Shown: piece by piece, positions 1-64,000 of the stretch
Numbering within the stretch: position 1 is the first letter of the stretch
How the letters are laid out: every line of letters starts with the position of its first letter
Source of the DNA: Auanema rhodensis
Lineage: Eukaryota; Animalia; Nematoda
DNA: 64,000 bases
Assembly: GCA_964057225.1 (NCBI GenBank)
Contig: OZ059898.1
Location: 8,122,001 to 8,186,000, forward strand
Direction of reading: 5' to 3'
The notes under the pieces: generated by a model
What the model was told of the DNA's origin: nothing
Database searches by the model: none
Seen by the model: the letters and a program-made list of their open reading frames with translations, nothing else
Position numbers and translations under genes: made by a program

Positions 1-1067
1 CTGCCTGTGCATTGTCTTTGGTATCTCGTAAAATCTAATAATCTCTCTTGAGCTGACATGTAGATAGCAATTGTTATTATGAGATTGAGTATTCTTAGGT
101 CATGGCTTAGAGTTATTAGGACAAGCGAAGAACTGTCTGTGAGCCGACATACTGTGAGCAACAGCAGTTTTTTCCCTCATATCTCAAAAATTGAATGTCA
201 CATAACAATACATATCAAACAATAAAATATAAATACATATATTAAGAAAGCATAAAAACTTTGGAAGATATTTATTAACGTTTTTAACTAAAAAATGTAT
301 TTTGAACAGTAAAAAAATTTAAAAACTTATTTATTTATTTATATAACGAAATTTTATACCATTTAATTAATGAATTTCAAATAGTATTCAACTATTTGAA
401 GTTATTCGGTATAATATTCTTCTCATAATCCATTCTTTTTTGTGAATTATATATCAAAATCTTAATTCTAAATTCAACTATTTCAACTCTCATTCATTCC
501 ATTTCAACAGTAATCGGAAAAACTTGAGAAGTGTCACGACTACAGTATGCCATTCGCCGCAGGGAATACTGTCGCGAGGTTACTGTGTATTCGTTAAACA
601 ACAAATTCAATTATTCCATTTATTTTTTTCATTTGTCTTATTTTGAAAAAAAAATTCATAAATTTCAATTTAATCACAGTATTATACTAAGGCCATATTT
701 TAAAAAAATTTTTTTTAATATTTCTAGGTGTATTACTATTAAAATAATACATATTATACAAATTAATTAATTTCATTTTTTTTCGTTATAATCATAATTG
801 ATTATTTCACAATATTTTATTATAATAAATATTCATATATTTTAGCCTTCTTAGAAATAAAAAATCAAACACAGAAGTAAGAATTAAAGGGCTACTTTTA
901 AATAGTCTTAACACGATTGAAGAAATAAAGACACTTGTACAGCCACATCCATGATTATGTAATATGTATAAAATAAAGAAAATTTATGTATTATATTTTG
1001 TTATTTTTCAATAATGTTTTTAAAACAAAATCACACGCTTTAATTTTATTATTTATATCTTTTAGAA

Positions 1068-1179
1068 ATGTCCGGCACCACTGTTACCTTTAAGATTACT
1101 CTTACTAGTGATCCCAAGCTCCCATTCAAAGTGTCAGTTTTTTTAAATTTTATTATTTCATGCTTTTAAAGTTTTTTGT

Positions 1180-1252
<73 letters not shown>

Positions 1253-1534
1253 ATGTCTGTTATACAGTTATTATTAAATCATTTTCAGTTTGTCCGTTCC
1301 CGAATCTACCCCATTCACTGCTGTTGTCAAGTTTGCCGCTGAAGAATTCAAGGTTTGGAAATCATTAAAAAGACGCTTTTAATTTTATGTAACGTATAGG
1401 TTAATGCTGCTACATCAGCTATTATTACCAATGAAGGAGTAGGAATCAACCCATCTCAAACCGCTGGAAATATTTTCTTGAAGCACGGAAGCGAATTGCG
1501 GCTCATCCCAAGAGATCGCGTAGGAGGATATTAA
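1068..1534 (+). CDS. ufm-1: Ubiquitin-fold modifier 1 (UFM1); 3 exons: 1068-1132, 1289-1352, 1400-1534
   Basis: Spliced translation [87 protein letters not shown] is the highly conserved UFM1 sequence, with the C-terminal VG processing site. Both introns are GT-AG. Confidence 0.97.
1184..1243. repeat. (TA)n microsatellite in ufm-1 intron 1
   Basis: About 30 consecutive TA units, followed by a short (TG)n run. Confidence 0.95.
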
Positions 1535-1764
1535 GCATAAATTTAATAGTATTGTTAGTTTTCCTTTGTTCTTTCTGTGATGCTTATTTAACTTATTTCT
1601 ATTTATTTCCACCACTGTCTGTATTTTTGTTACATGCTTTTCTGGGGCTATATTGCGTTTTATAAATATTTATTTTATTTCTTTTTTGTATATTCAATGT
1701 ATTTCATTAATTCTATATCTTAGTTTTGCTTTGATTTTTTTAATAGTTTTAATTTTCTTGCAGA

Positions 1765-1985
1765 ATGCCTCTCACCCAATCTCAAAAAGATTTCATCAAC
1801 AAGACAACTGAATTAAGCGCTTTGGCTATTCAATGGGGTTTTGTTCCTCTTGTTGTCTACCTCGGTTTCAAGCGTGGATCTGAACCTATGCCTAATGGAC
1901 AAGTAATGATTTCATTTCCTTTTTATCTATTGTGTATTTTTTTCAGATTGTTCCTCTTTCTTTGATGAGTCTTTTGTGGGGATGA
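1765..1985 (+). CDS. tomm-7: Mitochondrial import receptor subunit TOM7; 2 exons: 1765-1902, 1947-1985
   Basis: MPLTQSQKDFINKTTELSALAIQWGFVPLVVYLGFKRGSEPMPNGQ/IVPLSLMSLLWG* carries the Tom7 signature WGF.P.V.YLGF.RG and the terminal SLLW. An acceptor-like ttcttgcag lies immediately before the ATG. Confidence 0.95.
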
Positions 1986-2307
1986 ATGATCTCGTAATGA
2001 TTCTCTTTTTTTTAATAGATTAGACGTCTAGTTGTTATATTTGTTATTGAATGTTGTTCACACCTTCATAAGATGATATAAAGCTCTTTTTTTCGAAATG
2101 TGCTTTGAATACTCGCAAATCGAATCTTTATTTTTATTGCGATTTATTAAATTCTAAACATAATTATCATAACATCAACGGCGATTAATTGAATATAATT
2201 TGTCTCGCCACGAAGGAAGATTTCGAAATTCAAAAATTGGCGTATGTTTGTATAGCATATATGCGTCAAGTCTAATTGATAAATCTGTGTAATAAATCTG
2301 TGTATAA

Positions 2308-3038
2308 ATGCGTTCATTCGTTATATATGAAACTCTTGAAGCTGCTAAAAAAGGACAGCTTAAATTAGAAGAATATTATCCAAAGTACAAGTGGATCCGT
2401 TTCATAACTGATGATGGTTATCTTTTTGACGTAGTTACACTCCTGTTTTATAAAAGCACTGTTATTTGCAATATGCTTGAAGGTTTGCATTGAAAATTAC
2501 AAATTTGAGTAAGTTTATTATGGTTTAAGGGTTAGATGTAAGAACAGAGTTTGAAGGAATTCGGAGTAGAAGTAGCGTTCCGAGCATAGTTATTAACGAT
2601 ATGCCCATAACCTTGAACTTTGATGGCAGACCCTTTGAGGCGGTAATATCTATTTGAATTCGTTAATAATTCTTCTATTTAGATTCTTGAAGGCTTAGAT
2701 TGCTTAAAAAATGAAGAACATCCCGATTTATCAGAATGTAATTTAGATATGCTTATTGCTATGCTTAAGGTTGTTCAAAATATTTTTAGGTTGAATATTA
2801 TTTTGTACTTTAGATAGCCGATTATTTTGATATTCAAGAATTGATTCTAACGATAATTAAAGAGATAGACATACGTATGTCGGGAAATACTCCTGACCAA
2901 GTAAGAGAGACGTTTAACATCTCAAATGATTTCAAGAAAGAAGAGCATGATCAGGCACGTATTAATAAATATTTGATTAATTAACTCGTATTTCAGATTG
3001 TAAATGAAGGATTGTGGTCTTTCAATGTACGACTGTAG
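2308..3038 (+). CDS. Divergent Skp1-related (skr-type) protein; 5 exons: 2308-2482, 2530-2642, 2683-2769, 2814-2954, 2997-3038
   Basis: N-terminal IRFITDDGYLFDV...KSTVICNMLEGL resembles Skp1 IKLQSSDGEIFEV...QSVTIKTMLEDL. C-terminal IADYFDIQEL...MSGNTPDQVRETFNISNDFKKEEHDQIVNEGLW resembles Skp1 AANYLDIKGL...[33 protein letters not shown]. The last intron is best read as GC-AG. Confidence 0.85.
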
Positions 3039-3185
3039 TATGCTTCCAAGTTTTATGTGTTCGATTTCTTATTAAAACAACTGTGAATATAATTCAAATA
3101 AATTTCAGTTCAATTTCCAATCCTGTTGTAAATCTTGAAACATTCACAATACATTACTAAATGATTCAACCATCAGACATGACAC

Positions 3186-4772
3186 TCAATTTTCTTTAAC
3201 TTCTTCAGTTGTACTAGTTTTAGAGGCAGTGCTACTGTTGCCATCCATTGCTTCCATAGCTAAGTGTATATTTATAGCCTATTTTTATTATGTTCTATTG
3301 TAACATACCTATTCTAATATCTATTTCACTTAATGGAGACATTTGATGTTCCTCCTTCATCTGGATATCTTCTCGTCTTTTAGCGGAGTTAAATCGATCT
3401 AGTTGACGTGGAGCTGAATCAGTCTGAATTAGTTTTCAATAATATGGTTTGATTCATTTCTTCGTAATACCCTTTTAGGTGTACCATGAAATGAAATAAT
3501 TGAAGCAGATCGAGAGAGTAGACGACCTATTCCAGTTCTATTGGCTGTTTCTTCACTGCAAACTTATTTTGTATGTATGGGATCTTCCGAAGACTCACGG
3601 CTTCACTGGAACGATTTTTTCTCGGACTGAAATTTTTCGAAGTGGGACTTGAGAAGCGGACTGTGTCAATGGAACCATTCTGACTTGAGAGACAGAAGGT
3701 GCGAGTCTAAACAAGAAAGAAAGATTCATTAGTTATTAAGTAAAATGAACTTGATGTGAGCCAAAGATCCTTCTCTACGTCTATATCTACGTTCGTGTGC
3801 TGATTCCTCAGAATACAGAGGAACCCAATCGTCATCCCAGAATGCATCTTTCTTCATTTCTGGTGTTTTACCATAGCCTTCATCAACAATTTTTAATCCC
3901 ATCTGAATTTGTTAAGTTAAACATCTATTTTTGATTAAATAATAATTACAGCAAGATTTCTGTCAATAAGAATATTAGTTTCAAAATCATCATCATCTTC
4001 ACCCCAAGGATTGAGTAAAGCTTCACCAATTTTTAACCAACCCATGTATAGAATGAATTGAATGCTTGTCATAAAAGGAAAAACCATATCAATCTATAAA
4101 GTATTGAGTTACAATGTGCCATATGTTATAATCTCCTAATCCGAATTCTATTGAACTTACACTATCAGTTTCGTATTTTGAGTCCTGAACATATTGACGA
4201 GCAATGACACAAACAAGAAAATAGGTATGAACAGCAAAACAGACAATTGTAGGATAAATCATTGGCAATGGTACCCAATCGTAGTTACACAACCATGCTA
4301 AATCCGTACGGAATTTTCGGACTTCCTATTTAGAAAAACAAACAATTTTCAATGTGTATATGAATCAAACCTCAGATAGAATAGTTACATAATAATCACT
4401 TTCAATAAAACCATCTATTCTTGCTCTTAACAAATAAAAAACAATAAATAATTGTTTTTTTCATTCGATTATCTACCTATATATCAGTGCCCATGCCCAA
4501 TTAAATGGTAAGAAATATTTAGAATAACCGTATTGGATATCGTCAAAGTTTTCTTTTTCGTGTGGCATCATAAAGCCTAAAGAATTCTTTGAATAGCTAG
4601 TTACCTATTATTTTGACTCAATAACAAACCAGCAGCAGCCACTGTATCCAATGTTGGGAAACGTTTTCGACATCGCAGTGAAAGATCTCTAAAAACAAGT
4701 ACCTGCAAATGAAGATTTTTAAGCGGAAGGAACTTTTATGTTCATCAAATAAAAGTGCATATTCATTATAGA

Positions 4773-4816
<44 letters not shown>

Positions 4817-6485
4817 ATATATGCGTATATATTGTTGATTTTACCTGTGTTAACTGACAATATCGAACAATATTTCGTCGATATTGTCTAGCTCGTTCAC
4901 TTGTTCCACGCACATACAAAGCAGTCATTAAGCCAATGCTGCAAAATTGAATTCATTAAAAAGTTCATTCATTTTCATGAAATGCTCGAACGTACTTATC
5001 CATAAATCCAATAATATTATACAAGTACCAAAAACGTGTTAACACAGCTGCAATGAAGAAACCTAACATCCAATCCAACGGAATGTAGTCCATACGTGAA
5101 TTGGTAAAATCTACTAACGTAACAAAACTTCTAAACAGAAAAAAATATTAATAATTAATGAAAAAAATATTTTTTTAATTATTAAATTTCCGTACTTTTG
5201 TTGGGCATCATTCAGAATAAATCTATATATAATGGAAATGATGGCATATAAAGCAAGCCAAGTGCCATATTGCATATAAACAGCTTTCCATACCGATCCT
5301 TTCCATCTAAAATATTCATAACATTAAATTCTTTTTCTGATAAATAATATATTTTTCATTTTAATTAATATAAATTTATGTATATATATATATGTATATT
5401 GAAATCTAAGTATTATTTATAATTTTAATAATATTTCATACAGTTATTCAATCAAAGTCTTATAGTTATTGTTAAAAATAAATTTATTATGATACTTTTT
5501 ACGTCATTTTTTAATTTATATATTATATACATATACTATCAAGAATGATATTGGAATCATTAAAGTTGAACATGTTTAAATATTTAAACAATATCATATT
5601 TCAATTTCTTGTCTAATATGCGTATGCATATGTATGTATTTAAATATATATTTTTCTAATAAAAAATTAACTATTTCAAAATTCTGTTGAGTGGGCATTG
5701 TAAAGATTCAGACATTATTTCTTAGATCCTTAACATTTCGAAAAAGTTTTTTTTAAATTAGTATAGTTTGTAATTTATCTTCATTTTATCTTTGTTATTC
5801 AGTATATTTTTACGAAAACGTCGAACGAATGCACTTAGAATTCAATATATCCACTTCTCTGTTCTTTTTATTTCTTTAGAGAAAATCAAAGAGCCGGACG
5901 ATACATGGGACTTAATATTATGGACAAAAAAAAGAGAAAACGAGAGATATTGATGAGTGATCAGTTCTCTGCACCAAAGTTATGTGGTATGAACTTCTCT
6001 ATAATGTTTCATCATTTCAAAAATCAAAACATTCTATGTTTGACGAGAACAATAGGCTTTTGCTTTCCTATTCAAACTAAACTTATATAGGAAAAAATAT
6101 TTTTTTTTGTATTATATTAAGCCATTTCATTACAAGAAATTAAGCAAACCAATGATCATCATTAGATAATGAGAAAAAACAGAAAAAAATGAAAAAAAGA
6201 GAAAGAAAGAGAGAGAGAGGGAGGGGGGGGGGTAATAGAAAAAAGAGTAATAGAAATCGAGAGAAAGGTTGGTTTATGGTTGGAACCTTAGCGCTGCACA
6301 GAATATGCGTACTTTAGACGTCCTGAACTCCATGAAATACGACATATTTCAATATATTAATAATGATTAAATGAAAGAAGGAAAAAACATTTTTTTGATG
6401 TTTATCTTCTTACTAACCGGAAGAAAAGTCTCATGAATGTCCATGGTCGTGATGTGGATACGGAAAGATTGTAACTGACTGTCAT
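3186..6485 (-). CDS. Bestrophin-family Ca2+-activated anion channel, multi-exon; first intron ~1.1 kb
   Basis: Starts [30 protein letters not shown]. Contains WMLGFFI, the RFP motif (RCRKRFPTL), [14 protein letters not shown] and the Ca2+-clasp [21 protein letters not shown]. Ends TTEEVKEN*. Confidence 0.95.
4776..4810. repeat. (TA)n microsatellite in a bestrophin intron
   Basis: Perfect TA dinucleotide run. Confidence 0.9.
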
Positions 6486-9400
6486 ATTGAAATAAACTCA
6501 CGATACCATATAATTCTATTAAAATAAATAGTTAATAATATAAGATTTTTATTAAAAAATAAAATAAAGTTTAATAGAATATTTGAAATAAAAATATATA
6601 CATGTATGATATGACGAGTAGTAACGGTAAAATTTTTAAAATATACTAGTTCGATTGTATTCTTCTGTCTCAACCATAGCCTATTTCTCATATTTCTCTC
6701 CATTCAAACGTTGCGTATGTAGATTTGATATCTATAACTCGTATGTTCAATAATAGATATAACATAGAAATTGGAGAGAATGCAGAGATACAAAGATGAT
6801 TTTCTATGTCTAATATGGAAATCGGCTTTGTCCATTGCACCATCATTGCTCTACCAACACTTCACCAGTTTTATGATTTGACCATTAAAATTACTTCATG
6901 GATGATAATAGAGGAAAAATCACTTGAAATGATTACTTTTTTAACTTTTTTCAATGAATGACGTCAGACATTAAGATAAATTCTTTCTAAAAAAAGAACA
7001 ATGAAAACGGGATGTGCAATGAAGTTTAGCAAAGTGTTTTCAACAAATTATGCTGTAGAAAAGGCTGCTCTAAAGTATTATAGGACACGCCTACCAAAAA
7101 GGATATAGAATTCTTGAGGTGATATAGCTATGCAGTTTGTCTTCTTAGCCGGCTTCTCCTTCTTCTATTATTTCCTGCTAACGTATCATCATGATGCTTT
7201 GTCTTTCATGTTCCTTCCTTACGTTTAGTTGATCATTCTTTGCTGTTTAGACATTCAGGTACCTGTCATGAAGCAGCTTGAAAGGAGTGGTTTAGGGTGC
7301 GGTGTCAGAGCTTATAGCATCAGCTATTACATAGAAAAGAGTAAATATGAAAATATTCTGAAATTTTCAAAGAAAAAAAAGTCTAAAGCATCTGAAATAG
7401 AGTAGTTTTCGAATTTTTAAACATAAGGAATTGAGAAATGGTTGTACTTGTTAGTATACTGTAAGTAATCAAAAGACTTGAGAGAAAAAGCAGAGTTATA
7501 GGATTTCATTATTCAAATTATTTTTATTTTTGACATTAATATTGATTTAAGATTATTTCTTAATTTATATTTTAATAATATTATAATAATCTATTTATTG
7601 TTTTTATTTCGATGTTTCATCTCAAGTTTCCCTATTGATCTCCTCTCCAAGTTCACTCATTGTTACGTTTCACTGTTCATTGTTTTGTTATTCCTATCTC
7701 TTCATCATGTTTTCTTTTTATTCTTAAATCTTTCTATATCCTTTCAGTAATTCTCATTGTTTTTTGATTATTTTGTTTTTTCATCTAATGATCTACATCG
7801 GTACTTAGGTTTTAGGATCCCAGAAACATTTATTTCCAATCATGACATTACTTCTTATTTCCGTTTGACTTATTGAAATACATTAAAATTCTATTGAATT
7901 CACATCATTTGTGTGATTACCTATCTGCTTTTTCAGTTTTTTGTGTTCTCTGAATAATGCTATTCAGGAATAAGTCAAACAGAAGAAGAAGACCAATGAA
8001 ACGAAAAATTAAGCTTTTCTATACATTTTCATTTCAATCTAATTATTCTTATATACTAATATCTTATTAATAGAGATGGAAGATTTGGAATTTTCGATGA
8101 CGTGAGTAGTAAGCAGATTGAGGGAGTGAATGATACGCTTCTCCTATAATTGAACAAGCTTTCTACACTAATTATTTTTTTGGCAAAAACCCAAAGAGAA
8201 AAGTGACACAAGGGACTACTTCTTACTGACAACATCACCAAAGTAGAATGCCCTTCTAATTTTCGTCAAATATTCAAAATATTGAAAAGAACATTTCAAT
8301 GCCGTTTGGCTTCCTTGTTTAGGTATTCATCTTCATCGCATTCTCTTCTAAAATTAGTTCATTTTTCGATTTCAAGCTTTCCGATCTTTCATTCTCTTTC
8401 TTTCTCTCTCTGTCTCTCTCTCTCTTCTATCGTTTTCCGTATTTTATGTATCCCATCTAACTATTATATTATTTATTTCAAATCGTTTTGATGTACAAGG
8501 CCTTTTTCTTGATACCTTACATAGAATTTTGAAGTTATGTCTTTTCAAATAGTTTATTTATTAGTTTCTTTTTTCAAACTTCGTCCAAACATTTTTATTT
8601 TTTTCATATTTTTTTCTGTTAATTCTCTACCTATATCTCTCTCAATCTCTACCTCTGTCAATCTCTCTGGTGTCCCACCTCTCTCTCTCTCTTTTCTCTC
8701 TCGCTATTGCTATTTTTTGCTTCACTTAGCTGAACTTTGCTCTGCTTGAGCATATACACATGCAATATTGTTAGAAAACACCTTCTAGTGCTTTTCGATT
8801 TTCTGTAGAATTGAGAAAGAAGAAAGTATAAAAGTGATCATAAAGACACTATAATCATTGAAAATCTCGCTTCTAAGACTAATATGTGTGAAATATTCAA
8901 AGATGTGATCTTAAAACTCCAAATATTTTCTAATTTGAGTTAATACTGCTTATTCCATCACCCAACCTCATTCTATATCTCTATCTCTCTCTCTCTCTCT
9001 TTTTCTCTTTTTTTTTCGCTCTCCATATCAGATATTCTCTTCAACATCCTTTCCAATCTTTCTTCTTCTGAACCTTCAGATTATCTATTGTCTTCAGCAC
9101 GTCGTCGTTATGGTTCTTTAAAGGATCAACCTACTTCTTCATTCGCATTTCTCGGACTCAGTTGCTTTTGGGTCATAAATGAAAGCTTTCATTGGATTTT
9201 GCTAAGAAATCTAGAAAGTACTTGCACGTTTCTTTTCTTTCATTTCACCATTCACTGGAGAAAAATTTATTTTGTTTGAAAAAGGAAAAAAGAACTCTTG
9301 AACAATATAACTGGAAGGTTAAACTCGAAATTGTGAAGTTTAACGCCCTTCTTCCATTTTTTATTCTTAAAGCTCCTATAATTAAATTTGTAACGTACAA

Positions 9401-12400
9401 GTCTAATTTATCTGCTCATCCAGTTAGATCCTTTTCAAATTCTTTTTAAACTTTGCACAACATTAGCAGTATTTTTTTCAAAGATGCTATATGTTTACAG
9501 GTTTTCTTTTACTTAATAGATCTTAATTTCAATTTTTTTCAATTTTCTTTTCTTTTCCGTTGGATAATCCTTGACTATATACTAGCATCTTTAATTCTTA
9601 ATGGAGATTCTTAAGAGAATATGATAGAAAGGAACTAAAAAAAGAAAAGAAATGACGAAGCTTGTTATATATTAAGGAAATTATAACTATTAATAAGAAA
9701 ATATGAAATAGAAGAGGTATATTATATTTTTATATAGATCATCTTACTGATATAGGAATCGTTTTTCAAATAAATTAATTTGATATAAATGGAATAGATT
9801 ATAATATTCATTATTATTATTATTTAGATAAATAGCATCATCAATATCCGATATTATCTCCACATATTCAATATAAAATTTTTTTCTTTTTGTCATTCAA
9901 ATATTTTTGAAATCTTATGTGCACTTCCTAAAACCAATACATATACACATTGTTTTTTCTCTTTTTACTTTTATTTAATTCTTATATTATTCACTTAGTG
10001 TTTGAGAATTATTTTTCGAACTAACTATGTGAAGACATCAATGAACTATGAACCTACACATATCTAACCATCCAACACATATCATATATATCTTTTCTCT
10101 TTTTCTCTTTTTTTAATTATTAGATATTTCTCCTTGTTATATTTGTGTTTAATATATCAAAAATGAAAAAAAGGAACAAAAATCTAATTATTAAATATAC
10201 AGTATACCAAATATTATTATATTGTATACTATATTTCTTTTATAAATATATTTAAATCATCAGGACATTGGCACTATATACATGTAATTGATGCAACATA
10301 CATACATACATAGATACATGAATATCTCTTGTTCATCAACATTTAATCTTTCAATATTATCTTTTCATGTTTCCCAAGGCTTTTTTTTAATTGTTTCTTT
10401 GGAATTTTTTCTAAATTTAATTGGAGTTTTGGTAAGAAAGAAAGTTTATTTCTACGAATTTCTACGTCAAATATTTGAAGAAATAGTTCTACGAATCTAC
10501 TATAAACATCAAAGCTCATAATGTCAAAGCGAAATGTCTTTTAGGATGAGTTTTTCATTGAAAATCTTAATTTACATAGTAATTGTCTATAAATATTAAA
10601 AAGAAAAAATTCAAAAACAATATTGAAATTATAAAATTCTTTCATGTCCAGAAAAAAATCAAAATTCCCATTTCTTTATCTTTTCTTTTAAGTTTAACAT
10701 CCAAACTATTTTATTTGATGAATCAAAAACAATATGATTTTACTTAAATTCATATATTTTATAATTTATATATATGTATATAGTATAATATATATTTTAT
10801 ACAATAGTTCTCAACCATATTTGTATAAAAAATTTACTTGTTTGAAATTATAAACTATGTGTATGTTGTTGTTTTCCCAATACAACAAGCCGCTTGTAAA
10901 TTTGTTTCTCAGAATTATTATTGAAGTAAAAAAAAATTATTAATAACTCGATTTTTTTAATTATAAGTGGTAATATAAACTTTATCCTGCCGCTTGCAAC
11001 GTGAAACGACTGCGATTTATGCTAATGACGTCGTTGTTTACGTGACATGAATAGCATGTAACTGGCTCAGTTTGAACTTAATGCCAATGTCGACTGGTTG
11101 TTTTATAGATGTCACAGATATTTGCTCTTAGATCTTAGATGTATATATTTCTTTTTCAAGTTTTTTCTTAAATTTATATTAATATAGTTAACATGTGTTA
11201 TTAATTATTATTTTCTATCTATAAGTAGAAGATTATTTTAAAATGTTTTGATCTGTTATTGCAATGTATAACTCAAAGTGAGTCTACATATCTCATAGCT
11301 TCTACTCTCCCCGTTCCATTCCAATATAAGCGCGTTTACCTCAATTACTTGAAGTGCCAGTAGTGAAAGATTAGAAAGTTAGTGTCTCGTCATGTCCAAG
11401 AGTTCATTCCACGTTTTTAGCGTACCCTTCATTCATTGTTCCAGAATAAATTGCACAAATGAGGTCAGTTTGTTAAAGGCAAAAAGCTAATTCTGATGAT
11501 TTTCGAATGAAAGCAGAATGTCTGAAGTTCATTCAACCGTATGTTCCATTTCTTCTTCCTTTTTTTCCAAAAGAACTTACAATTTTCTTGCATGAGCGTT
11601 TATACAATGGGAAAGAGATAGAGATACAAGAAAATTTGTTAAGAAGGTAAAAAGCCCTTTTCAATCTTCTTTGTAATATTTCTTGAAGTTCGAGTTATTC
11701 ATTTTCAGCTTTTCAATTGGGAAGAAGGAAAAAAAACGAAAGTGCGAACTTTCTTTCACTCTTTTGACTCTTATACCTAGCTGAGAAAGAGAGAAGGGAA
11801 CCTATATTCTGAGTGTTAAAAAGAAGAGAGAGAGAAAGAGAATATGGTGAAATAGAAAGCTATATAATACTATTTTTTTAACATGCCTAGAACAAAAGAC
11901 TTTCTGCTAATGTGCTTGGAAGTCAGTATTTTTTAAAATAAGTACGTCAGTTAGTACTGCGAAGAATTTTTGAACAAAACGATCTAATGGTTGTGCAAGA
12001 TTTTGGATTATTTTGATACAATTCATTGCATTTTACCTCTATTTTGGATATATGAGGTGAAGGAGTATTTCGTTGTTATTTCTGGTCTGACTTCTCGCAG
12101 TTGTTGCTTGCGGTAGAGTTCTTGCAGTTATTAGTTTATAAGTCGGTAACATCATATTAGTCTTCTACTTCTTACAAACATGCTCGTGTTCAACCTCGTG
12201 ACTTCGTCTTTAATTTAGTATGAACACTATGACCAGTATGTTCGAATATAGCATGTAAGCATCGAATCATAGCTTATGCACGGATATAGCCGTATTTTTC
12301 ACAACTGATATCACAGTTTTTCCTCTGCATTCTAGCCTACGTGAGAAGAATATGCTCATGTCGTCCACTCTCGCGAAAAGTAGCGGAAATGTTGTCCATC

Positions 12401-12454
12401 ACTAATCGGCTTTTTTGTTTTAACTTTCGTGGCTATTGCTGCTCCACAGGTCAT

Positions 12455-12650
12455 ATGCACCAACACCCACTCAGACATCTTCATTACGTATATGCTACTC
12501 TTTACGTTCAACTTGCAAACTTGGAACAATTGTGCTCGTCGAGCTGTTGACTCGTGAACATTCTCTCATATTCACTGATCGTTCACGGCACATTTCAAAT
12601 GTATTTTGGACGTTATCCTAGTTCGAGGTTCACGACTCCTGAGCCTCACT
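12455..12650 (-). mobile_element. Possible heavily decayed RTE-clade LINE fragment
   Basis: On the minus strand, broken frames give GVV..RITSKI and then VMKM..WV. This order resembles the RTE ORF motifs GVLCD..RLKSKIY ... EMKMLRW. GC is above the local background. Many stops and frameshifts. Confidence 0.3.
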
Positions 12651-13540
12651 TCCTGCCTGAATTTCTTTGCTCTTTGCTGAAAACAGGACAACGTGATCTC
12701 TAACCTTATGATTTAACTCCAAACTTAATTTAAAGCTTAAGTTTGTTCTTTTTTCCTTTTTTCAACATTGCTTTCCTGTTTTCACCTCAATCAAATAATT
12801 TGCAAAGATTTTTCAGATTTTTCCATCAGAAATCTAATATATTACGCTTAAACAACATGAATGGAGTCAAACTATATTACCTACAGTTTGTTTTTTAAAA
12901 TTTATGAACAAAAGATTATTAAACTCATGCTTAATTAAAAATTTTGTGGATGATTTCAATAAATGAAGATAGATTTTGGAATAAAAAGGAAGAAAGAATG
13001 AACAGAATAGAAGAATGAGTTGATTATGAAATGAAAAGCATTAAGTAACTTGTAAACATGCTATGTGTATTTTAAATACTATGTAATATAACCCTTTATC
13101 CTGAATTTCTCTCTTCTCTTTCTTTTTCTCTCTCTTTCTCCTTTATATTTTTTCTTTAATTTCCCTTTTTTCTCTTTAATTATCAAAGACGAGGTGAATG
13201 GTGAGGGAGGATGGTTGATCATAGAACGAGAAACAGTGAGGTATATGAATATTCCAACGAAGAAAAGAGAGAAGTAAATGTTTGTTAACCAAAATATTTT
13301 CTTTTTCTCATCTTTATCTATCAAATTTTAGTTTTTATTTCTTTTTAACTTCAGCTTTTCAAAAATATAAAATATTTTAAAACTTTCTAAGATTATTTAT
13401 TTTATTTTAATAAGGGTTTTTTATAGAATCATCATATTATTCAAAAAATAATTGTAATGATAAGTATATGGATAGTCATTATTCAATTATTTTTATATAA
13501 TATTTATAATTATTTTAAAGTTTAGTTTAAGTTGAACTTA

Positions 13541-13576
<36 letters not shown>

Positions 13577-14608
13577 TATTATTATCTTTTCCTACTTAAT
13601 ACAAATTTTTAATTTTTGATCATTAAATGCTTGTTCTCATTTTCTATTATTGAGGATTAATTTGATCTTTCTTTTTCTAATTATTTTTCATTATAGTCCT
13701 ATAATTATTTAAATATATAATATTATATAAAATATATAAATTTTTATAATTTTTAAAGTAAATATTTCAATTTCTTTATTAATAGTATGGATAGATAGAT
13801 TAAAACTTAAAAAGATGGTGGCTCATCTATCACAGCTCCGGGTACTAATAAGAAGCTATGAAAAGCCCTGAGGCATGGTATAATCTCATATAAAAAATTT
13901 CATTAAAGTGAACATTTATTCTGTGAAAGTCAATAATGAACAGACGGTGAATGAGAAAAAAGGAAAAAAAGAGAGAAGAAAAGATAAAAAACCTGAATAA
14001 ACAACAAAAATTTCTTTTTTTTTCATTAGATATATATTTATGATAAACTATCTTGGGATATCGACTTGTTTGCTTCTTGTTGTTATTCAATTTCTGAATT
14101 CAGAGAGAGAAAGAGGGAAGAAAAGTTAAAAGATCTATGCAAAGATATATGAAGTGAGCAGAATGTTATATTCAAGGATTATTATTATTTTTCTTTTTGG
14201 AAAATAAAAATTATTTGTCAAATATATTAACTCAAAACTAACAATTTTTTAATTTATATAATATATATATATAAATGTTTTTTTAAATTTTACTCAAAAT
14301 TAATTTAAATTCTTTATAATAAGAATGCTAAAGAATTATTAATTCTAATGTGCTGTTTGATGTTGTTGAATGACAAGAACATTTGTCATTTTTGATTTTT
14401 TTTAAATTTGCTATAACCAACTTAAGAAATATTAAAATGATGAAAAGGATAACATAAACTTCCGTCAATCAGTGTATTTGAAAAAATATAAAATGAGACA
14501 AAGGAATGAATGGCAGTTATCATCTTATATTTCATATATCAACTTGTATAAAATGATTTTCTTCTTCTTTATTTGAAAACAACAAGAGAAAGAGAGAAGG
14601 AAAGATCG

Positions 14609-14666
14609 AGAAAGAGAGAGAGAGAGAGAGAGAAAAAGAGAGAGAGAGAGGGAGAGAGAGAGAGAG
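14609..14666. repeat. (GA)n microsatellite
   Basis: Imperfect GA dinucleotide tract. Confidence 0.9.
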
Positions 14667-17600
14667 TATGTGTGTTAATTAGCATATACTATAGGTATTA
14701 TATACGTGAAAAATCGACGAGTTAGTTACTTCCATCAAGTAAAATACCATGTTTTTACATTTGATCAGCCATAAAAAAAATTTTAAACTCAACCGTATTT
14801 GCAACAGATGTATAAATATAAAAAGTATTGTTTTCAAGTATTCATCATAAAAAAATATTTTTTTTCTAAAGGTTATTTTGTCTTATATCAAATCATCTTT
14901 TTTAACACATTTTTCAGCAAATTATGATTTCATATTTCCTTTTTTTTGACAAAAAATTTGCTTCTTTCAACATAAATCACAAATAAATGAAGAAGGGTCA
15001 CAACAGCTTTTTATTTTTTTTCATTAAGCATGACAAATGAGAAGCAAAGTTTGAATGTGAAGTACTTGGATGATATATGTACTTCCGATATTTTTTATTA
15101 TTTATTACCTTTTTAGGGATTTATTATTTTCTCAGAAATGTTCAAGATTAAGTTTCTCTCTTCCCTCTTCTTCACATTCTTCTTGTTATTTCCATTCTTC
15201 TGTTTCGCTTCTATCTCCATATTACAATCTTCTAACTCTTTCAATCTGGATGTAAACTTCAAATATCAAAATATTCTAAACAGTAATACTTTCTTCAAAA
15301 AGGTTTTTTTTTATAAAAAAATCTCTTTTGTACATACATACATGTATGTATGATGTATATCATTCATTCGTGATCCTTGTAAATTTCTAATTCAAAACGA
15401 AAGTTTTGTTTCTTCTCTTTTCCATTTTATTCAATTTTTTTAAAATTTGTACTCTCCTTACTATAATTATATTATTAATAATTATACTTTCTTAATTACT
15501 ATCCATGTCTTACTAAAAAAATAAAAAATAACAGCACTAGCAGCAAGTTTTGAAAAAACTATAAAAGCTGTTTGAAATCCTATCCGGTTTATTTTTTAAA
15601 AGAAACCAAAAATTTTAATTTCTTTCTTGTTGTTCCTCACTTGAGATTCTTTTTCGATTTTTTTCAAACTAGATGTTCCGCTTTGTTCATCATTTTTTCC
15701 AAGATATACAAACTTTAATTTACATGTGATTTATATGATTAAAACTGAATTAATTAACAAAAAAAAAGAAAAGAAAACTATTATTTACTATTTAGATGAT
15801 GTTAATTATAAAATAAATATAATTATATATACGTTTAGATATACATATATGTGAATATATTATTCTAAAGTTCTTTTTAATTATTTCAATTAATATATAA
15901 TTAGATTTCTTTTATAAATTGGTTATAAAATATTTCTGTTTTATATTTATTTTAACAAACAACTTATATGATTTTCAATATATTGATCATCTAATTCATT
16001 TATTGAGCTCTTTTTCCCTCTATATTTTGAAATTACCAATTTGAATTAATTTCCGAATCTTGTTTTTCTTTTTTTTTTACCTGCATAATTGTGCATTTAG
16101 TTTTTTTTCATAATATTTAGTGAATAAACTAGGAACATACAAAAAAAAAGGAATTTTATATTTTATATTATTTACTATATGTAAATTTAGTATAATTTAT
16201 AAAATATTTAAAACTAAATTTAATTTTTAATTCTTATTTTCATTAATTACATTTTTTTAAATATTTTACATATTGAAAATGATATTGATGTTAATATGAT
16301 GAACATGACTTCTATAGCTATTTGACACATATCTATGCAATTATAATAATTTCTTTTATAAAAATAACTAATTATTTGACTAAAATGTATATCATACTAA
16401 CTATATATACATCAATAAAAAATTTGTTATTATAACATAAATATATACATGTACATACATATACATGTATACTAATATATATACTATATGTACATGTAAA
16501 TTACAATATTATGTATTTAAACTATATATATATATATATATATATATACAAACAATAGTAAAATATAATTATGTTGAACTTTTTTCTTCAAAACGAACTT
16601 AATATAACCTTTCTTTTTCGTTTACTACTTCCTCATTTTTATTTCTTTTTATTCATTTTAAGAGCTTTATTTTGATTCTGACCATAGTCAATGTGACTGA
16701 ATTTACGTCATTATCAGACAACATCTGAACACATTTTGTTGTAATTGTCTCAATTACAACATATTCTGTTGTCGATGCTTCGAGTTTTTTTCTCCTTTGC
16801 TTCCAATGGCTATCATGTGCTATTTCAAAGAGATTGAACTGAAAATTACAGGAAGGTATACATATGATGTGATTAAGCCGGAGAATGACCAGAAAGAACA
16901 CAGACATAGGAAAATCCGCACATTATCTCATGTTTGTATTTAAATTTCTACAAGCTCATAGACTGATATATTCAATTTGAGCTATCAGTTTGAATGAAAT
17001 GAGATGTATAAATGCCATTGAAACATGATGTGTATACACATCAAAGGAAGCATTATGTAAATCGTTTAAGAGTTCTTTTTTTTAATTTTTTTCGTTCTCA
17101 ATAAATTACATCTTCATTTACTATGTGATGCGGTTTTTTTGCTTCATTCTCTCACGAGGGCTATACATGACAAGGAACAGAAGAACAAATGTAAATGCAG
17201 TTGTTTCTTTGTTGATCTCTTAGAAAAGGATGTAGCAAATGTATTTTTCACACTAAGTTAAACTTACTTCAACTTATTCTGATGTTAGCCGCTTCACACA
17301 TGTCTGTTGTTCGGTTAAGCATCGATGATGAGTACTATAATATTCAACTCATTAAGTTTTCAATGTATAGACATATGCATATAGTCGATTTTATAATTTA
17401 AAAAATATTTTTTATAATCTCTGCAATAGATTAAGTCTATACTTATATTTCTGCATATGTTTTGTAAGTCTGAAATTTTGAACTTTTTTGTAACAATTGT
17501 TGGCTTAGATGCACCTTTCCAACAACATTTATCATTGATCTTTGAAACATTTTTAATGTTTCTGAGATATTTCATGGAAATATGTTGGATATTTTACTTT

Positions 17601-19072
17601 TAATGCTAAATTCATTCATACCTTTTATGATATATCATAAGCATGTCATGTCATCTTTAACAACATCATCTTCTTCTTCTTCTTCTTTATGGTCGTTGTC
17701 TTCTTTCAATTCAATTTCACGTGAAGAATTGCGTGATGTTATTTTGTTTCTTTTCATTGAATGGTTGCTTGTCTCTAACTAAGAACGATTGTACTTGTGC
17801 TTTTCCTTTCGTCTTTATGTTGACCTAATGTTTAACTCCGTAACTTTTGAACGTAGTTTCTATAGTTCTATCTATAAATATAGGAAATAGATATACATAT
17901 GTATATAAAATATAAAATATGCATGCATACGTAAGCGAATATATAAAATTATTACAGTATTATGGTTATATATATATATATCAATTATTTTATTTTATTC
18001 ATTTCTTGTAAAATTAATTTTTTGAAAAAACAAATATGAATACTATAATAAGCTTTTCTCACTTCTTAATAGAAACAGTTTTGTGTGTCTTTCTTCATCA
18101 TCTTCTTCATCTTCCCCCCCCCCTCCTCCTCCTCTTCTTCTTCTTCTCCACCTCTGTAATTTTATTCCGTTAACTAGGAAAAGCAAATTTGACGTTTGAG
18201 ATGAAAAAAAAAAGAAAAAAAAATCTTCATTTGGGTGTTCCATGCCTAAAAGTTATGCAGATGTAAATTAAATTAGCTTTGCTTTGCAACTCTCATGTCA
18301 ACATATTCAAAGAGTTATTCTCAAACGTATAAAATGATCTTACTTTTTAAAATTTTAATTATTTTCATTAAAAAGATTCTAATATATGTATGTTGTATAA
18401 TATAAATATCTATTGTATATACATACATATACATATATTTTGCATTCATACTTTTCTTTTCTTTTAATCCATATTTATACTCTGTTTGAATATGATCAGA
18501 TGGTTTTTGATGTAAAGTTTCTCGATCATCTAAACAACATCAATAGGATGTTCTTCCTCATTTTCTTTTCTTTCTTCAGATTTAATTCTTTATATCTTAT
18601 TTCCATTGAACTTTGGAAAGTAGCTATATAACGGAGAATCCTTTTATTCAATACATTCTTGTATTGTTTCAAGCTTAAAGATTATGATTCTTTCTTTATA
18701 TAATTCTTTCTTATCAATGTAAACAAACAATATTTAATAATTAAGAAAATGGTATAAGTTATATATAGGTATATCTCTCTCTCTCTATCTTTCTCTCTCT
18801 CTATCTCTTTTTCCCACTCTCTATCTTTCTCTCTCTCCCTCTCTCTCTCAATCTTTCTCCCCCTCTCTATCTATCTTTCCTTATGTATACATATGTATGT
18901 ATATAAATGGATATGACTTATTCTTTAAAATATAACTCAAGATATTTCTATACTTTGAAAATTAAATTATTTGAATGCCAAAAAGAGGTTTATATAAACA
19001 TATAGTACATATAGTATTTATCATTATATATATATTTCTATATAAAGATAACTATCGAATAAGATAAAGTTG

Positions 19073-19105
<33 letters not shown>

Positions 19106-20119
19106 GTATTCAAATCAGTAGATAACATAATAAAGAAATAAAGATGTTTGCTATTTTCCTTCCTCATCATCATCATTGTCTTTTCTTTTCTCTCCTCCTA
19201 CTCATATCTATGTTTTCTTTTATCTTTTCATTTTTTTCTCTACTTATCTCTCTATATTTGAATATATTACTATCTTCTCTCTCTCTCTTATATAATCTGT
19301 TTTTTTCCTCATTTTTCTTTCATTTTAACTGTCTTATACAACATTTTCTGCAGATCTTCTTTACTTTGGTTTCTGTCATCTGTTTACTATCAACTTCATG
19401 GAACATATTTTAGCATAATTAACTATAATTATAAGTATTGTTAGTGATGAAAACATCAACTTCTTATATGTATATGTTGATTAATGAAAACTGATCTACA
19501 ACAAATACTATAAAGTTTGATCATCTTTTCACAACAGTATTTAACATAACTTCCTGGATTCTTGTAGTTTTCTTTCTATAAATCTTATTATATAAAAGAA
19601 AAATAATTATATTTTGTTTCAAAATTAAATAATTATAATTTACTATAAATAAGAAGTATTCATACATGTTAATATGATTTACATCTTAATTCTTATATGA
19701 TTTGTAATTTTTTTGTGTTGTTGAAGCATTCTTCTTCAACAATTAGTTTCTAAAAAATATCTAAAACTACACAATTTATACGAATTTCACTTTAAAAAAT
19801 AACAAATGTAATAGATATCATTAAATTATTTTTTTATTTTATTATTTTTTACTATCAATAATATATACTTTATGCTAATATTATTTATGATGTATTTATA
19901 GAAAAGGGATGTTGTCATCTTCTTAATAAAATTTTTTGTGTTCTTCCACATCTTTGTATGTTAGCTTTTACTCTTCTTCAATCTCTACTCTTTCATTTAA
20001 AAATTTTTTTTGTCATTTCCTTTCTTCTATTTCCGTCTCTTTTTCATTTTAATTTGTGTCATTATCATGAGCTACTTCTTACTATTTAACTTCCTACTAC
20101 TGGTTCTCACGATAGCTTC

Positions 20120-20200
20120 AAGTTCACGCCGTCATTGCGACCAACCCGAAATTCCGACTTCCGACTTCGATCTAAAATATACGTTGTGATGTGGCAGTGC
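20120..20200 (+). mobile_element. Possible decayed RTE-clade LINE fragment
   Basis: gtcattgcgac...attccg...cga ctt cga tct aaa ata tac gtt gtg reads V..CD..IP..RLRSKIYVV, resembling the recalled nematode RTE motif GVLCDKKIP.RLKSKIYR.VV. Frameshifted, and inside a GC-elevated island. Confidence 0.35.
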
Positions 20201-21831
20201 TCAGTCTTTTTACCAAACCGCCTGACTCTATTCCGAAACTAAATTAAGCTTTTCTCGAGAAGCATATCATGACAAACGATGTAGCTTCTGATTATTTCAA
20301 ACAGAAAAACGTTACTAAACTTGGTCAGCAATTCGAATGTATTCTTTTCCATCTGACTAATATCTCGTATGCTTCAACACTTCATCCGGTCCCTTAACTT
20401 TGAAATACCATAAGATCTTGATTCTCTTACGATAACTTCGTTTCTTTCTCCGTTTCTCTCTCAGTTTTCAACATTTTCTCGTTGAACGTCACCATGTCTC
20501 AAGTTTTATCTTTCCCCTTACTCTCCTAAAGTCCGTTCAAGTTTTAATATGTAATTTTTTCATTTTTCAGTTTGTAGACCACTTGATCGTGCGAACTTAT
20601 AAGTATCTCTCTCTCTCTATTTCTCTTTCTATATATATATATCTTTTTCTTCATTCTTGATCATGTGAAACTATTTAGTCATATATTATTCTGTTTTTTT
20701 GTCATTTTGAACTTTTTCCTTCAAAGCATCAATACATACGTGTATCTATGTGATTATTTAATTATTCAATGTGTTTATGACCTTTAACTGATGTCATCAT
20801 ATCCAACTTCTAATTTTCACTTTTTGATTTTATTTTTGAACTTTGAAATCTTATTTCTTCATATCATTACTATTATTATTATTATTTTGGTGTCTTCATC
20901 TATAATGTCCTCGAATTTTGAATGATTATGCACTGAAGTTATGGCATGCTATCTCATAAGGTTATACATAAACATTTTCTTTTCAGCTTAGTTCATTATC
21001 GTTTTCACATGTCGTTCGTCTTCACAACATCATTTGATAAGATGTCGAATTTGCATGGTCATTCTTTAACTAAATTTCATTCAAAGGTTGTCTGATATTT
21101 TGAACTCGATGAAAAGAAAAAGTATTTCAGAGCAAGGCTTCTATAGAATTTTTCTGATCTTATTAGTTTCTATCTCACAACGCCTTTTCTGCAGAGCCAC
21201 AACCAATTCTATTTATCTCTTTATCTATCTTTTCTCTTTTCACTCTCTTCATTCCATTTTTCATTTTATTTTCTACAATTCATTCTCTTTATCTTCCTTC
21301 ATATATCTTTCCGTTTCCTTAGTACTTCACTGCCCTTTACTTTCTTTTCTTATTCTTCTTCAGATTTGTAAATTATTTTATTTTATTTTTTATACTTCAC
21401 TTTTACTTACAAAACAACTACAAATCTAGTCGTACTTAATTTTCTTTTTTAAACATTCTCATTACTATTCAATCTAGGGTAGTTCAATGTTTTGTTTATT
21501 GCAAGTAAAGTTCCTCGTTCATTCTTTTAACTATAAATTCAACTAAAACTAACCGTAGACACAAAAAAAACGCACAGAAAAGTCTTGATATTCTCTTCTT
21601 ACTTAACTACAAAAAAAAAGAAATTTTCTTCTTCTATTTTTAAAAGTCAAACGAAGTTCGTTTATAATGTGAAATTTGCTGTCAATCATGTCTACCACGT
21701 TGAAACTTAATTCTTGATATGTATACTAGTTATCTCCTTCTAGCTTCATCTAATATCATTTTTGTCTTCGTTTTTATCTTCATTCTTGTAAAGTTTGGCA
21801 TTTAATGTCTTAAAAAAGTTTAATTATAGAT

Positions 21832-23074
21832 ATGGATGATGAAACGTCCATATATTTGGATTGGACACATCAACGAGGTGTACCCTTTCAGGTAAGTACA
21901 ATACCTAAGTTTCATCTTTGCTTTTTAATGTTTAATACATTAAAATAGAAATATATATGTATATATCCTTTATCTAAATATATAATATATAATTAATTTA
22001 TATTATATCATATAACTATTTAATTATTTTAAAAATATTCAAAATATGTGTTTAATAAACATACACATACATTCATATATTTTTCCTTTTTTTTTATTCT
22101 AAAATGTCTGTTAGTTGTGTCGTCTGCCAGGTTGAATAATCGTCCCTTCATAGCCAACAGATTTCATTTCATTGTCGAAAAAGTTTTTACGTTTTTTTTC
22201 TTTTTGCTTTAACGTTGGCAAAAAAAGGTTTTGAAACTTTGTTGTTATTTGGTATTCTAAATTCTTTACTCCAGTTCATATGGGTGAAGAAAATGCATAT
22301 TTCTCGTCTTCTTCTCAAGGTTTTGATCTCAATATACACCATATATGTTTTCTTCATTTGCTTTTTTTTTCATTTGCTATTCGCTTTCCTATTTAGCATT
22401 GCACATAAAGCAGATTGTCATCTGGTCTCGAAAACGATGACTTTTAGGTATTCTGATGGAAACATCAAATTAATCTGCCCCCTCTTTTTCATTTTTGTTT
22501 CCATCCCTTTCTCTTTTACTCCATTTTCCCTCCTCTTTCTCTCTTTATGTCTCTCTTTATATTTTTTTCATCACTTTCGTACATCCCTATCTCTTTTAAT
22601 ATTTTCTTCATATAGCTTGAGCAATCTAAATATAGAGAAGGCAAAGAAAAAGAAATTGTATGTTTAAATATCCAGTAGACGTCAACGTCAAGTTCATGAT
22701 TCACATGATGAGCTAGAGATGTGATGAAAAAGATTTTCTCACCATATTCATGAATTATAAATTAATTTCTTTCAATAAATCTTTATATTTAGCTGACTTT
22801 TATTATAACATTTATTTCCTTCATATATTACCCTATACACTATCTATTTTACTATAGATTTTTCACTTTTTTACTTCTCTCTCTCTCTCTCCCTCTATTC
22901 TCTTTTTCCCTTTGATTATCTCTTCATATAGCTAGTTCTTTTTATTTTGCTCTCTCAATGATCATCTTTTCATAATATGTCTTCTTCTATTCTTACTCTA
23001 TTGTCCTTTCTCTCACTACCTCCGTCCCTCCATTCCTCACTCCTTCCCTCACTCCCTCCCTCCCTCTCTATATT

Positions 23075-23108
<34 letters not shown>

Positions 23109-25201
23109 TCCATCTATCAATCTATTCGTATATCTATATATGTATTAAAAAGTGAAATTGAAGAAAAAATCTGTTTTTCTGTCTTTTCTTAATTTTTTTC
23201 ACTTCTCCACAATAACATCCAATATTCCTTAGATCACCCATAGTTCAAACAGCCTTGAACCACTATATTGAAATTTTTTTTTCTGCACATTTTCATATTT
23301 TTACTAATCGAATACAATTGTTTTTAAAACAATCATGTAGAATCTTTTTTCTACGAAATTCTCAGATTCTCAGATATAGCATGGTTTTCGACTTCTGGCT
23401 TGTTGTCTCCTGGTAATCTCCACCCCTTTTCTCATATCTCGTAAGCTCTCTCTCTCTCTTTTTTTCCTCTTTCTCTTGATCTTTCTCTCTCTATCATTCC
23501 CTCTGTTTTTTCTCTGGTCTCTCTACTTATTCTATTGCTTCCTTTCTCGTTTTATGTGTATCCTGTTACTCTATTCTCTTCAAAACTCCTCCTATTTTCA
23601 AACTTCAGCCTTCTTCATATTTGACTCCACCCATCAAGCTTTACCAGAATATTTTTGTCTCAACCGATATTCATAAAATTTTTTTGGTTAAAATACTATA
23701 TCAGTATAGCTTACTGATCATATCAAAATTCTATTCATACTCAGATAACTCTTCATAAACTTTTGCATTAGCTGAAGTTTTTGCTTCTTTCACATCGTAT
23801 ATATCACTCATATTGTGAATTGTACTATACATCTTCACTTCAGTATACAGCCATAAATAACTGAAAGAAGAAGATTTATCTAAATCTGCTCTATTTCATT
23901 AATTTCAAATATTTCATCAACATCCTAATCTTTTTAAAAAAAGATTAATCAAAATGCAAACATTGGTAAGTTTTTTAAAATGTTTTTTTTACTTTTTCAT
24001 TATTTCATAAACACTTTTCCTTATTTCTTTTTTAAATAATTTCATTCATTCTTGCATATAGTTAAGGAAGAATTTTTCTTTTTTTTAAATCAAAACATTT
24101 CTTTTATTTTCTTTGGCTTTATATCTTTATTCTATTTTAAAAAAATTTAATTAAAAAAGTATAAATACAAAAGTATCTCTAGTTTTAGATGAAAAAAAAA
24201 GAGATTGAAATACATTTTTGTAAAAAGTTCATATTTTTTTTTGTTTTTTGAAACTTTTTAAAATTTTTGTTATATTCTCCAAGTTTTTGTTCACAAAATA
24301 AGTTTCTGATTGCTTCCTATTATCTGGCAAAGTAAATGCTGGATTAAACAACAGCAATAGCATAAGTGCTCTACTGCTGGTATCATTTGTATTTTTTCCT
24401 CTAAAAAATATCGTGTCAATCACATCTTTAAAAGCCACTCAAATTTCAACTATTTCTTTTTTTTTTTGGAACATACCATCCGCAATAAGTAAGAATAATG
24501 ACAAAAAAAAAAGAAAAATATATAAATGTATAAAATGCTTTGAAATCTATTGTTTTCTTGTCATTTTACACAATTTTTATATTTTAAATGTTACTTTTAC
24601 TATTTTTCACTTAATATTCTTGTTATATATATTTTTTTTCATACTAAATATTTGTACTTTGATTGTTAAAAGTAAAAAAGATGAGTATAGGTGAAAATGC
24701 AGAAAAGATTTCAAACAAAGCTTTTAAGGAAGTAGCCTGCAGAACTTGTCCTTGATTTTAGATTTTTTGAAAACAAAGACAAAATATTTATAACTACAGT
24801 AACATTTCTTGACATATAGTTAGTTATACTATGTATATACTGCTAAATATGAAAGACATACATAACAATAGTAAGTGAAGAAGGACGAAAAAATTAGGAG
24901 AAGAATAAGAGAAGAAACAGTTGTAACTAAATGAGAAAACATTGAAAAGCTCATTTCTAAAACTATGTTCTCTCTTATTATTAATAAAAAAAATTTTAAA
25001 TTTCCAAAAGTTTAAAGTTTTGAAAATGTTTTTAAAGAAGCTTAAGGTGATTACAAAAATGATATATTTACCTTTTTTTATTTTTCTTCCTTATGGATGA
25101 GTTAGAACTCAGCAGAATATAGATAAAAATATTCAAAACAAAGCTATTTTTGAAGTTTTCATTCTCTAAACTTACTTTACCAACTTAATTCACTCAGCTT
25201 A

Positions 25202-25240
<39 letters not shown>

Positions 25241-25801
25241 ATCAGAATATATAGATGATAAACAAATTATATAATATAATTTTTTTTTAGAAATTTCAAA
25301 TTTTTATTCCAAAAAAAGTTAAAACTTGAACGGTTGTTCATCATGATAAAATTTAAAATATTTCAATATAATAAATGAATATAGTTAATATACATTTAAA
25401 TATTCTAGGGCTTACGAAAATATATTGCCTTCACCTATATTGGATTTAATTTGGTCGGTTTCATCGTGAACATCTGGGTATTTTATGTTGTTGCACCACT
25501 TATCTTTGCTCCAGCAGTTAAGGTAAGAAAGTTTTAAGTTTCAGCATATTTCAGCGAAATCATAAACAAAAAAATAGAAGAAATATATATCTATATATGT
25601 TGGAAATATATTGGAAATATATCTATATAATATAGAATCCGAATTGAAATTAAATTATATTATTCAGGTGCCGAAAAGCATTTTATTTTTTATAATGGCG
25701 CTGTGTGTTGGAGATCTCATGACCATGATAGGTAAGAACAATAACATATCTTTTATATATTAATTTAATTCATTTTTCTCTCTCTCTATCTCTCTTTATA
25801 A

Positions 25802-25834
<33 letters not shown>

Positions 25835-28816
25835 TTTATATAGTGATAGTGACCTTTAATATTATTTTATAGCTATGCTTTTATTGGTTATGGAATTATT
25901 TTTTGGTACTTGGCAATTCTCATCTGTTGTCTGTACATCATATCTAGTATTTGATTCAATGAACAAGTATGTTGCTTAGTTATTTCACAGAAAGGACGTC
26001 TTTCGTCGAACTTCATAATTGACGGAAGGACATATAAAATTTTATTTTTACATCTCTTACAGAGACAGAGAATAAAAAAAAATTAAATAAATGCAGACAT
26101 AAATGTCATCTATCCATTTCAGATTTATCGCTCCAATGATTGTCTTTCTTATAAGTCGTACATGTTATGCAACAATTTGCTTAGATAAAACTAAGGCTGA
26201 AAGAGCTGCTAGTTTAAAGGTTTGGACTTTCAAACTTAATTTTTTTTTTTGCAAACTGCAAAAGTTCTGCCATGTTGGACTTGAATTCAAACAAACAACG
26301 GATTATTCATCAAAAATACATATTAAATTCAAAGATTGAGGATATTCTTTTCCTTTTTCATTTTGATTTCATTACCTTAGAATGCAAAGTTATTTTTCTC
26401 TGAAAAACATACGAAGATTCTGTTTTCCAAACAGAAAAAGAAAAATATATACATTTTTTCTTTTTTTGGAAAAAAAAGTGTATAGGATACGATATATAAA
26501 TATATATAAATCTATTTATATATATATAATTAATTAATTAACTATTTATTCGGATATACAGTACTTTTTCAGTATGCTGTTATTCAACTGGCTATCGCAC
26601 TCGGATTCGTTCTGGCTCTTGTTTGGCCAGTATTTGCTTATTCACAGGTAATTTAATTTTTTTTATATGTATTCTGCATGAAAGTTTGAAATAATTATTA
26701 TTAGTTCTTGATTTCCTATTTCTTTTGTTTTCAATCCTGCAGATTTCTTCTATTTTATGTTTCATTTTTTTTTAATTTCCACCAAAAAAATTCCTGGAAT
26801 TATTTAAAAAGTTTGATTGTTACAGGTTTTTACATTCTATATCAATCCCAATAGCACAACAAAAGAAGTTACAATTATAAGAAAATGTGGTTTTTTTCCA
26901 TCACAACGTAAGTATATATTGAAATTTTGTAAGAAACATAACTTTAATTAATCTTTTTAGGTATTGAATTTTGGTTCAACTTGATAGCTTGTATTACATC
27001 ATATGCAGTTCCTTTAATTGGAATCATATATTCTTATTTATCAGTTCCATTTTTTCTTAAACGAAGAGCTTTAACAACACTAGTATCATCGAAGTATGTT
27101 TTAATCAATTCTTTTATTTCTGAAACAAACCTGAAACATGAATTATAACAAATGGCGAAAGAGGAAGAAATTTTTTTTGGGCTTTTTAAACAAAAAAAAA
27201 AGATTCTAAAAAGAATTTGAAGCTAAAGATAATAGGAAAACATAACGATATGATTGAGCTTTTAAGAAAAAAAAACATAAATGACATATTTGAATATTCT
27301 TTTAGTTTATTCATGTATAGTTTAAATTACATGGAATAATAGTTAAATTTAAAAAGAAAACTATTGAATTCATAAACATATATAGATGTATATTTACATT
27401 GAATATTTTATTCTTATTTTATAAAAATGAAAATAAATAAAAATATAAAATCAACGATATACAGAAAATTGGGAAAATTATATTTCAATCAGTTACAATT
27501 GCTTTATTATCTTGTATCTTCAAATTTATTTATTCAATCTGTTATAGAAAATAAAATTATTTTAAGAAAAAATAATTTGAAATTTGAAATAAAAATAAAT
27601 TTTTTTCCTCAAAACAGTGTTGATTCATCTCAATTTCTTTTACAGTTCCATTGATAATGCTATGCGTAAAGTCATTACAACTGTTTTATTGCTCACGGCT
27701 ATTTACGTTTTATGTTGGTCGCCATATTGGGTCTCCATGTTTGCACACGACATCTTGCCTGTGGCCCAGAAATACAGTTAGTTTTCGCTTTTCAATTTCA
27801 TATTTTGCTTTCTGAAACATAAACATGGGTGATTTTCTGAATCAAATAGTTAAACTTGTTGATTGAAATCGAATGAACGTTTGAATTTTTTATTTTTCAG
27901 TGGTAATCATATCGTATTTCATACATCTATTACCATACGTCAGTTGTTTAGCTTATCCTGTGATTTTCACTTTGATGAATAGAGGTAATGAGATTTTTTT
28001 TTATTAAAAAAATATAAGAATATTCATAATTGTTATTTTTTCCGTTTAACTTCTTTTCCTTTTTTTCTTGCAGCGAAAAACAATTATATGAAAGTTTACT
28101 GCAAAAATAGATAAATATATATATATATAGAATACAAATACATATATATAATAAAACTTTTTATTAATTATAATTAAAAATATAATATATTTGATTCTTT
28201 TAAGGAATTCGAACAGCCCATGCGAAAATAGTTGCTGATCAGCGTCGAAGATTCCGAAGTTTGACGGATGATGCTACAGTTCATGTTCGAAGCGTAATAC
28301 GGTAAGTATAAATATGTTAGACGAAGAGAAATACCAAAAAAAATGTTAAAGAGGGATAAATAGATGAATGATGACAGAAAAATAGAGAGAGAAAGAGAGG
28401 GAAAGAGAAAGAGACAAAGGTGAAGAAAAAGTGTGAAGAGTTCGTTGCCTTATCATCTTGTTCAATGATGCTTAAGCAAGTAATCTGATTTCAAATCATT
28501 TTCAGAGGTTTCCCTCAACGTCTCAGACAACCAACATCTATACAAGCTGATGGTAAATCTTCGGGTTCTGATTGTGGAGCAAAGTTTTTAGAATTATCAT
28601 ATCGTGAAAAGGTAAGAGAAAATAATTAATTAATTCAAAATATATAATTTTAATAATTAAACAAACTATATTAAATATAAAAATATTTTTTTATAGTCAT
28701 CTGATGGAAATATTAAAAGTCATTTGAAATCAGCCAACTCACCCGATGAAACTTCAAGCTACGATGGAAATTGTTCAGTAACGCTAAGGCTAGAAAATGA
28801 AACATTAATAAATTAA
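21832..28816 (+). CDS. npr-29: Class A peptide GPCR, somatostatin-receptor-like group, NPR-29-like; ~13 exons (exon 1 21832-21891, exon 2 from 25409)
   Basis: MDDETSIYLDWTHQRGVPFQ/GLRKYIAFTYIGFNLVGFIVNIWVFYVVAP...ALCVGDL...GTWQFSSVVC...ISRTCY...CWSPYW...AYPVIF. Seven hydrophobic segments with the TM1 N, TM2 D and TM6 CWxP motifs. It matches my recollection of C. elegans ZC84.4; the symbol is from memory. Confidence 0.88.
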
Positions 28817-30042
28817 AAAAGAAAATCTAGGAACATAAAGTTATTTTTTTGAAGAATTATAAACATAAATATTCATAAATAACTTTTATAATTGTATAAA
28901 ATATTTAATTATATATTATATTAAATATAAAAGAAAATTCTCAATTAAGCAAATGAAGCTTAACATTATAATATCTTCATGTTACAATTATATATTACTG
29001 GGTACTTTGTGACATTTTGATTTATTATCTCTGCGAAAATTTAATTTTAATTTTGTTATTATTTACTTATCACAATCATATTGTACATAAACGATTGTTG
29101 TCTTTAATGAAACATTCTACTTCAAATATTAATTTTATTTATTTTACCAACAATAAGAAAATACGATTTTAATTAAAAATATTTATTATATTCTATGAAA
29201 AACATCAATTACAGTATAGTAAGTATATACATTTCATATGTAGAATAACTAATATAAATCAATTTGTTATAATTTTAATTTTAATCTTTATAAATAAAAG
29301 AAAATTGTCTTCTTTTTCTTTTGTTCCAAATAATAATAATAATAATCATTAATAATCTTCAGAATATTTTCTTAAATAACATGTATAACGTGATTCTTAC
29401 AATTCTAGTGTGAAACATATTCTTTTCGTGCTCACAAAACATAGCATCAACCTACTGTGAAACATTTTCAGATAAAAAACACAAAGAACACCTGAGCAAG
29501 ATAGATTTGAAAGCAAAAAAAAGAAGTTGCAACATAAGAGCCAAATAAAATATGTCAACAATCACAATAATTCTCTTCGGACCCAACTAAGCTGACCAAA
29601 ACCATTTCGGCTTCATTCTATCAAACTTCAAAATGGTTTTAAAAAAATGTTTCCAATATGATTAGAAGAACGATAAACAACTTAATTAATGCATTTTCAT
29701 ATAATATATACTTCTCATTATCATTTTGTCATCAAAATGATATCTGAAATATCTTTAAACACAAATAATTACTATTACAAGACAGTATATGCTCTCTGCT
29801 TTTTCGAAACATTTTTTTGCTCATTTGTCTTCACTGAAATATTTGACGTTTCTTGTTCCACAAAAGGAAAATGCAATCGGCAAACATGTCTCTTCTGAGC
29901 GAAGGATTAAGCAATAGCCTAACCACGTTGCTCTGACCTTTTCGTCGTCTTCATCCATCGTTGTCTTCTTCTGCTCGTAGCGTAGAGAAGTACGACAACA
30001 CTATAGGTGTTCGTTCAATGCTCTGAGTACATAGAGTATGAG

Positions 30043-30156
30043 CAGTCAGGCATGATGAGATAGAATAGCATATCTAGATCATCAAATCTACTATTGTAGT
30101 TTGAAGTTATGTTGCATGATGAGGTTCTCAATCTTCGTTTGTATTCTGATAGATTG
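30043..30156 (+). ncRNA. Candidate box C/D snoRNA (alternatively a non-coding 5' exon of the ptr gene)
   Basis: Box C ATGATGA 30052-30058, D'-like TTGA 30101-30104, C' ATGATGA 30116-30122, box D CTGA 30146-30149. Terminal stem cagtcag/tagattg pairs 6 of 7 including G-U. No target verified. Confidence 0.3.
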
Positions 30157-33100
30157 AGGTAAGCTATTCTTATGTCGCATAATTTTGAATGAGAAAAATG
30201 TTTTTTTTTTCACTAATTTGCGTATTCTCTTCCCTTTTTTTTGTTTTTTTTTATTAACTTTACCGTATAATTTATCTTGTTACTCAAACTATTATTCATT
30301 ATTTTAATAAAATTATGTATTTTATTCCATTATATCAATATTATATATAAAAAAATATAATATTTATTAAATTACTATTAATCAATCAATTACATTTATA
30401 ATTATTTTATATTTAACTTATTTAATTTTGTTTGTTATACATATATATATAGATATATAGATATGATTAGCATAATCTTTCACGTTAGCTTTACGTATGA
30501 TTTTTATTTTATTTTGAAAAATTGTAGATGGTGGTTGCATTGGAATTTTATTTTTTGAGTCTTTGAACTCTTGACAAATTAAAAATTATATGTTTAGTAT
30601 ACTATATTACAAAGATATAATTATTTATTTTAGTCATTATCAAGTATGTTGTTCACTTCTTTTTCGATTTGATTGAACTGTCATTGCTTAAAGCTTATTC
30701 TGTCAAACTTCTCCTTTTTTGTTACTCAATTTGCCCTTTGTTTAAAAGAATTGTTCAAATTAAATGGAAAATGACAATTCTCATATTGAGCTTCTTAGAT
30801 CAACTTCTCTCTTTATCATTTCCTTGTGGTTTGTCTAATTTCAATCCGACACTCATTTAAGCAATGCTTTCATCTCAAAATTCACGTAATGGGTTGTGAG
30901 CCAGACTATGTCTTCACGCCTGTCATTAACGACGTTGTCCAATATCTGACGTCATTGAGGACAACGGAACGTCTACGAATGTTGAAAATGGTGATGAGAT
31001 TTTGAAAACGTTTTTGAATTATCCTGACATTTGGCGATTTCACCAACGTTCTCCATCTATATCCGTCTCAATTGATTCTTAGTTTGTCAAGCTCATTACT
31101 CTGTCAATTAGGTATGAAGTTAATGAAAGCTTTAGTGATCGGGTAATGTGTAAATATAGGTTCATATTCGGATGGGTGGAGTTGAGACAGTCCGCCTACC
31201 GAAATGAAATATGAAAGAAAGATGACGAGAAAGAAAGAGAGACACAGAGAATAGCAAGAGATACATGAATGATGTCGAGATGTGAGATAGAACGAGAATG
31301 TTAAAGAAAGAAAGGAGACAGTATGAAATGGACGATGACCACGAGAAGCTAGGTGAAGCGACAGCAAGACCTCCGTTTGACGCTTTCATCAACTTTTCAT
31401 TCTCGTATTTTGCTTGTGCTGCTTCTCTTATATGTATATAGAATTTAAAGATATTTCTTTTCGATTTTGATTTGTATTAGATATTATATGAAAATAAACA
31501 TATTTAATAATTTATTTATTACATATTGATAAAGAATTATTATTTTCTTCAAGTTTTAAATTTGTAATAAGTTTGTTTTCTTACTTATATTCATGATTTG
31601 GTTGTTTGTTAACAATCACTATGTTACAATACATTCTGATCTTCTTGAAGATTCTTCTGATAATTAAAAAAAATATATTCTTTCTTCTATCTACTTTATT
31701 CGGATTTGTGAAATATCATATATCTAACTATGATAACTTAAATTCTCATCCATTTATAGTGTTGATGAGAAAGTTGAAGTAGATACATCTAACGATTTTC
31801 TCTCATTCAATCTATAGTTTATTCATGACTGGCTCTTTCTGCAATTCATTTCTTTTTTCCTCTTGAGAACATTGTACTTTTTTTGATTCAAACCCTCATC
31901 TGACCATTAGATAGATGAATGTACTGTGTATTGTGAAGGAGAACAAGGTTATATAGAAGACATTGCTGTACATTTTTTGATCTTTTCATCTAGTGAGCTT
32001 ACGTAAACTAGAATTTGGAGAGAATATGTTTAGTTTTTTCCTCATCATCCTTTATAGTATGAAGCCTTGTTTCTCAAGTCCTTCAACTCAATGATGTTAA
32101 CGTTATTGTCTGAAGTTGATAACGATCGAATTACCTAACTTATACAATCTTAAGTGATGAGTTTAAGAAGTTTCTTTAGATGCACTTACAATGTTTAATC
32201 AAACTATTCACTGTATAAACATTTTCTTTTATTATATTTGTTATAGTTAATCAGCGAATAAGAAAAGATTATTTTGATCAAATATCTTTACAATATTTCT
32301 CACTACGAATTGCTTTCAAGTACTGTGTTCATTGACACCCGTTTGAGCACACTTATTCGTATCAGATACACGGAATGATGATGACTTCTTCTCTTCTTTC
32401 TCTTTCCCACTAACTGACCGTTTTATAGAAGGATATCGCTTTTTTTTACATCGTAGATATAGGATCAAAAAAAAATCTCTAAATCTCCTAAAGAAGCAAT
32501 TTTCCAGTTGTGCTCTCTCACTTCATGTCTCCTCCAATTTCTTCGTCTTCACTCTCCGTTCACTCATTATTCTTTCATCTCCTTTTATAGACATTGTACT
32601 CTATATCTTTGTATCATTATTTTTTGTGTTTTTCTCATATTATTTTTTGATCTGCTCTCTTTTCCTTTTGATATTTCATTATCTATGTATCTTTCACTAA
32701 GCTAAACGATCTTTCTTACTCTTATAAGCTGAGTACCATATAGCATCACGTCATATAAGATATCATAGGGACAAGCTCATCGAAAAACGTGCGATGATTT
32801 TCGAGTTTTTCTTTTATCGTTTCGTATCTGTTCCGAATCACTTGTTCTATCTCTTTAACCCCACCTATACTCATTCTCATTCGAGCCTCTTCATGCTTAT
32901 GTGTCTAATGATTTCATAGAATTTTCGATCATTAATATATTAAATTATTATATTTCATAATAATATTTATATTTTATTTTTTTAATTATATCTTTTATAT
33001 ATTAATATACAATTATTATTATTATTTATTTTCTTATTTAGACAGTTGTTCAACAAATCAAGGCAATAAGCAAACTACATTATATTTAACTACTTCCGCC

Positions 33101-33228
33101 TGTTCAACGTTGTCTGATTTTTAACTTAAAAACTTAGTTCTCAGACTATCATCCATTTTAAGTTGTGTTAGTTGCCAATAACCAATGTGTTATTGAATAT
33201 CATCAACTACTGTCTCTACTACCTGAGA

Positions 33229-36200
33229 ATGCGTTTCGATTGTGTCGAACGACAATTTGCTAATCTTTTTGGCAAATATAGGTATGTTAAATGAAAGAAA
33301 GAACAGATATCAATATAAGGTTATACTTTTTCTATCGTATTCTCTATAACAATTCTATTATATCTTCTATATATGTGAGATATTATGTATTCTGTCTGAT
33401 GATGGCTAGTTTTATGTCGGAAGCTTCAATGTTCTTTACATTCAGATTAGAGTAGAGTCCATAGACCGTCCTTTTGCAGGAAAACTTTGCATATAGTATA
33501 TAAGATTATATGCTTTCCCTCTTTGTTTCTATCTGTCATTTCTTCTTACTCGTCTTTTACTCGCTTTTTGCCTGTTGCAAGTCAATCGTTCACCTTTTGT
33601 ATCTACATACAAGCTGTCTGTTCTCGACGTCTAATCGGCTTTCCATAAATCGCAGTGTTTGGACCATCAAATATCTGTAGCAAAACAACAAAAGAACGTT
33701 AAGACATTCAAAAGGAAACTCTGTCTAGATGTAAAGAAAGATATAATATACACATAAGCTTCTTCCTGCTAGTCTGTACTCTGTAGCCATAATGAGGATG
33801 TTCAAATACCGGTATACTACCAGTATAAGCATAAACTTTCCCTGACACACATAATATATCTAGTTCAATTGGATATCAAGATAAATTAGATTGTTTTCTC
33901 TTAAAGTAGAATTTCCAAACTATTATTCATTCAATTGAAAAAGTTCACGTACAGCACGTGACGTAAGTTAAGTGGCTACAGATGATGAGCACTTGGGTGG
34001 CTCGTTCTCTCTCAATTTTTCTTGGTCTCTTGAGCTTGACTAGCCGTTGGCTATTGTCCTCCTCTGCTCAATAAGAGCATCGAAGTACCCTTGACTCCAA
34101 TTAGAATAGCAATCTATGAAATGATTTATAATAGGATTTTATAGAGAAATTTTGGAACATTTTCAAGTTGAATCTTAAGATCAAAATTGATTTGAAAGTT
34201 TGTGATACATGAGATGATAGAAGAATATTTGAATGTTGAAAATTTTTAAAATTAATATTACTTTTTCACAATAATTTGTATAATTTTCAGTGGAATAGTG
34301 GTAAGGCATCCCCTTCCATTTATTATATTTCCTTTTCTATTATCATGTGCCCTATCGACAGGACTTCTAAATCACAAAAAGGTAAGTCAAAATGTTTAAT
34401 TTTCAAAAAAACTTTTCATTTTTCTAAATATTGAGTAATAAGTTGACTAAAAAGAAAGAAAAAGGGATAATATATTTGTATAATTGACTGTATTGCTTTT
34501 GAGGATATTTGAAATCATTATAAATTTTATATTGACTTTAGTTTGATATTTTAAAAATGAGAAGATAGAGAATGAGAATGTCAATTAACAATCTCTCAAA
34601 AGCTCCCGAATCTTTGTTTTTCACAATCAAATAGTCTAGTTATGGAAGATAGTTCATCTAAATGGATGGGAAGTAGAGTAGAGGAAGTAAGCTTAACCTG
34701 TGCAGACAGCTCTAAAAGAGATACCTACGTGATGAGGATGAGGACAAATAGTTTTAAGAAAACACTTATCGTTACCTATTTCTCTCCCTCTTACCCATAT
34801 TCATCTCTTTTACTTCTAACAGTTTTTTTTGTCTGAGAGGGTCAAACATCTTGTATGGGAATGTCTGATATTGTATCCGTTTGAGCTAACTATATATAAT
34901 GATTAAGACAAGGAATAAAGAAAGATCAAATTTACATATTATATATATATATTTATAATTAAAAAAAAAACTAATTATTTATTTATTTAATAATTACATT
35001 TATTGATAGGCATTTATGAAGGATGAATTGGAATTATACACACCAACTGATGCTCAAGCTCGAAAAGAGTTAGAACAATTAGATCAATTGTTTCATATTA
35101 ATGATTCGGATCCATTTTATGCCACACGAAGGTAAATTTAAACATCTCTAAATTGTTTATTATTATTTTTTTTCAATTTTATCATAAATGCGCATCATTA
35201 TGGTAAATAATCCCACATTTTGAGTGACGCTCACTTAAGTTCAAATGACCCGATTAGATGTTTGTTGTAGTTTCTTAACCAAAACAAAAATAGTTTCTTC
35301 TTTTTATTTATTTGAAAAAAAATCAATTGTTATATGTATTAATATACAATTGAAATATAAAAATGAAAACAACTTTTTTCTTATTTCGTGGCACTTCTGT
35401 ATAAACTGTTGATATATAGACAGTGAATGAATGAAGTTCATCTTGATTCTTGATTGTTGTGGTTTTTAGTTTCCTATCCGAGTTCAACACAAAAATTTGC
35501 AAAAAACTATACGAACTCACAATATGACATGGTTATAATGGTGATGATGTGGTGGTTGCGAATAGTATTGGCTAAAGTGCGCGAACCCAAAATCTACCGT
35601 TTCTTAGAGCTCAATCAGTTGTTCTTTATGTCTCAAACTTTAATCCCGAGCGAACGCAGATATCAGAAAAAAGTTAGAAAGAAAGCAATTGTTTTCAGCC
35701 TAAGCCATGAGCAAACTAAGTCGGATCAGTCTTTCAAGTTGATCCTGTATTTTGTAGGAAAGAAAGCTAAACACACTGTTCTCGTTTTCCTGGTTTTCAA
35801 TGTAGCTCAGTAAATTTTGACTTCAACCCGGTAAATGGCGGCTGGAATAAGGAATAGAATATTCGTAGAGAGGAAGGAAGAGAAAAGGTGAAAATCAGTT
35901 CTATGTGAGTGTGTGTGTGTGTGTGAGTCGTATGGTTGACAAACAAACAAGCAAACAATCAATTGCTCACCGCCGATTATCTCCTTTTTCTGCAACCATT
36001 CAGTCATCTCTCTCTCTCTCCGTGCATTCTTCTTCCAGTTCAGTTGACTGTTCGACGGACCGGCTGACTGACCAAGAGGAACGTCGTCGTCGTTGTCGCT
36101 ACTTTCGTCCTGTATATTGGTATGATGCGAAAAATTGTTTGTGAAGAGCAGTGCCTCCAATGAGATTTGATACATTGATGGATTCAGAATAGCAACCAAC

Positions 36201-38600
36201 CAATGTTTGAGGGAAAAATTGAAATAAGAAACATATGAGCAACGAAATATTAGAAGTTCTTTAATACAATTTATACTTGTGCTAGTATATAATAATATTA
36301 CAAAATACAAATAATCAATAATTGTTGTTGTCAACTTATAAATATTTTATTTTTAGATATGATATTAAAAGAGCTGGTTATATCATTGTTACTCATCGAG
36401 AGGAAGATGCTGATATTCTGAATCCATTAGTTATGCATGCAGCTATGCAGTTATGGAGCGTAGTTCAGGTTTGTTCTTATAAATCCTAAAAGAAACAACT
36501 GAACTCATATATGAATAAAAGAATAATAATTCTGTTTTATAGTCTATGACAGTTGAAGATGAAGCTGAACGCAGAATTAATTATCCAAGTATCTGCGTAA
36601 AATTTCCCATTCCTCCAGAATTCAGCAAGACTCTTCATTCCATTTTTTCGCCAAACATAACAACGTGAGTTCTAAACCTTACACATTAAAGTAAACATGA
36701 ATAGTACATTCAAAATAACGCATTTCGGTGGTTCGTTTCCTTGTAAGTGATTTTTCATGTAATAAAAAAAAAGTTGTTCTCTTTGCCGTAGACTATTCTG
36801 AAAGGAAATTCGACACCTTACAGAATTTCGCTCATTTCCATTGATTACGCCTTTTAAATTATTATTTCCAGTCTTGAGAGTGTTTTGTCAAGAAATATAA
36901 GTGAAATTTCGGTTAGCTTTCGTTTGATTTTATTAAAGAAAAAAACTGATGAAGGGGAAAAAACCGATGTAAACAGCTTCATGATTCTCAACAGGTTCAT
37001 GGATTTATGTTTTTAATCTACACACTATCTGGATAGTCAGCAAATTGTTTTGCACATGTTCTCACTTTTTTCGGGAGCTTCGATGGTTGATTGTAAAATA
37101 CAGTGAAGTTTGAAAAACGGACCTATTCTAAGTCAATGGAAAGTCTAGATCTCCCTTGATGCGACAGTTTAGAGAGGTTCAAATAAGAGAAATAGTGTGT
37201 ATTACGACTAGAGTAAGAGTTATGTATGACAGTAACGTCTTAACGCGAAACTCTTTTACTGTTTGGATGTTTAGCCAGAGATGAGATGAGAACAAGGGAT
37301 GTTAGAAAAAAACGAAGTTTATTTAAGAAATATAATAAATAGTTGAAATTGAAAGTCATTGTTTATGATCCTATATCACAACTATAACTGTGTTAATTTA
37401 TCTTTAAATATACAAATTAATCAGATTTTTATTTAAACTTATTTTAGGCCAGATGAGATATGTGTATCAAATCCTTTGGTTGAAATGTTCAAACTTTTAC
37501 TAGTAGCCGATCGTTCAATTTTGAATAGATCTATTGATGATATGACATTAGGACAAATATCAGATGCCATTCGTTTTGATTCTGGAGGAATGACACATTT
37601 ACTTGGTGGTGTCACTTTAGATGAAGATCGCCGTATAAGTGGTGAGTTTCAATACTTTATTATATAATTAATTAAATATCATATTGTATAGGGGCTAAAG
37701 CTATGATGTTACCTTATGCCTTAAGGCATTCATCAGAAAATGAAGATTATCTAGCTGAAAAATGGGAATTACGTCTCGCGGATTTTCTATTACAGGTAAG
37801 TCAGTTTCTATTCGTTTTTTTTATAAATTTCATCCATCAATTAGATTATTTTAACTATGCTTTAGTATGATTCTCCTGTTATCCGCGCAAGTTGGTGGAC
37901 ATATGAAACATTAGCTGCAGAAAGTGCTCGAGATCGAAATCAATTAATTAGGTAATCATTGTAGTTAAATATAATATAATTATATCTAAATAATTGTTTA
38001 GTATGCTCGTTCCATGTTTCTTGGCAGTTTCAGTATATACAATAGCTATGTGTTGTGTGGCATCTTGGAGGAGATCAAGACCATGGTAAAACAAAATCTT
38101 CTTTTCGCTTTAAAAAACGAAATTGTGATGTAAAATCAATTTCAGGCTTGCAGTTGGTGGTGTTGTATCTGCAGCTATGGCTATATCTTCAGCTGTTGGT
38201 TGTCTTCTATGGTTAGGATTTGGAATGACTTCTGTAGCTTATTCCATGCCGTTCATCGTTTTCTGTAAGTTTTGAATATGTATTTTGAAATGATATTTCG
38301 TATAACAATCACTAAAATTTTTATTAGCTCTCATTACGATATCATATGAACTAATTGTTCAACCTTGCTTAAATTTCTCTCTTGAATGCTTGAAGATTAT
38401 AGTTCTCTTCACTCGTCAAATATATTAGATGGTCAATATAAATTACTTTGAATGGCGTGTGGCTAGATCTTAGAAATCTTGACTCATCTTTCGATATTCG
38501 AAAGTGGCTTTGGCGAGCATAAAATAAAGCAACTGCATGCCTACTCTATCTCCTTTCCTTTCTCTCTCTCTCTCTCCCTCTCTCTCTCCCTCTCTCTCTC

Positions 38601-38658
<58 letters not shown>

Positions 38659-41600
38659 CTTCAACCTTTTTTACTTTTACCCAAGCCTCATTTTGAATCT
38701 TGTTCATTTCTTTTCAAATCTTTCTTCTTTGCTCTACTCACCTCGAACTATCAGTCTGTGTTACCCTGTTCGAACATAACACAATGCATTTCATGTACCT
38801 GTCTATCTAAATGCATTTCTAGACAGCTTCCTCCTCGACTACTCCCGCTTCTTTTCTCTCTTCTATCGCGACGTTCTTTCCACTTTTTTCTTTTCAATCT
38901 CGACGACGGTCAGATATTTCGTAGAAATTTGATATCCACCTGTATTCTTCATTGATTCAGTTTGTCCACTCTCTGTGCCCTCACACATACTTGGTGAAAG
39001 AATAGACATATTTTTATTTCTCTTTCTTCACTTACATCGTTTCCTCGACTCAAGCTAGCCGGTCTGTAAGACAGAGGTTGTCGACTTATTTTGGATGACA
39101 TTCGAGAGTATTGTGTTAAGGGATAAAATATTGCCGTGAACAATTTCATAAATTTTCACATGAAATCAAAACAAAAAAAAAATACAGTCACAAGGGAGAT
39201 GTCAGCTGTATTAAAATATAAAAAAAGAATAAACGAAACTATATAATCTTATTATATAATATAACTCGAAAGTTAAACACATGAGTGAAGCCAAGCGTTC
39301 TTCCTATTGTTGTTGTTATTAGGTGGCAAGATTGTAAAAGAAGCGTATATTCTATATTCCTTAATTATATAGATATGTTTAATTCTGTTGGCAAATAAGA
39401 TAATGAAAGCAAAGAATATATTGCATTAACTTACTTGGGTTTGCACAATACCATAGTCGACTTCCTCTCCTCACTGTTTCTATTCTCTCTAATTTTCAGT
39501 CTTATTCATTTCTTTTCTGGTCTCTCCTCTTAGTTATTCACTTGTTGTTACAGCCTTATTCAAACTGTGAATCATCGCGATCTCCTTTATCTATAAAGTA
39601 AATAAAAACATTAAATACATTCTGGTATTATAATTGAGGTTAATTTGAAACATTAACTACATGAAAATGAATTATAATATACTTTATTCAATAAAAACAT
39701 AATATTTTCTGATTTTTTTCTATTTCAGCTGTTGGTGTGGACAATGTATTCATCTTGCTTTCTGCCTGGAGGTCAACACCTTCATGTGCCAGCTTAGAAG
39801 AAAGAATGGGAGAAACTTTTGCGGATGCTGCTGTTTCAATCACGGTTACATCATTGACTGATTTTATATCTTTTGCTGTTGGATGTGCTACACCTTTCCC
39901 TAGTGTACAGGTAAATAATTTATATTATATTAACTATATACATATGATATTTATTCAATTTTGAGATGTTTTGCATGTATGCTGTCGTTGCTGTTATATT
40001 CACGTATGTCTATCAAATGACCTTTTTTGCTGGAATCATGGTCTACACAAATCGTCGTGAAATTGATAATCGCAATTGTTTTACTTTTCGAAAAATTTCA
40101 AAACAAAGCGGTATGTCATCTTCAAGAGTCGTTAAATAAAATATTTTTAAGGTTGGAATCCTTCTGCTGCTGAGACTGATAGAAGTTTTGAAAAAAACTT
40201 TTGGTTATCTCAATTTTTCCGAACAACTTATTCAGATTTTTTGCTTCATCCTTTAGCTAGATTTTTGATTATTACCTTTTTCATTGGTTATTTGGTATGA
40301 AGACTTGCAGTAATTAAATTGCTTCATCATTATACTTTAGGGAATAGCTACATATGGTTGTACAAATGTGAAACTTGGCTTAGAACCTAACGATCTTCTT
40401 CCTGATAATTCCTATGGAAAACGAACATTACAAATGACAGAAAAATATTTTTCAGGTTTTTAATAAAACCAAACAATGAAAAAATTTCTTTTATTTAGAC
40501 TATGGTTCTTCTCTGCATGTTTGGATGTATAACTTATCTCAATCCAATTTTTGAAACACGACGTATTTGGATTGCGCTTGAAGAGGAGTTGAAGTTATAC
40601 GAGCATACGGAATTCACAGGTGGAAGCGATTCTTGGCTTCGAACATTCCTGGCTTATGTCAAACAAGGAGGGCTCCTCATTACACAAGAGAATTTTGTGT
40701 ACATTTTAAAAAATATGTTTCTTTCTCAACCACAATTTTCTAAATATAATCGGTATTGCACTATTGTTTCTTAAAATTTCCAATTATCATCTTTTTTGCA
40801 GTGATGTGGTATTCGATGGCTCTGGCTCATTTCTTGATGCATCCAGGATTCCGGTTCAACTTCGTCATGTTGGAAGCGCCAATCAGAGCAGAGCCATGCA
40901 CCTATTCAGAAGCTTAGCGGAAACAAGCCAGTTCCCTACTGGAGTATATGCAGATTTTTTCCAGGTTATTTTATTCTTAACATCTGATTTTAAATTTGGA
41001 ATTGATTTTAGTTTGCTGAACAGTACAATGCTGTTTTGCCCGGAACCTTATCATCTATAGCGTATGCTGGAGCTGCTGTTGTTGTCGTATCTTTGCTTTT
41101 AATTCCTGAGCCGATTGCTAGTTTATGGGTATACATATCACTTTGTATTTATAGTAATTTAATTCAATGATTCAGGTTTCCTTTACAATTGTTTCCATTA
41201 ATATTGGGATTCTTGGTTTTATGACCTTTTGGAGTGTTCGGTTAGATTTCATATCTATGGTTACAATAGTTATGTCTATTGGTTTTTGTGTTGATTTTGC
41301 TGCTCATATAGCGTATAACTTTGCAAAAGTAAGTTCAAATGATCAGAATATTTTAAATTTTATTAATACTCAGGGAAAAAATGTAACAGCTGAAGAGAGA
41401 ATGCGAAATGCATTATATGCTGTCGGAGCACCTATTCTTCAAAGTGCATCATCCACCATTTTGGGTAAATTTAAATAAATACTATATTCATAATTGCCAA
41501 TGATTTAGGAGTATCCTTTATGGCAACTACTGAATCCTACGTATTCAGAAGTTTTTTGAAAACTATAGTTTTAGTAATTATACTTGGTATGCAAGTTTCT

Positions 41601-42147
41601 CATTATAATCAAGCATTCTGTTTTATTTCCAGGTGCTCTTCATGGTCTTGTTATTCTTCCCGTGCTGCTTACCATGTTTTACTGTGGTAATGATGGTCGA
41701 GAATCTAAAGTGAATAAACATGCAAAGCAAATCGAAGCTAAACTTGCAGCTCAATACACCAATGCAGCTCGTACAGCATCAATACAGGTAAAATCTACCA
41801 ATACTCTGTAATTATTTTGACATGCATTTCCATTTTAGTATCTAGCAGGATCTGATGTATATGATAGGCCGGACGATTATCACCAAATGGGTGCCCCCTC
41901 CATGCCACCTTCAACCAATGGAGCATCTTTAGGATTTGAATACCATGGAGCAATTCCTCGTGTATTACCTCCTGCGTATAGCGAAGATGTAGCCAACAAT
42001 GGACCCATGTTACCGATGAGAGCAAAACTGAAATACAGTAGTCAGCATCATAACCATCATCACAATCATCAACATCATAATCATTGCAATACATCTGGTC
42101 CAACCACAAAGGAACCCATTCCAGACTATACTTTAGATCGACGATAA
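33229..42147 (+). CDS. ptr-19: Patched-related (PTR) sterol-sensing-domain protein, PTR-19-like; ~20 exons
   Basis: MRFDCVERQFANLFGKYS/GIVVRHPLPF...AFMKDELELYTPTDAQAR. SSD motifs SVGVDNVFILL and AAVSITVTSLTD. Second GxxxD motif SIGFCVDFAAH, then ALHGLVILPVLL. The family is certain; the paralogue name is from memory and less certain. Confidence 0.9.
38561..38655. repeat. (CT)n microsatellite in a ptr intron
   Basis: ~95 nt CT/CCCT tract. Confidence 0.95.
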
Positions 42148-42669
42148 CTCATTTTAAATGTTTATGCCTAGCATATTTTAGACGTAATTACACGGTACTC
42201 GTGTTTGTCTCGACCTTTGCATGATCTCTTGAGCTCAATATATATTTATATCAATCAATCAGAATTTTGAGCCAACCCCGTGACTTTGCTTTCATGTTAC
42301 TCCTGATGAAATCTTCATTTATCTGGTTTAACATTGTCTCTCAATTTCTTAAAATTTAACTAATCATCATAACAGTATTCTCAAAACTTCTTTCATTTTA
42401 GATTTACTGGTAGAGTATATAGTTTTCATCATTTAACATGTGCTGGTAATTTTTCTTATTTTGAGAAATTGTGTTTTTTCTTTGCTCAATTTTCATTTAT
42501 CAATAAATTCTAACAATAAAAAAGAAATTTTTCATTTAGTTAAGACAAACAATATTACCAATTTGTTACAAACAAACTTATTTACATACGAAATGAATAG
42601 GTTAATATTGATCACAACAAGCTTATGGAAAGATATTTGAATATAAATAAGTACATTATTAGTACAATT

Positions 42670-45600
42670 TTAGATTTTCGTTCTTTTATCATGAAGAGCT
42701 GTGAAAGACAGTCCTTTACGTTTCATGGATGGTTTTTTTTGGTTCCTAGCATTGAAACGATGCACTTCAGTGCTTTCTTTATTAGATATCGACATATAGA
42801 TATCTCCATTTCTCAATCGCCCAACTATATGAGCATTTTGGCATTCGAAGACTTCCCTTTCATCCATGATAGTTCTAAAATAGTTTGTGAGGACAATAAC
42901 AATTGCTAACAACTTACGGGGAGTTGGGGCCGCTGCAATCGGCAACTCGTACAATTTCAATGGAATCGTAATGAATAATATATAAGAAAGGAGCAGTATA
43001 TACAAATTCCATTGGCATTTGCTCCCATTCGATCAACTTTTCTCTTGTTTTAGCTCCAGTAATATTGACGAACATTCCGTAATCTCAAATATATCTATAG
43101 TAATTATAATATGAATTGCTCTTACTTTGATATGCGAGAAGTAGTTCTGTCTCAGATATTGGTAATATATTAATTGGATAGTCAGCTACATGAGCAGAAA
43201 CGAGAGCTCTACTCTCTGTCGGATTTGCTAACAAATCGACATGATAGAAAGTATCAGCACCATAAAATAATCCAATAGGACTTGATTCAATACACATTGC
43301 CGGTTCATTAGTATGGATTGACTGATACAACAATTATTCAAAAAATTAGTTTTTAAATTTACCTGATATGTCAAGAACACATCTCTTGCAGCATTATATT
43401 TCAAAACTTGGATTCTTGTAGAGTCTGCGACGCAAATAAATCTTTGGCCATGATGCTCGTAATATTTCAACAAATGCAAGTGATCACATCCGGTGATGAG
43501 ATCAGGACGGACAGAAGGAGTAGCTGACATGAGTTGACTCTAAAAACCCGTACTGAGTAATTATTTCCAAATAAAATGAATCAAACCTTCAAAGTTGAAA
43601 CTGGAAGAAGAGCCAATGAACGAATAGAACCAACTATCATAGCAACCATATTTAAATCTTCAATGATTTCCATCTGATATTTATCATTATAAAGCGTTAT
43701 GTTTTAATAAATTCTTACAGCAATTACAGAATTGAGTCCACTAATTCTTAGGGGAACTCTTGGAGACGAAAGTTGGGTGAAGAAAAGGCCTCCTTGTGCA
43801 CCAAGAATTAGAAAATCGTCAATGATCTGAAAACAAGCAAAATTGAAAATAAGTGACCAAAATCAATATTCGTACCGCAGTTGTGTGAATAGTTAGATTG
43901 TTAGGAGCAGAAAGAACTAATAGACAAGATTGTTCGCTGAACGAACTCGGCTTTCGAGTTAAAACCATTCTCCTAGTTTGAGCAGACTGTAATGCTTCGG
44001 CCCAACGTTTAGCTGTACCAATTGATTGAGCTAACATGTAAATGTTTCGTCTGAAAGATTATTAGATAACTGTTGTACGACATATAGAGCCATCATACCC
44101 ATTCATCTTAACGAGAATGATACCAGAGGTATACGCTTTTTCAGATCCTCGTATCTGGATAGGAACTTCTGCTCCTGCACGAACAACAAATTGTTCCTTC
44201 TCTAGATCGATTCGGAGGAAAGGCTTCGCCAGGTCACTGACTTTATCATGGTTAAAGAATGATATACTTCGACGATCCATCATAGCCCACGCAGTTTGCC
44301 ATTCCTTAGAGTTGCTATCATCACTAAAAATTATTCATGAGATAAATGATTAGAATCAATAGGTATTGCCAGAATAATTTGATCCATCCATTCAATTTTC
44401 CATTTGGAACTGAGTGATTATCCAAATAAAAATTGGCACATTTATCAGGCAAACCACATGTATTTACTACACGAACAGAGCACTGAGTGTGAACAATCAC
44501 ATTACAATGAGTACACCGACGAGCTTTTCCAAACTAAATCTAGATTTAAATAAAAACTGACATTTATGCTTACCGTGGATACGCCAATAAAGCAAACAGC
44601 ACATTTAATACTAAACAATCCCAGATTTCTCAAATCCTTCCATCTATGCGGAATATCATGTCTCATAGTTCCTGGTGGTCGAGCTATGCTCGAAAGACTT
44701 TTAGCCTTCTCAGGCTCTTCAGATACTATAGGAAGTTTCTCTTCAGAACTGCTCAGACTTTTCAATGGAGCAGAAGGCTGGTGAGCAGGAATAACGGGCG
44801 GTGGCATATCCTTTCTTTCGTTTAATCCTTAAAATTCACCGTAAAAATCAAACTTTCTGCTGAATTTACTCTTTCTCTTCTCTTCCAATTCTTGAAGCAA
44901 TACAGATTTTTGATTTTCCAAGTCTTCCACAACAACAGGATCCACTATTTCTGTGATGTTCTAAAATTCGTGAATAAGCTAAGAATAAAATAAATAGATT
45001 ATACCATTGAAACTTCACTTGGGGTTCGGAGAAGGGTACTGCGGCGACTAACTTTAGGTAGCTGTTTTGTATTAACTTGCGATTGTAAATAAGCAGTCAG
45101 GTTTTCATGCTGATTTAAAGCTTCTGTGAGAGAACTGATTTCCTCCTCGTATGTATCCTTCAAAAAAGGTTCATTTACGTAACATAAAAATTTTACTCAC
45201 AGTATTTTCTTTCATGGATGCTATTTCCTGAGCCATCTCCTGATTAAGTTCTCGTAAATCATCAGAATCTTTTTTATACTTTTCAATTTTTCCAACAGCA
45301 CTAGATAGCCCTTGTAAAAGGTTAGCATTTTCATCTGCAACTTTCTTCTCACGAACACTAATCTCTTCAACCTGAAACAGACCCTAGAAAAACAAAATTA
45401 TTCTCATACATACCTGAACCAATAATTTCTCATTTAATTCAGATTGTTCTTTTAGTCTTCGCTCTGTCATTTTCAAAAGATGCTCATTTTTCTTACATAA
45501 TTCTTCTAATTCTTCAACTTTGGCAGTCGATTGAGGAGATGGTACAGATTTTTGAAGCTCTTTTTCCTTTTGCATATGAGAAATTTCAGAGCGATAATCA

Positions 45601-47995
45601 AGGTGAATTTCTTTGATCTCCTCCTAAAAACAGAAACTCGTGAACACATTATCACAAACAACAAACATACAGTCAAATTTCGATTCTTCAAAACTAATCT
45701 ATCTTTCTCTGCTCTTAATTGATGCAACTCTGATTCCATGGATTTAACATTCGAGAGCGAAACTTCAAATTGCCGAATCTTAATACAGTCAAACAATTAA
45801 AATATAAAATCTCAACGTACTTTTTTAGACAATTCATCCACATCAGACCTGGCTTGTTTGGCCTCGTTTTCAGCTTTTATCTTACGATCCTTAATATAAA
45901 AATGCTTCTTTCAAAAAAAGATTTCAAATATACCCTGTATTGTTCGCATTGAGCATCGACTTCATCTAAAATTTTCTTTAAGCTTGCTAATCTTGAAACC
46001 ATTCTAGCATTATCATCTTTAAGATCTTTGGTATCAGCAGACTGCTTGTAAGACACTTCCAATTCATCATTAAGAAGAGTGATCTGAAAAATAAAATATC
46101 TGAAAAACACATATTTCAATTTTATAACCTTTTGCTCGTGTTCAATTATAGTAATTTCGAGCTTCTTGATCTGATCAAGTAAAGAATTGTTTTCTCGTTC
46201 TAATCGACCTTGTTCGGTAAGAGCTTCTGTCAGTTCATTTTGAACTGACTGTAAAGCTTTCGCATCAGCTGCATTCTTTTCTAACTAAAAAATATTCCAC
46301 TGTTAAATATCATAGGCTGAAAACTGACCTCTTGGCACTTTGTTTTCAGGGCTTCATGTTCTCTTTGTAATTGAATCAGTTGGAGCCTCATATCTGCTTT
46401 TTGCTGTTTAACCTAGTAAACATATTTGTTAAATAAATACTAAAAGCAGTAAAAACTTTTTCTGCTTCATCTACTAAATATTTATTGGTTAAATGTTGAC
46501 TGCCTTCTATGTCTTCCAGCTTTTGTGTAAGTTCCTCAATTCTCTTTCTTGAAGTAATTTCCTTATCTTTCCAATTTTCGATATCCTAGTAACAGATATA
46601 TTGTCTGTATTAGTAATTACTAAATACCTGTAATAGAGTCTCCTCCTTTTTCTTTAATTCAGACATTTTTTCATTAGTATGAGCTACAGTAGCTTTGAGT
46701 GATCCAACCTCCTCGTATAGATCTTTAGTCTAAAAGAATTAGATTAAAAAAGAAAATAATTTAAAAACTACACCATTTTATTAAAACTCATTGCACGTAT
46801 CTTATAGATCAAATAAACTCATATAATGAATTTGAAACTAATACAACTTCATAATAAATATTTGTTTTATGAACAATATACAGTTTGGGAAGCGGAAGTC
46901 ATTAATGAGCAGAATAGTTATGAACATTCCCGCCAAATTTTAAAACATGAACAAACCTCATTTGAGAGCCTAGTAACTGTTCTCTTGGGAGTGTTAATAA
47001 TATGAGTTCTCAATGTTCTTATTTCATTCAGGAATACGGTAGACTTATCGGCGTCGTCCTAATATTGTTCAAATCATAATAAAAACCATTCAGCATTATA
47101 TACCTTTGTACCAGTTCTCTCCAGAAAATCATCAAACTTAGCTTTAAAAGCTTGAGCCTCATCTAAGGCAGATTTAAGTGTCTCAATTTTAGTTAGTAGT
47201 TCATCCTTTTCGATGGATGCTTTAGCTATCTTCTCTTCTAATGAACTTATTTGATTAGTATAAGTCAAGAGAGATTGTGCATGATCACGAGATTGGTCAA
47301 GAATTTTATCTTGCAATTTGGATACCTAGTTAGGTTATACAATAAAAATTATTCCATGAAAGCGTACCTCATTTTGAGCAGCTTTGTACAGATCTTCCAG
47401 GTATCCCTCTTTATTGGTTTGGTTTTTTTTGTGTTTGGAGAGTTCACTTTGCTAAAAATAAATAATACAACTTAAATACATGTATGATGAAAATTACTAA
47501 AACTGAATTTCTTTCTACTTCTTGATTGCATTCTGCTTCTAAATCTTGTACGCGTTTTCTCAAAATAGTAATTTCTCTTTCTAGAGATTCTATCTCTTTA
47601 CTGAAAAGTCAAAATTAGAACAAAAATGGATAGAAAATATTAACCCATTCAACTTTGAATCTGCATAGCTTGTTCTTTTTTTTGATTCCGTAATGCTAAC
47701 ACTTTCACGAATAGTTACAGTTTCAAACACATCCTAAAGATGAAAAACGGATTAAAGTTTCTCAAAACTTACTACACCTTATTACTGTCTTTCAGTATTC
47801 TTACAACATTTTCATTTTCCATAACAGTACGATCCATATTTTCAGACTCATCAAGAATGTCAATTTCAATAACCTAAAACATATTCTAAAGGCTTTCAGA
47901 AGCAGTAATGTGAAACATACCTTAAGTTTTGGAGACAATGCTTTTCGTCTTGGTCTCGCAGGAGATCTGATTGGCGTTGAGTACTCAGACTCCAT
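42670..47995 (-). CDS. Citron-like coiled-coil/C1/PH/CNH protein without a kinase domain; ~26 exons
   Basis: Starts MESEYSTPIRSPARPRRKALSPK, followed by a long heptad-rich region. C1 zinc finger HDIPHRW..KCAVC..RRCTHCNVIVHTQC..VVNTC. PH domain LNGWIKL..W..AWA..AKRWAEAL. CNH domain DDFLILGAQGGLFF..LLLAYQNYGMFVN..W..MP..F. No kinase motifs upstream of these domains. Confidence 0.88.
46927..46937. promoter_or_regulatory. E2F/CDE-like site TTCCCGCCAAA in the long intron of the citron-like gene
   Basis: Exact E2F-type motif in a 227-nt intron, whereas neighbouring introns are ~45-55 nt. A CHR-like TTTGAA lies at 46831-46836. Confidence 0.5.
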
Positions 47996-48132
47996 CCCCA
48001 CCCACAAAAGATAAACTTAAAAATAAATAATGAAAAAATAAATTTTAAAGTCATAACCAATGAAAAAACAATTAACGAGCAATTATAATTATCATAATTT
48101 TACCGTACTCAGTAATAGGCGTCCTCAGAAAT

Positions 48133-48214
48133 TTTGAATTCGAGCCATAAGATTTTTGGCGGGAAAATAATACATTTGAAAGACGCCTGCTACCGGCATA
48201 TGTATACATTTGAA
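48133..48214. promoter_or_regulatory. E2F + CHR (DREAM/DRM-type) element cluster upstream of the citron-like gene
   Basis: TTTGGCGGGAAA at 48155-48166, and TTTGAA at 48133, 48175 and 48209, about 140-220 nt upstream of the ATG. Confidence 0.55.
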
Positions 48215-48411
48215 TTGTGACCTTATATATTATTTATGAGCGCACGAGCTTCTTGTTTAAAATAATTGTATTATTATAAAAGCCACTAAAACCAATATTA
48301 AAAATTGACAAATTTATTAAAGCAAAGGTTTGCAAGGTTAACATAAATTGACAGAATTCACAAAAATTAATTGTTTCCAACAAGCAGATGATAACATTTC
48401 CTCGAGGTAAA

Positions 48412-49425
48412 CTATTTTGAAGATACCATCAGATTTTTTCGTTTCTGCTCCAATTGCTCTTCATACATTAGCAACTGTTGCATAAACCCGTTGTTTGGTT
48501 TTGCAACTGAAAAATTTGTATGATCGAAGGATGAAAGGTGAACAACCTGGTCTTATTTCTCTTATTGTGTTATATGCGTCATGCAAGTTTTCACCATGAA
48601 CTTTCATCATATATGCCAAAATTAACGTTGTAGAACGCGATATACCAGCATTGCAATGTACAAAAACCTAAAAAGTAGAATAATAATTTATGAAATGAAC
48701 TACAACTAGCACAAATTAATACTTTATAACTAACCTTTCCCCCCGCTTCTATAGCAGATCTCATAAAATTAACTACTTCTTCGAAATAATCAATTAGACG
48801 CATTGATGGTAAATCTATAGCATCAATGTACTTGTATATAAAATCGTTACTGAAAAAATTAGGAATTCCACTGGCAGCATTAACAATATGAGTTATTTTC
48901 AGTTTTTTTAGCTCTTCAATTTCTCGGGCCGCATCTTGGCTTCCTAGATACATTGAAATGTTTTTATTTAATTCAGTAAATATACCTAAAAAAACTCCTT
49001 CGCAGCATTTAGCAATCTGCAAATCAGGTTTCAAATCCAAAACAAATCCCATTCGATGACAATGACGATCTAAGAAAAAAATGAAGAACAAATAAAAAAA
49101 ATTAAAAAAACCAATGTGGGGGTTATCTACCCGCGAAAAGCTGCCATCCACATTTCTTCTCTCTTCCAAAACAGTTCCGTCTTCTTGAACTACACTAAAG
49201 ATTGTATAATAAAGAGCTCATTTGTTAGGAAATGTATCATAAATACATGTTAAAAAAATATTGCTCTAAGAATGATTCGTTTGAAATTATACGAAATCTT
49301 GAGAATATGATTTTTCTTAATACAATTTAAAAAAAAATTAATATGGGATCAGCAGGTTTCACTTACGTTACTACAGTTTTTCTTAAACTTCCTTTTTTGT
49401 CCTGAATATCCGACAACAAAACCAT
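48412..49425 (-). CDS. DUSP19: Atypical dual-specificity phosphatase, DUSP19-like; 6 exons
   Basis: MVLLSDIQDKKGSLRKTVVT..GFVLDLKPDLQ..FLGSQDAA..KITHIVNAA..IDLP..VFVHCNAGISRS..PNNGFMQQL. The catalytic HCxxGxxR is intact. The N-terminus and GSQDAA match DUSP19. Confidence 0.9.
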
Positions 49426-49756
49426 CAAAGTGATTTCAATAATGGTATTGGTTGCTACTGCTGCAAACGCGCCCTAACGCGAAGCGTCGCAAAATCACTG
49501 AAATCGTTTGAACAGGAAACTCCCGGGACGTGACCCGCTGATCCGTTATATATATATCATGTTTTAGACTCGTGTATTAATTTTGTATTTTACTATATTC
49601 TTAGGAAAATTTTCTGAATAATTCAATAATATTAGCAAGCTTGAAAATTTCGTAGAATCGGTTAAATTACTCAAATGGTTAAAAACAAACTTTTAGGTTT
49701 CTTATTCTTAGCTCCCCTTTGTTCAAAACAGGGACTAAGTAGAAACTATATAAAGT

Positions 49757-52713
49757 ATGACTTTGGATACAACACCTAAAAGGACAACCGATTTTCGATC
49801 CATCAAACATTCTAGATTTCATCATGGAAATAATATGAGAATAACTGTTGCTGCTAATCAAGTAAGTATCTCTTTTTGTTTGTTTACAACTACATTTTCT
49901 CAGGGTGGAAGAAAATATATGGAAGATCGCGTTCAGATCGAAACGTTTAGAAGCAGTGATGGTACTATTTTATTCACATTTCTTGGTGTTTATGATGGGC
50001 ATGGAGGTTGCGAAGCAAGTGAATACGTTCGAAAAAATTTGATGAATAATATTATGGTTAGGAGCAATTTTTTATTAGTCTAGTATACAAACTATGCTTG
50101 TTAGAATCAAGAATTATTTTATTCCGAAGATGATGACGATATTTTGGAAGCTATTCGTCTTGGATTTTTAGAAACTCACCATCAAATGTGGAAAGTTGTT
50201 GGTGAGAATAAATATTCACATATATATATTTTAACTTATATTGTTTTCAGAAACTTGGCCACGAACTGCATCTGGTTATTCTAGTACTGCAGGAACTACG
50301 GCCAGCATAGCTATTATCAGGGGTGGAAAGTTGTATACAGGTCACGTGGGTGATTCAGCCATATTCTTAGGAAAAAGAAGTGCAACAAATTAAATATAAA
50401 AAAACTGTACAGTTGTTTTTCTCAGATAACCAAACTATGTGTGTTGTACCTGAACGTTTAACAATTGATCACAAGCCGGAAAGCGAAGATGAACAAGCCA
50501 GAATACAGATTGCCGGCGGACAAGTTATGATGAAAAGTGGAGTAAATAGAGTTGTATGGACCCGACCTCTTCGAGGACATACTGGTCCTGTTCGAAGAAG
50601 TACTCCTACTGAGAACATACCTTTTCTGGCTGTGGCAAGGAGTTTAGGTAACCTACAGTTTGTTACTTCTATATTGTTCGTATTACAGGTGATCTGTGGT
50701 CATATTGTGAAGCTACAAAGGAGTTTATTGTCTCTCCAGATCCTGATTTGAATGTTCGTGATCTCACTGGTGCGCTTACTTAGTATTTAAGTTTAGTATG
50801 TAATAAATTTATATTTCAGAAGATGATTGCTTTATCGTTCTTGCATCTGACGGGCTTACCAATGTTATTAATGCACTGGATGTATGTTTGTTTTACTCTT
50901 CTGATAATGTTAAGGATTCGTTCAGATCGTTTTAATTGTGGATGAAGATGAAGAATTAACAAAAAAGAGTTTCACAGGTCAGCGGACTGACTATATTGTA
51001 AAGTTTTCTATTATTATATTTATATTAGGAGGATATTTTCAGACACGTAGTAAACATACTAACAATGCTCGATCATTACTTCTTGCTGCATTAAAAAATT
51101 GGAGGACTTTTCGAGCTGATAATATCAGTGCTATCGTGGTACAGATGAATGAGTTATCTATTTATACCCTATTGTTTCTTAGGCTGTGCTCGATCCTGTG
51201 GTTGCAGTCAACCATGATGAGGACATAGCTTCTGTAGAAGAGCAGCTTGTTGTTGATCAGTCTATTGATGAAATGTTCTGTGTTGATCCTGAAGCTATGA
51301 TTAGGGTTTCGCCCTTTTGCAGTCAAAAACTGGTAACATATCGTACACCTTTGCTGTATCAAGGTGCTCTTGATAATAATTTTTCATGTATGTTGCACTT
51401 TATAACTCTTCTCTAATTCTACTGTCATATTATAGCTGTGAGTTATCGTGGTCCTGGCTTCCTTACTCACGAAGAAGAGCGGCATCTTGAAGAACGATAT
51501 AACATGGCCGAAATGGAAGCAGAAAAGAATAAAGATGATGACAATAAAGAAATCACAGATTTATCGACACCTGTTACTCCAGAAAAACCAGCAGAGGTAA
51601 CGTATTTGAATTTTTCGAATAATAACCATTATTTCTTTCAGGTGTCGCCTAGTTTGCGATTGTCTCGTTCATCGAAAAGATCAACTCCTATTAACATATT
51701 TAATCGTGATAAATTACGCAATAGTGCTAAGCGAGTAAAATCAGCGTTGGACATTGTGAGCTTATTTACAACTTTCTTTCTATTATCTTTGTTATTGTAC
51801 AGGCTTCCACAAAGGATGGATCAGTTAAAGAAAACAGAATGGATTCAGAAGAAGAAAATGGCTCTTTGCTTAATGTATTTAACTTTTTCTCTTTTTTCTT
51901 TAACAAAATTTCTACAGGAATCAACATTAGATGAACTTAGCACGCCGGAACGTAGAGTAACGCGAAGCTGCGGAACTACAACCCCTACTAATAAAAATGT
52001 ATTTCCTCCTTTTTCATATTTACTAATTGTATTTTATAGGTTTCAATTCCGCAAACTAAAACTGATCCCCAAAATACTAAGGTTTTATAGAACACAAATA
52101 ATTTGTATAATTTATTTTTAGAACGAATTAACTACTTCACTTCTCCCTTTCAACGTCAATGACTCTGCTTTTACCATGGTCACACGGTTTGTTCTTACAT
52201 ATAATAACTTTGTTAATTATCTGTTTAGTTCGAAGGATAAGCAAAATGGAATTAATGGTACTCCTGTCGCAACACCAAAAACACCCTCTGCTTACAAAAC
52301 ACCAACTAATAAAGTTTTGTTGTCGGCAAAGGTAGGAAATTTTGAAAATAACCAGTTTTATTCCTTATATAGGGAAGTCGCAAAAGGCCTCATGCATCAA
52401 GTGTATCATCCGGAGCAACTCCTCTTGTAAATAGGCTAACCATTGAGTCTCCTATGATTCACTCTTCTACTCCTAAAATCAGAAGTGCACCCACTACGCC
52501 GGTGAAGGTATCGTATATAGGACAATACATTTACAAAATAAATCATTTAACTTGTAGAACTCTGTGCCTTCTGAACTATTGGGAAGCAAATGGTCATTAT
52601 CTAAATTGGATGAGTTGAAATCAACTATTCGAGAAGAAGAGCCTCCCAGTAAGATTCGGAGAATATACGGTTTTGTTCGCCGACTTGTCGGTTTAACCAG
52701 CACCCAATCTTAA
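49757..52713 (+). CDS. ppm-1.D: PP2C-family phosphatase PPM1D/Wip1 orthologue; ~17 exons
   Basis: [40 protein letters not shown], the PPM1D-specific B-loop [39 protein letters not shown] and RADN. The C-terminal tail is long and S/T-P rich, ending LTSTQS*. Confidence 0.95.
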
Positions 52714-53335
52714 GTAAAATGTGCCTTTATTTATGTAGGATATACTTTTAAGGTTGTCATACAATGTCTGAACCTATACTGACATCACTTGTACGATAAG
52801 TGCTTTCTTTTTAGATTAGTCTATGATTGTTCATAGCTTTTGATCTCCATGTATAGGAACTATTCCTCAACTTATATTTCTTGACACATGTCTTATAATT
52901 ATTTTACCAATTGCTAATTTTTCAATTTATATTGTGTATTGTTAGATCCGGTAATGTATAATAATATGAACTCAATATTGTTAATTATTTGAGTTCTTCC
53001 TATAATATATTATGCTCAAAGGAATTTCAAGATATCTGACAGTTTTTTTTAACTTTAACTGCATTTTCATTTATGAATTATTGATGAACAAACAAGAAAA
53101 TATAAGCTTATAACGAGAAAGAGAACATCAAATAAGAAATATTAATTGGCTTAATATAATTTTAATTCCATTAATTGAAATATGGTTCATGAACGAGTAG
53201 TTAAGGACCCGGATACTAAAATAAATATTTACATATGATGGCCATAAATATGTTGAATTTTTTTCTAATTATGAAGACACATTACGTACTGCATGCGTGG
53301 GTTATTTCGTGGTAGTCACCAAGGGTTACTTCGTG

Positions 53336-53349
53336 GTAGTCATAGCAAC
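53336..53349 (+). promoter_or_regulatory. X-box (DAF-19/RFX site) GTAGTCATAGCAAC
   Basis: Matches all 14 positions of the C. elegans X-box consensus RTHNYYWTRRNRAC. It ends 55 nt before the ATG at 53405. Confidence 0.75.
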
Positions 53350-53404
53350 AATCCTAAAGTAAGCCTCAACGTGTGGCGGTGTTTCCCAAAATTTCTTGGT
53401 TGGG

Positions 53405-54415
53405 ATGAAAAACAAAGTAAGTTCATTCTGTTGTATTTTTTTACTATAATTTTGAGGTTTTTAGGAAAGCGCTTGCATATATATTCAATATCGATGGAGA
53501 AAAAAATTAAAACGAGATTCAATAATAGCTAATAGACTTTATCAAATGTATGTAAATTGCATTATAAGCTATCTCACGTTTTATTTAGTGAAAAATGGAA
53601 AGGGATTGAAAGAATTTCACTGAAGAATGATGAACTAATAAAAAAACTTAGAAAATTACAAAAAGAAAAGGTAAAAAGATACTGTAACATGCTTATAGTT
53701 AGTGCTTTTATAGAAATTTGAAATAGCAAAATATGAGACAATTTTGAATCGACCAGCTCGGGAAGTCAATAATTGCTTAAAGAATTCGAGAAAAAAAATA
53801 ATTGAACATTTGAAAGATGAAGATGAAATTGAAGAGCGTATTCGCCGTATTAAGATGGATAGGGCTGCGCGAATACTGCAGAGATCAGTAAGTATTTCGA
53901 TTATTTCTTTCCTATAAATTTTGTTTCAGTTCCGTAATTATTATAAGAAACTTTTGATAAATAGGTACTGGGGCAAAATCACGAATATCAAACCAAAGCG
54001 AAGGTTAGAATTATTGGAAGAAATTCGTAATCGTCTTGAAAAACGAAACACTATTCGAACTGATACATTGGAAAACCTTAAGTCTAAGGTATCATATAAG
54101 TCTAATATAATTGAGAAATATATTTATTTTTACAGATAGCTGAACATTCACAGAGAATAGAAAATGATGTAATTAAACTGGTATCTCGTGATATCCTTAT
54201 TCGCCAAATGAAACGAGATTGCAACACTTTTCAAAGTATGTTTCAATTTCATGTTCCAATTTTAATACAAATTTTCAGAACTATCAAACGAGAACGATGA
54301 ATACAAGATCCTCGAAAAGTTATCATGCCCACCTTCATGTGCAGTTATTAAAGCTCAAAGAATTCATGAAAAGGAAATGGAAAAAATCCAAGATCTTTTG
54401 TACAGCAATTTATGA
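53405..54415 (+). CDS. IQCB1: IQ-motif/coiled-coil protein resembling the C-terminal half of IQCB1/NPHP5 (248 aa); exons 53405-53416, 53465-53547, 53589-53670, 53714-53887, 53930-54088, 54136-54235, 54279-54415
   Basis: Seven exons joined by GT-AG introns form one open frame of 747 nt. IQ motifs SACIYIQYRWR and AARILQRSFR. Colinear similarity to recalled human IQCB1: W.....KRRLEL / W.....RRVEL, RDILIRQM / REALIAQI, KAQRIH..EMEKIQ / KAKQAH..TLKHIQ. The gene model is solid; the orthology is inferred. Confidence 0.7.
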
Positions 54416-54487
54416 AAAAACCTTTACTAAATAATAATCACTAAGTAATAATCAGTCACAAACTTAACAATAAATATAAATTTATAA

Positions 54488-55695
54488 TCAATTATTAGTC
54501 AAAGGAATTCGTATATTACCTAAACGAATAAGCTCTTTTCCATATTTTTCATATAGGCTGCCACCTTCCTGGAAAAACAGTAAGTAAAAAAGAAAATCAT
54601 ATTGGTATCAACCTGAAAATCTGGAGCTGGTTCCCTCATTGTTAATGCTATTCTTCGACCTTTGATATGTCTTGATAAAACTCCATGCTTCCATTGATAT
54701 CTGAATGTTAAAAGTTAAATAAAGAAAAGGAAATTTAAAATACCGGATATCATCTGCCATACATATTAAAGATCGATGAGGCATTAGTACGTAACAAACT
54801 TGTTTTGTTGTTTCATTTGCTAGTGTCATGACGGATCCAGAAAGCAAATTTATACTGAACAGGAATAATCTAAAACTGAGGCAACAACAAAAAACCTTAT
54901 TAATCGATTTCCCCATATCCACATATCATCCTGATGCATTTCAATAGCGCTTTTCTTATTCTCATCATATTCCAAATTACACATCTCAAAAGGTTGGTAT
55001 TCTCCTAATCTAAGATATCATGTTTCCGTTAATTATCGTCCTGTGTCATAAGACCAATTATTACCTATTAGGAGAAAACTGTTCCATTTTATTCAATAAA
55101 AAATCGGCGTACTCTGGCATACCTGCATATTTTAAACGTATATTTCATTTCTAGTCAAACGTTGCTCACCCACAAAAGTATCAGTTTTAACTTTTTTGTG
55201 TTTAAAATTCACTTTCGGACCATAATCCTAAACTCATCACTTCCGAAACAAGTAGGGAAACATAATCAGCTAATCCAGCATTCTATAGTGCATACCTGTT
55301 TCCGCCTGCCTGACTGTGATGGAACCCAATTAACCTCGTCAATCATTTCCATTATATCATTTTCCTCTTGTTCAGTTAGAAATTCTTCTATTAATAACAA
55401 TCCATTTAATTTAATAGTTATGCATTGTTCAGGTATAATATCATTCAAAACTAAAAATTGTCAAGCTTGAAGCAACTTTAAAAATATAAAAATAGGTACC
55501 ATCAAAAATTTCCTGAGTAGTAGAAGATGAGTTCAAGTTTGCAATCTTTACTCCTGCTTGGAGTTGATTTGAATAAACAAAAAACTCATAATCTTTATAT
55601 GGATCATCATCTTTTCTTAGTTTAAGCACACGATCTGTATTTTCACACAATGCGCAAAACCTGATCCCTTTGCATCCGCAAGTGACGGTATCCAT
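54488..55695 (-). CDS. nmad-1: AlkB-family 2OG-Fe(II) dioxygenase ALKBH4 (N6-methyladenine demethylase NMAD-1); 8 exons
   Basis: MDTVTCGCKGIRFCALCE, W.PSQSGRRKQDYGPKVNFK, F.GMPEY, FEMCNLEY, HxD in AIEMHQDDMWIWG, WKHG and RRIALTMRE are all ALKBH4 signatures. Confidence 0.95.
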
Positions 55696-56195
55696 ATTCA
55701 CTGCAATAATCTTATGGTTTACTGTTTGCTTACGCTTCGATGGAATCTGATATATTTGAGACTCAGCTTTTTTTTTTACAAAATTTTATAATCTACAACA
55801 AAAGCTTGAAACAATATTTATATTGCACGAAATTAATTTATTTATAAAAGGAGTCAAAAGATTTTCAAATTTTGGTTCGTAAGGATATGCTTGTAAGGAT
55901 TCAAAATTTTGTCTTATCAAAAAATACTGTTAAAACATACAAAATTTCAAAATTTAATTCGCCGTGAAACCGAAAATAGATATGTAGCTCTTTTGATTGC
56001 ATAACACGTGATTATGCGTACAATCGTAAAAAAATTCTATCATTTTTAAAAGTGCTCAGTACAAACTTTAGTTAATACTTTGTGATTCATTTTTTAATAC
56101 TGAATTGTTATACATTTTAGTTATTAAGCATATTAAGGTTTAAAATTGGAGATAATTGAATGTAAGTGATAACTCAAATATTTATTAATCAAACT

Positions 56196-60038
<3,843 letters not shown>

Positions 60039-63000
60039 AATTGATAATACGGGATCTTAGGCTATGTGATTTTTATAGATTAATAACAGTCATTTAAAAG
60101 CGAACCAAGTCAAAACATTAGCTATTTACCTTAAAAACCTATGTTTTACAAATGTATAAAGTAAGCTATTTACGCATAAATGCTTTATCAATTTTCTCGT
60201 CGTCTGCCTTGTTTTATCAAATGTTTGCCTTTTCTTTCAAATTTTTAACTATATCTTTCCTTATTTCGGTCTCCTCACAAATAGACTCACTTTCCTATTA
60301 GCTATATGTGATATAATTATGTAAATGCCAGTCAGTATATAAGTAGAGTTAGATTATTTATTATCTCTGTCATATAGGTGACGTTCTTTTAAACGATTAA
60401 GTGCTTTTTCTTTATACACGGCTAGAACTCCGGTACTTTTAGAGTAACTGATATGTGTGCAAATTATTATTGTTTCATATTTTATGACAGTATCGGTCAA
60501 CATATACGAATTGTAAATCCTCTGATAGTTTGTTGTCTTATGAGATAATTTTATTTGGTTTGTAGTGGATTGTGTATGTGTTGCCATGTTATTACTAGAT
60601 TGTTAATTATATCTTATATCAAAACTGGTGTACTGTCTAAGACGTCACTAATTACAGAACATACTAATGCTCAGAGAATCAAATTTTCTAATAAAGTAAA
60701 TCATGCCTCACAGTTTTTAAGTTATTCTTGAAAGGTTATATGGGTCGTTTACCTAAGTGTTCAAAGTACTTTAAATCAGTCTTGCTGTTCAGTGAAGTTT
60801 GTTGGTACCTTCTTGGAATATCTGGCTTTTTTTTGTGGGAAGTATATCACAGGCATGTATGAGTCGAAGTAGTATTTCCGAAGATTAACTGTCCCTTGAG
60901 AATTAGGCTTTCTGCATTCATCAATTTTGTCTAGCCTGCGACCATTGCCTATCTTGAGCTAACTCAACTGTCAGTTCATCTGTTTCGCTCTGTTCCGTAG
61001 AATAGCTGCTACGCTTTATTATTATTATTGTTTTCTTTTTATAAGTACAGCTGATTTATTGATGCAAATATTGCTGGTTAGTGAATTCGGAGATTTTAAA
61101 TCACTTCCTTATTCCATTCGTCATTTTTTTAAAGTTTTATGGGTTGGACAGACGTCTTGACAAATCAAAGTTTTGATAGTAAAGAACGATGAGGGGCATT
61201 TTGGTTTGGCTTAAGTATATCCGATATTTCATGTACGTCTTTTTTTCTATTTTTCAATGATTCGTTCTTCGTGTTTCTTCGTAAAGAGTGGGTCATTCAA
61301 TCATCTAACTCTCCTCACTTTCCCGGACATTATCATCCTCAGGCTTATTCTGATTGACTAGATTAGTTTGCGGAAATCCATTCATGCCGTTTAGTTCTGC
61401 CGTTTTCTATCCCAGTTTATTTTTCCCTGGTGCTGAAAACGAAAAGTTTGATTTGGTGTTTCAGTATATAAATAGAGATATCATAATCCAGTTTATTCCA
61501 ATTTTTTTAAATTTATTATTTCGATGCATGTTTTCTTTTCAAAATTATATTTATCAATATTTTGTCTCTTCTAGTCGCCTTGGTGCTTACATGTATCTTG
61601 GAGTCTAATCCGCTCAAAACGGATATCCCTTTTTGTAAGAAGAATTATTCCACTATTTCGTTCAGTCGCCTACTTTTCAATGAAAAAAAAAACGATTTGG
61701 CATATTTCCAATAAAAAACTATTTTTCACGTGAAATTTGGTGGACCAAATTCTGCATTAGATTTCAATTCTATCCCCACTCGTTATCGTTTTCGTCGTCT
61801 TCTCTATTCTCCCCTTTCTCTTCATCTCTTCCTCTCATTTCATTCTTTTGCTCTCTCGTTCGCTTTCAATATCTTATATGTCTTGCGTCTGCTCTAATAT
61901 AAACAAGCAACATTGAGTTTAGAACCAGCATGAGCTTCACTAACTATGGTTTAACTGATTGTTTTACACATTCTAGCAGTTTTATAAATTAAGCCTGGCT
62001 TGGCTATTTTGTTGTTAAAAGTCTTATGGTCCACATGAGGATAGAACGTTGTGATTATATAATGGCTCGACTCTGCTCCTCACATTTTTTCTTCTCTTAT
62101 TTTTCATTTTTCTGCTTCTCATACTTTTGATCTTACCTTTCCTTCACTGTTATTATTTACTATTATTTCAACCATTGACCTGTCTCGTTATTTCGCCTTC
62201 TTTTTCTCTCTATCGCTCTTTTTTTCTTTTTCTTTTTCTCTCTTTCTGTTTCTCCCTCTCTTTCTTATTTTTTTCTGTTTCTCTCTTTTTTTCTGTTTCT
62301 CTATTTCCTCTCTCTATCTTGTGATACGATATTGTTTCATAATGAAGATAACTGAGCGAATACTACTTCATTCCCAATGTTCTTTTATATCTTAGCAGTC
62401 TTCCGTGATCATGCTAAATTATTCAGAACATTCTATTTGAAGACCGCAATTCAGATTCTCATGATTTTCCCTATTGAGTTTTTAGACCAGGCTCATTTTT
62501 CTACGTCAATTATTATACAGATCAGTTTTTTCCAATGAGCTCCTTCCTGCTCAGTTATAGTTCAGACTTTGGTCTTCATTCAACTGGTTGGCCTAAAATA
62601 CACTCTAAATATGTAGAAAAGTAAGATTCATTTCTTAGTATTACTTTTAACTTGCAGGCTTGAAGCCAAATCCTCCTAGCTTGGAATTTCAACTAAGTTT
62701 ACACTTAGATCTCTCAATTCTGTCATTTTGAGCTTATTTTAGAATTAGCCTGACTTAAGGTTTAAGCAATTCTTGGGTATTTCATCATATCTTGCAAGGT
62801 TTCTTATGTAATTCCCTATTATTTTTTTTTGTCGAATTCAATATCCAAACCAATTGATCATATATCTAAAGTACCTTTCCATATGATGATGGATGCCTAT
62901 GATTCTACGACGAAACAAATCTAGAATTCATATCTTTCATGAAAGACTTGATGTGTAATTCTATCTTGTGTAGTATAGTTTTGCTCTTCGTCTTTTTTTG

Positions 63001-63310
63001 GTAATATAACTTTCTTTCTCATCATATTATCGATATTCATAAAGAGCACAAGGTGAGGGAGGTGGATTAAATTAATCCTTATATTTTCTTTTACAAAACA
63101 CTACAAACAATACTGGCTTATCTAGCGATCAGTACTTGCTGAGGTGACACCTATCTATCTCATCTATATATGCTTCAACGAATATGCATAAATTGCTTCC
63201 AGATATTATTTTTCTTTGACCACATGTACACAATTTTAGCAAATTGTCCACGAATTTCACACTGCTCCTTTCTCACGTTGGATGCTCCAAGCGCTTGCAT
63301 ATTCTTACTC

Positions 63311-63324
63311 TCTCCCTCTCTCTC

Positions 63325-63395
<71 letters not shown>
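63311..63395. repeat. (CT)n microsatellite
   Basis: ~85 nt nearly perfect CT tract. Confidence 0.95.
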
Positions 63396-63397
<2 letters not shown>

Positions 63398-64000
63398 TTC
63401 TCTTTTCGTTCTTCATATATTTTCCAGTCTCCCTCTCCATTTTTTTAACATTTTTTTTGTCGTTTCATTTTTCTTCTTTCAAAAATAAGTTGTCCATGAC
63501 GGTTACTACGAATCTATCATAGAGCGTTATGCTTCTTAATCATGAGCTATATGTTTTGATCCCTTTAATCAAGCTATTTGCGTTGTATATCATCGGCTTG
63601 CATAGGCGACTCACCCTTCGTTATTATTTTTCTGTGTTTTACGACTATCTTTATTTGTTCTACTCATATATTTCATTATTTCATCTGTCTATTATTTCCT
63701 ATTCCTCATTACATTGTGCTAGGGTCCAGTTATTGATGAAAGTATGAATCTTCCTTTTTACCTCTTCCGAAAATTTTTGTGGCTTTTTAGTGTGTTAATT
63801 TTCATAGAAATTCTGAAGGTTCATAGTAGTTTTTGTTTATAGTGTGTGAACCTTGAAAAAAAGGTTTTGTTTTAATGATAGAACAAAGTTTTGCCACCTG
63901 TCGTTATTATATCTGAAGTAGGTAATATTGCCTCAAACGTTCTTCAACGAAGCTTGAAAATTACTAGCTTCGGAACTTTTAAGAGCTGCTTTGATTGATC

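Follow-up and report, generated by a model that had tools for sequence, protein, structure and literature searches.

A transcribed seven-exon gene of Auanema encodes a small protein with two IQ motifs downstream of a candidate X-box

Results

A genuine protein-coding nematode gene lies at 53405-54415 on the forward strand of the window, the 64-kb stretch of Auanema rhodensis DNA that was analysed, and its transcripts show the splicing that the model proposes. The encoded protein of 248 amino acids carries two IQ motifs, is predicted to be largely helical, and has a counterpart in Auanema sp. JU1783. A putative RFX/DAF-19 site (X-box) stands before its start codon. The best reading of these features is that the protein is probably a lineage-restricted IQ/coiled-coil calmodulin adaptor of nematode sensory cilia.

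Gene structure and transcription

The gene has seven exons and six introns, and scripted joining of the exons gives an open frame of 747 nt, which is 248 codons plus TGA (Table 1). All six introns have GT..AG ends and are 41-48 nt long, in a window whose base composition is 30% G+C. In the list of open reading frames the gene appears as fragments only, as the original prediction had pointed out. The list is of the prokaryotic style, and this is the usual look of a spliced eukaryotic gene in it. The N-terminus of the protein reads MKNKESACIYIQ. The protein as a whole is basic (pI ~10) and rich in K, R, E, I and L.

Transcription was examined with four sets of transcript-like Logan contigs, from four runs of a single study, aligned to 53000-54800. 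Each contig set contains about 0.44-0.58 of the words of 53200-54600. Across the four-run contig sets, the six introns are all skipped cleanly at the predicted GT..AG places, and two single contigs, one from run X2 (1802 nt) and one from run X3 (1759 nt), carry all six joints. That the runs were RNA was beforehand a guess, and it is accepted here because the introns are precisely removed in the contigs. The seven-exon, 248-aa frame had been proposed from the letters of the DNA, with spliced RNA named as a check. Both the exon joining and the joints in the contigs of the four runs bear the model out.

Transcript contigs start at 53290 and at 53333 and continue unbroken to exon 1. Within this transcribed leader, an in-frame TAA is present at 53360-53362, 45 nt 5' of the ATG. 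There is no room for an upstream coding exon, the possibility that the original prediction had proposed to check. The two contig starts are 5' of the X-box, which means that either the start site is further upstream or other RNA overlaps this region.

Two low-depth contigs were also seen at the 5' side of the gene. One of them, from run X1 (53149-53444), joins 53215 to 53290 with CT..AC ends and continues across exon 1 as far as intron 1. On the minus strand, this joint would read as a 74-nt intron, and its TTTTAG acceptor would be a good one. In the other low-depth contig, introns 2 and 3 are removed and intron 1 is retained. The low-depth contigs over the promoter possibly come from antisense or divergent RNA, or from an unspliced isoform.

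At the 3' side, the gene faces a convergent minus-strand neighbour, whose CT..AC joints (54567>54612 and 54700>54744) are found on contigs shared with the 248-aa gene. The two stop codons are about 80 nt apart, that of the neighbour being at ~54497-54499 (-). Because the transcript contigs of the two genes merge, the 3' untranslated regions of the 248-aa gene and of the convergent 2OG-Fe(II) oxygenase (AlkB-like) gene probably overlap.

Table 1. Features of the 248-aa gene and its flanks (positions in the window)
Feature	Position	Strand	Details
Imperfect 24-bp tandem duplication	53299-53346	+	19/24 identical; left half of the X-box comes from the second copy
X-box (putative RFX/DAF-19 site), GTAGTCATAGCAAC	53336-53349	+	-69 to -56 from the ATG
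Exon 1	53405-53416	+	ATG and 3 codons, MKNK; joint 53416>53465 in X2 and X3 contigs
Exon 2	53465-53547	+	Contains IQ motif 1 at 53471-53524, ACIYIQYRWRKKLKRDSI
Exon 3	53589-53670	+	Heptad-like helix RISLKNDELIKKLRKLQKEK
Exon 4	53714-53887	+	KYETILNRPAR block at 53729-53761; first half of IQ motif 2 at 53855-53887
Exon 5	53930-54088	+	Second half of IQ motif 2 at 53930-53959; PKRRLEL at 53993-54013
Exon 6	54136-54235	+	Spliced in transcript contigs
Exon 7	54279-54415	+	Conserved C-terminal HE.EMEKI; TGA stop at 54413-54415
Short 3' region	54416-54500	+	AATAAA at 54469; faces the 3' end of the convergent minus-strand gene

The orthologue in Auanema sp. JU1783

An exhaustive phmmer search of 1.84 billion representative proteins with exon 4 (58 aa) as the query returned six matches, and the sole true relative among them was P0005 of Auanema sp. 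JU1783. The other five were rejected as repeat-rich proteins that were matched in several stretches; in four of these five, Pfam found STAND NTPase, reverse transcriptase, peptidase or other unrelated domains. P0005 is deposited as a 178-aa 'unnamed protein product' (GCA_943334845.2). In the deposited model, the acceptor of exon 6 is placed 7 nt too far downstream (after ATTGCAG instead of between TTTTAAG and ATT; 6683-6817 of the locus, L001). The frame is shifted by this wrong acceptor, and the product is cut to 178 aa. Genes made of short exons are easily lost or mis-modelled, and this deposited annotation is an example.

After re-modelling, the Auanema sp. JU1783 gene has seven exons with phases identical to those of the 248-aa gene, and it encodes 245 aa. 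The two proteins are 47% identical over the full length. By codon position, the identity between the two genes is 0.61/0.73/0.34, which reads as the signature of constrained coding sequence. Both proteins start with M[KR]NKE. KYETILNRPAR and PKRRLEL do not vary between them, and HE.EMEKI is conserved at the C-terminus. The surroundings are also the same: window positions 44000-60000 and L001 hold six consecutive genes with the same order and strands, namely CNH/PH (citron-like), DSPc, PP2C, the IQ gene, the convergent 2OG-Fe(II) oxygenase and a kinase. The 2OG-Fe(II) oxygenase family was assigned from the Auanema sp. JU1783 locus. The proteins of the window itself are missing from the protein database, and the genome is apparently unannotated there.

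Judged by exon phases, neighbours and identity, P0005 is the true orthologue of the 248-aa protein. Conservation was sampled in these two known members only. By sequence, they form a narrow nematode family, for which the protein databases have just a single entry, the truncated and unnamed model of Auanema sp. JU1783.

IQ motifs and predicted helices

IQ motifs were scored with the pattern [ILV]Qxxx[RK]xxxx[RK]xx[hydrophobic]. IQ motif 1 (aa 11-24, IQYRWRKKLKRDSI) is near the very N-terminus, and IQ motif 2 (aa 114-127, LQRSFRNYYKKLLI) is split by intron 4. Two matches were observed, against 0.04 on average in composition-matched shuffles (P(>=2) = 0.0009). The two motifs are about 100 residues apart and keep their positions in Auanema sp. 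JU1783, where the second basic residue is shifted by one. The two IQ-type motifs claimed in the original prediction are borne out by this excess over expectation and by the kept positions. In the Auanema sp. JU1783 orthologue, Pfam scored the IQ family (PF00612) at aa 7-19 with 19.1 bits, just under the gathering cut-off of 20.3, and gave nothing else of note. No Pfam match was obtained with the five longer exon pieces of the window gene, including exon 2. The neighbours from two ESM Atlas searches were all generic IQ clusters, below 0.9.

AlphaFold modelled residues 1-169 of the Auanema sp. JU1783 protein with helices at 2-59, 64-70, 74-82, 92-134 and 138-168; the model is entirely helical and of low confidence (mean pLDDT 62). 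A crude heptad count marked heptad-like sequence between the two IQ motifs. The helical character of the protein is a safe prediction, and a coiled coil between the IQ motifs is plausible. A coiled coil had been part of the original prediction; its helical middle agrees with the AlphaFold model, while the coiled coil itself is loosely supported by the heptad count.

The candidate X-box and its conservation

The X-box is the only match to the consensus GTHNYYATRRNAAC in the 64 kb. Tandem Repeats Finder, at its lowest score setting, reported nothing over the duplication at 53299-53346 that the site partly overlaps. The promoter of the Auanema sp. JU1783 gene has GTTGCCATGGTGAT at -63 to -50 from the ATG (L001 5938-5951). 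On the other strand this site reads ATCACCATGGCAAC, with one mismatch to the X-box consensus, and the count is one or two depending on the strand. The preferred zone of X-boxes is -50 to -200 from the ATG, and conservation in orthologous promoters is used as a criterion for ciliary genes (PMC1794439). With an X-box 50-70 nt 5' of the ATG in both species, RFX/DAF-19 control and a ciliary role of the 248-aa gene are plausible. The upstream X-box of the original prediction is thus found where it was claimed, and the matching distance in Auanema sp. JU1783 strengthens the ciliary inference. From the X-box alone, expression in ciliated neurons would be expected. Among the observations made here, the two promoter sites are the strongest pointer to a ciliary role.

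The same sites could be explained in another way, in which the gene encodes an IQ/coiled-coil protein without a ciliary role, and the X-box-like sites arose by chance or serve a transcript that overlaps the 5' end. A chance match to the X-box consensus somewhere in a window is common, as it was seen in 36 of 100 shuffled windows, which is about one in three. The Auanema sp. JU1783 site deviates from the consensus as described, and the low-depth CT..AC joint suggests an RNA from the minus strand that covers exon 1 and the promoter. Chance, however, does not easily account for a site at this distance before the ATG of the orthologous gene in both species, or for the 10-mer core GTTGCCATGG, which is unique in the 12.7-kb Auanema sp. 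JU1783 locus and expected there 0.01 times. Furthermore, no protein-coding gene diverges from this promoter, and the upstream PP2C gene is on the same strand. We consider the non-ciliary explanation unlikely.

No recognised counterpart of the 248-aa gene was found in the published C. elegans X-box lists examined, and Rfam gave no match over 52000-55500. Two non-coding blocks 3' of PP2C are near-identical between the species (52800-52870 and 52949-52966 in the window, 5490-5560 and 5630-5647 in L001). They contain, for example, TGTATAGGAACT.TTCCT and TCCGGTAATGTATAATAA; identity in the adjoining protein is only 47%. Within the second block is UGUAUAAUA, which presumably fits a PUF/FBF-type site. 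Elsewhere in the window, a long CT/TC dinucleotide microsatellite at 63170-63520 appears as SLSLSL... in the list of open reading frames.

Comparison with named IQ families

The 248-aa protein might also be a fast-evolving orthologue of a named gene, such as IQCD, IQCG, IQCK, IQCE, a member of a similar IQ family, or an annotated C. elegans gene. To reach C. elegans by synteny, a word-index search was made with the conserved dual-specificity phosphatase neighbour, and it found only Auanema. Since even this phosphatase gave nothing else, blanks in such searches say little on C. elegans or other taxa. Some of the Atlas neighbour clusters combine IQ with PF27107 (DRC11_N) and MFI_C, all at levels too low to count. 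Against such an orthologue, no match above noise to a named family was obtained in Pfam, PDB or Atlas. Nematodes are not known to have motile cilia, which argues against the dynein-regulatory IQ proteins. Orthology to one of these named genes seems improbable.

The original prediction had gone further and named the protein a truncated nematode IQCB1/NPHP5. Such a minimal orthologue would keep the IQ-coiled coil-IQ-CEP290-binding half, would have lost the N-terminal BBSome-binding half, and would act together with CEP-290 in the transition zone. In that prediction, the motifs of the 248-aa protein were taken to be putatively collinear with the C-terminal half of human IQCB1. At 598 aa, NPHP5 combines IQ motifs and coiled coils with sites for interaction with the BBSome and, at the C-terminus, a site that binds CEP290 (PMC6334983). 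The family is reported to be restricted to opisthokonts (PMC4092220). An IQ motif, a helical or coiled stretch, a second IQ motif and a helical tail, with an IQ spacing of ~100 residues, do resemble this NPHP5 outline (PMC6334983). The conserved X-box points to ciliary control, and the elements P..V, AAR.LQR, RR.EL, R..L..Q and A...HE.EMEKI are conserved in Auanema sp. JU1783.

Several observations stand against this orthology. Auanema sp. JU1783 conserves neither the W in 'W.....RR.EL' nor the Q that ends 'KA...H....IQ', and sparse motifs of this kind are easily found between helices rich in K, R, E and L. IQ motifs with a central helical, heptad-like stretch are present in the 248-aa protein, but they do not single out NPHP5. 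No IQCB1 signal was given by the exhaustive phmmer search with exon 4 across the 1.84 billion representatives, or by the Pfam, PDB, Atlas and index searches. Searches of the PDB by sequence and by profile gave p53, ribosomal protein S20 and FliG, all of them noise, and two metagenome scans for patterns from exons 4 and 5 returned no relatives. Index searches used P0005 and profile A4 as queries and, among proteins of ~93-311 aa, recovered nothing beyond P0005 itself. These index searches cover proteins of ~0.55-1.75 times the query length, so a 598-aa protein is outside their reach. A literature search found no naming of a nematode NPHP5.

The part of the claim that stands is the absence of the N-terminal half. 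The region with the BBSome sites, about the first half of the 598-aa NPHP5, is certainly missing from the 248-aa protein, as shown by the upstream in-frame stop and by the same start in the Auanema sp. JU1783 protein. For the orthology itself, no IQCB1 signal was found in searches of which most are blind to a 598-aa protein, and we regard it as improbable. At present, the 248-aa protein would not be filed under IQCB1/NPHP5 or another named IQ family.

Discussion

We favour the reading of the 248-aa protein as a small calcium/calmodulin adaptor of sensory cilia. Its predicted features follow each other from the N-terminal IQ motif 1 through a heptad-like helix to the conserved, proline-containing linker KYETILNRPAR. 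A charged helix that ends in IQ motif 2, PKRRLEL, further helices and the conserved C-terminal HE.EMEKI would come after it. In this proposed mechanism, RFX/DAF-19 would switch the gene on in ciliated sensory neurons, and each IQ motif would hold a calmodulin or a calmodulin-like light chain. Dimerisation, or binding to a partner in the cilium or at its base, may be the task of the helical middle and the tail.

If the ciliary inference holds, a small and tractable calmodulin-binding component would be added to the RFX-controlled ciliary genes of nematodes. A nematode NPHP5, if true, would be the larger prize, as the CEP290-NPHP5 interaction would be open to study in a worm model. A CEP-290/NPHP5 module would then be kept at the nematode transition zone without the BBSome-binding domain, and the invariant KYETILNRPAR and PKRRLEL would mark partner-binding surfaces.

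Compared with known systems, the 248-aa protein is like IQCB1/NPHP5 in that IQ motifs flank helical or coiled sequence, a helical tail follows, and the gene is putatively linked to the cilium. It differs in its size (248 aa versus 598 aa) and in the absent N-terminal, BBSome-interacting part, and no similarity was detected in the searches run. With PF00612 proteins in general it shares two consensus IQ motifs with the hydrophobic anchor, while its orthologue scores 19.1 bits, just short of the cut-off of 20.3; the IQ motif is uninformative as to which IQ family the protein belongs. With the X-box (RFX/DAF-19) regulon it shares a candidate X-box that fits the consensus, 56-69 nt from the ATG, and that is kept in the orthologue. 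P0005 of Auanema sp. JU1783 has exon phases, neighbours and 47% identity in common with the 248-aa protein, and its deposited model of 178 aa becomes 245 aa when corrected.
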